A stretch of DNA of 64,000 bases, taken from Paragordius varius (Eukaryota > Animalia > Nematomorpha). Below the pieces are notes generated by a model. That model was not told where the DNA came from and searched no databases. It worked only from the letters and a program-made list of their open reading frames with translations. Location: the NCBI GenBank assembly GCA_964247055.1, contig OZ176052.1, positions 8,494,001-8,558,000 of the forward strand, read 5' to 3'. Both the position numbers and the translations under genes were made by a program. Positions 1-64,000 of the stretch are shown here, piece after piece. Numbering within the stretch: position 1 is the first letter of the stretch; each line of letters starts with the position of its first letter.

Positions 1-2
1 TT

Positions 3-3000
3 TATGACACATTCGATAAACGAACGAAATCCAAATCCGATTTGATTGGTGGCGGCTATGTTTCAACATTCACTCCTCCAAACACCATAAATTACTCTTA
101 TGTATTAAATAATCCTTCATATGCCAACAACGTTTATGTTAGTGCCAATAATTCTTTAGCATCAAATACCTCTAAAAATTTCCTGCATGAAAATAAACCT
201 CAATTACTTTCTGATGATAATACTAAAACCACAAATCCTATACCAACACCTCCTCCGCCTGATCTTTTGGGAGAACTTAAGAAACGATTACAAGCAAGAA
301 AAACTTTCCTGCACAAATATATTAATCCTATCGTAACAATCAATAATCCTGTCCGAAAAACGTTAAATAATGGAGCAATTAATGTTTCAAATACATATTT
401 TGAACCAAATACTCCACATATATCTTCGTATAATAATAATACCAACTCCATAAGCAGATCCTTGGCTGATGTACAAAAAGCCGCAATAAAAGAAACATTA
501 TCTTCAGAAACAACAAATAGCGATACAATATTTATAACTAAACATATTACCCAACTTTCAACCGCAACTATAAAACCAATTATTACAGCACCGACTGTGC
601 CAAGTCTATCCATAACTAAAATATTTAACATTGATATTATGGGTGAAGAAATTTGTTCAGATGATCCTTTACCAAATCAAAAGTGTAAAAATGCTGGTAA
701 CACTTGTAAAGTTGATTCCAAAAACGAGGGACTAAATATAGATCGAGGATGTTCTAATATTATCGCTAATGTAATTAAAGAATCAAATAAAAGCTTGGAA
801 AATTTATCTTTGGAAATGGACACTGAATGTATCAAGGAGTAATATTTTAATTTTTATCTCGTACTTTTATTTTTACTGACAAATTTATTATAATCATATT
901 TTATACAGTTTTTTCAAATATCTAAATGCAATAATATTCGTTTATTATTAATTTTATTAAAAAATAAATATTATTATTGTACTTGCTAATAATAATTTTT
1001 ATGGCTCATTTACTATCTTTCTAAGAAATAAAATTTTATCTCTTTAAAGATTAATAATGGTTCCAAATATCTTGAAAACTTTATATCTCTATACTTAATC
1101 GGTTTGTTTTACAGAAAAAAACGAGATTGTGTAGATGAATCAACAATGACGACAACTAGTCTCATTATGGCTTTGGACAAATCTATGAACACTTCAGTTT
1201 TGCTGGAGAATACGAATAGCATATCTGGGTCTAGCACTGGGAGTAATTCTACTGAAACAAACGATAAAAACGACACATCTCCTCTCAAACAAAATATTTT
1301 TAAAACAAATGAAACTCTACCAACAAACTCCACCGGTATTAATAACGCAAATATAACGGAAGCATTTATGAATAAGGATTGTGATTTCCATAAAATACAC
1401 ATAAATACGAATCGGAGCCAAAACATAGATTTTGAGCAGAGTAGTATACAACTATTACAAAAGAAATTGAAGTTGCTTAACTTACTGAACGAGACAGACA
1501 ATATGGTTAATAACAACGCCCAATTAAATTATTTATGTGGACATGATAAAAATATGGACCATGAAAGAAATAAGGTTGAAGGCGTTCAAGATATTTGCCA
1601 AGATTCACCATTAAAAGTTGAAATAAATGGTAATTGGGTCCAAGGACCTTCAAGCAATTACGCCAGTGTTAATAGTCTTAATCTTTCACCCTCAAGTTTT
1701 GCCGATGTCTTCCGTCTGTACAACAATGCGGGTAAATTGATGCTCTGTCAATCGTGTGACACGAATGTCCGAAACGTGGCGATATCAATGGCCGAGCAGT
1801 CATTGAGACGCATTACGAGTCCAATCAGATCATTGGCTTCTGCATCTCCTTCTCCATCAACTAACCTATCTCCAAATACACATAAGGATTGTAGCCCAGG
1901 ACCACAGCGCAATATTAATGATAATTTTGTTGATGTCTCAACGAATACCTCTCCCCAAAAAGTAGATTCACCCAAATGTAACAATGAAAATTTGGGACAT
2001 GATTCAACTATTCGTCCAATCCTTAATCATTCAATCTCTGTCAACAGAGTGGTCCAACCACAAACGAAACCCCAATCCTCCGAAGATACAATTAAAGATC
2101 AAAAAGAGGAAAACCTTGTGAATTCAATAACTCCATCATCTCACATTAAATCCAATAATAATACTACTACTACTAATAATTATGATATGTCAACAACACT
2201 TAGTACTCCGATCACAAACATATCTAACAATGTTGATGAAGGATTCGCTAATGGAGGAGAGGATTCTCTGTCCATTCCTGATACTCTAATAAGTGTAGAT
2301 AGCAGTCAATCACCGCCATCATCAAGCAATGTAACAACCATTAAACAAAACGTAGGCCAATCGGAAAATCAGTCCAATCATTCAACTTTAACATCAACCC
2401 TAGAAACAACTACTTTTTTGCAAAAGGAAAATGATAGTGAAAAGGTCGATGTAGACCAAAATCAAACAACCACATGCGAAAAGATTGAATCATTCTTGTC
2501 CAAGGAAAAGATTGATGAAATGTATACAATTATTATGCATATATTGGTTTATGTTTGAAATTGTCAAAAAATAATTGTTTTAGTCAAAAATTAATATTTT
2601 CGTTTGCTAATTATTTAAAAACTATTCAGGCTTAATTTTGATGCAACGACATTTTTATAACTTTTATATTAGTATATCAAATCTAAGCTCGCGAAGAGCA
2701 TCCTTCCGGCAAAAAAGAAGCAAAACATCGACCAATCTTATGAGCCATAGTGAAACATCCCCTGCCATATGTTCGCAAGCTAACTCAAATGTTAATAATA
2801 GCGAAAATGTCAATAATCTTCGAACAAACCCTACAAATGTTACAAATTATGACAATACAGAAAATACCCTCGAACCTAATGTAAAGCCTTCAGTAATGAT
2901 TCGTTCATATACGAATCCTAATATCCAGGCCTTTAAACAATTTTATGAGGAAAAAGATCAACATGCCAAACCCCTATCCTGTAATGACAATGATGTTGGA

Positions 3001-6000
3001 AATGAAGAATTAACCGTTAAAGAGCCCACACACAACAAACCAGGCAATATTCCTAGAAATAAACCCTTTACTCCGAATGATTATGTACCGTTTGGGAAGT
3101 TTAGGTTTGTAATACTAGCAGTAAAAATACAGACAAAAAAAGGCATTTTTTCAATAAACCACTATTCTTTTTCAAACTAAATTTTTTACATTTTTCATTG
3201 TTTTAAACTGCAAAGTATGAGATATAAATTGGTAATTTTATGATTGTAATCAAATAGCTAATAGAGGTAAAATTAAGTTTTAAAAAGGTATGGTTGTCTT
3301 TTGAAAAAAAATATTTGTTTTTTTGTTTTTACATTTTATCTGTATAATTACAATTTTTACTGTACTTGATATTGTATGTGACAATTTTCGTTTAATAATT
3401 TTAATTAAAAGATATTCAATTTAAAATAAAATTTAAACGTTAGGTATGTGCGTTATATTAATTATGTAAGTCTAATTTTCAATCCTTCACCTGTTATTAA
3501 GACATTGATATTGCAATTTTTAGGAAAAACGAAATCTTTTGTATTAACCCTTAATTCGCTTATTATAGACTCATAAATTTTATTTATTTGATGAAAAAAA
3601 AGATAAAATGTGTATTTTTATTTTTTGATAATAAAAAAACCCAAAATTTACCGTAATTAATTTTCTATAATTTTAAAGTTTCCTTATTTAAATATCAAAA
3701 GTTTGTTAAGTTTTTATCTTGCATTTAATTGGTTTCCTTGATACAATTATTACAATAAGTATAGCGCCAAATAATATTGCGTTCAAACTTATATTAATTT
3801 GTTCCGCATTCCATAAGTTTGTGTTATATTTTAAATAGATATTACTCATTTTACAATTATTTTTTCAATCAATTTTCAGATATTCCTTACAAAATTATCA
3901 AAGAAAAATTCAACGAGATACTGATTCAGATATCAACAATACAAATAGTAATAGCGTCAATAATAATAAACGCATGTTGACGGATAAAACTTACGCTTGG
4001 ATCAAACAACATGGTAAGGTTGAAGGAGACGCCCTCTCTAATCATACTTTTCCATCCCTAACGAATGTCATATTTAAATCCAATTCGTTAAAATCGTCAA
4101 ACATTGTTTCAAACCCCGATGAAACATTAAAATCCGATGTGGAAAATAATCATTCAACAAAGACATTAACTAATAAGCGTAAACTCTTGCTGCCTCACGT
4201 CAAACAAAATGGCTATACTGAAATGTTGATTGAATACAATCCACTTCTTGAAGATGGCTTATTATTGAATGGCGAACAAAATTGTCTAAATACTACATTT
4301 TACCATGATGAACCGGAAAATAATAAAAATATAATGAACTCTCAGAATATAGTTACAACGAAAAATAACGAGACAATTGCTTTAAATAATCAATTCAGCA
4401 ACAAATATAATGACGCCAACAAGTAACACTTTCTCCAAAATAAATTTTTTTGATATGGTTGCTAATCTAAAAAATAGATCTTTTTTTCAATGTTTAGCTA
4501 ATTATCTAATAAAGCTTATAATTTTTTTAATGTCAAATTAAATCTGAAACATTTTAGTGTGGAGGAGGGTCATTACGATGTAGCGACCAATCGAATCATT
4601 CTCAATCCCTATAATAATATTATTGATAACAAGTCCCAAGAAAGCGAGGCAATTAAAGAAATAAACGAACCCGACTTGAATACTACATTAACTCTAGAAT
4701 CATCCTGGAATCAACTTGCTACTAATGGGAATGAATTTGGTTCATTCGTTAACAAAGCAAATAGGAGCAATCGGAATGTGCCTTTTCAATCTAATTTTAT
4801 GGCAAAGAACAATGCGCTAAATACACCCCCCATGTTTTTACCCATGTACCCTTCACCTTCATCATCCATGTTTGAATATCAACATCGCTCACCCCTTTAC
4901 AGTCAACCTATTATGGAGGATCCAGCGGAAAAGTTTTATTAATACTTTTTGGGATTTCTTCAATGTTTAAAATGGCCTTTTTTAACTTGTTATTAACATT
5001 TTTTTGGATTATTAAAACCAAAATTATTGCAGGATTGGTTTTATTAGTATAACTTTCTTAGTAGATTTTGTATTTGATAATGTTTTAGGTTAATAGTGTA
5101 AATTAAAATATCTTGTTTGTAAAACATTTATAAAAATAGTGGTGTTAATGTTCCGTTAAATAAGGTAAATAGGATGAATATAATTATATATATAAAAATA
5201 ATTTTACCCATTAAACTCTTAAATATATATACATATATCAAATCTTAGCTTATTTTTCAATTTTTAGGCTAGTGATTGATTCTGATTTCGACAAAGCCTT
5301 ACATATAATCAATGAAAGTTTGATTGAGGGAAATGCATGCAGACACACGCAAACAACAATCGTAAATTTTTCAACGTTTCATAAATTTTATTGGTTTCGT
5401 TAAATAAATATTTTGTTAAGATATTTACTTTATTTTATGAATATAATTTTAGGATAAAATGAAAATTCTGGTCACAACTCATTGGTTAAATCTCATCAAG
5501 AAATCATCCATGTTTTTGAATCAAAACAAACAACAGTCCAAAAATGAATCAAACCAATCACTAAATCAGAGCCAAAATGAAAACCAAAATGTGGAAACTA
5601 ATGAATCAAAACAAAACGATGACACATTAATGATGACTTCATCCATTCAACTTTTGGCGACAAATGTCGAATTTCATTTGGATCATTGCGAATCTATCTC
5701 GAAACACATACTACACTACGTTGTAAACTGTAAAGATAATATGGTATGATCACCTCTGTTATATATTATTTAACTCAATTTATATAAACCTTTTGGCATT
5801 AAAAAAACGGAATAGATAATAAATCTTATCTCACTATTAAAGGCAGCGGGCGGATTCGTTATAAATAATAAAGATCTGATTTAAGTTAAGATTTAAAGAA
5901 ACCAATTTTTATTCATCTCACCCAGTAGGATGTTTATATTATAAATATATTATATAATTCTCGAAATGTTGAAAAACAATAGTTTAGGTTTATTTAATTA

Positions 6001-7618
6001 ACTAAGATGCAATTAATTTAGAAAAATTAGTGAAGGGAGGCTTATTTTATTATTTGATTAGACTTGTTAGATTTAAAATTTATGTTTTGTATAGGGTAAT
6101 ACGGCATTGCATTATGCCATATCCTCAGGAAATTTCGATATTGTCAGTATTCTGATCGATACCAAATTATGTGACATTAATGCGATTAATAATGTAAGTA
6201 TATATTATTATTTATAATCAATTTAAACAATATTTAAAAGATTTTATATATTACTAAAAATAAATTATATCATATAGGCCGGATATACCCCTATTATGTT
6301 AACAGCCTTGGCTCATTATGAAAACCCTTTGTGCTTTGATGTTGCAAAGCGATTATATCAGATGGGAGACGTAAATGTTAAAGCTAAATCGGTAATTTTA
6401 AATTTTTTTATAACATGATAAATTATTAATTAAAAAAAATCAATAACAACTTCAATACTTTTAACAATTGACAATGAGTTATTGTAACATATGGACCAAA
6501 TCGATTCCTCCATAGTATTTTTTGAATTATGCGTAAAATAAATTATTTTTACAAATTGTATCGAGTTTGGTTTAAAAGGGATCGTATTTTGCATATATAT
6601 GGTATTAATTTTAAGAAAATAAAACCCTCTAGTTATTTAAAGATTTATATTTTCCTAACATAAAATAATTGTTTTTGATCAAAAAACATTCTATCCATTA
6701 TTTCCTATAAATAGAATGGACAAACAGCTCTGATGATAGCTTCAAGCCATGGACGCGACGATATTGTCCGAGCTTTGTTGGAGTATGGCTCAGCAAACCC
6801 AAACATTAGAGACTTGGATGGAAGTACTGCACTCATGTGTGCTGCCGAACACGGCCATAGTCAAGTCGCTAAACTGTTGTTGGCCCATCCTGACACGGAT
6901 ACAAACATTGTTGATAATGTAAAATAATCATTTAATCTAAAATTTTATTTATATTCTTGAAATGTATTTCAAATGATGGTGGTATATAGTTGTCAGTGTT
7001 AGTTTGAGTGCCAGAGTTCCAATCCAAAAACTGTACGCGTTTTCTTATCATAAGAGACAGCCCTGGTTATCTTTGTAACAATTAAAATCGTTAACACCGT
7101 TTAATAAAAGAGAAAAATATTAATCAAACTTTGTATTATTACTATAAAATATTAAAAAGCCCTAAAGATTTACCAAAGATGAAATTCTGCGTTATAAAAG
7201 AAAAATAGGATTTAAATTTGTGGATTTAGTATAAAACTGATAAGCTAAATATATATAACTATGGAAATCAATCAAAAGCTGAACGATGCGGTCAGAATTA
7301 AATTAAATAATTAACATACTTTTCAAAATTTTAAATGGCATATTACTAAAAAAATTTGTGAAAGTTTGCAACAGGCTGTAATATGGCATAGCTTAAAACA
7401 TATATTATTAATAAATAATTTACCATTTTTAGGATAACGCAACTGCACTATCCATTGCGGTCAAAGCTGGTCACAAAGATATTGGAATTTTGATCTACGC
7501 CCATCAAAATTTGATTCAATTACAGAATCAAAATTTTGTCCCGTCCATAAATCGAAAAGCACTTGTCTCATCGTCCTCACTCTCCAATTTATGTTCCGGT
7601 TATAATTCTACAAAATAA
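3..7618 (+). CDS. KANK: KN motif and ankyrin repeat domain protein (KANK family), 5'-partial, spliced
   Basis: Phase-consistent GT-AG exons: <3-838, 1115-2521, 2673-3104, 3880-4422, 4558-4932, 5268-5361, 5453-5743, 6095-6193, 6278-6391, 6715-6918, 7433-7618. The C-terminus reads [101 protein letters not shown], matching the KANK ankyrin block. The KN motif is not in the window. Some N-terminal donor choices (3104, 4932) are uncertain. Confidence 0.92.
6975..7090 (+). mobile_element. possible decayed tRNA-derived SINE head in KANK intron
   Basis: A-box-like tggtatatagttg and B-box-like gagttccaatcc at tRNA-like spacing; no cloverleaf, so not a tRNA gene. Confidence 0.25.
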
Positions 7619-9124
7619 AAAATATCAAATATATTTGATTGTAGATTATTTGAAAAATATATTTATATACATTTATAATAAATTATTGCATCTCATATTA
7701 TTTTAAATTACGAATTAAAACGACAATTTGATTTGATTAAAAGTTGGGTACTTCGTTATCTAAGACATTTATCCATAAAACTAATGATTTAACCGTGATT
7801 AATGGAATTAAATAATCAAAAAAGATAATCTACACCATGTTTGTGTGTTAAATACATTTTAGCGTCACTATGCCATAATTTTTAAAATGTCCAAATAGGT
7901 TCTATATTTTTACAGATATGTCAAAATTTCCATCTCATTCAAAATCATCTCTATAAAATAAGCTATATAAGCTCTCATTAATTAAATATAATTTAAAGCC
8001 TTCATTAATTAAAGCTTATATTAAGGTTATAATATTAGAAAGCAATCGCTTACATGCAAAAGTTACAGAGTTTTGTTATGATCCCGAATAATTTTATTAT
8101 TTAAATAATGTCCAAAATTAAATAGTATTAATTAGGCTGATATCGATTTAATGTATAAAAAATAGCTATTAATGTCATGGTTTTTAAAAATATTTTAATA
8201 ATAATTATTTAAATTTCCCAATATTTCAATATGTGTGTGTCGTAGATTTAGAGTAAAAAAATCAAACAAATAATACAACGGTTTTCGCATGTTTGCGATG
8301 AGTGTTTTTGTTGCACAAAGAGAATCGAACCTTTAAAATCGTAAGGTGTGTTATAAGGGGTATAAAACGGCTATTAATTGACCTGATCTTAGCTCATGTA
8401 ATCCACATAGATAAGTTTCAGTGGGTAATGCAATCATTGATTAATTATAATTTTGGAAAGATACATTCGCCTAAGACTGGTCGTTATACGGTTATTATCA
8501 TCTAAATTAGGAAAGTATGAAGTATACCCCATGTAAATAAACATTCTTGTCAAGTTACATAACCATTTACTCAAAACGGTTTATGTAATTCTTGAATAAT
8601 ATATATCAATTCAGAGACTATATTAATCGCCCTAAAATTTGAGTTTTAATAATTAGATATTTAAAAAATGTCCAATTAGAATTAATGGATGTGTAGTTTG
8701 TTATGTCTTTCCAAGATTCTTAAATCATACCCAAAATTCGAAAGACGTGAATGTTTATGGTCCAATTTTTGGTGCATAACATATTGTGAGAAATGCTAGC
8801 GGATTAAAATAATTTTTTTAAATATCGCGTTCCATAATGTATTTTTTCATAGCCGATTTGCTTATAACAATTCGTCTTCTGACAAGTGATTTCTTTATTA
8901 AAAATATGATTTTGAACCAATTCATATTTTCGCTCCCAACAGAAATGTGCACTAAAGTGGGGAATAATGATTTTTTAGTAAATGCAAGACCAATTTGAAT
9001 CCTTCAATAATTTAATGTTTTCAGAGATGTTGCCAGAAAAATGGTATCATTGCTACCATAGGAGATGCCATAATTTTTGGTAAATCGCATATGTAAATTT
9101 AAAAGGAAATTAATTACTTTTTTA

Positions 9125-9715
9125 TATGTAATCTTGTCCACCGGCTTCTACAAATGTCGCCTATCTTTCAGTTAATATATAAATCCCGTGCAAAACTGAT
9201 TGTCTTTTACGCGAAACCACTCGTCAAGCCATTTTCCAACATTTTCTTTTTAAAATTCTACTCTGCGAGGTTGTGTCTTATTGATGTAAAGTTGCGTTAG
9301 TCATATGCGCCAGGAAAAGTTCAGCGGATGAAAAATTCCCATTGAAGCAATTTCAAGGTGTCATTCACTGGTTTTGCTGTGTGAAACGGAGCATGTCAAG
9401 CAGCAAAATCACTTTGCCATGTCTTCCTGTAAATTCCGTTCGATTTTTAATTAATGCATGGTTTAAATTAATTATTTAATAGCGTTGCATATAAACGGTT
9501 TCACCAGGTTTCAAAAGTTCTTAATACAGAAATCGCTCTTGTTCCACCAGTCAAAGAACATAGTCCCTTACCGAAGCGATTTTGGATTTACAGAATAAAG
9601 GCACCTATCATCACCCGTCACAAATTAATGCAAAAGGGTACTTTTGTGATATCGAAGGAGGATAACAAGCCAGTTTTTCATTTGACGGTTATTTAAAGTT
9701 TAATGGACTTTCTCA
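9125..9715 (-). mobile_element. degenerate mariner (Mos1/mauritiana-like) transposase fragment
   Basis: The minus strand, with stops and frameshifts, gives NNRQMKN, VTGDD, NRFGK, ELLKPGETV, NHALIKNR..RHGKVILL, HTAKPV.DTLK and KWLDEWF..K..F.HGI, ending near VEAGG. These blocks are collinear with Mos1-type DD34D transposase. Confidence 0.85.
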
Positions 9716-9749
9716 TTGCTCATAAAAATCTATTAACTGTTTCTGTTAT

Positions 9750-10900
9750 ACATATAAAGATTCTACTAATTGGCCTTGCGTTTGAGTTGAGTGTCATAAT
9801 CCAAATATGTAGACTTGATCGCAATCCGAGTTGTGTGTACCAGAGCGCCCACACTATCTACATGAAATCACAATTTTTAATATTTTCCATCCATGTTTCA
9901 CAACTCATCAACAGAATATGTTAGTCCTACTTCTTCCAGCAGATAACTTTCATTAGCCTTTTTTTCTGATTGCAATGCAAACCTTAAATTATCATTTGCA
10001 GCTATAAAAATCGACATGGTTTTTAAATGATAAATATAGGCTTAGTTATTGGCAAACTTAACATGTGTGTATCGTTTAATGTCATTTGAGCATAATGGGA
10101 TTGTATTTAATTAATCGTCTGCGTACTTGGAATCTTCTCCTGGTTAAACAAGTTATAAATGACTAGTATATATATTATATTTTATGTGATGAACCCATAT
10201 ACGCTTTTCAAAATATGGCATATTCACATTGTGTAACCGTTTCAATAAGATAAAACAGAAACGGGGTTGAATTCAGTTTTTAGAATAACCATATGATGTT
10301 GCCCATATATCCTTAAGGGTATTAAAGAATATTTCATGGTTATCTCTTTTTTAACAGTAAAAGAATTTAGTAAACATCAGTGTTTACCTAGGATATTATA
10401 TTGCTGATAGAAATAGGCATTAATTTGTACCAGTTTTAAAGGAAAATCGGAGAGTTTTGTAAGAATATTGTTTAATCCTTTTGCCAAAAAGATCGCCGAG
10501 GCATTCGATTGGGTTTCTCATGTTTAAATCCTTTTATTTAGAAATTTTGACAATCGGAAGATCGGAAGTAATGTACATTAATAAATGTATTATTCTCATT
10601 GTACTAGCGATTTTTTGCATGTAACGATTTCTTATATCTCGTTTTTCATATAATCATTTATTTGCGCGGTCTGATGTGGTGCTGATGCTTAAATGCTATT
10701 GTTTATAAGTGTGTTTCTAGTTTTATTTAAAATAATTGTTCTATTGTGCTTTTTGAATGCATTATCTCTTGAGACCTATGTATTGTTTTATCCTTTGGTA
10801 GTCTGCATCGAATCTATTTTAATGCTTGGGAAAATTTGTGAGAGCGGAAAGTTTAGACCGTAAAAGTGTAAAAAAACCTGCTCCTGGATATGTTTATGTA
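9750..10900 (-). mobile_element. possible highly decayed piggyBac-like transposase remnant
   Basis: Patchy motifs only: LFGKRIKQYSYKTLRFSFK (cf. piggyBac G(R)..KQ(Y/F)I..KP.RFG.K) and VICWKK.D.HILLMS (cf. KWKD.R.V.M.ST). No termini found. Confidence 0.3.
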
Positions 10901-13038
10901 AAGATGTGAGATTGTCAAGAATATAATCAATTTGGTTTAGATGTGATGATTGGTAAAATTCATGGTATAAACGTCTTCTAGATCAATGCAAAAACGCAAC
11001 ATAATATGTTCTATGCATTAATGTAAATATGTTCTTTGCAATATATGCGGCTAAGACATTTACCGCCAATTTGGCATTCTTTTGTGTAATATACAAAGTA
11101 AAGACAATGTTTTTAGGGGTCCTAATTCGTAATTGTGTCTTTCATGGAGTTTACAGGCAATATAAAATGAAGATACAAAGTTGTGAGGGAAGGTGGGGTT
11201 AGCCATAGATTTGGATAATAAGCTACCATATTCGCTAAAAATCAGGGTATCAGGATAAGAATGGTTATTGAACTCAAAATTTATAAGACTAAATCTAAAG
11301 AATTATGAAAAGCTATATTATTTCTTGTAAAATTAATTTAATCTTGTTGCTCAACAGGTGCACAAGCCGTTATTGTAATCCACAACTTATTTTATTTACC
11401 TAATTAAGGTCAAAACTATAGTTATTATATTTTAATAGTTTTGGATAGAAAAACTCACAACTTTCAAAATTGTAAAAAATGGTGAACGTAATATAAGAAA
11501 AATAAACTAAAAACTGAAAACAGTATTTTAAGAAATTTTCGCTATAAAATTAATATTTGAAAATCAAAATAGCTAAAACTTTGTTAATCATTTAATAATA
11601 GTTAAAAAAATTATGGCTTGTATCTAAGCTTCAAATATTATAAAGTAAAGCGTTTGAAATGCAAAAATCAGATTTTTAATAAAACCTAATATTTTAATGG
11701 TCGTAAAATATGGAGTTTTAAACATAACTTATTTAAGATAAGTTTTGTCTAACGTTAATTGCACAATTGCTACTTAAGTTTTCGTATTACAAACAAGTGA
11801 GACCATTTGGTTTCTGAGATGGAAACTGAAGCATAAACAATTAATCAAATAACATCCAAAACTTAGTTTTAATAAATTTAATTTATTTTTACTTTTAAAG
11901 CATAATTTTTTAGCATTTTGTTATTTATAATTTCCTCAAAAACTCTATTTCTACATATCAAACACCTAACAGGTTAATTACGTTTTCAATAAAAAAATAA
12001 AAGCGTCGTATAAGTTAATACTTTTCAAAGCGACCCCCCTTAAACATATGAAAGTTTGAATTTAAAAATCTGATTTCCATATTGAATGCTTTACTTTATA
12101 TTAAAGAAGCTTATAAAACCCAAGCCTATAAATTACATATTAACCATTATTTGGTCCAAGTTTCAATCATTTTGATTTATAAAAACTCTATAGCGAATAT
12201 TCCTCAAAACAGATGACCACTTAAACAATTTTTTGAATTCATTTTTCTGATAAATGTTACCTCCAATTTTCGGATTCTGAAAGCTAATAAAGGTACTCAA
12301 AAAAAATTAGAAAAAATATATTTTTGACCATTAATTTAAAATATGTATGATTTATTTATAATAAAATATGTTACGATTTTGTAAATAATAGAAATGTAGA
12401 ATCCAAATCGAATAAGATAATTATAAAAAATATGCAATAATATGCCACAAAATCATATGCAAAAATTAAATGGGCACATGCCCTTTCATCTCTGTTAAAA
12501 CGTGGCACAAAGTATAATATCGAAGATCGATTATCAACATCAAATTAAATCAAAAAAATATAAATCCAATGTTTAGAAAAAAATTTAACCAGAAACTTTT
12601 ATTTAAATTACATGAAAAATTATATTGTAAAAATTAGTTGCTTTAATCAGCTATAACTAATTAGAAGTCCCAAATATATAATTTCAGCTACATATATATA
12701 TTGTTTCAAGTATTTTATATAATGAGAAAACCCTGTTACCACGAATTTACCAATCGCATATATACATTGTAAATTTATTTATTAGCAACGCATAAATATC
12801 ACAATAATAAAATGATTACCAATATTTTTAACTACTAACGCATCCAATATAAACCAAAGATTGGGCATAAGGTTATAAGTTTTATCTTCAACATTATCAT
12901 CCATATAATATCTAGTAAATATGTAAAAAATTGAATTTTTTTATAGGTACATATAGCTATCAAGTTAGTTAAAAATAAATCTCCGGGTTTTATTTTTTAC
13001 TTTTTCCTTAATCCCTTTTTGAAATGAATAAATGTGCT

Positions 13039-16000
13039 TCACTGGTATGGTGGAGGGGGTGGTGGCATTTGTTGATTTGGATAAGGTTGTTGATATCCGG
13101 GTTGAGGATAATTTAGTTGATTTTGATGATGAACATCATTGATTCCTCCCATATTAACATTATATGATGCATTATAGGCATTCATGCCTGGGTAATTCAA
13201 GGGAAAATTATTTCCTGCAAAAGATTGTTGATATATGTTTGATTGGGGTGGTGCTTGTGATATAAAATTGTTTGGGTAACCACTATTATAATTCAAATCA
13301 TTTTGATAGCTGGAGGATAATAAATTATTATTTGTGCTGTTTAATATGGAGAGAGGGGGTAATGGTGGTGTCCCGATTGAGGAAGATCCTGGGAATATAC
13401 TGATATTACTATTATTTGGATCAGAAAAATGTGTAATTTTGACGCCATCATCGTGTTTAAGCGTAGGATTACTTAATCCTCCTACGCTAAAAGGTATGGG
13501 TGGTGGTGGTACAATATCGGTCAATGAGGAGTTGTTATTTGACGAGATATTGATTTTTGCAACATTTTGGTTATTTGAGTTAGAAAGAGAATAGGACTGA
13601 GTAAGCTTGCTGGTCGTAACCGTAGAAGTAGTGCAAGAGGTAGTAGATGAAACTTTATTTGCTTGAGCCAAAGCAGCAGCAAGCAAAACTTTCCCATTAA
13701 CATTCTCCAATTGCTTAGCAACAACTGGATCTAATTCAACGTTCACAAGGTTAGCTAGTTGAGCAAGGTTAAGTTTACGCTCCTAAAATATATGGTATAG
13801 TTTGTGTGAACATGTATGAATAGAATGTGATCAAATAACCTTAAAAATAAATTTTTTTTAAAGAGAATGTCTTTTTGCATACATTCCATTATAAAATGTT
13901 GATGTGGCCTCAATTGTTTCACAAGCATCCCATAAAAATTGTAATCTTAATATAACGCAAGAAAAGTCGATTACCTTCAATAATTTAGCAAGAAAAGCAA
14001 GTTGTTGAGCAGGTGTGGAGGCTGAATTCGGTTTTGTTGAGTTTGTCGTAGAATTAGACACACTTGATTGTGTTGATGATACATTCGCAGGCTATAATAA
14101 TAAACATTATAAAATGGGAAAAATAATCATATACGCATTGTATTTTACCTTGTCTTGTTTCGGAGCATTGACATCTAATAAAAATATATATTTTATGAGA
14201 AAGTGGTTGTTAAAAACACATCCACAAAAAAATCATATTAACTTAATCCTTTTCGTGCAAAAAACGCACGAAAAAATTAACAAAAAATGATAATTTTTAT
14301 TTTGTTAACCATTATTAGTTGGCATATAAATGCAAGAACGTTTATATATGGGTTAAAACTTAGCTAATTTCTAATGATGATGATAATATTTAAACAATTC
14401 TTTTTTGACCAATTTTAGGATTTATATCTTTTAAAATAACGTTAACATGTTTTATCTAAAATTTCTTTTGATTAAAGCAGAATGTTATAAGACAGTATTA
14501 ATATCTATTCAACAAATAAGAAATAAAAAAGCGTTGACTTACAGAAAAAGATCTGCATAAAACATAATTATACCTTTATTTATTGTTGCATTCTCTTTAA
14601 TCTTCGAAATACTGGAAAGGGAATTGATTGTATTAGCAGTGGTAGTATTCGAATTGGTGGAAGCCAAAGTTGTTAATGTTGTTCCTTTTTTCATAGCTTT
14701 TCTTCGGGCTTTACTCCACATTTCATGACAATCTTGATGATGTGGTAATCTAAAAAAATATGTTATATGCCTTAAATATATTATGTATATTATAATAAAA
14801 CCTAAAAAAACAATTGGAAGCGGGTTTATTTAGCAATAATCGAACTTAAGTAATGCATACATGGATTGTCTCATACTGAGTAAACTTTTGTCAAATGTGA
14901 AAATGAAAAAAATAGATATGGAATCAAAAAACGCATATCTGTAATATTTATGAAACGAATTGTGTGATTGATGCTACTCAAACTGTTAATATCTTTTTTT
15001 TCAATTCATTATCATTTTTTTTGCGAATAAAATTTACTGTGGTGGCTGCAAATTATGCGTATTAATATTGACTAGCCAGGTGTGATGCAAGGCATCCGAT
15101 GCTGAAATACGTTTATTAGGGTCCATATCTAACATTCGATCCAGCAAATCAACGGCTTGTGATGGTGCGCTAAACAATTAAAAAAATGGGTAATGTAATA
15201 TAATTTATAAAATAACAATTTTATCATAAGAAAGTAATGAAAATCATAAAGAGAAGTAACGTTATTCTGCCCAATAATTCAATCATTTAATTCACAATAA
15301 CAAATATTTAAATCGAGAGAGATAAAAATTATAATAATTTATAGATATTTCTAATGGTTATGATGTTAAAATTATATTTTCCTGATATTTTAAAAACCAT
15401 ACTTCAACAGTAATCGCATGTTCCCTTAAAAACGATAAAAATAAAATAAATATGAATAACTTAATAATATAAAAAATATTACAATGAAAACTCTTCCCGT
15501 AATCGTCTTTTATATGTCTTTTTCAATTTCATGGTTGAAAACAATGGCAAATTAACTACACCAGGCCAAGTGATGGGATTCGGATTGCCACATAATTTTG
15601 CGATTACTTCAAGTTGAGCATACTCTGTACTAGCTTGAAAGAGTGGTCTTTTGCAAAACATTTCCCCCAATATACATCTAAAAACATAATTAAAAAAATA
15701 GTCACTTTAAATAATAAATGACATACTTTTAACAAGATTTAATTATAATAAAAAAGGAAAAAAATAGACACACTAATATTAATCAATTTTTGCAAGAATA
15801 TATCATATTTATTCTCTTGATGAAGTAAATATCAAAATTCCCTAATTACAAAAAAGGACTATCAATAAAAAATTAAAAGATTTTACCCCAGGCTCCATAT
15901 GTCAACCGCTGGTCCATATCTTTCTTCACCCAAAAGTAGTTCTGGCGGTCGATACCACAACGTAATAACTTTATTTGTGTACGGTCTTTCCTTATCATCC

Positions 16001-18612
16001 GCATTAAATAAACGAGCCAAACCGAAATCGGCCAATTTTATTTGCCCTCTATAAAATATAAATTATTGAAGGTAGTTAAATATAAAAATCTACACTACTA
16101 AATTCGTTCCTATAACCATTTAAAAAATATAATTGGTTTTAACAGGTAATGCATATGAAAAAGCGAAATAAGGAACATATAATTCATCAAAAATTAAATC
16201 AACTAATCCAAAATCACCCTCAATAAGAACTAAAATAACCATCAATGTCCAAACCTTTTGCACACCATATCCCCAAAATAATGTAAATTATTTTTCATAT
16301 AATAAAACTTTGTAAAAATTGAAACATTTTACACTATCTACCTGTTATTAAGCAAAATGTTAGATCCTTTAATATCGCGATGCAAAAAATTTCGGGAATG
16401 ACAGTAGGCCAGCCCATCCAACAACTGTTTAATGTAGGATGCAATGTGTTGATGACTGAATGCAACCATACCGCTATCCAAAATGCCCATTAAATCATGG
16501 TCCATATACTCAAACACCAGGTAAAAGGCACCTAATAAATAATATGCAATATATATATATAATGGTTCCCAACCTTTTTTGTTGACGCCCCCAACGAATC
16601 GAGAAAAAAAAACTTACCATCTTTATGCTGTTTGAACTCAAGGGCATCCGCTTTATCCGTTACGATATCTTTCAAATTAATAATGTTTGGGTGTTGGAGT
16701 TGACATAAAATTTTTATTTCGCGAACGGCTGTGATGGGAAAACCTTCCTTTTCGTTTTCAAGACGGACCTTTTTAAGGGCAACGATATCACCTAAAAAAG
16801 TTATCATTAGAAATCAGTAATCAATAAAAAAATAATTTTCAAATAATATATAAATTGAAAATATATACCATCAATTTTATCTTGAGCTTTGTAAACTTGT
16901 CCATACGTGCCTTCCCCAATTTGTGCCATAATATCGTACATATCCAAATATTTCTTACCAAATGTATGTTTATATGCATTTTCTTTATCCAAAATGCTAT
17001 GAAATACAAATTAAATGACAATGTTTTGAAATATAATAAAAAGAGGATTATACATTTTAGGTTAAATGCATAAGTGCGTCAAAACAATAAATAAATTAAA
17101 TTATAATAATGTGCAAAATAGGCATTTATGAATAACTAGGTTGGTTGTTGCACAAATATTTAAAAAACGTGACTAAATATTGTGGTTTCCAGTTCATTCA
17201 AAATTACAAAATAAAACTTCCAGATCGAGGGTTTATGTCAAACGGCTGTAATTACCGTTATTTAAAGCATTTAAAATAAATAGCTAACAAATAATAAACA
17301 TAGGAGCTACTTTTCTCTAAAATACATACTTATAAATATAACAAAAAATAAATATCATATGGGTTATTAAAAATTAGAATTCGTCCAAAACATTTTTCGA
17401 TTAATTTCTTTTTTAATATATTTGAGAATTAATGTGTTTCACCAATAAAAAGAATTAATAGCAAAATATTCAGAACTATATAAATTACTACTAAAATATT
17501 AAAAAGGCGAGTGATATATTCTAAACAGTAAAATAATAACAAATTTTATATAATAGCGTCATTAAATTCCAAATTAATAATTTATCCAAAAAATAATATG
17601 TATTTACCAAATTTTTCCACGTAATATGTTGCGGTCAGCAAGAGGGATGGACGATGATGATGGTAACCTTTTTGCTTCATGAAATGATGAAATGTGCGTA
17701 GTATTAGAGCTCTGATGTAATAAAACTTTTGAATTTGTTTTATGATGATGGTGTTCATAATTATTGTTAGTTTCATCGCTATCAAAGATTGGAGGTAAGG
17801 GTAAAGATGTGATAGATTTTGTGGTCGTTACCGATGTGACAACAGATTCTGTAATAATATTGGGGGATTGGGTTTTTAATTCTTTCGATATAATATTCTT
17901 TAAAGGTGATAGGATAGATTTTTGCTTCTGTGTTGGATTTGAAGATTCTGGGGAAATATTGTTATGTAATTTAACTGTGCCTTCTGACTTTTCATCCACA
18001 TTAATTGATGATACGCTATCAGTTGGCAATTCTATATTAGTAATGTCAGTGTGGTTTATTGGAAGAGGTTCATTATTATTAATTTGTTTAAGTGGTTGGA
18101 TAACTTTTTCAATTTTAGGTTTTGATTTTTGGGATAATTTTTCAAGGGCTTCGCGGTCTTTACGTATTTCAGCAGCTAAATTTTCAGTGTATTGATTCCT
18201 CATGCGCAAAATGGCACTCAAATTGGAATCTTGGTCTTTAGAATGTTTTTTGTGCTTTTTATGCTTGTGGCTCTTTTTCGCTTTTTCATCATGATGCTTA
18301 GAACTTAACGGTTTGGGTGAAGGACTTCTTCGATTCCGATGATTAAACTCATAATCATGTTTATGCTTCTTTTCTTTTGGTTTATGCGTTCTAAAAGTTA
18401 ATCGAAAATATACCTATCCTTTTTTGAAAAATATGGACTTGGTGTTTTATCTCCGTGAATATCATCGTAGTGACGCTTTCTGGAAACACTATATAATAAA
18501 AAATATATAAATTATAAAACGATTTTAAGGTTTAATAGTGAATCACATACCTAGATGATAAACTTTCATCAGAACTTATATCTACATAAAAATTTTTTCG
18601 AGGTTTTGACAT
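13039..18612 (-). CDS. CDK12: cyclin-dependent kinase 12/13 (about 987 aa), 13 exons
   Basis: Exons (minus): 18612-18551, 18488-18414, 18390-17608, 16996-16869, 16791-16618, 16531-16342, 16048-15887, 15677-15483, 15169-15038, 14749-14574, 14174-14149, 14091-13975, 13782-13039; total 2964 nt, all phases consistent. Motifs: [105 protein letters not shown]. Confidence 0.95.
18391..18413 (-). other. candidate 23-nt GT-AG intron (CDK12 intron 2)
   Basis: GTATATTTTCGATTAACTTTTAG joins a 75-nt exon to the next exon in phase 2; retention gives an in-frame TAA. Skipping the 75-nt exon also keeps frame, so the call is less forced than in DPH5. Confidence 0.6.
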
Positions 18613-18937
18613 ACTCGCTTAAATAGGAGTTTAGTTGTATTAATTGTAAATATTAAATTTTTAAATTAATTTTTTAATATTTCTGATGAGTTAAACATTC
18701 AGTAGAATTTTAATAATCAACATTTATATGCATTTTATTTTATTATGTCATTCCTAGAGAATTTTTTTTTAACAATTATCTTTTAATGATCAAAAATTTG
18801 GATATATTATATGACTAAATAATTTTACAAACTTAGGTAATAGTTTATTTCTTATAGAATATACTATTTTAATCTGCAGACTTTTTACTTAATGATATCA
18901 ATTTAGTTTGTAACTAAATGCTTTCATATTTTGGGAT

Positions 18938-19311
18938 ATGAACTTTGTGAATCCGGATATGAAAGCGAAGTTGCCACAGGTTTTACCAAATGTAACATAT
19001 GTAAATGTAGATGATTCCAAAAAGGATATTGATGTAGGGAATCCATTTGATGCTTTAGAGTTAACCTAAATAACCTCTAGATCTAATAAATAATAATTTA
19101 TTTTATAAAAAGATGTCAGAAACATTTTAAAAAATCTAAAAAATATACTAGGTTAGCATCCATAACTTCCCAATTTTGATTGTAGAGGAGATATTTCCAC
19201 TATGCCTTTCATTCAAAAAAAAATCCAGGTATCCAGAAAGGGAATGACAGGCTCGCGAGCCCGAAGCGATCCACAACAAAAAAATATAAACACAAACTAT
19301 TCCTCATTTTA
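18938..19311 (+). CDS. unidentified candidate small gene, divergent from CDK12
   Basis: Two coding-like, less AT-rich patches. Joining ATG 18938 via donor 19060 (GTTAAC) to acceptor 19185 (TTGTAG) gives about 83 aa: MNFVNPDMKAKLPQVLPNVTYVNVDDSKKDIDVGNPFDALE-GDISTMPFIQKKIQVSRKGMTGSRARSDPQQKNINTNYSSF. No family recognised; strand and splicing uncertain. Confidence 0.25.
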
Positions 19312-19565
19312 ATTTAAATTAAAAAATTAAAAAAGCAGTATTCTTATCATTTTAATAAAGAGATGCAAATTAACGTATATTTAAGTTGTATAAAAGTATA
19401 ATTAAAATTGTATTTTATAAAATATATTAACAGTTATAAAAACATATTTTTATACAGTTATGTCATACCACAGTGGTGATACTTAATTGGTACGGGCGGC
19501 GTGCGGCCCCAAAAGTGCTTTTTATAAAATCGAATTAATATTTCTTCAAGTAAAATTACTATTAA

Positions 19566-21315
19566 CACTTGGATACAACACCATTTCAGCCCTTCGATTC
19601 AAATTGTGGTAGTTGGATACCCCAGGCCTGTTTAAAATTACATTCTTTAAAAAATATGAAAGGAATCTAATCCCATGGCGAAATTTTGCACTTATATAAC
19701 ATTTTTAAACCAAAATATATAAAAAAATTTATTCAAATGATATTACTTATTTTAAGCTAAAACCGAAAAGTATAAATTTAGTCAACGTGTCATGTGCAGT
19801 GGCGGATCAAATTCCTATTAATTATTATATTTAAAAATGATATTTACATTACTTGGCATCCTGAATCAAAAGTTTATGCGTTCCTGGTATTTTTATATAT
19901 GATAAACCCACCCGTCCACCCTAACCACCGCCAATTCCTTAATATTAACGATTTTTGAACTTTAAAATAATTAAATAACTTATTAAGAGCATGTATTAAT
20001 CAGAAAATCATGTTTTAAAATTCGTTTTCTCGATTTTGCGTGAAAATTTTCTAATATCTTTTATATATATTAAATCCGCCATCTCCGCTTTAATTTCTAG
20101 TAATAAATTGCTCAATCTTTTATTAGCTATCTTGCTTCTAATATAATTTTTAATTATCTTAAACTTTATATATAAACGTTCGAATGTAGCAACCGTAACT
20201 GGTAGACTCAAAAGCAATAATAAAGCTGTTATTACTTCATCACAACTGGCTGATACTGTTGGGTACTTAATAATTAATAGCTCTGCAAATTACCTGGCAT
20301 TGTTAATTTGAGCGATCACCCTTCGGCAAATTAGAAACTCACACTATTTGAATCAGAAAATATTCACTCAAATCGTTTGGATAATTAATTGTTAATTTTT
20401 TATCTGAATTAATAATATCTATTTCACTCATTTTAGTTAACTTTGAGGGAAGCACAAAAGATATGTCCTCTAGGCTATAAAAGCTGCCGAATCTGTTTTT
20501 TTGAAAAATTACAATATCTAAAATTTTATTGAAAACATTTACTCTAAACTTATCACCTAAATTAGATAATCTATGGCATCTGTCAAAATTTTGTGAATTC
20601 TAATAAAACAATAATACTATAATTATTAACAAAATAATTTAGGACTTAAAATTGAATGGCTTCACTTAATTTTTGGTTTCAACCTATACTCATTTATTTA
20701 TGTTAAAACTATTTTCATTTTTTAAAGTGTTAACTGGAGAGAATTCAAAGGTGTTTATAAATTATCAACTTATAATAAAATCGCTTATTGAAATAGGGAA
20801 AAAATGTATTTTTTCGCTTTTTCTTCCTTTCAATCAATTTTTACTCTTTGCCAGTATACTACAATCAGGCAATTACAAATATATCTGTAAATAAAAAAGG
20901 TGATAAATTTTGTGCCCCCCGCAAAATATAAAGGGGCCCAAATTTTATATAAATAATAAAAAAGACCCCTGTTTTGCCTTGAACACCCCCCGCACTGCTC
21001 TCCTTAGCACCCCGTAGTTTCGCCAGTGGTCATGTGTGCAATGGTAAAATTGAAAAATAATACAAAATAATCCGCTCTTTCTATTTCTATCAATGTTAGA
21101 TGTAATTTAGATAAAAAATAGCTTTTTTTTATTACCCTTAAAATTAAATGAAGACGATATTTTACAAAAATTTTGTGAAATTAAAATAAACGTAGTTTGA
21201 CATGGAACTTTTTTTACTAAACAAAATTTTATTTAGATATTTTGGCATATATATATATATATATATTATATTTTGATGCATAAATTTAAACTGGGACCGT
21301 TTCCTTCAGTACTTT
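19566..21315. mobile_element. TTAA/piggyBac-type MITE (CTTCGATTCAAATTGGGG family), interrupted by a hAT insertion; far end decayed
   Basis: TTAA at 19562-19565, then cacttggatacaac..ccttcgattcaaatt, as at 42287. The interior resumes after 21036 and matches the copies at 34452 and 42287. Confidence 0.7.
19797..21028 (-). mobile_element. non-autonomous hAT (Tip100/Ac-like) element
   Basis: Termini CAGTGGCGGA..TTCGCCAGTG; 8-bp TSD GTCATGTG at 19789-19796 and 21029-21036. Decayed dimerisation domain at 20008-20217 (LLSLPVTVATFER..FKIIKNYIRS...RLSNL). Confidence 0.85.
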
Positions 21316-21439
21316 TCTTGTTTACATATCCCATAGCTCGATTTTGTTAATGAATAACAGTTTTAAAAGTTTATATAATTATGACTTTTATAGTCTAAAA
21401 TTGGGACAGGTCGAAAACAGATTGGAAGAAACAGCAGAA

Positions 21440-21870
21440 ACTACGGAGAGCTAGGGGGAGCAATGCGGGGGGGCCCAAGGCAAAACAGGGGCCCTTTTTT
21501 ATTATTTGTATTAAATTTAGGCTTCATTTCTTTAAAAATTATTACTTTTTTTTATTTACAGATATAAGTAATGATTGCCTGATTGTAAGTATACTGGCAA
21601 AGAACAAAGATAATTTTTATTGATTGAAAGGAAGAAAAGGCGAAAAAATGCATTTTTTTCACTAGCTCAATAAGCGGTTTTTTTATAAGTTGATAATTAA
21701 AAAACACCTTTATCTCCAATTAACACCTTATAAAAGCAAAAATAACTAAAAAATAAATAAATGAGTATAGATAGCTGACATCAAAAATTAAGTGAAGCTT
21801 ATAAATTTTCAAGTCCTTTATTTTTTTATTATATTATATTTTAAAAGAATTCACAAAATTTTGACAGATT
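21440..21870 (+). mobile_element. partial inverted second copy of the 19797-21028 hAT end
   Basis: Reverse complement of about 20580-21020 (ccaaggcaaaacaggggcc vs gacccctgttttgccttg, and flanks). Confidence 0.8.
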
Positions 21871-23536
21871 TAATTTTTTACCTCTTTAAAATAATTACAA
21901 ATAAAATCTCATTTGCAATAATATATTATAGCTTAATAATATATTTTGTTTTTTAATGTGGTGTGAAAGACAGTTTACATATTTTAATATTTATAAGGAA
22001 ATGGGTATTTAATATTATTGAGTTAAAGGAAGAGAGAGCAAAAAATGCATCATTTTCACTATCCATTAAATTTTAGCCATAATGATATTGTTTGTTCCTA
22101 TATTAATTTCTGGCAGTTTCAATAGTGGAAAAAAAGAAGGGAAAAAAGAAAAACATTCATCATAACAATATTCTTTAACAAATCCCAATTTATTTATTTT
22201 GATTATATAATATGCAATTTAATGCAAGCTAACTCACATAAATGTTGGCCAATTCATAATATAGCAAAGTATGATAAATAACAATAATTTTGTAAAAAAT
22301 GTTTTTCAAAGCATACATGGTGAATGAACATTACACATAATGATTGTTATTTCACATACTTTACTGCAAAGTGAATTGGCCAACATATGTTAGCTGGTAT
22401 ACATTAAAGTGCATTATTTTCTAATGTTTTTTAACCTTTGATGCTTGTTATTTTTCAAATATTTTTAGTTCTAAAACATAAATTTTCACCACACACTAAG
22501 GAATCGGCAATTTTTTTAGCGAACCCTGCTCAAAATTTAAAAATCTTGGCGGTCCGCACTGGTTATTTTGGTCCTTGTGAGTGATTTATGAATGCATACT
22601 TTTTGTGGTAACGGCTCCATATCAGAAAATGGCAAAATTTGCGCTTAATGTCATAAAAAAATTTTTGGTGAAGCTAGAGGCTTCATTCCAAAAAATATAA
22701 CTAAAGTACATTATAAACTACATATAAATAGTAAAGCAATTTTATATTGGAGTGTGCTCCGAAAGTCTCAAATTTTTCGACTCGTTTAAAATGGGCAAGT
22801 TTTCTTTAAAAAGGCAAAAAGCCGATATTACGCTATAGATTCTAAATATAATTTTTCAAAAATATTTTTATGATAATGCTTAAACTGATGAATTTAATTT
22901 TTATCATTTCGTTAAAGCTTACTTTATATTATTTTGAAACATGGAACCGATAGAATAATTTCAGATATAAAGACACTTCTTATGTATATAATGGAAGTTG
23001 TTAAACATTTTCCCATACATTTAATCAAATATTCTTTCGTCTTCAAACAATGAATTTTTACAAAAATTTAATATAATTTATGAAAACAAACTTTTAAAAT
23101 TTTGAGGCGTTGGAAGCGTTCAGCATAATTAAATTTATTTAATAATATCCTATAGCATTTTTATACCGTTTCCATTATGCCTTAAAATGGTATGAAGTAC
23201 GCTTCAACAAAATTTTAATAAAAATCAAAAATTTTAAAATAAGTATGCATTTTTTTAAAATATTTTTGTTGATTGCAAATTTTTTATTAAATTATAATTT
23301 TTATTGCAAAATCCTGCATGAGAAAAATAGCGTGATTTGAATAGATAATTTGAACCTGACCCATAGCGAAATTCAATCATATTTCCCTATTTTTTACACC
23401 AGATTTTTGGTATGGAATATCAAATGACATTATTAAATATTCATAAGTTCATTAACAAATAAAAATATTCAACAGATAATTTTAAATTTAGAATAATCTA
23501 TGTACACTATATATATCATATTTAATTATGGATATA

Positions 23537-25612
23537 TCTATATATTTATAAAAATGGAAAATGATGGCTTTGTAATCTGTTTCCGGAAAACCGGTAGACC
23601 CATTCAAATTCAAAGGTCAACTTAATCATTGATAAATGCCTCGACAATAGCTTCGCCCTTTTGGAATCAGGCCCCCAGTTCAGGCCCCTTCCGTGTAAAA
23701 ATCGGGTTCATTTGAAAACAGAAGTCCACAAAAATCGTGTCTTTGAGAAAATTTTCCGGAAAACATGTTGGACTATTCGATTTCAAATATGAGTTTTTTT
23801 ACTTATTTTCAATTGCGAACACGCTTTAATTTAGGCCCTCTTTTTATCCGTTCCCCCAGTAAAATGCCATTTTTTCAAAAAATATATTTTTGAATCTATT
23901 TTTCCTCCAAAATATTCCCTGTTAAAAGGCAAAAATTTTAGTCGTGGTTTTTTTTATTGCGCTGGGTAAGGAGATACCCGCTAAAAACTGCCCCGTCATA
24001 TCGATACAGCGTGATTTTGGAGGTAAATTTTAGAAAACCTATCCGGCCATATGAGTTCAATAGCTACTTAAAATACTACCCATGACCAGACAAACATTTA
24101 GGTGGTGCGGTTTTATAAAATTATCCGTTAATTAGGCCCTTCACGCCTTGAAAAATGCGCCACCATAGAATGGTTTATCAGTTTTGAGGCAATTTTTCCA
24201 AAAACTAATGAGAGAATATGGAATCAATCGTGATTCCAGATTTTTTGTAAAAAGGCAAAAAAAATTTTTTGTATCAGCATCTGGGTAGGGAGCTACCCGC
24301 CAAAAACTGCGCCACCATATCGAAATTGCTTAGTTAAGCGTTAATTTTCAGAAAATTTATCAGGCCATATAAGTCTAATAAAAGCCTGAAATATTACCCG
24401 TAAAAAGGCGAAAATTTAAGTAGAGCGGTTTTATTAAATTACCCCTTAATTAAGTGCCCTTGCCCTGAAAAATGCGCCACCATAGAAGGACTTTTTGGTT
24501 TTGAGGGAATTTTTTGCCACGAGGGCACATGGAATCAATTATGATTCCAGGTAATACCCGAATTAAGTCAAAAAATTTAATCGAGGGTTTTTTGTTTCGC
24601 TCCTGGTTAAAGGGCTACCTGCGTAAAACTGCGTCACCATATCGATTCAGCATGCTTTTGGAGCCAAATTTCTGAAAACTATGAGATTATGTGAGTTCAA
24701 TAAGGGCCTAAAATATTTATAACCCCTTAAAAAAATATTTTATTATAGTGGGTTATTATAATGAGTCGCTAAGTAAAGTTTTACGCCCAGAAAAATGCGT
24801 CACCATAGAACAATTTTTTAGTTTTGCAGCAATATTTCCAAGAACTTATAGGAAATATGAACCATGATAATTCCAGATATTTACCATATAAAGGCAATTT
24901 TTTATATCTGCCTCTGGGTAAGGAGCTACCCGCCAAAAACTGCGCCACTATATAGAAATTGCGTTTTCGGAGCTAATTTAACAAAATTTATGAAGCCATA
25001 TGACGTCATTAAAAGCTTGAAATATTACCCGTAACTAGGTAAAAATGAAGGTCAAACCTTTTTTATTAGCCGTTAATTTGTTGCCTTTATGCCCTAAAAA
25101 TACGCCAACATATAACGATTTTTTGTTGAGGTATTTTATCAGATAACCCATGAGACGATGGTCTCAAATATATGCCCTTTAAAGGTAAAGAATTTAACTC
25201 AGCGCTTTTTTCATATAGTATGGGTAGGGGTCTACCGGTTTAAAACTGAGACGCCCTACAAAAATAGCGTGGTTTTGGAGCTAATTTTCAAAAACTTGAA
25301 GCCATACGAGTTCAATAAAGTCTTTAAATAAACCCATAAAAAGGTAAAATTATAGTAAGCCGGTTATTTCGTTAGCCGTCAATTTGGGGCCTTCACACCA
25401 ATAAAGAATATATTAGTATGAATGCACAGTTAATTTTATGAAGCACCGTTTTGAAAATTCCATGAGATCATAACTATTAAATAATGTTACGAAATAATCC
25501 ACATATATGGATCACAATTTTGTTGATCCCTTTTTTCAAATAGCTTCCCCCAAGAAGTCTGAAGGACTTCTTCGTGCAGCGTACAGCCCAAGATTTACGC
25601 TTATATTATTAG
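23537..25612 (+). mobile_element. non-autonomous Helitron with internal tandem array
   Basis: 5' end A|TCTATATATTTATAAAAATGG at 23537. The 3' end has a gaagtc-tgaag-gacttc hairpin and a decayed terminal hairpin/CTAG; the intact version of this end is at 40015-40066 on the minus strand. Confidence 0.75.
23850..25420. repeat. diverged tandem array, ~306-322-bp unit built from two ~150-170-bp subunits
   Basis: Anchor (c)tgggtaRggRgctaccc at 23962, 24281, 24603, 24914, 25220. The related motif aaaa(a/c)tgcgccaccata recurs at about half-period (23983/24151, 24302/24468, 24624/24791, 24934/25096). Confidence 0.9.
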
Positions 25613-26339
25613 TAATAACAATTCACGGATTTAACATTGTTTTATCAAAACATTATTAATCCGTCATTCACCATTACAATATCAATATTTTATGTTTCTT
25701 TGACAAAAATAATGCTGTTTAGTTATAAATTGATTGAGGTATTACTAAGCAGGTATACCCAAAATCTAGGGTAATTTTAATTCATTTTAATTTTATTAAT
25801 GTCAATTAAGTTTAATATAAAAATTAGTATAATCGACTGCATTTATAGTGTTGGATGTGTATATGTATATATACATATATAGTAAAAACTGAAATTATAC
25901 AGACAAAACGTAAAAATATAAGGACAAAATTTTTTCTAAAAGACAACCATACTTTTTGATTGAATAATTTAAATTTAATACATTGTTTTTTATTTCCGAA
26001 CTATAGAAAGAGATATATATTAGTAGCACAATCAATTCTATGTCTTACAATTGTAACTAAATAGCTTATGTAGGAATAATTAAGGTTTTAAAAAGTATGA
26101 TTGTGTTTTGAAAAAAATATTTGTCTTTATATTTTTACGTTTTGTCCGTATAATTTCAGTTTTTACTGTATATATACGCAATTGATATGTGATACCCCAA
26201 CAAATAGTTGTGTCATACTGAGTGCTAACGAAACTAGTCTGCGATTACTATTAACGAAGGGTTTCAATACCATATATATTTTCAGATTTAAAGTAATTTT
26301 CAGTTAATTTTCTATTTTCGTTTATAAAAAAAACTTACT

Positions 26340-26850
26340 TAATTAACTTCATATCCCTTATTTTATGGATAAACTTAAAGATAAAAATTTCCTCAACATG
26401 ACTAAATTAATTATGTTAAATAAAAATTGAGCTTTCCTAACTTGATAAAATTTTTACTGAAACATTAATTTATTTTTAAATTTTGATACCTCTTTTGCGG
26501 AAGCTCTGTCATAAAGGACTATTAGCCTCAGATTTATAGTTTACTGTGAAAATGGCTCCATTTATAAGCGGTTTCGGTTTATAATGAACCAAATTTTATG
26601 TATATTTCGTGCTGTAAAAATATAAACTATTAATGGACCAATCTTAGTTTTTACCATAAAATAAACCATTTATTTTTTAACAAAGAGTACTCTATCTAAT
26701 TCGACAATAATATTATGTATATATAAAAGGTAATTTAAATATTAATAAAAAAAATTATATTTTTAATTTCAAAACTCACCGCATTACAGGTGCATTTTTT
26801 TCAAAAATCCAGTAATGTGCGATAAACAGCCTATCTGGTCAATTAATCTA
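26340..26850. mobile_element. partial copy of the TAATGTGACCAGATA hAT MITE family
   Basis: Matches the interior and end of 37138-38489 (aaacagcctatctggtca terminus at about 26827-26845). Further fragments of this family's interior occur at about 22400-23300, 26980-27260 and 39240-40000. Confidence 0.7.
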
Positions 26851-27499
26851 GCCTATTTTAGAAAAGGGAAAAAATAGAATACAGCAGGATTTTATATACT
26901 CCCCGATTTTAGCGCGATGTATATTTAATATAAACTTGATGTAAATGAAATTCCGAGTATAAATGTTTAGCTTTATTAAAATATGTAGAAAAGGTGTTTT
27001 TGTCCGTTTCCAACACGCTTAAAAATAGCATGAAGTTTCTCAGTTTGATAAAATTTAAATTATTAAAGAAAGTATGCATTTTTTTAATAAAATTGTTGAC
27101 TAATCTGGCATATATAGATTTTTAGTAAAAACTCTGAATTTTTGCGTTTATTCTGAAGAAGTATCCCATTTTGGAGATCGCATAAATGAGACTTTTAGAC
27201 AATCAAAAATTAAATTTTTTAAAATATTTGCTTTAGATATGTAATTTATTATATATTTTAGGGATACTTTTATAGTAATTTTTGCTTTCATCAAAAAAAT
27301 TTTATTTGGTATAATGTGCGTTATGCGATTTTTATGGATCAATCACAAAAGTGCAAACAACTTTCTTATATCACTAGTAAGGGCCAAACCAAGAGTCACT
27401 AGAATCCGGATACATTTTTATATCAAAATATAAGTAATTCATTTCCCATATTTACAAATTTTATGATGCCATTAAAAAATTAACAAAAACCTTATATTT

Positions 27500-28540
27500 T
27501 ACCCGTTCCCCCCGTAAAATGCCATTTTCAAAATATAATTTTTTGCCCAGGGTATGAGACCGTTAAAATTCACTGAGGATTCCAGGTATTCCCTGTTAAA
27601 AGGCAAAAATTTTACTTGCGTTTTTTAATATTGGCTGCTGGGTAAACAGATAGCAGCTATAACTGCGCCACTATATAATTGCTTGTTTTGGAGCTAATTT
27701 ACAGAGAGCTCATTGTGTGTGTGTACAGTCGAGGTCCATTATATTGTAAATGAAACTTCTCCATAAATTGCGGTTTTAGTTTTAATGTTTAGTTCAGCCA
27801 AGGTTGCGTGGGTTTCTTGTTGAAAATTGTCCATCCACCTTATCCTTCTTCGGCCCCTTTTACGTGTACCGCTAACTTTACCCAACATCAAGAACTTTTC
27901 CAGTGAATTAGATCTCATAATGTGGCCAAAGTAAGATAGTTTGGTGCGGATGGACATTCCGAGCAATGACATGTCGGGATTGATTTTACTCAAAATTGCA
28001 TTGTTAGTAATTTTATCCGTCCATTTTATTTGTAAAAGTTTTCTCCACATCCACATTTCAAAGGAGTTAATTATCCGTGTGTCGGATTTTTTTAAAGTCC
28101 AACCTTCACACTCGTAGAGGAAAGTTGGAAAAAATTGCATTTGTAAGTCGAATTTTCGTTTTTAAGCTGACATCATGGGATGCCCATATTTTGTTATAAT
28201 TATTTGCGTTTGAAAAGCTTGAAATATTACCCGTAACTAGGTAAAATTAAGGTCGAGCTTTTTTTATTAGCCGTTAATTTTGGGCCTTTATGCCTTAAAA
28301 ATACGCCATCATACAATGATTATTTAGTGTTGAGATATTTTTTCGAAAACCCATGAGAGGATGGTATCAAAGATGATTCCAAATATTTGCCCTATATAGG
28401 TGAAAAATTTAAATCTGTGCTTTTCCATATAAGTCTATGGTTAGGGGTCTACCGGTTTTAAACTAAGACGCCATACTAAAATGGCGGTTTTGGAGCTAAT
28501 TTTCAAAAAACTTAAGAAGCCATACGAGTTCAGTTAAACA
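27500..28540 (+). repeat. fragment of the Helitron tandem array, split by an RTE LINE
   Basis: acccgttccccccgtaaaatgccatttt, ctgggtaaacagatagc and aaaagcttgaaatattacccgtaactagg match the units at 23850-25420. Confidence 0.85.
27706..28200 (-). mobile_element. 5'-truncated RTE (BovB-like) LINE 3' end
   Basis: ORF 28140-27739 reads LYECEGWTLKK..INSFEMWMWRKLLQIKWTDK..KLSYFGHIMRSNSLEKFLMLGKVSGTRKRGRRRIRWMD, the RTE ORF C-terminus, followed by a (CA)n tail at about 27713-27723. Confidence 0.9.
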
Positions 28541-28914
28541 CATTTCTGGGGATTTTATATAATATCATTCTATCCTTTAAAAAGGGTCACAAATGATTTA
28601 CTTTTTATATCCCTTGATCCCAGCTGTGTGAACACAATTTCAAAATAAAACTTTTAACCATGATTTCGTAAAACCTTAAAATAAATCCAATGATAGTTGA
28701 ATATTAACTTTAATAACTGACAGATTGATTATGGACACATTCGGGTAAACAACATTTGAGATGCAAAAACCCGATTAAGAATAATTAAAGACATTCTTTT
28801 TATTAAATATATTTTTATTCTTTTTTTATTCCATTAACTCTATTGCAAATTATAAGAATAATTATGGTGAGACTACGCCACACTGAAGCGTGAGAGGGCC
28901 AGCTAGTGTCTAGT

Positions 28915-29125
28915 ATAATTTACTATGAATCAGAAAATGTTATAGAAATTTATAAAACTGTAGATTTATTTTTGTCAATCTCTTAATACCGAAATAATCC
29001 TGATAAATATTATCAACAAAATTTCTAAGTGCTATTTCGAAGAAACTATTATCTCTTTTATATTTGTTGGGGTCGTTAAGAAACTCGCAATCATAAATGG
29101 GGTCGGGAACTACAAATAAGCCCTG
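28915..29125 (+). mobile_element. internally deleted fragment of the Buster-type hAT family of 35340-39083
   Basis: tttatatttgttggggtcgttaagaaactcgc..aataagccctg matches the 3' end at 35340-35420 (reverse); 28915-29050 is the reverse complement of about 38780-38910. Confidence 0.8.
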
Positions 29126-30224
29126 TTAAGTATTTATAAATGTTTTGATATCTCCAAATCAACCAAAAAATTTTGAACTCACAGAAATTTGTAACCTATT
29201 ATAAGGGATTAAAACTGACGCCGTTTTTGTTGAAACATAAACAAACTATTTTATAATCACAAAAACTGTTCCATATTCTTTTTTGAAGGGAAACCGCGGT
29301 TATAAAAGGCTAAATCAACAATCTTTCAATTTAAATTTATTTTATATAGTATTTCTAGGTTATTTAAAGTGTATATGTTGGTTTTCTTGTAAAGGTAGCG
29401 TTCTTTGAATTTTACAATTTAAACTAGGCTAAATAATAAGTGACGAAAAATTATTTGAAAAAACAATCGATACTATTGTGTTCGTGGCCGATTTTTAACA
29501 CTTCATTACCTTTACCTTTTTTTGTCCTAGTTTAATTTTTGGGGTAGTTTAATATCCCAGAGATCAACTTGAAAATAAACTAGTTTTGAAAATAATTTTG
29601 GTTAAAATATAATTATTATATCTTGTTCTCATGTATTGCATCAAAAAGCCTATATTTTTTATGGTTTTTGTAGAGTATTAGTTTAAAACAGCTCCAAAAC
29701 ACGATTAAAACGAACAGCTGATATTAAAATACACTTTATTATATTTTGCTGGTAAAATGTAGCCGGAAAGTTTGTTAAATTTAATTATTTACATTTTCTA
29801 ACCATATTACACATTTATTTGCCTGTTGCATTAGCAATTTAAAAATGTCGGAAAAAAAGTTTGAAATAAGGATTTTATTACAGTTTTAAATTTTTTTAAA
29901 AAAACTAATACGCTTAGACTAAAGAAACCATATCTTTAGTTTCGGCTAAATAGCTTAAATACTTTTTAAGATATTTAAATTAGAAAACGCTCTTGGATAA
30001 AAAACTAGCACAAAAGGTAAGGGAGTTTTAAATGTATCCGGAACATCAAGGCAAAAAATTTTTCTAATTATCTGTCATTAATAATCTAGCTCTTTTGATT
30101 AACTATTATAAACTAATCGTAATTATTTTATGATAATTTGAATTTATTTTAAGATAAATATAATTCATAAATTAATAAATAAATATATTCTCTAAATGGA
30201 CCCGTATGAAAAATAAAACACTTT

Positions 30225-32465
30225 TCATAATTTTCTTAATTCAAATGTAGCGTTTGCAGGGGTATCAGCAACATCACTGGGTAAATTGCTTTCATTTTCA
30301 GTGTTTATAAACTTTTGAAGAGTAACTCGTATGTCCTGCTTTTTAGATAAAAAATCTGAATCATTTTTCGAATTTATGCCATTTGTTCCATTTTCTGACT
30401 CATCAACTAACAAAGAAGCCATTTGACTTGAATGTGGTCGACTCCAAGGATTACTAGATGAAGCACTCTCTATTGATTTAAAAATTATTTTCACTTAAAA
30501 TATAAAAGTATGATATGAGTATATAAATCATTACATTAACGAAAAGTATTATTCTGGTATTAATTGCCTAAAGGGAATTTAAGTTACATGTCTGTGGCCT
30601 GGCATAAGATTTTTCATTCCATTACTTGCATATTTAATAGAAAATAATAATTTTTTCTCTTTAAGGTATATAAGGTCGAAAAATTTCATACATATCGTTA
30701 AACATTAATGTTTATAAAAATATGATTGTCTTTATTAAAAAAAACATTTTTCCATTTGACTTTTACGCTTTATCCTTAAAATTTTAATTTTTACTGTAAT
30801 ATATATTCAGAAAAGAAAAAAGGGAATATACCCAACAATTTCATATAACTCTCATTGATTTCAGCACTCCGTAACGTTGAAGCTTCAATGGCGGCTATAA
30901 GGGAGGCACGAAAACCCATTTTCTCCAGAATGTACACGCTGCGTGCTGTACAACCACCCGGGGAACAGACATCCCCTTTAAGAGCACCGAGTCCTGCATT
31001 GATACTTTCACTTGGATGGGCTGGATAATTGACGATAAAATTTAAAATTAAAAAAGACAAATATTTATCATTTTCAACTAAAAAATTTCATTTAACATTT
31101 AAATATTTCATCCATGTTTTACGTGTTAATTTTTTTTAAAAAAAAGATTTATCCAGGCAAAACTTTATTTTTCATTTATGGTTAACATTTTTAAATAAAT
31201 GTTCTGCATTGATATTGCCACTGGGGTGCTCATGATAATATTATACAACTTTTTCAATGTTTCCAAACATTAATGAAGACTTATTTCAAATATCCTATTT
31301 TAATTTTCTTATTTCGTCGAAACTGAAAAAATTATTTAATCATGTATTACATACTAGCTATAAATTCATAAATAACAATTATTGTTAACGAATTAAAACG
31401 GGAGCCTAAAATTATAAACGATTTTTAATATGAATATCCTAAGTTAATTTTATTAATCATGGGCGATTTTATAAAAATGTCATCTAAATCATGTTTTAAA
31501 CAAAAACTGTCATAAAAACATCCAATTTTAACACATACCCTTTAAGCACATTTGAGCCGCACCAATGAGCGTATAAGCAGCTAATCGTGTGGCCTGGGCT
31601 CGGGAAAGACCCATCATAACAGCCCCGTCAACAAGAGATTCCAGAAACATGAAAGTATAAGCCGGACCGGACCCGCTCAATGCAGTAACGCTATCCATTA
31701 GGCTTTCATCTTCCAATTCCTCAACCATACCCACGGAACCGAGAAGAGAAACTAGGAGTTTAGGGTCGCTTGGTTTAACACTGTTCCCTAAACAATAAAC
31801 CGAGGTTCCTTTACCAATTTGCATAGATATGTTGGGCATAACACGTGCTACACGGGTGTGTTGGGGTAAGGCCTAAAAATATAAAAGTAAAAATTAAAAT
31901 CAGAGATAAAACATAGGAACTAAAAGGACACAATTATATATTACATAATTGTAATCATAAGGTTTATGTAGGAATCAAGGTCTTTCAAAAAAATATCTGT
32001 CTTTTGAGAGTTTAGTCTGTATTTCAATTATTTTAGTTATTTAATCTATTTTTAAAACTAAATCAATCGATTAAATACCTTTTCTATAAAATTAAGGGTG
32101 CATCCCAGGGAGAATGATAGGATAAAGTGTTTTTTAGCAACGGCTGAGGCTATTTCAGGTAAAATTATAGGCATGACGTTTGGTTTAACGGCTAATATAA
32201 CTACATCACTAAACTTCATAACATCATTATTACTGTGAGTGGTATCGATTCCTAGTTCCTAAGCATTATTTAATTAAACATTACTGATATGGAATCCAAA
32301 AAAAGGCTATCAACTTTTGTTTTTGGGGCACTTGCAATAATTTGATTAGATTGATACTTGCCTTTTTGTTAATATATTCATACCTGATAAGAGCAGGCCT
32401 TTTGTCATCGCTTGTGCGACTTTACCTGCTCCAATAAAACCAATCCGCATTGCTGCCTTACTCAT
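30225..32465 (-). CDS. PYCR: pyrroline-5-carboxylate reductase (about 368 aa), 6 exons
   Basis: Exons 32465-32384, 32361-32285, 32258-32079, 31872-31539, 31020-30832, 30469-30225 (1107 nt). Motifs: RIGFIGAGKVA, VVILAVKP, RVMPN, VTALSGSGPAYTF, LKGDVCSPGG, GFRASLIAAIEAS. The last exon is a non-conserved tail with an alternative acceptor at 30493. Confidence 0.93.
32259..32284 (-). other. 26-nt GT-AG intron (PYCR intron 2)
   Basis: GTAATGTTTAATTAAATAATGCTTAG; retention gives an in-frame TAA; removal gives LFLDSIS|ELGIDTTHSN, aligning without a gap to the P5CR family. Confidence 0.88.
32362..32383 (-). other. 22-nt GT-AG intron (PYCR intron 1)
   Basis: GTATGAATATATTAACAAAAAG; removal gives GLLLSG|KYQSNQIIASAP (cf. 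human PYCR1 GFTAAGVLAAHKIMASSP); retention frameshifts to a stop. Confidence 0.88.
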
Positions 32466-32636
32466 GGTAAGTATGAATGAATAGAACCTCAGATAATAAA
32501 GATAGTATTAGTTAAAATTTAATTTAATCTGCTTTTCAGAGATTAAAAGGGATTAAATACGTTGTATGATTGTTTCATAAAATATAATTTAAAGCGTATG
32601 ATAAATTTGTATATCACATTTTTAGGTTAGTTACTC
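32466..32636. promoter_or_regulatory. 171-bp divergent (bidirectional) promoter/5'UTR interval between PYCR and DPH5 start codons
   Basis: Head-to-head ATGs at 32465 (-) and 32637 (+). No specific promoter motif recognised. Confidence 0.6.
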
Positions 32637-33624
32637 ATGCTTTTTTTAGTTGGACTTGGTTTATCTGGTATTAAAGATATTAGTTTAAAAGGCATTAAAA
32701 TAATACGTTCTGCGGATAAAATTTATTTAGAGACTTATACATCTATATTATTGGATAACATTAATGACGAATTGGTATCCATTTGATATTAATTATTAGA
32801 CCGCTTTTTATGGTAAACCTGTAGTATGTCTGAATCGTGAAGGAGTTGAGGAAGATAATGGTATTATTTAAATATATTTAGAATATATTATCGAAGCAAA
32901 AAATTTAAATATTGTCCTTTTAATTATAGGCGACCCTTTATCGTATAAATTAACATAATTTTAGCGCAACAACTCACTCCGAAATTTTATATAGATGCAT
33001 TCAAAAAAATATTCCTTACAAAATAATTCACAATGCATCCATATTGACAGCTATAGGAGATACTGGATTACAAGTTAGTTGTGTAAAATATGTAAGTTAT
33101 ACCGGTTTGGTGAAATTGTTTCTATTGTGAATTGGACTGAAAATTATCAACCTACAAGTTTTTACGACAAAATTGAGCAAAATCTGAAACGAAATTTACA
33201 TACTTTATGTTTACTTGGTAATGCAATATAGTATATTTAGATATTAAATTGCAAGAAAAATCAGTTGAAAACATCATAAAGTAATATTTTGATATTTAAT
33301 TATAATTAGAAACCGGAATATATATGAACCACCATTTTTTATGACAATTAATCGAGCTTTAACAATTTTCACAAAAATTATGGAAAACTCAAGTTGTCTC
33401 CTAAAACGTAAAATAAAAATAACCATATAGCTTCAACTAGATGCTTTGGTGTTGCCAGATTAGGCTCAGAAACTCAATGTATTGCCTCTGGGGAAATCCA
33501 AGAATTATTAAATTTTGATTTTGGCCCAGAGTTACATTCATTAATAATTTGTGGGGAAATGCATGATTTAGAAATGTTTTTTTATAATCATTTTCACATA
33601 TCAAAAATAAATCCAATTTATTAA
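32637..33624 (+). CDS. DPH5: diphthine methyl ester synthase (273 aa), 8 exons, all introns 21-29 nt
   Basis: Exons 32637-32774, 32800-32860, 32882-32942, 32965-33073, 33097-33217, 33241-33280, 33310-33407, 33431-33624 (822 nt). Protein: MLFLVGLGLSGIKDISLKG..KIYLETYTSIL..LIIGDPLSATTHSEI..IIHNASILTAIGDTGLQLYRFGEIVSI..SFYDKI..LHTLCLLDIKLQE..IYEPTIFMTIN..CFGVARLGSETQCI..GPELHSLIICGEMHDLE, collinear with DPH5 over its full length. Confidence 0.95.
32775..33430 (+). other. seven ultra-short GT-AG introns of DPH5
   Basis: 32775-32799 (25 nt), 32861-32881 (21), 32943-32964 (22), 33074-33096 (23), 33218-33240 (23), 33281-33309 (29), 33408-33430 (23). Each removal restores the conserved frame. Confidence 0.92.
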
Positions 33625-34088
33625 CATATATCACAATTTTTAAAGTAACTATATAATATAAGCCAGGTATTTAAAAAACCAAAATCAATGATATTATTAA
33701 GTGATATGAAGTTTGATGATATATATTTACAAGAATATTTATACTGAGAACATGAATCATGTGTATAAGCAATATTTCCAATACCCAAATTAAAGAAATT
33801 AATATTATTAGCCGAATGTAAATAAAGAATATCTAACATTTTTTGATAGACATTTATGTTTCTAATAGATGGAGGAATTTGGATAAATTCATTTGATAGT
33901 TCAATCATATAGTTGGTAAAATCATGTTTGGAGGGATTATTTCGATAAACATAATATACTAGTGTGGAGCCAGATATAAAAAAGCCAGATTTTAGAGGAT
34001 TGTTTTTAATATCATAAAAGAGATCTCTAAAAGCGATTCGATAATCTGCCAATAAAGAGGTTGCTTTATTTTGGATTAATTTGAGCAT
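33621..34088 (-). CDS. TIMM29: mitochondrial import inner membrane translocase subunit Tim29 (155 aa, apparently intronless)
   Basis: SLLADYRIAFRD..IKNNPLKS..NPSKHDF..IPPSIRN..NFFNLGIGNIAY..QYKYSCKYI..IIDFGFLNTWLIL..KNCDI matches the Tim29 pattern (cf. human ALLRDY..RARP..APATRN..YVNLG..LDVGFVGRWWVL..DCDIN). Confidence 0.85.
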   Translation of the reverse strand: MLKLIQNKATSLLADYRIAFRDLFYDIKNNPLKSGFFISGSTLVYYVYRNNPSKHDFTNYMIELSNEFIQIPPSIRNINVYQKMLDILYLHSANNINFFNLGIGNIAYTHDSCSQYKYSCKYISSNFISLNNIIDFGFLNTWLILYSYFKNCDIC

Positions 34089-34451
34089 AAACGCGCCTTA
34101 CATACAAAGGTAAGATGTGTGTTTGAGATATTAATAATTTTCACTATTATTTTTTTTTACTTTTTTGTACTAATTTGCTTTTTGGGGTAGTTTTACATCC
34201 TAGGCTTAGTTTTTTAAATAAACTACAATAATCTATTTCAGTTTAAATTTAATTATTCAACATTGTTCTTTTGTATTAGAGAAAAAGTTTGATTTTTAAC
34301 AGTATTGTGACTTCTAGAGTCTTAAATTGGACCACAATCGAACTATACAGCAGATTTTAAATATTTTTTTAATTAAGTTTTGCTGGTAAGATGCAGTCTG
34401 GACGAGGGTTAATTATTTACAATTCTAAAATATATTTGCCTATTGTATTAA

Positions 34452-35042
34452 CACTTCGATTCAAATTGGGGCATCTAAATATCCTAGGCTTAATTTAAAC
34501 TGATATTATAAAATATCTACTGATGGCAACGGTTCCAATTAAAAATTACTTCTATCTTATTAAAAAAATAAGTCAAAATATCTAAATAAAATTTTGTTTT
34601 AAAAAAAACTTCCATGTCAAACTACTTCGACGCCATTTTTATTTTACAAATTTTTGCAAAATATCGTCTTCATCTAATTTTAAGGGTAAAAGCTAATTTT
34701 TTATTTAAATTACATCTAACATTGATGGAAATAGAAAAAGCAGTTTTGTATTATTTTTCAATTTCACATTGCACACATGTCACGTTTACCAAATTTTAAC
34801 CTTTCGGTTTTAGCTTAAAATAAACATTATGAAGTATTTTTCAATTAAAATTTTTACATATTTCGGTTTATTAATGTTATATAAATGCAAAATTTTGCCA
34901 TGGTTTCAATTTCTTCCATAATTTTTTATAGAATTTAATTTTAAAAGGCCTAGGTTCTTGTATATAACACATTCATTTCAGTCCTTCGATTCAAATTGGG
35001 GTAGTTATTGGGTATTTAGATACCCCAATTTGAATCGAAGTA
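34452..35042. mobile_element. TTAA/piggyBac-type MITE, 591 bp
   Basis: TTAA at 34448-34451 and 35043-35046; inverted termini cacttcgattcaaattgggg / ccccaatttgaatcgaagta. Confidence 0.85.
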
Positions 35043-36844
35043 TTAAAGATTTAAAAAAATATAGAAAAAAAGGCGGCGAAATTAGGAATTTTTTTTACAT
35101 TTTTTTTAAAAATTGTAGTCTAAAAGGCTTAAGAAAGAACATATTAAAATTTCACCTTAACTTAAATATTTAAATTATATTTCCTCTCTGCGATAACTAA
35201 CCCAAAAGGTCCTGAGGTGTTAAAAAATTTTGATGTTGTTTAAAGTCTTAAAATCAACATTCGTAGATAATTCGTTTTTGTAATACAATTATATATTAAT
35301 TACAATCCGTTTTTAGCAGTTCAACTTGTTGATCTATATCAGGACTTCTTAAATTTTTTATGATTCCCGACCCCATTTATTATTGCGAGTTTTTTAACGA
35401 CCCCAACAAATATAAAAGAAAATGAATAATTATTTTTAGATAATAAATATATTAAGTAACAATATGCACTATGAAAATATATAAATTTAAAATTAGGTTT
35501 GTAACATATAAAAATCTGAAATTGTAATTTGCACAAAATGTTATAGGAATATTTTCATTATAGTTTCAAAAACAATTCCCGTCTTTCATTCTCTCGAATA
35601 TATCCAAGTAGTTGCGTGGTAAATATTAAATTAAAATTTACGTTAAAAATTTAATGAGGTATATGTGCCTGTTTTTTATTGCATAACAAATCAAATCTTG
35701 GTGTAATGTTTCAAACTTAGATGTAAGACTTCTTCAACATTTTTTATCGCTGAACGATATTGGGATTTAACGTGTGTTAAAGCTGAGAAAGAAACTTCAC
35801 ATAAATATGTGGTGTTGAATGACAGAAGTACATTTAACGCTATATAAGCGATTGTGGGAAATTCCGTTCTAGTTCCGATCCAGAATTCAGCCAAGGGCTT
35901 TTTTCGGAATAGTGATTTAAAATTCGAGTCACACGAAAGCTCAGCAAATTCCCTTTGAGCTTTAAGTGGCGGATGATCAATCTCACTTAAGCTAATCCAA
36001 AACGGCTTTTAAATTTAAACTATTTTTGTCCAATATTTAATATAAAATATGTCCGAACTGTATTTCGAGCGCTTTTAAGTGTTCTCAATAGTTTATGCAA
36101 TAAGAGTTTTACAATATCAATCACAAAATTGTCGACACTGGAAAACATTTTGAACGATTTTTTTTCGACCCTACTTTTCCAAATGCTGATCTTTTAAATA
36201 AAACTCTCAAATTTTTCGTTCGAAGTAAATATATCGCAATTTTTTCCGCTAAGAGACAAGTGAAGATCGTTTAACTTCGCAAAAGTATCTATCCAAACAA
36301 CACGGCTTGGATAGATACAAGTCATTTAGAAAAGGAGCAAATTCACATGTAAAAAGTTCAATCTCGTCCTCTAATAACAATATTCTTTTTAGACTTTGAC
36401 CTCTTGACAACCATCTTGCTACTGCATGTAATAACAAAGTTATTTAGTAGGAATCCGTATCCTTACAGAGATTTGAAAATAAGTGACTGTTAAGGGCATG
36501 GCTCTTATATAAATTTATGAACTTAACACCATCCTGAAGCACATCGTTCAATGGTGCTATTTTTTTTGCTGCAAGAGCCTCTCGATGAATAAGGCAATGA
36601 GTAAAAGTTATATGATCATATTGAACAACTTGAAAAAACGACTTAAACCAATATTTTGCCCGTCATCGCTCTTGCACCATCTGTGCATATTCCACAGCAA
36701 TTTTTCCATTTTAAACCTTTTGCTTTTGAAATTCGTCATTACGATATATGTCTTTCTCTGTAATATGATCTTCCATTGGACAACAAAATAACAATTCTTC
36801 CTCCACGCTTTCATTACCTTATTCACCGATACTCTTTCCAAAAA

Positions 36845-38757
36845 GCCTTTGAATTCAGGATCCGAACTAGAACTGAAGATCCCACAATCGCCGATATAGC
36901 GTTAAATGTGCTTCTGCCATTCAACACCACATATTTAGGTGACTCACTCAGCTTTAACACACATTAAATCCCAATATCGTTCAGCAATAAAAAATGTTGA
37001 AGAAGTCCTACGTCCAGCAGTTTCAAAAACTACACCAAGATTTGATTTGTTATGCAATAAAAAACAGGCACATTCATTTCATTATATTTTTAACGTAAAC
37101 TTTAATTTAATATTTACACAACTAATTGGGTGTATTCTAATGTGACCAGATATTTTGAAATTTGACGCAGTACATAATAAAAACATACTTTGCCTGTTTT
37201 TACATAATCGGTGTGGTATATTACACAGTTTCCACAAAAAATACCCAGATAAAATACATATATATTCTGATAGGAAAATATCAAGATTATTATGGTGCTT
37301 TTGGTTTAACTTTTTAGATGTGGGCTCTGAAAGTCCTAAATTTTTTGGCTCTTTTAAAATAAACGCAAAAATTCCGACATTTTGCAATAATTTTAAATAT
37401 AAATTTTGATATCAACTAAATATATTTTTTTAGTTGCATACTTTCAAAATTTAATTTTTAGCAAAATTATGTTGAAGCGTTCTTCATACTATTTGAGCAT
37501 GATGTAAACGATATAAACAGTGTTATACCATTTATATAAATTCGATAATGCTAAACATTTTTCTTAGAATTTTGATTAAAATTGTGCGTTTTCAAATTTA
37601 TGTTTAATAAAAATTTTGTTTTTTTTTTTACAAAAATTCACCCAAAACAAGCAAATAAACCTTTAAATTAAATTTTCAACCTATAGTATTCAACAAAATC
37701 GAATTATTTAGAAAAAGGGTTTTATTATATCTTAAAGCGTTGTACCGTTTCCATCATGCTTCAAACTAGTTTGAAATAAGTTTCAACAAAATATCTCAAG
37801 TTTGATGCAAAAAATAAGAAAACACATAAAAATTATAGTTTAGAAAAAAAATTAAGAAATATCATACCTCCCACCTAATGGGTAAAAACGTAAAAACTCG
37901 TAATTTTTACAAAAAGGTTGATTTCGCCATATATAATAAATTTTAAATAACTACGGGAATAACAATTTTCTTTATAATTATCCGTTTGAGAATTATATCG
38001 AAAAATGAACCTTCTAAACTTGATCAAACAATCATGAATTAATTTTGTTAATCTTAAATTTTGAGACATCACTTTTTGCCGAGGCCCTGAGTGAGAAAGC
38101 CATAAGCCCGAATCTTAGAGTGGAGTCCGAGATTTATAGTTTCGCCACTGCGCGAAAGGCTGCAATCATAGGCGGTTTGGCCGAAAATCCAATTTTATGT
38201 TTAATTCGAGCAGAAAATAAAATATTAACTAATTAAAAATAGGCCAATCTTAGTTTTTTTACCGCAATTTTAACCATTTCTTTACAAATTATGGGTTTAT
38301 TTTTACAGAGGGAATATATCGAATTCTTAAATAATTTGTTTGAATAAATAAAAGGTATTTAATATATATTCATAAATAATTATTTTTTTTGATTTCAAAA
38401 AGCAGTACAAAAGTGGGCCCAGTACAGTCGAAGTTTTTTTCTGAAAATCCGGTACTGTACTGCGAAAAACAGCCTATCTGGTCACATTAGTGTATTCGAG
38501 AGAATTAAGACGGTCGAAATCCTTTGAAACTATAATAATAACATTGCTATAACATTTTGTGCATATTTCAATTTTAGATTTTTATGTGTTAAAACTAATT
38601 CTAAATTTATATATTTTCATATGCCTATGTATTTTGTTACCTAATAAATATATCATAACATTAATTTATTATTCTTTTATATTTGTTGTGGTCGTTAAGA
38701 AACTCGATATCATAAATGGTACCGGGAATTACAAAGGTTTACGTAGCCCTTGGCTAA
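36845..38757 (+). mobile_element. oppositely oriented 3' portion of the same hAT family inside 35340-39083
   Basis: 36851-37120 and 38498-38757 together are the reverse complement of about 35340-35887 (dimerisation domain plus 3' end). Confidence 0.85.
37138..38489. mobile_element. hAT-type MITE with TAATGTGACCAGATA TIRs, 1352 bp
   Basis: Perfect 15-bp TIRs; 8-bp TSD GTGTATTC at 37130-37137 and 38490-38497. Confidence 0.92.
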
Positions 38758-40014
38758 ACAAACACGAAATGCTCATATAGTTTCTTTGAAATAACACCTG
38801 GAAATTTTGTTAATAATATTTATCAGGATTATTTCGGTTTTAAGAGATTGACAAAAATAAATCTACATTTTTATAATTTTCTATAATATCTTCTGATTCA
38901 TAGTAAAATTATACAAGATATAATGATCGGAATAGAGATGCTGGTATAAACAGTCTTTCCGAATTAGAAGATTTTATGATGTATTTATCTACGTTTGTTT
39001 TTTTATAACAATAATTTTACAAGTTATAAACATTTTTTGTTAAATTGTATTTTTACTCGCGACCCATAGTTTAAGAAGCCCTGATCTATATCATTATGTT
39101 TTAGGTTAATTGAGCATCCGGGATTTTTTTTCGGGTAGGGTGAGAGAGGTGTGATGAGGTTATTCCAATAGCTGACCGTAGTATCTAATATTTTTAATTT
39201 AGTTGAATTGATCTAGTGGCTTCATTTATTTGTGATTAAGAAAAAATGTATCAACCAAAATTATTTTTAAGAAATGCATCGAAAAATTTAGTTCAAGCTT
39301 ACTTGATACTATTTTGAGGCAGGATGGAAAAGGTAAAAAACGCTTTAAGATATTATAAAAAAGCTTTTTCTGTATAAAATTCGATAATGCAGAACATTTC
39401 CATCGCCTAACAATTTTGTTTTAAAGTGCGTTTGCTTAAAAAATGATAAAAAAACACAATGTTTTTTTATCACATGTTTGAAGACGAACGAATACTTTAA
39501 TCAAAATTTTGAGGGGAGAGACATGTTCAGCATCATAATACAAAAAAAGTGTTTTATAATATTTTAGAACGTTTTTCACCTTTTCCATCCTGCCTCATAG
39601 TTATGAAGTATGCAACAAAATTAATATTTTATTTTTTGAAAAAGTATGCTTAGTTTAAAAATATTTTTAGCCGATATCAAAATTTAGCATATGTTTTAAA
39701 TGTTATCGCGCAAACCCGACATTTTTGCCTTAATTATAAGATGACTAGCCCATTTTCGAAGATCAAAAAAATTTGGGACTTTCGCCCACATTTAAAATTA
39801 AAAGTTGTTAAAAATATTGTTTTGCTTTTTATTTATTTCTGATTGATTTAGTGAATTTTTTGGAATGAAGCCTCTAGCATTCATTGAAAGGATTTATTTA
39901 AAATGTCCCTCAATTTTGCCATTTTCTGAAATGGAGTTACCACAAAAGTGTAAATAACTCATTCGGGCCAAAAGCACCATGATAATCCTGAATCAGAATA
40001 TATATATACATATA

Positions 40015-40168
40015 CTAGCGTGAATCTCGTGCTGCTACGCAGCCCGAGGAAGTCCTTCGGACTTCTGGGGGGGGGGGGGGGGGTTCGAAGTTTGGATTTG
40101 AATGGGTCTACCGGTTTTCCTGTACCAGATCACAAAGCCAGCATTTTCCATTTTTATAAATATATAGA
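40015..40168 (-). mobile_element. 154-bp mini-Helitron with both termini and a G17 tract
   Basis: The minus strand starts A|TCTATATATTTATAAAAATGG (40168) and ends ..CTCGGGCTGC-GTA-GCAGCACGAG-ATTCACG-CTAG|T (40015), a canonical hairpin plus CTRR end. G run at 40067-40083. Confidence 0.85.
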
Positions 40169-40209
40169 TTACCATAAATAATGTTTTAATATCCATATAT
40201 CTTTTAACA

Positions 40210-41224
40210 TGCTATACATATGATAGATACTCCTTACTCAGCAGCTATCATCAAAGAAACGCCTGACTAAAATTTTTGCCTTTTAATAGGCAATATGAAA
40301 AATCTTTCTCGAATTTTTACAGTCTCATACCGTGGGCAAAAAAATACAATCAAGAAATATTTTTGTGGACTTTGTTTTTTGAAAAAGGTGGCATTTCACG
40401 GGGGGAGCGGGTAAAAAGAGGGCTTAAATCAAAAAAGTGACTCGACTATGTTCGGCGCAATCGAAAATAAGTAAACAAAAATCATATTTGAAATTGAATG
40501 GTCCAACACGTTCTCCAAAAAATTGACTTAACCCATTTTTCACACGGGGTGGGCCCAAACTGGGGACCTAATTCCAAAAAAGGGCGAAGCTATTGTCGGG
40601 GCATTCATTAATGATTAAATTTTTTCGATGTTTGGATTTGATTGGGTTCACCGGTTTTCCGGAAACAGATCACAAAGTTATATGAAAAATCAGTTTTTAG
40701 CGGGTAGTTCCTTACCCAGCAGCTATCATCAAAGAAACGGTAGACTAAAATTTTTGCCTTTTAACAGGGAATACGTGGAATCTTTATTGAATTTTTACAG
40801 TCTCATACCTAGGGCGAAAAATCGATTTAAAAAATTATTTTTGTGGACTTTGTTTTTTGAAAAAGGTGGCATTTCACGGGGGGAGCGGGTAAAAAGAGGG
40901 CCTAAATCAAAAAAGTGGCTCGGCTATGTTCAGCGCAATCGAAAATAAGTAAACAAAAATCATATTTAAAATTGAATGGTCCAACACGTTCTCCGGAAAA
41001 TTGTCTCAAAGACACGATTTTTGTGGACTTCTGTTTTCAAAAAAAAACCCGTTTTTCATACGGGATGGGCCCGAACTGGGGGCCTATTTCAAAAAAAGGG
41101 CGAAGCTATTGTCGGGGCATTCATTAATGATTATATTTTTTCGATATTTGGATTTGAATGGGTCTACCGGTTTTCCTGTACCAGTTCACAAAGCCAGCAT
41201 TTTCCATTTTTATAAATATATAGA
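40210..41224 (-). mobile_element. 5' part of the same Helitron with a ~478-bp tandem duplication
   Basis: Reverse complement of about 23537-24000; cagcagctatcatcaaagaaacg at 40239 and 40717; TC 5' end at 41224. Confidence 0.85.
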
Positions 41225-42286
41225 TTTCATCAGGTTATTTAAATGTGGAAACTGTGTTATGGGTTCGATAGCGAAGCTGCGGTTAGCACGATGTCATCTT
41301 CATATAATAGCGCGGTTAACCGAATGTCCCTTGTAGTAGAGTTTAATATTGTATAAACTAAAATGTGCTCGACTGTCCCTTATTTGGGGACATTTTTTTG
41401 GAAATTTGGAATCACCCGAAAGTCAGACCAATGTTTTTGGATTCTGATAGAGAAGTGTAGCTTGAATCAAATTTTCATCAACGTTATGGATTTTTAAGGC
41501 CAATTAATAATCGGGGTCCTCTGTCAAAAGACTACTCCAAATCAAGGAAAAAATGATAAACTTTTTTTAAAAGTTAGTGTTTTTCAGCCGATTAAGGACA
41601 AATAGAAAATGGTTGAGTGGTTAGGACCGAAGGGAATTGTGAGGATGTTTCAAATATTTATAGCATCTCATTTGATCGATCTATGTGAAGAACATTTGAG
41701 CTTGAGCTTACTACCTTTATTTTTATAAATAAAGTATACAATAGTTGCGTGTCCATCATTGTTGTGTAATTGTATGGGCTCTAGCGCCAGTTCAGGCATG
41801 GTACATTGTGAAACTGCAGGTATTGTCGTATAAGCATGAAAGGCCTTTTTCCATGCTTACCACGCCATACATATAACCTTTTATGTGCCCTCGTAAGTTG
41901 GATATGAGATTTAAAATTTACATCAATTTTTGATTAACGATGCTGATTGATTTGGCAGCTACCAAATCAATTTGTGCTTGTTATCAAAAAAGCAGCAAAA
42001 GGCTCCGATCGAGCGATAAATATTCCTAAACACATAACAAAAAAAGACAAGAACTAATAATAGTTAAGTGTTTTAAACTTATCGGAAATTATCATTTCGA
42101 ATCCTCCACATTTGATTTCAGTTTATAATTTTTTGATATTCAACATAATTTTGAAAAATTATTTGAAGTTGATAGCAACATAATTGGTAGAAATTTGCAT
42201 TAAGAAGCTTAAACTGTTTTAAACGTATCAGCAAAATATAGATGATTTAAATATTAAGCGCATTTTCCAAATTTAAACTTAATTAA

Positions 42287-45213
42287 CACTTGGATACAAC
42301 ACATTCATATAAGTCTTCGATTCAAATTGGGGTTTTTGGATACCCCAGGCTTGCTCAAAATTAATATTTCAAAAAATATGGAATAAATTGAAACCTTGGC
42401 AAAAGTTTGCACTTATATAACATTGATGAAACGAAATATGAAAAATGTTTATTCAAAAATATTTGAATATACTTATTAAGGAACCCAAAGGTAAAATTTA
42501 CCATGACATGTGTGCACAAGCTAAATAATAATGCAAAATATACCACTTTTTCTGTTTATATCTATATTAAATATGATTTTAATAAAAAAGTACACTTAAT
42601 TTTAGCCTTAGAATCAAATAAACCCGATATTTTGCGAAAATGTTGTAAAATAAAAATGGCGCCGAAGCAGTTTGATACGGAACTTTTTTCCCAAAACTAA
42701 ACTCTATTTAGATATTTTGGCTTATTTATATAATTTTTATTAGAATAGAAGCATGAATTTAAATTGGAACCGTTTTTTTCAGTAGTTTTATAACAGTGGT
42801 ACTCAAACCGCGGCCCTAAGAGTGCTTAAAATTGCCCTATGACCATATTGATACTTAAATTATTTTTTATTAATAATATTTAAAATACAAATAAATGAAT
42901 CGTTTATTTTAATATTAATTTAATTTCTTTAGATTTAATTTTGGTAATTTTTATTTTTTAGCCAATTTAAAATGTGGAAACATTTTCCTAAATTAAAATA
43001 TTTTCAAAATTTTGGCACACGTTGTTTATGTTTCTGTAATCTATTTTTCTATTATAAAATTTTTATTGCATTCCTTTTTGTATTTAAAGCCTTTCACCAA
43101 AACTTGCATATACATATTTTTTTGCTACTGCATCATTTTTTATAACTCATTCCCATAAAATATTTTTCAAATCAACATCATTAAATTTCGACCTGTTTAT
43201 AGCATAATTCAAATTATATTCCTATTTTTTAAAAAAATTTACATAATATTTAAACATAAATTTAAAGGATGACATCTAATGCTAAATAATGTAGAAAACC
43301 GCTCCTTTAAAAGAATGGGAAGACAAATTCTTTGTCGTTTTAAATAAAATGTTGTTACCTGCCTTATATGTTAAGACAACAGAGAAAAAATACAATATTG
43401 AAGGACCTTTTACAATACATCATTTTCATAAATTACCAGAAAATCATGAGGAAAGAAACGAAAAATATAAAAAGATTAAGGAATTATACCAGAAAGAAAA
43501 ATCTATTATGTCCAGCTTCGTATGATAATTTGCTATATTTTAGGAAAAAATATGAAACCGTTTACTGATTCCCAACTAATAAAGAAATGTCTAATAAATG
43601 ATTGCACTTTTATATTTGATAACCATAAAGATCAAATCATGAGGTAAATTAAAAAACTTCAACTTTCTGATTCAACATGTGCTTGACGCATTGAATATAT
43701 GTCTAAATATATTTTTAACAATATATTATTGGCTCTGAAAAACTGCAAATATTTTAGTATTGCTATTGATTATAGCACTGATATTAGTTTTACACCTCAG
43801 TGTGCGCTCTTCGTGAGATTTTGCAACGAAAACATAATCAAGGAATATTTAAAAATTTTACCGATGAATAATACCACGAAAGAAAAGGATTTTCTCGAAA
43901 TAATTGCTTTTTTCAATAATAATGAATTATCTATGAAAAAATGATTTCGATCTTCACAGATGGCTGTCCCTCCTGGAATAAACAAAGGATTTATCCTCTT
44001 TTGTAAACAAATATAATTTGCAAAATATTTTATCCTTTAACTGGTTTATTCATCATCGAAACTTGGTTTCGCGTGTTATAGATGAATCACTCAATTCAAT
44101 AATTAAACGGTTGTGGATATAGTTAACCACATCCGTGGCAGAGAATTCAGCGGCCGTAAATTCAAAAACCTTCTGAAAGATATCCACAGTGAGTTTGATG
44201 ATATCTATACACGCTGTGAGATGCTAACTAAGCCTCGCAAAGTATTAAATAGATCTGTAAAAGACATGAAATTCTATTATTTATAAAATATAACAGAAAG
44301 TTTGAGAATTCGTGACAAAATGGTGGGTTTTATTAACCTACCTTGCAACATTACGTATAAACTTAGTATTTTACAAGTGTTTAAGGGACCAAATAATAAC
44401 ACAATTTAATAATCAAATATTTGCCTTAGAATCAAAATTAATAATATCTGATTAATAAAGAAAATATGGAATCTACCGCGGAGATTAATTTAATAAAGAA
44501 TGATTTAATATTTTTATCTAATGAGATGTAATTCAGATTTCAAGAATTAAGTATTAAAATTTGCTTAAAACTCGTTGAAAATCCATGGCATATGGATATA
44601 TCTAATATTAAGTTGAGCATTTCGGTTTTGCTCAGGTACATATCATTGAAGAATTCGTAGATTTTAAAAATGATTCCAATTTGGAGGCTGTATTCAAGAA
44701 TCATAGAAAAATGTAAAATTTTGGCAAGATGTGCCAAATAAATATAAAAATTAAAAAAATGTGCTCAAGTAATTCTAACTGTTTTTCCCTCAACTTACAC
44801 GTGTGAGACGGCATGTTCGAAAATAAGTATGTCAAGAATGCATACAGAAATCGCTTAACCGATGATTATATGGACGACGTATTAACATTGGCCTGTCATG
44901 AGGCGAAACCAAATTTGTCAAAAATTATTGGTTAATATCAAAATAAATATTTTTAAAATATTTTAATTTATTAACTAAATGATGCAAAGCGAGTTTGGAT
45001 TTATGCAATCCGCAAAAAATTCATTGTGCTGATTTAGAATATAGAATGTGCATATGTGTTAAATAGCTATGGAATATTTGCCATTATAAAGATGGCCCTC
45101 GAAAAAAAATATATTTTATCTGGCCTGTCAAATTTTTTTGGTGATTTACTGTTTTATAATATCAATCTAAATATTGTTAGGGGTATTTAGATACCCCAAT
45201 TTGAATCGAAGGG
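42287..45213. mobile_element. TTAA/piggyBac-type MITE interrupted by a hAT transposon
   Basis: TTAA at 42283-42286 and 45214-45217; ends cacttggatacaac..cttcgattcaaattgggg and ccccaatttgaatcgaaggg. Confidence 0.85.
42794..45151 (+). mobile_element. hAT (SPIN/GTF2IRD2/EPM2AIP1-type) element with decayed transposase
   Basis: CAGTGGTACTCAAA 5' end, degenerate ..TTACTG 3' end, 8-bp TSD TTTTATAA at 42786-42793 and 45152-45159. Remnants: KYFSIAIDYSTDIS..QCALFVRF, CFIHHRNL, FPSTYTCET..RNRLTDD. Confidence 0.88.
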
Positions 45214-46227
45214 TTAATGGAATTATTCATTGTCAGCTTTTTTGGGCAAATAATGTATTTCTTTTGAAAATATTACATCCATCTATACAGCTTTTTATAA
45301 ATGCATAATATAATTTTACTATTTGTTTAATTAGAAATAAAAAATGTGACATAAATCTGACTTATGTAACCAAAATTAAAACCTTATGACAGATAGTTTA
45401 TTCTTTAATATAATAAAAGTACTTAGGATATAATTATTCTGATATTACCTGTCGTAATTTTTATATTTAAATATTGTTCTGATCTAAATATTGGTGTATA
45501 GATATTTTTAAAGTGCTTATGCTTTTCCAATATCAAGCTGTTGATTCTATAAGATGGCATTTTATACTCGTAATTGTGCTTACATATTGTTCTCATCATG
45601 AAATTAACATAATGGAAATAACCATTCAATACAAATGCTTTTATTATTTATTATGATTTACTTGAGTAAACAAAGTATGTAAAAATAAGATAAGTAGGGT
45701 CTCTTGCTTAAACATATTAAATATAATAAAGTCTAACGAGCGATTATTCCGCTTATAGTGGGTCAAACAGTAATGTTTTTGTTTAAAAACTGCTTTAATT
45801 TTATCCACCATCTGAGGATTATATTAATAGCTTATTATGACAGTGTTAAATTTTCTATGGACCATGTATATATTGGGATAGTTATAATGAGGGTGGATGT
45901 TTTTACATCCAAAGCATTCAATTCGGAAAGCTATCAAATTTAATTTACCAGCAAATTTTTGATATTTTTTATATTCATATCAGCTGTTTGTTTCAATCGT
46001 GTTATGGAACTATCTGACTGTTTGCTTATTATAGATGTATATGTTAACTCGCGTTTTTTATCAAAATCAATGTTTCAAAGTATGTAAATATGGCTTTCCC
46101 AATTCGAGGCGTTAAACATAAAAAGATCTATAATTTCCAGATCATGCAAATCATTAACACATTTATGCATTCATTAATACTAAAATGTATGTTAACTTTT
46201 TTAAATTAGTTCGACTTGTGGCTATTC

Positions 46228-47860
46228 TAATGTGACCAGATAGGCTGTTTTTCGCAGTACAATACTGGATTTTCAGAAAAAAACTGCGACTGTACTGCGC
46301 CCACTTTTGTACTGCTTTTTGGAATTAAAAAAAAATTTTATTTTTAAGAATTTGATATAGTAATCTCTGTAAAAATAACCCCTAATTAGTAAAGTAATGG
46401 TTCATTTTGCGGTAAAATAAGATTGGCCTATTTATTGGTTAATATTTTATTTTCTGCCCGAAATATACATAAAATTGGATTTTGGATCGATTAAACCGCT
46501 ATGCTTGCAACCTTTCGCGTGGCGAAATATAAATCTCAAACTCCACCGTTAGATTCGGGCTAACTGCCACTCAGGGCTTCCGCAAAAAGAGGTGGCTCAA
46601 AATTTAAAATTAACAAATTAATTCATAATATTCTAATAAATGCTTGTTCAAGTTAAGAAAGTTCATATTTTGTTATAATAATCAAACGGAAAATTATATA
46701 GAAAATTGTTATTCCCGTAACATATTATATAAAATTTATTATATATGCATATGATTTCGAAATAACCTCTTTTTCATATTAAAAAATTATTAGGTTTTGT
46801 ACGTTTTAACCCATTCGATGGGAGGTATGATATTATTTTTGTCCTACTTTATTTTTATTAGTTTTCTTATTTTTTTGCATAAACAAATTTGAGATATTTT
46901 GTTGAAGCGTACTTCTAACGATTTTGTAGCATGATGGACACGGTATAACGCTTTATGAATTAATAAAACCCTTTTTCTAAATAATTTGATGATGTTAAAT
47001 ATTCAGAATTATAATTTAAAGGTTTGTTTGCTTGCCAAATTTAGTCAATTTTTGTAAAAAACACAAATTTTATTTAACGAACGAATATTTTAATCGAAAA
47101 TCTGTTTAAGAAAAATGTTTAACATTATCAAATTATATATAAATTGATATATTTTCTCAACCGTTTATATCGATTCCATCATGCTCAAAATAACATGAAG
47201 TATACTTCAACAAATTGCTAAAAATTAAATTAAGAAAAATGTTTAACATTATCAAATTATTTATAAAGTGATATATTTTCTCAACCGTTTATATCGATTC
47301 CATCATGCTCAAAATAATATGAAGTATACTTCAACAAAATTTTGCTAAAAATTAAATTAATGAAGTATGCATATTATAAAAAATATATGTAGTTTATATC
47401 AGAATTTAGCACATATTTAAAACTATTTCACAATGTCGGAATTTCGCGTAATTTTAAGAGAACAGCCCATAAAAAACAAAAATTTGGGACTTTCAAAGCT
47501 CATATCTATATAAAACTCTAAAAAAATTTTTTTGATTTTTATGTAGTTTGTTATATTTTAATGAAATTGTTTGAAATAATGCATTTAGCTTTCACCAAAA
47601 TATACATTTGAAAAAAATTGCGCACTTTTGCAATTTTATACGGAGCACCTACCACAAAAGTGTAAATAACTTTAATAACTCGTCAAGGTTAAAACCAAAA
47701 GCACCATGATAACCCTGATATTTTCCTATCAATATATGTATATTTCATCAGGATATTCTTTTGTGGAAACTGTGTAAAATACCACACCGATGGTGTAAAA
47801 ACAGGCAAAGTATGTTTTAATTTTGCACTGCGTCAAAGTTCAAAATATCTGGTCACATTA
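46228..47860. mobile_element. second full copy of the TAATGTGACCAGATA hAT MITE (opposite orientation), 1633 bp
   Basis: TIRs at both ends; 8-bp TSD GGCTATTC at 46220-46227 and 47861-47868; internal ~120-bp tandem duplication at about 47105-47340. Confidence 0.92.
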
Positions 47861-48987
47861 GGCTATTCAGACTACCAGACTTATTCATACACCGCGATTT
47901 CGGCCATTTGTTTAAGCTGGCCAATATTGAGTTTAGTTTTTGACTGTTTTGCCTCTTCACACCTGTCTAATTTGCCAGCTTGTTAAGATTACAGCTTCAC
48001 GTAATTTAAATAATAGGAAAATAGAAGTTAAAAAAATAATTCATAGATAAACATATATTAGGATGCGGATGTAGGTTTATACCGGCTTATAAACATTGTA
48101 AAAAAAGTTTGACAATGTACTTAAGTTTGAATTAGCTATAAAATAAAAAATAATTCTTAGTCGACAAAAAATCTTTAGAGGAAGGCGAAAATCCCTAAAA
48201 TATAATATGTATTTTATGCTTTCTTAGCGCATTTTTGGATCGTGCGGCAATTTATTTTTTATTTTTTTGCAAACTTAAGGGTTAAAATCACAAACGATTT
48301 AACTCTTGTAGTTTATTATCACTTTTGATAATTTTTTTAACACATGTGTTAGAACAAAATTTGTATATTAAAATGCGTAAAAATTTAAAATCATAAATTG
48401 TGAATATAAAATTCAACACACTCATCTCAAATTCCTTCTCAAATATGCCACAAAAATATTAAAAACTGGCCAGCCAATCAGTGTTTAAATATGGCTTTTA
48501 CTTTTTTGTAAATGATACAATGGCCAAAAATATTTGGATTTAATTACCCTATTTTGTTATTTAATGCAGACAAGGCTAAAATTATTACCTAGGACCAAAC
48601 AACATAATTAGGTTAACAAAATATATTTAAGGAATTCAAAAACATACTTTTTATATATGACAATTTCATTCAATTTTACAAAATGAAACAGCGTATATGT
48701 GTCAAAAATGTTAAATAGAATAAATTTTAACCTATTTTTTGTTTTAAATAGTTACGTTTTTATATTATTTAGTATCATGGTCAAATTAAATGACAAAATC
48801 CGGCCTAATACGAATGCAGGTTATGAGGACACAAAGTGGCGCAAAAATATATAAAACTTCCATTTTCTACGTATATAACATTATATATATTTTTTTCACA
48901 TTTAATAATTTTAATAACATCGTTTATTTGAGATAAATATCTATAAATTTGTGATAGCCTTGCCACATAAATTAAAGATTAGTTGAT

Positions 48988-51900
48988 ATGGGACCTTCTA
49001 ACAGCTCTCGGAAACTTACGACGATTTTTGCGTCAGCATGTTTCCTTATAGTAATGATAACATGCTTCGTAATTTTACCCTATTTTTACAGTCAAATGTC
49101 GAGTCTTAAAACTGAACAAAAAATTATTGTGGAAGATATGATTCATTCTTTGATGGAAAAACAAGTGATTGTCGAACAAATGGAGGCCGAACTCAAACGA
49201 TTAACGGTAATTAAAATGTTACTAAAGAAAAGTAATTTTACCAATGATTAACTTTACATTGACATAACCTACATTTGAAGCAAGCATATTAATGTATATG
49301 GAAACTATTGCAAATAATCCTTAAACTGTAACTATACATTACTATAGATAAAATATAAACATACCAATTTATTTTTTATAATCTTGATAGTTATAGGAAA
49401 TGGTAAATATAATCACGTATGGCTAATACTAGTTTTTATACATACGATCATATTGAAAAACATAAATTAAGTTTGAGGTTGTTTTTTGTTTCGCATCAAT
49501 TCAATTTTACAACCACACATGAGTTTGCATTATTATCCAATTAATTTTAATCACTCATATATATACAATTGAATAAAATAATTAGGAACTTAAAGAGAAA
49601 ACTTTGGCAAAAAACGGGAAAAGCCGCCGAATTGCTCAATACAAACGCTCAAAACGGAGTGCTGAAAGTGAGACAGCAGAAGTTGCCAACCCTGATGCAT
49701 TAACTGGTATTTCTTTAGTTTAGCGATATTTGTTTTAATAGATCCTAGCATATAATTATTAAAATATTTCTCTCCTCCAGATAAATCATCAGTGACCGAT
49801 AGTAAATCTGGATCATTGAGCGAACGTAGCAAGCGGACTGATTATCATCACAGTTATGATGATTACGGTGAACCACGTGGGACGAAAGATGTCGAAGCTG
49901 GCAGAGATGATGCAAGATACATTGAATTGCTCAGAAATTTACAACAAACTGGTAAACATTATATCACTTAACAAAAAAATATATTTATATATTCCAATCC
50001 ATTGTGTTTTAAAAATATATTTTTTTGTTGGACATAGGCGGGATTGTTGAAGTAGATTGCGGATGCCCAAACGGAAAGCCAGGTGAACCTGGTCCCCAAG
50101 GACCAGCAGGTAGCGCAGGTCAACCTGGAAGTCCCGGAAAAGATGGACAGCCTGGTCGACCAGGCCATGACGGACAACCAGGCAAACCCGGTCCAGATGG
50201 AAAACCAGTAATGAATTGATTAAAAATTACAAAAATTAGATTAAAGTCAAAGCTATAAATTGAAAACGCCCTTATTTGATGGTTAACATATTAATATTTT
50301 GTAAAGAATCTCATTATGCCTCCCTATTTTATTGGACTTTGGTGCGCATAAATTACCAATGTTGTCAATTAATTATAGGGCCCTGCCGGACCCCCAGGTC
50401 GAAATGGTAATGATGGAAGACCAGGAAACGCTGGACAAAATGGTCGCCCAGGACCAGACGGACAGCCAGGTCGAGATGGCCAACCCGGACGTGATGGACA
50501 AAACGTATGAAATAAAAGAATTTTATTGATTATTAATTCCCTAAAAACACTTTTTTTATATTAAACGATTTGATTTGAAAAAGAATAATTACTTAACTGT
50601 TTCCAAAATATAGGGTTCCCCTGGTAGAGACGGTGAACCGGGTCGTGATGGCGAGCCAGGATCCCCAGGCGAACCTGGAAAAGATGGTGGAGATGGAGAA
50701 CCAGGAAAGCCAGGTCAAGATGGAGCCCCTGGACCAAGAGGACCCGGTGGACCTAAAGGTATGTTAGTGTACATAGAACACATTAATTAGTAACTAAAAA
50801 TTGAATTAAATTACAACACAAATTTTGTGAATTAGAGTAATAAAGATAAAACGTAAAAAGTGAAAAATTAATATTTATTTTAGAAAATCATATATTTTAT
50901 AACTTTCTAAAAATATTCTATAGTTTTGGGTTTTAAATGTATGATGTGGTACTTTTTGTATCGCAACAGTAATTATATAGTTAAATAGGAAAAATTAAGA
51001 AAAAATATGGTAATTTTTATAAATATGTCTTTTAATTTTGTATCTCTTTAAAATTTTAACTTTCAATTAATTAATAGAAGGTTTTGTTAGCAAATATATA
51101 TTTGCCTTTTTATTAAAAAGCAATGTAAAAAATATAATCCAACGATTTTAATATCTTCAGCATTTATGTAATACTAAAATGCAGATAATTTCATACAATT
51201 AACTATAAAAAATGGTTAAAATATACAATATAAATACATCATGTTATCATAGGTGTCGATGGCCAACCCGGAATCCCTGGCCGTGATGGTCAACCTGGCA
51301 AAGATGGGCTACCAGGAAAACGTGGTCGTGACGGGAATCCCGGGATTGATAGTAAGGGTCCAGGACCAGCTGGTGATGCTGGAACACCGGGGAGAGATGG
51401 ACAGCCTGGTTCGCCAGGACCTGACGGTAAACCCGGAAGAGACGGGAACCCAGGACGCGATGGCCAACCAGGAAACCCTGGAAAGGATGGAGCTTCTGGT
51501 TCCCCGGGTATTGATGGCCCACCCGGCAAAGACGGTATCCCAGGCCAACCTGGTAAAGATGGACCAGCCGGTAACCCTGGCCGAGATGGGAAACCTGGTA
51601 TCCCAGGCAAACGTGTAAGTTAAAAATCATTATTACCCGTAATTAATGACTTTAAGTATTTTATTTAAAATAAAAATTTTATATGTAAATAAAGGGATCC
51701 CCTGGAGATGCCGGTCCTGATGGTAAAGATGGCTTGTCAGGAAAACCAGGTAGAGATGGAATCCCAGGCTCAGATGGTAAGCCAGGTGTTGATGGACGTC
51801 CTGGAGAAAATGGATTGCCCGTATAAATTTTGTTATTTTGTTTGATTCAAGGCAATCCCAAAAACAATAATCTAACCACTATGTTTTTGTTCATTCTTAT

Positions 51901-53873
51901 CAGTATTGTTATAATATATATTATGAATGAGGGCATAAATTCAAATCTTATGCACAGGGTTTAGACGGAGATGCCGGTAGAGATGGAAGAGATGGGGCTC
52001 CAGGCAACAAAGGCCGGGATGGGTTACCAGGAGTCGACGGAAAACCTGGCAAAGATGGCCGCCCAGGGAGTCCGGGAAAAGCTGGTTCTAAAGGGCCTAA
52101 AGGAGAATCTGGAGCACCCGGTGCCGACGGTCATCCAGGAATCCCAGGTATAATCAAATTTTTCACATTCACAATTGAACTAACTATTCATTTTTTTGAT
52201 CAATGCAATGTAAATGGGTGATAAATATATATATTTGTTAATTAATTTGGCCAGTTTTATTTAAATAGGGAGGTTTTAAGTAACTTCGGATGTTTTAAAT
52301 TATTGTACAGTTACAATGTTTGACGAACGTAATTTACATATTGTATAGTTTGATATTTATATTCAATATTTTTCCCTAAATTTAGATTCTCTACCAATAT
52401 AATTTTACATATACCCATTGTTAATTCCTATAAAAATTTCTTACATGGTTTGTAAATGGCTCGTTTATAAGATTGAATTACATGTATGATTATTAACCTT
52501 GTAGGTAATGATGGTCCCCCCGGACCCAATGGCGAACCCGGTCCACCAGGCTCACAAGCAGGTAATCCCGGTCGTCCTGGCAACGATGGCCGTCCCGGAA
52601 GTCCAGGGCCATCAGGGGCTCCTGGTCCGCGTGGAAAAGCTGGGAATCCAGGCCAACCTGGAGGCGCAGGCTCTAAAGGCGATTCAGGAATCCCAGGGAA
52701 AGATGGTGAGTCCGGAACTCCAGGCTCACCTGGGCAAGATGGTCAACCTGGATCAAATGGAACACCTGGCCGTTGTCTCAATGAATGTCAAGCCGATAAC
52801 AGGAAAATTAGTATATAATCATTTTTTTTATTTTAATACTTTTAGGGCTATTAATTTTGGTTTTAGTCCATTTGTTATTTTTATGGGCTTATTCAATTAT
52901 TTTGGTTTTATTTTTAAAGCTTTGTGTGGTGGTTCCGTTTATGTTCATTATGGTAAAAAAACTTGTGCCGAATCGGAGACAAGAGCCCAAGTTGTATACA
53001 GTGGTTACATTGCAGGCGGTCATTATGCAGATAATTATCCAGGTGGTGGCCACAATTATCTGTGCTTACCCGAAAATCCCAACTTTGAGAAGTAATATTT
53101 TTTAGTTGATCAAATAAAAGTCTAACCAAATTTTGAATTATCAGAGAGATCACTGTGTTTTAACTTAAAACACAACCTAACAAACTGCTTCTTATATTAT
53201 AAATACAAATTATCAAGTCTAGATAATATTTTTTAATTATAGTATTATATGGCTCTATCATTTTACGCAGTTACATCGAAGGCTTTTCTTCGGGCGATGA
53301 CAACGAAGGCGGATCCAGAATTTACGGTGCTGAATATCGTGTATATCCAGAAGCTTCTCCATTCATTGGTGTAGAAGGAAACATTAAGCAGAAACAGGCT
53401 GTTTGCGCCGTTTGTTACACCAGTCATATGTGCCATCATGTTATGATTCCGGGAGCTGTAGAATGTCCAAGAGGTTCATAATTTTTAAATGTCACTGATT
53501 TTTACGATGTTTAAATTATTAATTTAATATAAACCCTATTTCCGCAATTAAATTAAAAACTAATCACGCGCGTTTTAAAGATTCATTCTACGAAAATCAT
53601 GCTAATACAGATTTTATAAAGTAATTTTTATATGTATTATATATCAATTATTTAGGTATGGTTAAGGAGTATGGTGGCTACCTTATGGCCCTTAACAACA
53701 AATTTTGCCGTTCACAATACATTTGTGTGGATGAAAGCCCAGACTACCACATAGATATTGATAACGCTGGGGATGGAAGTGCTCTTTACATCGTTGAAGC
53801 TAAATGTGGTGCTTTGCCTTGCAATTCATACCCCGATGGTCGTGAAATTGCATGCGTTGTCTGTGGAAAATAA
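48988..53873 (+). CDS. type II transmembrane collagen (about 842 aa) with cuticle-collagen-like N-terminus and spongin short-chain (C4-like) C-terminal domain, 13 exons
   Basis: Exons 48988-49206, 49586-49706, 49781-49951, 50038-50207, 50379-50504, 50614-50758, 51253-51614, 51695-51820, 51958-52147, 52505-52810, 52920-53091, 53271-53473, 53656-53873 (2529 nt, phases consistent). Domain order: TM segment, coiled-coil-like stretch, RSKR twice, DCGCPNG, about 150 Gly-X-Y triplets, GRCLNEC, then [95 protein letters not shown]. Confidence 0.9.
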
Positions 53874-55437
53874 ATTTAAATTATTTACAAAACTATTTTA
53901 TTTTAATTTGGTAGATGTATAATAATATTTTTTTATTATTACGCTACACATATATCTATGCATTTATACCTTACCATTTTTATTATTAATGTTATTGATT
54001 AAGTATTGCAAAATAGGTCAAGCACCATTTAATAATTTGATTCTATTCTTTTTTCATATGTACCAATATATAATATATTAGTAATTAGAATAAATAATTG
54101 AGCATCCCATATTTGTATTTATATGATTTTAAAACAAGATTAAAATAAACATGAAAAAAAATATATTGCGGTTTTTGTATTAAAAATTATATGTCTAAAT
54201 ATATAATCTATCTGATTAGCAGTATACTTAATAGGAGGTGGGTCTGCTACACCCTTTTCTTGATACTCCATGATAATAGGGTTAAACAATAGCGGATAAA
54301 GTGATACTAAGTTGTATTGATAGTAAGAATATTTGTTAATACCGTGTTCACATTTAGAAATTAGGACTTAGGATTGGCAATAATAGATTTTGATGATATT
54401 TTCCTACTTTATATTTAAATTTCGTCTAGAAATTGACATCAAATCGCTTGAGACAAAATACAATAAATTTGAATTTTTTTAAAAAACAGCATATAAAATA
54501 TTTTTTGTGGTATTTAGCAAAATTTTCCTTCAGTTTAACTCAATATTTTGTATCTAAAATAATCCCAAATTAATATTATCAGATTACTCTAGTTAATGTT
54601 AGTTAACGAATTAAAAAAAATATTTATCTGTGTAAAATAAATGAATATATTTATTAAATATTATGATTGAAAGATAAAGTGTTATCATTGGACACGATGG
54701 ATACATAACATATGTGGTGACTTTTAAGGTTATAAAAATGGGAGGTCTGAAATTTATAAAAAAATATATTTTAGTTATTTAAATTTAGGTATAAAATTTA
54801 ATTTTAGGGTAAATTGAGTTTCAATATATTAAAACAGCTTCTGAATTATTATTATGACTAAGTTAGTGTATTATATTTGTAAATTTGTTCTCATTTAGAA
54901 TTCAGAATACTCAAAATAGAGATTTCTTATGCATGATTAAAGCAAGAACGAGTAATATTTATATATAAATTGCACATGGTTTTGATGATGAGATTTTAAT
55001 GATTAGAAAAATTTTGGATTAAATTGTAATAAGTAAAAAAATAAGTATAAACAAAGGTTATGGTTAAAATATAATTATAGGATAAACCGGTATATATGTG
55101 TAATTCGCTAAAATATTAATAAAAAATGGCAAATATGCAATCGATAAGCTAAGCATGTATGGGAAAAACATAATCATTATACATTCATAAATTATAAAAT
55201 TTCATATATATATTTAGTAGTTATTCAAATACAAATGTATTTACAATAATTATTTGGGTAATTATGTTTTCAACCATTCATTTATACCCATAAACTTAGT
55301 TTCGGTAAACTTAAAAAAGGAACACGAGTGCGTATACATGTGAGACATTTTTAACACAAAACCCCAAACTAATTTAGCTTAACATAAAAAACTCCCACAC
55401 TGTTGTATTGTAGAGTATAAATAAATAAATAAATAAA

Positions 55438-62953
<7,516 letters not shown>

Positions 62954-64000
62954 CTGTATGCAAAAAAATGATTTTTTTGTATATCACTAATCCTGCGTTT
63001 AAAATGGTAGTATTAAATTAAGAGATATATAATTTTCCTTTGAAATAATTGCAAATATAATGAGAAACGAGAGATCCTTTGTCCTAAAAAAACTGTTTAT
63101 AAAGTCAATATATTATATCAAATAAAATATTTAATTAAAAGTTGTCAATTATTGCAGTACTAATATATATTGAATAAAGAATAAAAGATGTCAAAAAATG
63201 TTAGCTTTTCATTAAATAAAACATTTAATTTGCCAAATAATAGCTTGATTGAAATTACTCTTAAAATTTTGTTCTATTTATGGTAAAATATTTAAGATAC
63301 CAGCTCGGCAGGAGGTATAACACAGTTACGATTATAATCTATATTTTTTGTTGTTTCATGAAAAAAAATTTTTAGTAAGCATCTTTATATAAATGTAAAA
63401 GTTATTTTGGCAAACAGATATTTTTAATCAATTATAAAAAAACAAAAAGATGCGTCCAAAACAATTTATTTGAATCACTCTTGCAAAGGGTCGGCTCTGA
63501 CCGGTTATAAAAATCAATAGTGACCGTGACTATGATCGCTTGTAAAAGCGAGTAAAATTAATATAAAATTATAGTATATACCAAAAAATGTTAAAATTTT
63601 GTCAAATTTTCATTATATGTTATTACTATATATAGGTAGAATAAATGATTTCACGCAAAAACTGATGAATATCCCAAAGAAAAAAATGATTAGCACCTGA
63701 TTAAAAAAATATGTAATTCACCATATTTTTTTAACCATGTGCTAATCATTTTTATATTTTGGATATTCATTTGTTTTTTCGTGATAATCATTTATTAATC
63801 TTACCGTATTTTTACACTATTATAACCAATTTAAACGGTTAACTTTCTGTTGTTTGGTTTAGTTGAAGCAAACATTTTACAGCGGTAGTTATGACTGTTT
63901 ATGATTATGAAAGCCTGCATTTATAAGCAGACAGAGCGATTCTCTTTTTTACTAAAAACTAAACCCTACCGGCACCTTTATACTGTGTTTTGTTGATTTT

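What the first reader, a model, noticed from the sequence alone, without database searches (positions are those of the whole stretch)
32259..32383. One gene, two intron size classes: PYCR has 22- and 26-nt introns followed by 206-518-nt introns
Seen: PYCR introns are 22, 26, 206, 518 and about 362 nt. Nine tiny introns fall within 1.2 kb (32259-33430) around the PYCR/DPH5 promoter, while KANK, the collagen and PKC have none. Across the core gene models here, no intron lies between 30 and 56 nt. Inference: a bimodal length distribution implies two recognition modes in one spliceosome, or local pressure for compaction near shared promoters. Co-occurrence within one gene argues against contamination.
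Basis: partly seen in the sequence, partly recalled or inferred. Interest (0 to 1): 0.75.

Follow-up and report, generated by a model that had tools for sequence, protein, structure and literature searches.

The report
Tiny introns at gene starts
In this AT-rich animal genome many genes start with introns of only 21-36 bases and continue with ordinary long ones; the PYCR gene is one clear example of that layout, which is published for flatworms but not at this extreme.

Summary
PYCR (minus strand, ATG at 32465) has introns of 22, 26, 206 and 518 nt, each supported by exon-by-exon matches that run in order along the PYCR family profiles. The fifth intron (about 362 nt) cannot be checked. DPH5, which starts 171 nt away on the other strand, has seven introns of 21-29 nt, so nine tiny introns lie in 32259-33430.

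The shared promoter is probably not the cause. I curated 90 introns from 13 genes, most from other chromosomes. Of these, 22 are 21-36 nt (mode 23), none is 37-56 nt, 13 are 57-86 nt and 55 are over 100 nt. In all 8 genes that have both tiny and long introns, every tiny intron comes before every long one (joint p about 7e-9). The cluster is therefore two gene starts placed head to head, one of them a very short gene.

KANK and PKC show no tiny introns, but their 5' ends appear to lie outside the window. The collagen is a real exception.

All length classes share GTA...AG signals, so separate splicing machinery is not shown. Two short length modes with the shorter one at the first intron positions are published for flatworms, and introns under 30 nt for myxobolids and Dicyema. 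This scan has already noted the same pattern on many other windows of this genome. I had no RNA data and did not verify the organism.

The parts
32384..32465 (-). PYCR exon 1 (ATG at 32465-32463)
   Evidence: Matches TIGR00112 positions 1-18 and NF005063 positions 1-21. Translation shown.
32362..32383 (-). PYCR intron 1, 22 nt, GT..AG
   Evidence: Read; GT/AG checked. Removing it joins exon 1 to exon 2 in frame (82+77 = 159 nt). Read-through reaches a stop after 11 codons.
32285..32361 (-). PYCR exon 2 (25 aa plus a split codon)
   Evidence: No family hit of its own. Its length fills profile positions 19-44 between exons 1 and 3.
32259..32284 (-). PYCR intron 2, 26 nt, GT..AG
32079..32258 (-). 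PYCR exon 3
   Evidence: TIGR00112 positions 45-103; F420_oxidored positions 44-92 of 94.
31873..32078 (-). PYCR intron 3, 206 nt
   Evidence: GT..AG checked. Essentially unique in the genome: one self match plus two 42-nt matches.
31539..31872 (-). PYCR exon 4
   Evidence: TIGR00112 positions 106-213; P5CR_dimer positions 1-54.
31021..31538 (-). PYCR intron 4, 518 nt, phase 1
   Evidence: GT..AG checked. Single copy in the genome. The exons on either side are in order on P5CR_dimer, 1-54 then 61-104.
30832..31020 (-). PYCR exon 5 (end of the conserved domain; its 3' limit is uncertain)
   Evidence: P5CR_dimer positions 61-104 of 105.
30470..30831 (-). Putative PYCR intron 5, 362 nt, unverified
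   Evidence: Chosen by my gene-finding script; starts with GTATAT and ends with AATAG. The downstream exon matches no family.
32466..32636 (.). 171-nt spacer between the diverging PYCR and DPH5 start codons
   Evidence: Start-codon coordinates.
32637..33624 (+). DPH5 gene, 8 exons, 822-nt CDS
   Evidence: open frame; phases consistent; TIGR00522 positions 1-43, 89-124, 125-164, 201-249.
32775..32799 (+). DPH5 intron 1, 25 nt
32861..32881 (+). DPH5 intron 2, 21 nt
32943..32964 (+). DPH5 intron 3, 22 nt
33074..33096 (+). DPH5 intron 4, 23 nt
   Evidence: Profile positions 124 and 125 abut across it.
33218..33240 (+). DPH5 intron 5, 23 nt
33281..33309 (+). DPH5 intron 6, 29 nt
33408..33430 (+). 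DPH5 intron 7, 23 nt
18391..18413 (-). Tenth tiny intron of the window, 23 nt, in the 5' part of a CDK12-like gene; followed by introns of 611, 77, 86, 293, 209, 373 and 288 nt
   Evidence: the only GT..AG solution found that joins the two flanking peptide tags.

Best explanation
PYCR shows the usual gene layout of this genome rather than a local oddity. Its introns are ordinary GT-AG introns of the major (U2-type) spliceosome that fall into separate length classes: a tiny class of 21-36 nt (mode 23), a short class of 57-86 nt, and a broad long class from about 100 nt to over 1 kb.

The tiny class sits only at the 5' end of coding regions, always before the first long intron. In most genes the donor site of the last tiny intron lies within about 300 nt of the start codon. 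In DPH5, a 988-nt gene with no long intron, it reaches 771 nt. Because PYCR and DPH5 start 171 nt apart and point away from each other, their tiny introns add up to nine within 1.2 kb.

Shown: the lengths, the order within genes, and the shared signals.

Inferred: tiny introns are ancestral introns shrunk to the smallest size the spliceosome can handle, about 12-16 nt from the 5' splice site to the branch point and 5-10 nt from there to the 3' end. They are recognised across the intron. They persist only near the cap and promoter, where recruitment of the splicing machinery is helped and lengthening is selected against. Downstream introns are free to lengthen and use the ordinary geometry, which needs about 57 nt or more. 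On this reading the empty 37-56 zone is a steric dead zone between the two geometries.
For: - Exon-by-exon profile matches in order for PYCR and DPH5.
- All 19 tiny introns analysed have GT and AG at their ends, and the three added were found as GT..AG solutions. Removing each restores the reading frame and the continuity of the conserved protein.
- The same layout occurs elsewhere. Chaperonin genes located begin 24,71,73 then 287; 27,28,36 then 461; 66,29 then 188; 28,84,57 then about 1186; 23,23; and 25,26 then about 590. An ATG16-like gene begins 25,22 then 879. The CDK12-like gene has 23 then 611.
- Of 90 curated introns, 22 are 36 nt or less, none is 37-56, 13 are 57-100 and 55 are over 100. 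In all 8 genes with both tiny and long introns the tiny ones come first, joint p 7e-9. The chance of no value in 37-56, if sub-100 lengths were uniform over 21-86, is 3e-6.
- Signals: A at +3 in 74-91% of introns in every class. Tiny introns have an A-rich spot at -12 to -8 from the 3' end (+17/+18 from the 5' end), and 12 of 19 carry a TAAY motif whose branch-like A lies 5-10 nt from the 3' end.
- Full-length U1 and U2 snRNA genes are present.
- Coordinates-only hits from other families agree: Ras-family genes with estimated 23-26-nt gaps at profile positions 47-70, and one Ras-family gene whose whole domain is interrupted by only about 108 nt in total.
Against: - No RNA evidence; every intron is inferred from frame restoration and homology.
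- The sample is 13 genes, eight of them from one family, and the long-intron boundaries come from my own gene-finding script.
- The 5' rule is not universal. The collagen (first intron 379 nt, about 220 nt from its ATG), one CCT gene (61 nt), HSP60 (76 nt) and a PP2C gene (310 nt, script model only) have no tiny intron.
- The 37-56 zone may not be truly empty. One intron is 36 nt, and a kinase gene at G000:C1:9148800-9148836 may hold one of 37-43 nt. Ras-family gaps of 40-46 nt could not be resolved.
- The cap-proximal and steric parts of the mechanism are inference only.
Confidence: 0.75

Rival explanations
1. Two different recognition pathways within one spliceosome. Introns of 36 nt or less would be recognised as one combined 5' splice site and branch site, perhaps without normal U1/U2 pairing across the intron or with variant snRNAs. 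Introns of 57 nt or more would use the standard pathway.
For: - No intron of 37-56 nt among 35 introns under 100 nt.
- Tiny introns leave only about 12-16 nt between the 5' splice site and the branch-like A.
- C at -3 occurs in 1 of 19 tiny introns against 17 of 55 long ones, Fisher p 0.03.
- Many divergent U1 and U2 gene copies exist.
- Tapeworm authors made a similar suggestion, as quoted in PMC4040987.
Against: - All classes share the same kind of signals, and pyrimidine content at -14 to -4 differs little: 0.57, 0.63 and 0.66.
- There is no biochemical or RNA evidence.
- The divergent snRNA copies may be pseudogenes, and I could not read them.
- Organisms with only tiny introns are reported to use a conventional spliceosome (PMC13644364).
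Confidence: 0.2
2. Local compaction around the shared PYCR/DPH5 promoter. Introns are tiny here because this gene island is under pressure to be compact.
For: - The island is very compact: a 171-nt spacer between the diverging genes.
- DPH5 and Tim29 share a TTAA for both stop codons.
- All seven DPH5 introns are tiny.
Against: - The same 5' tiny introns occur in genes on contigs 1, 2, 4, 6 and 7 and in the CDK12-like gene 14 kb away.
- PYCR itself carries 206- and 518-nt introns inside the island.
- A Ras-family gene elsewhere looks all-tiny as well.
Confidence: 0.06
3. Gene class rather than position decides. Broadly expressed housekeeping genes keep tiny introns for economy or speed; tissue-specific genes do not.
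For: - Genes with tiny introns: PYCR, DPH5, six CCT genes, CDK12-like and ATG16-like.
- The collagen has none.
Against: - Within the housekeeping genes only the first one to three introns are tiny and the rest are long, so class alone cannot explain the pattern.
- One CCT gene and HSP60 have no tiny intron.
- No expression data.
Confidence: 0.15
4. Artefact: the interruptions are assembly indels, pseudogene damage or a chimeric join, not introns.
For: No RNA evidence was available.
Against: - Every interruption starts with GT and ends with AG.
- The lengths cluster at 21-29 nt.
- Removal always restores the frame and the order of the profile matches, across 10 independent genes with tiny introns.
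- The sequence has no N and is contiguous.
Confidence: 0.02

Closest known systems
Bimodal short-intron lengths with the shorter mode at the first intron positions in parasitic flatworms (Gyrodactylus salaris, modes about 32 and 58 bp; tapeworms; PMC4040987)
   Same: Two separate short modes plus a long tail. Short-mode introns dominate ordinal positions 1 and 2, and later positions are taken by longer introns. The authors also speculated about changes to the splicing machinery.
   Different: Here the short mode is about 23 nt, below the 30-bp limit. The separation is sharper in my sample (nothing from 37 to 56 nt). The tiny class was never seen after a long intron. By earlier notes of this scan the animal is not a flatworm; I did not verify this.
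Ultra-short introns of myxobolid myxozoans and Dicyema japonicum (PMC13644364)
   Same: GT-AG introns of 20-30 nt in an animal. The 5' signal is reduced to GTA. There are weakly conserved A residues before the 3' end. U2 snRNA is present.
   Different: In those lineages the median intron is 22-27 bp, so most introns are tiny. Here only 22 of 90 are tiny, the median is over 100 nt, and tiny introns are confined to gene starts. That paper found no extra features in longer introns; here long introns use C at -3 more often.
Minimal-intron peak plus long tail, as in Drosophila and C. elegans, discussed in PMC4040987
   Same: A sharp peak at a species-specific minimum length sits beside much longer introns in the same genes.
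   Different: Those peaks lie well above 23 nt (from my own knowledge, about 47-65 nt), and they are not confined to the 5' end of genes.
Tiny introns of ciliates (Stentor 15-16 nt, cited in PMC13644364)
   Same: Canonical spliceosome components together with introns far below 30 nt.
   Different: In Stentor essentially all introns are tiny, with no second class and no positional rule.

Membership tests
Major (U2-type) GT-AG spliceosomal introns | GT at the 5' end and AG at the 3' end | tested here: met
   All 19 tiny introns and every other intron in the 85-intron signal set pass a GT/AG check. The three further tiny introns found were obtained as GT..AG solutions.
Major (U2-type) GT-AG spliceosomal introns | Removal restores one open reading frame that runs in order along a conserved protein family | tested here: met
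   PYCR on TIGR00112 and P5CR_dimer; DPH5 on TIGR00522; chaperonin junctions solved with peptide tags on both sides.
Major (U2-type) GT-AG spliceosomal introns | Branch-point motif upstream of the 3' splice site | tested here: inconclusive
   A TAAY motif lies 5-10 nt from the 3' end in 12 of 19 tiny introns, and A reaches 58-74% at -12 to -8. Such motifs are common by chance in AT-rich DNA, and no branch point was mapped.
Major (U2-type) GT-AG spliceosomal introns | Removal from mature mRNA | not testable with these tools
Myxobolid/dicyemid-type ultra-short intron genomes (PMC13644364) | [quoted passage not shown] | tested here: met
   21 of the 22 tiny introns are 21-29 nt.
Myxobolid/dicyemid-type ultra-short intron genomes (PMC13644364) | Ultra-short introns are the majority (median 22-27 bp) | tested here: not met
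   Only 22 of 90 curated introns are 36 nt or less, and 55 are over 100 nt. The sample is small.
Flatworm-type bimodal, 5'-biased intron architecture (PMC4040987) | Two separate modes below 100 bp plus a long tail | tested here: met
   Lengths of 21-36 nt and 57-86 nt with nothing between, and 55 introns over 100 nt.
Flatworm-type bimodal, 5'-biased intron architecture (PMC4040987) | The shorter mode dominates ordinal positions 1-2 | tested here: met
   Tiny introns make up 9 of 13 at position 1, 7 of 12 at position 2, 2 of 11 at position 3 and 4 of 54 at position 4 or later; those last four are all in DPH5.
U12-type (minor) introns | 5' splice site RTATCCTT and branch site TCCTTAAC | tested here: not met
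   Only DPH5 intron 1 starts with GTATCC; the other tiny introns start with GTAW or GTTW. U11 and U12 snRNA genes were not searched.
Pyrroline-5-carboxylate reductase (PYCR/ProC) | N-terminal NADP-binding domain plus the P5CR dimerisation domain, in order | tested here: met
   TIGR00112 positions 1-18, 45-103 and 106-213; F420_oxidored 44-92; P5CR_dimer 1-54 and 61-104. Each exon scores below the whole-protein cut-off on its own; the joined protein was not searched.
Diphthine synthase (DPH5) | Matches in order to TIGR00522 along the whole length | tested here: met
   Positions 1-43, 89-124, 125-164 and 201-249 of 258 from four exons. The joined protein was not searched.

The most novel reading that the evidence does not exclude
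The zone with no introns of 37-56 nt, together with the strict confinement of introns of 36 nt or less to the stretch before the first long intron, could mean that this animal runs two mechanically different splicing routes. One would be a cap- or promoter-proximal route that handles a combined 5' splice site and branch site only 12-16 nt apart, perhaps using one of the many divergent U1 or U2 snRNA copies. The other would be the ordinary route for everything else.
Probability: 0.15. Interest if true: 0.8.

Novelty: new member of a known kind. Interest (0 to 1): 0.5.

Why it matters
A 2026 survey of 51 animal genomes (PMC13644364) found introns under 30 bp only in myxobolid cnidarians and Dicyema, where nearly all introns are tiny. 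This genome mixes tiny and long introns within single genes under a strict positional rule. That makes it a natural test of what sets the minimum intron length and of whether distance from the gene start matters for recognising an intron.

There is also a practical point. Standard aligners and gene finders with minimum intron settings of 20-30 nt or more will break or miss compact genes such as DPH5 and the first exons of many housekeeping genes in this assembly.

Tried and rejected
1. Estimating the intron-length spectrum without gene models, by counting GT..AG segments that bridge two open frames against decoy dinucleotide pairs. Noise swamped the signal in 64-264 kb. After I added a codon-score filter the known tiny introns were lost too.

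2. A gene-finding script of my own with no preference for any intron length.
   - It chained neighbouring genes into one, or linked nothing when the gene-start and intron penalties were equal.
   - With decoy splice signals it gave similar long-intron lengths, so it cannot validate exact boundaries.
   - Even with splice-site weights it missed DPH5 and the first two PYCR exons, whose AT-rich short exons score too low.
   - I therefore used it only with anchors from family matches or after checking by eye.

3. Fetching more of the genome.

That ruled out looking at the public annotation, naming the organism, or comparing intron positions with other species.

5. The idea that PYCR's long introns are recent transposon insertions. 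Both are essentially single-copy in the genome.

6. The idea that intron 4 grew by duplicating the edge of exon 5. There is a 39-nt copy at 74% identity 210 nt upstream, but its alignment score is within the range of shuffled sequence.

7. A clear polypyrimidine-tract difference between classes. The difference is small: 0.57, 0.63 and 0.66.

8. The organism's identity therefore rests on earlier unverified notes.
Full report
**The observation**

The window is 27-32% G+C in most 2-kb bins, with a few bins up to 39%, and contains no N.

PYCR is on the minus strand.
- Its start codon is at 32465-32463.
- Introns: 32383-32362 (22 nt), 32284-32259 (26 nt), 32078-31873 (206 nt) and 31538-31021 (518 nt).
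- All four start with GT and end with AG.

I searched the exons one at a time by reference.
- They match the proC model TIGR00112 in order, at positions 1-18, 45-103 and 106-213.
- They also match F420_oxidored at 44-92, and P5CR_dimer at 1-54 and then 61-104 of 105.
- Exon 2 has no hit of its own, but its 25 residues fill the 26 profile positions between exons 1 and 3.
- Exon lengths (82+77 = 159, 180, 334 nt) keep the frame. Without splicing, exon 1 runs into a stop 11 codons later.

The conserved domain ends inside exon 5. The proposed fifth intron (362 nt, 30831-30470) would only add a tail that matches no family. I treat it as unverified.

DPH5 starts 171 nt from PYCR on the other strand.
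- It runs from 32637 to 33624 and has seven introns of 25, 21, 22, 23, 23, 29 and 23 nt.
- The 822-nt CDS is open from ATG to stop.
- Four exons match TIGR00522 at 1-43, 89-124, 125-164 and 201-249. Positions 124 and 125 abut exactly across the 23-nt intron.

The joined spliced proteins were never sent to any search tool; only single exons were.

**The rest of the window**

- Tim29 (33627-34088, minus strand) is a single exon. Its stop codon overlaps that of DPH5 within one TTAA.
- A CDK12-like gene on the minus strand has a further tiny intron of 23 nt at 18391-18413. It is followed by introns of 611, 77, 86, 293, 209, 373 and 288 nt.
- The collagen (ATG at 48988) has introns of about 379, 86, 86, 171, 109, 494, 80, 137, 357, 109, 179 and 191 nt and no tiny one. 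Its first intron lies only about 220 nt from the ATG.
- The KANK-like gene is already in an open frame at window base 3. Only its ankyrin repeats were confirmed.
- The first PKC exon found in the window carries the pseudosubstrate and the start of the first C1 domain. No start codon or upstream exon was found in the window.
- So 'no tiny introns in KANK and PKC' refers to 3' parts of genes only.
- I found no intron of 30-56 nt in the window models.

**Beyond the window**

A six-frame search of the window's own genome (110.6 Mb, 44 contigs) with the chaperonin family located nine genes and returned 30 loci. I solved the 5' junctions by finding short peptide tags on both sides and requiring GT..AG and a consistent phase.

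First introns, in order within each gene:

| Gene | Introns, from the 5' end (nt) |
|---|---|
| Chaperonin A | 61, then 589 |
| Chaperonin B | 24, 71, 73, then 287 |
| Chaperonin C | 27, 28, 36, then 461 |
| Chaperonin D | 66, 29, then 188 |
| Chaperonin E | 28 (directly after the ATG), 84, 57, then about 1186 |
| Chaperonin F | 23, 23 |
| Chaperonin G | 25, 26, then about 590 |
| Mitochondrial HSP60 | 76 |
| ATG16-like (contig 1, 200-kb block) | 25, 22, then 879 and seven more long introns |

Stops flagged inside downstream chaperonin matches sit at the match edges or belong to introns of roughly 70-110 nt. None marks a tiny intron.

**Numbers**

- I curated 90 introns from 13 genes: 22 of 21-36 nt (mode 23), none of 37-56 nt, 13 of 57-86 nt and 55 over 100 nt.
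- In each of the 8 genes that have both tiny and long introns, all tiny ones precede all long ones. The joint probability under random order is 7e-9.
- If lengths under 100 nt were spread evenly over 21-86 nt, the chance of none falling in 37-56 nt would be 3e-6.
- Tiny introns make up 9 of 13 first introns and 7 of 12 second introns. At position four or later they are 4 of 54, and all four are in DPH5, which has no long intron.
- The 57-86 class is not tied to the 5' end. The CDK12-like gene has 77 and 86 after a 611-nt intron, and the collagen has about 80-86 at internal positions.

Caveats:
- The sample is small and eight of the genes belong to one family.
- Long-intron boundaries come from my own anchored script.
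- The empty zone may be only a trough. One intron is 36 nt. A kinase gene at G000:C1:9148800-9148836 may hold one of 37-43 nt. Three Ras-family gaps of 40-46 nt between matches could not be resolved without sequence.

Coordinates-only hits otherwise agree with the pattern.
- Ras-family genes show estimated gaps of 23-26 nt at profile positions 47-70.
- One Ras-family gene at G000:C5:5361143-5361730 covers the whole 160-position domain in 588 nt, which suggests several tiny introns as in DPH5.
- A proteasome gene has an in-frame 24-nt excess containing two stops.

**Signals**

- All classes prefer GTA at the 5' end: A at +3 in 74%, 91% and 75% of tiny, short and long introns.
- Tiny introns have T at -3 in 79% and C in 5%. 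Long introns have C in 31% (Fisher p 0.03).
- Pyrimidine content at -14 to -4 is 0.57, 0.63 and 0.66 for tiny, short and long.
- Tiny introns have an A-rich spot at -12 to -8 (58-74% A), which is +17/+18 from the 5' end. In 12 of 19 there is a TAAY motif whose branch-like A lies 5-10 nt from the 3' end.
- The classes therefore look like one kind of intron with the spacing compressed.
- Full-length U1 (8 copies over the cut-off) and U2 (35 copies) snRNA genes are present, with many divergent copies in arrays. I could not read them.

**Tests of other ideas**

- Shared promoter: the layout recurs at loci on five other contigs, and at the CDK12-like gene 14 kb away. PYCR itself has long introns inside the compact island. 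The promoter is therefore not needed as an explanation.
- Transposon origin of PYCR's long introns: both are essentially single-copy in the genome.
- Duplication of the exon edge in intron 4: there is a 39-nt copy at 74% identity, but it scores no better than shuffled sequence.
- Gene class: this may add something, since the collagen and a PP2C gene have long first introns. It cannot explain why only the first introns of housekeeping genes are tiny.

**What is known**

- PMC13644364 reports introns under 30 bp in animals only for Myxobolidae and Dicyema, with medians of 22-27 bp and a 5' signal reduced to GTA.
- PMC4040987 reports two short modes (about 32 and 58 bp) in Gyrodactylus. The short mode dominates intron positions 1 and 2. 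It cites the tapeworm bimodality and the suggestion of a modified splicing or export machinery.
- Two papers on horsehair-worm genomes held in the library do not mention introns. They give genome sizes of 200-300 Mb, and 26.9% G+C for Gordionus.
- Earlier notes of this scan call this genome a horsehair worm. I did not verify that, and its 110.6 Mb is smaller than those reports.
- The scan has already noted the two-class and 5'-first pattern on many other windows of this genome. I tested it independently here.

**Most likely mechanism**

- Shown: separate length classes, strict 5'-first order, and shared signals.
- Inferred: tiny introns are ancestral introns shrunk to the physical minimum and recognised across the intron. 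They are kept only near the cap and promoter. Downstream introns lengthen freely and need about 57 nt or more for the ordinary geometry, which leaves a steric dead zone between the two.
- A truly separate pathway remains possible. I put it at about 0.15-0.2.

**Verdict**

This is a new member of a known kind, more extreme than the flatworm cases and arranged differently from the myxobolid and dicyemid cases.

Noticed in passing
window 18391-18413 (minus strand): A tenth tiny intron (23 nt, with a GATTAAC motif and a TTTTAG end) in the 5' part of a CDK12-like gene.
   Followed up: yes
window 33621-33624: DPH5 (plus strand) and Tim29 (minus strand) converge, and one TTAA supplies both stop codons.
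   Followed up: partly
window 31201-31239 versus 30991-31029: PYCR intron 4 holds a 39-nt copy, at 74% identity, of the boundary between intron 4 and exon 5, 210 nt upstream of the real one. Its local alignment score (28) lies within the range of shuffled sequence (mean 25, maximum 45), so it may be chance.
   Followed up: yes
L026:1172-1202 (G000:C7:1467928-1467958): One chaperonin gene seems to have a first coding exon made of the ATG alone, followed at once by a 28-nt intron.
   Followed up: partly
G000:C6:565331-633363 and G000:C3:257436-526980: Arrays of U1 (17 hits, 31-124 bits) and U2 (46 hits, 38-178 bits) snRNA genes with many divergent copies. They may be variants or pseudogenes; the sequences could not be fetched.
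   Followed up: no
G000:C5:5361143-5361730: A Ras-family gene whose whole 160-position domain is covered by four back-to-back matches in 588 nt, with stops at the joins. It looks like a second gene with only tiny introns, as in DPH5. Coordinates only.
   Followed up: no
G000:C1:9148800-9148836: Two kinase-domain matches with no internal stops, abutting on the profile (70-126 and 125-181), lie 37 nt apart. This may be an intron of 37-43 nt, inside the otherwise empty zone.
   Followed up: no
window 34450-35040: Copies of a roughly 20-nt motif (CCTTCGATTCAAATTGGGGT) occur in both orientations near 34450, 34985 and 35020, which suggests a small inverted-repeat transposon in the gene-free stretch after Tim29.
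   Followed up: no
window 48988-49206 (plus strand): Collagen exon 1 gives only a weak match, below the cut-off, to the nematode cuticle collagen N-terminal domain (E 0.004, 17.6 bits against a cut-off of 23.5).
   Followed up: partly

Follow-up and report, generated by a model that had tools for sequence, protein, structure and literature searches.

A gene for diphthine synthase (DPH5), the methyltransferase responsible for diphthine formation on elongation factor 2, was recognized at positions 32637 to 33624 on the forward strand of the window, which is the whole stretch of 64,000 nt analyzed here. It is very probably a working gene that has retained the full set of seven ancestral metazoan introns, each shrunk to 21–29 nt, and these introns are most likely spliced by the U2-type spliceosome. 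This reading is drawn from the comparison of sequences; comparative and population evidence together make splicing of the seven segments the most likely interpretation.

It was stated in the initial annotation that no long open reading frame (ORF) runs across the unspliced region 32637–33624 on the forward strand, and that removal of seven GT-AG segments of 25, 21, 22, 23, 23, 29, and 23 nt yields a complete product of 273 amino acids. The list of ORFs agrees with the former statement. A script found all seven segments, with a total length of 166 nt, and their excision leaves a stop-free frame of 822 nt, which starts with the ATG at 32637, ends with the TAA at 33622–33624, and encodes 273 amino acids. 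All seven segments start with GT and end with AG (14 of 14 splice dinucleotides are intact), and all are shorter than 30 nt in the window sequence (21–29 nt). The motifs described across the junctions, GDPL|SATTH, GLQ|LYRFGE, CLL|DIK, and IIK|NRNIYEP, were also recovered when the spliced product was aligned.

The DPH5 loci of the brachiopod Lingula (L001), the spider Argiope (L002), the amphioxus Branchiostoma (L003), and the calcareous sponge Sycon (L004) were used as comparators. Each comparator protein was mapped exactly onto its own DNA, and the alignment columns were taken from a MAFFT alignment. The structure of the gene, with the evidence for each part, is as follows.

32637..33624, + strand: predicted DPH5 (diphthine synthase) gene from start to stop codon, with 8 exons and 7 micro-introns (script and homology).
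32637..32774, + strand: exon 1, 138 nt, amino acids 1–46 (TIGR00522 positions 1–43, E = 8e-13; diphthine synthases in PDB).
32775..32799, + strand: intron 1, 25 nt, phase 0, GTA...TAG, containing TTAAT (column and phase of intron 1 of Lingula, Argiope, Branchiostoma, and Sycon).
32800..32860, + strand: exon 2, 61 nt (alignment).
32861..32881, + strand: intron 2, 21 nt, phase 1, the only one with a length divisible by three, containing an in-frame stop codon (comparator positions).
32882..32942, + strand: exon 3, 61 nt (alignment).
32943..32964, + strand: intron 3, 22 nt, phase 2, at coding nucleotide 260 as in all four comparators.
32965..33073, + strand: exon 4, 109 nt, equal in length in all four comparators (TIGR00522 positions 89–124).
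33074..33096, + strand: intron 4, 23 nt, phase 0, at coding nucleotide 369 as in all four comparators.
33097..33217, + strand: exon 5, 121 nt, of the same length as in the comparators (TIGR00522 positions 125–164).
33218..33240, + strand: intron 5, 23 nt, phase 1, at coding nucleotide 490 as in all four comparators.
33241..33280, + strand: exon 6, 40 nt, of the same length as in the comparators (comparator loci).
33281..33309, + strand: intron 6, 29 nt, phase 2, at coding nucleotide 530 as in all four comparators.
33310..33407, + strand: exon 7, 98 nt (alignment).
33408..33430, + strand: intron 7, 23 nt, phase 1, three columns off intron 7 of the comparators in a gappy loop.
33431..33624, + strand: exon 8, 194 nt including the stop codon (TIGR00522 positions 201–249).

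The identity of the product is indicated by its parts as well as by the whole. Separate exon pieces match the diphthine synthase profile TIGR00522 in colinear and non-overlapping order, at profile positions 1–43, 89–124, 125–164, and 201–249 for exons 1, 4, 5, and 8, with 48.3, 33.6, 45.1, and 39.8 bits, respectively, each of which is below the cut-off of 114.3 bits that applies to the whole protein. Exon 1 also matches the Pfam domain TP_methylase (PF00590) and the solved diphthine synthase structures 1vhv and 3i4t. The spliced product is 47% identical to the Branchiostoma DPH5 over 275 aligned columns (E = 1e-94), its residues 1 to about 268 align with annotated animal DPH5 proteins, and the identity to animal DPH5 proteins is 44–49% in the 30 listed of 120 matches. 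Among these 120 matches, there was no sequence from a nematode, nematomorph, dicyemid, or myxozoan. In the alignments with the four animal DPH5 proteins and with the protein P0001, the conserved motifs GLGL, GDP..ATTH, HNAS, GLQLY.FGE, LHTLCLLDIK, YEPP, and LHSL are all present and unbroken, and where the product is aligned with the first half of P0001, none of the seven junctions coincides with a gap. P0001 (558 aa) is itself a single product with two tandem DPH5 domains, and the window protein aligns to both halves. A second tandem DPH5 may be represented by P0151 (471 aa, Cherax quadricarinatus, "diphthine methyl ester synthase-like"), to residues 201–462 of which the window protein aligns.

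A comparison of the intron positions with those of other animal DPH5 genes had been suggested with the initial annotation, and it was favorable. The phases match at all seven introns and the alignment column is identical at six. Introns 3 to 6 interrupt the coding sequence at the same nucleotide and in the same phase in the window and the comparators (260, phase 2; 369, phase 0; 490, phase 1; 530, phase 2). Introns 1 and 2 lie at nucleotides 138 (phase 0) and 199 (phase 1) in the window and at 135 (phase 0) and 196 (phase 1) in the comparators. Intron 7 is in phase 1 throughout, at nucleotide 628 in the window, 637 in Lingula, Argiope, and Branchiostoma, and 682 in Sycon; in the MAFFT alignment, the window intron is three columns away from that of the comparators, within a gappy and variable loop. 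Exons 2, 4, 5, and 6 have exactly the lengths found in the comparators (61, 109, 121, and 40 nt). Thus, the DPH5 genes of Lingula, Argiope, Branchiostoma, and Sycon resemble the window gene in seven intron phases, six columns, and four exon lengths, whereas their introns are 125–9140 nt long and those in the window are 21–29 nt long. On this comparison, the seven putative introns are descendants of the ancestral metazoan DPH5 introns.

Intron 1 appears to be of great age because many first-exon fragments from unrelated eukaryotes stop at the residue at which exon 1 ends in the window, and then run into GT. Such exon-1-like fragments (P0002, P0003, P0011, P0099, and P0047) were followed to contigs, and the contigs L005–L008 cover four of these five. 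The DPH5 loci on these contigs had been candidates for relatives of the window gene, and they were rejected: they belong to unrelated organisms, and their introns are ordinary or lost. L005, a Logan contig of SRR26065853 (953 nt, 25% GC), carries the DPH5 of an AT-rich eukaryote that is not a close relative. This gene has no counterparts of introns 2, 4, and 5, and its introns elsewhere are about 100 nt long.

GT...AG pairs are common in the DPH5 region because its GC content is only 27%, and 2124 GT-AG segments of 21–29 nt are found on both strands of the window. In the control for chance, 200 Markov-shuffled sequences matched in composition were each allowed up to 12 GT-AG removals of 19–32 nt. 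None of the 200 could be converted to a stop-free sequence, while the real DPH5 sequence needs exactly seven removals. The intron positions, the homology, and the shuffle control together rule out chance as the source of the predicted introns.

Retention of any one of the seven introns brings a premature stop codon into the message, and in six of them the stop lies inside the intron itself. For the analysis of splicing signals, ten micro-introns of the window were pooled: the seven from DPH5, two from the neighboring gene PYCR, and a probable one from a CDK12-like gene, the last of which has no homology backing. The 5′ end is GTA in nine of the ten and the 3′ end is TAG in eight. The motif TTAAY occurs in six of the ten, as against 12% of the GT-AG segments of 21–29 nt in the window (p = 4.5e-4, small sample), and its second A, a putative branch site, is located 7–15 nt from the 3′ end of the intron. 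There is no pyrimidine tract, and the 3′ ends are A/T-rich.

These signals suggest how the micro-introns could be handled. The ordinary U2-type spliceosome would excise each of them from the pre-mRNA, recognizing it as a unit (intron definition) by minimal signals: GTA as a short 5′ end, a TTAAY-like, A-rich branch site at 7–15 nt from the 3′ end, and TAG as the 3′ end. A retained intron would put a premature stop codon into the message, and unspliced copies would then yield no enzyme and would probably be degraded.

The DPH5 locus is found as colinear unspliced contigs in five public DNA runs (X1–X5) from three samples. The match to the window is exact for X5 and nearly exact for X2 and X4, and X1 and X3 diverge from it by about 1%. 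No DNA contig from the five runs skips any of the segments. Since the segments are carried by the contigs of all five runs, they are real DNA, and neither assembly errors nor DNA-level deletions. Among the listed variants, the two 1-nt indels within DPH5 both fall in introns: one at 32952 shortens intron 3 from 22 to 21 nt in X3, and one behind 33286 lengthens intron 6 from 29 to 30 nt in X1–X4. The only exonic indel listed is an insertion of 3 nt (AAC) behind 33605 in X3 and X4, which adds one residue near the C-terminus. Eight exonic SNPs are listed, of which five change a third codon position of the spliced frame without altering the amino acid, and these five are spread across exons 1, 3, 4, and 5, which occupy different genomic frames. 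Four listed SNPs fall within the 166 intronic bases. The difference in variant density between introns and exons gives p = 0.027 when indels are included and p = 0.13 (not significant) for SNPs alone, with small counts and for the listed variants only. Such a distribution, in small numbers, would be expected if the spliced frame is under purifying selection.

If DPH5 were instead an unprocessed pseudogene, its segments would be unspliced relics and its spliced frame would simply not have decayed so far. Such a state would agree with the appearance of the spliced form in no RNA run (the locus is absent from X9–X11) and with the loss of many universal genes in horsehair worms that Cunha et al. 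are said to have described in 2023. It is nevertheless very unlikely, as the frame of 822 nt is intact, every conserved DPH5 motif and all 14 splice dinucleotides are kept, the listed frameshifting indels are confined to the introns, the exonic indel is 3 nt long, and of the eight exonic SNPs listed, five are synonymous. Removal of the segments at the DNA level, as with the internal eliminated sequences of ciliates, or their origin as artefacts of long-read assembly deserves almost no credence: the sizes do resemble those of the eliminated sequences of Paramecium, but the segments end with GT...AG and not with TA...TA, they match ancestral spliceosomal introns in position and phase, and they are present in contigs from five independent DNA runs and skipped in none.

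The RNA-labelled runs X9–X11, which bear the same species label, contain no sequence of the region 30300–35300 with DPH5, PYCR, and TIMM29, even at 88% likeness. The lack of three housekeeping genes in these runs may mean that another species is included under the label or that the assemblies are very incomplete. X8, from the same study as X5, has a word share of 0.00.

DPH5 is one of three genes in a very compact island that adjoins high-copy repeats, and the adjacent repeat exceeds the genes in word depth by a factor of hundreds. The neighboring features are as follows.

30832..32465, − strand: PYCR (pyrroline-5-carboxylate reductase), at least 5 exons, divergent from DPH5 (F420_oxidored and P5CR_dimer domains); the 3′ end lies beyond the traced part.
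32362..32383, − strand: PYCR intron 1, a micro-intron of 22 nt.
32259..32284, − strand: PYCR intron 2, a micro-intron of 26 nt.
32466..32636, no strand: spacer of 171 nt between the start codons of PYCR and DPH5, a putative shared promoter region.
33621..34088, − strand: TIMM29, a single-exon ORF convergent with DPH5 (Pfam Tim29, E = 2e-28).

The stop codons of DPH5 and TIMM29 overlap in one TTAA (33621–33624), and therefore the 3′ UTRs of the two genes must overlap on opposite strands. The Tim29 product is animal-like, with arthropod clusters as the nearest in Atlas. In addition to its two micro-introns, PYCR has introns 3 and 4 of 206 and 518 nt. An ultra-short class beside ordinary introns had been proposed in the initial annotation, and PYCR bears it out: as this gene mixes micro-introns (22 and 26 nt) with longer ones, the micro-intron class coexists with ordinary introns in the genome. 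With seven in DPH5, two in PYCR, and a probable one in the CDK12-like gene, micro-introns are a recurrent class in the window and not a single case. The probable intron of the CDK12-like gene, 23 nt at 18391–18413 on the reverse strand (GTA...TTAAC...TAG), joins two open stretches in a low-complexity N-terminal part.

Several other observations concern the surroundings of the island. The repeat at 34396–35142 has a word depth of about 10^5 in X1–X4 and about 10^4 in X5, compared with tens to about 10^3 for the neighboring genes. It is probably a MITE or another transposon with hundreds of copies because its depth is high and many contigs join or break there. A 133-aa ORF at 27739–28140 on the reverse strand resembles, in its translation, the C-terminal part of the reverse transcriptase of non-LTR retrotransposons. 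In a collagen gene at 48988–53873, the N-terminal ORF matches the nematode cuticle collagen domain PF01484 weakly (E = 0.002, below the cut-off), and Gly-X-Y repeats are found further on. This weak match fits a cuticle-bearing worm better than a dicyemid or a myxozoan. Rfam and tRNA scans of the 64-kb window gave no matches. The TIMM29 ORF and six other ORFs of the window have no entry in the protein collection searched, and searches for homologous proteins with the exon-1 ORF and with TIMM29 yielded no hits.

Introns shorter than 30 nt are known in ciliates, nucleomorphs, and microsporidia. Among animals, only dicyemids were named in the initial annotation, which was incomplete, since a paper from September 2026 adds the myxobolid myxozoans (PMC13644364). 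In its survey of 51 annotated animal genomes, which is built on existing annotations, introns shorter than 30 bp were found in two lineages only, dicyemids and myxobolids; both are tiny parasites with reduced genomes, and the trait was linked to genome reduction (PMC13644364). The median intron is 27 bp in Henneguya salminicola and 22 bp in Thelohanellus kitauei and Myxobolus rasmusseni (PMC13644364). The assumption that this intron class had not been described for the present taxon held in the literature searched, which links no horsehair worms with short introns. The genome preprint of the horsehair worm Gordionus montsenyensis, in which annotation was performed with STAR and BRAKER with AUGUSTUS, reports 26.93% GC, 63.8% repeats, and a BUSCO score of 71.6%; the word intron is absent both from this preprint and from a comparative preprint on Nematomorpha.

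The predicted mechanism resembles that of both animal groups already known for introns shorter than 30 nt, to which Nematomorpha would probably be a new addition. In DPH5, all seven ancestral introns of one gene are at 21–29 nt, and each can be matched to an ancestral intron. If the source is a horsehair worm, the trait would have a third origin, and the miniaturization of introns would be separable from the compaction of the genome as a whole. The default minimum intron length of AUGUSTUS is 39 nt. This setting would forbid introns of 21–29 nt, and genes like DPH5 could thus be fragmented or missed. It is plausible, at most, that missed genes bear on the low BUSCO score of Gordionus montsenyensis (71.6%) and on the claims of gene loss in Nematomorpha. 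The broadest reading can be offered only tentatively: a third independent animal lineage with introns shorter than 30 nt might be represented here by a large macroscopic ecdysozoan, and not a miniaturized parasite, with a repeat-rich genome, in which whole conserved genes such as DPH5 are built only with such introns and are broken or missed by gene finders with a higher minimum intron length, and part of the reported gene loss in horsehair worms might be an artefact of annotation.

The GC content of the window, 27–29%, is close to that of Gordionus montsenyensis (26.93%) and of Henneguya salminicola (29%, PMC13644364), while it is 36.7% in Dicyema japonicum (PMC6736024). Tim29 and the ancestral metazoan intron positions show that the source is an animal. 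Its GC content and the weak collagen match agree better with Gordionus montsenyensis than with Dicyema. A source within a lineage already known for such introns, a dicyemid or a myxobolid myxozoan, is unlikely; in that case, the introns would be real but not new. Ciliates such as Paramecium share introns of about 25 nt with the window, and retention of these introns likewise creates premature stop codons; however, ciliates have such introns only and use a different genetic code, whereas the window shows the standard code and two size classes (PMC5014332). Dicyema japonicum has many introns shorter than 30 nt at conserved exon–intron positions and a repeat-rich genome (49%), as in the window, but its genome is 67.5 Mb in size and short introns are the rule there, with a mean of 38 bp (PMC6736024), whereas in the window the micro-introns stand beside introns of 206–518 nt in the neighboring PYCR. 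Given the repeats of Dicyema, the present genome would not be the first repeat-rich one with such introns. The myxobolids have GT-AG introns shorter than 30 nt at conserved ancestral positions together with longer introns in the same genomes, and their 5′ signal is cut to GTa, A residues replace the branch site, and a true pyrimidine tract is lacking (PMC13644364). They are microscopic cnidarian parasites with compact genomes of 20–200 Mb and, depending on the species, relatively few transposable elements (PMC13644364). In contrast, the DPH5 gene of the window stands among high-copy repeats, the DNA looks like that of a cuticle-bearing worm, and the 3′ end of the introns is mostly TAG. The signals of the micro-introns match the published description of myxobolid and dicyemid introns (PMC13644364), and it is concluded that these predicted introns are of the canonical U2 type and would be recognized by intron definition.
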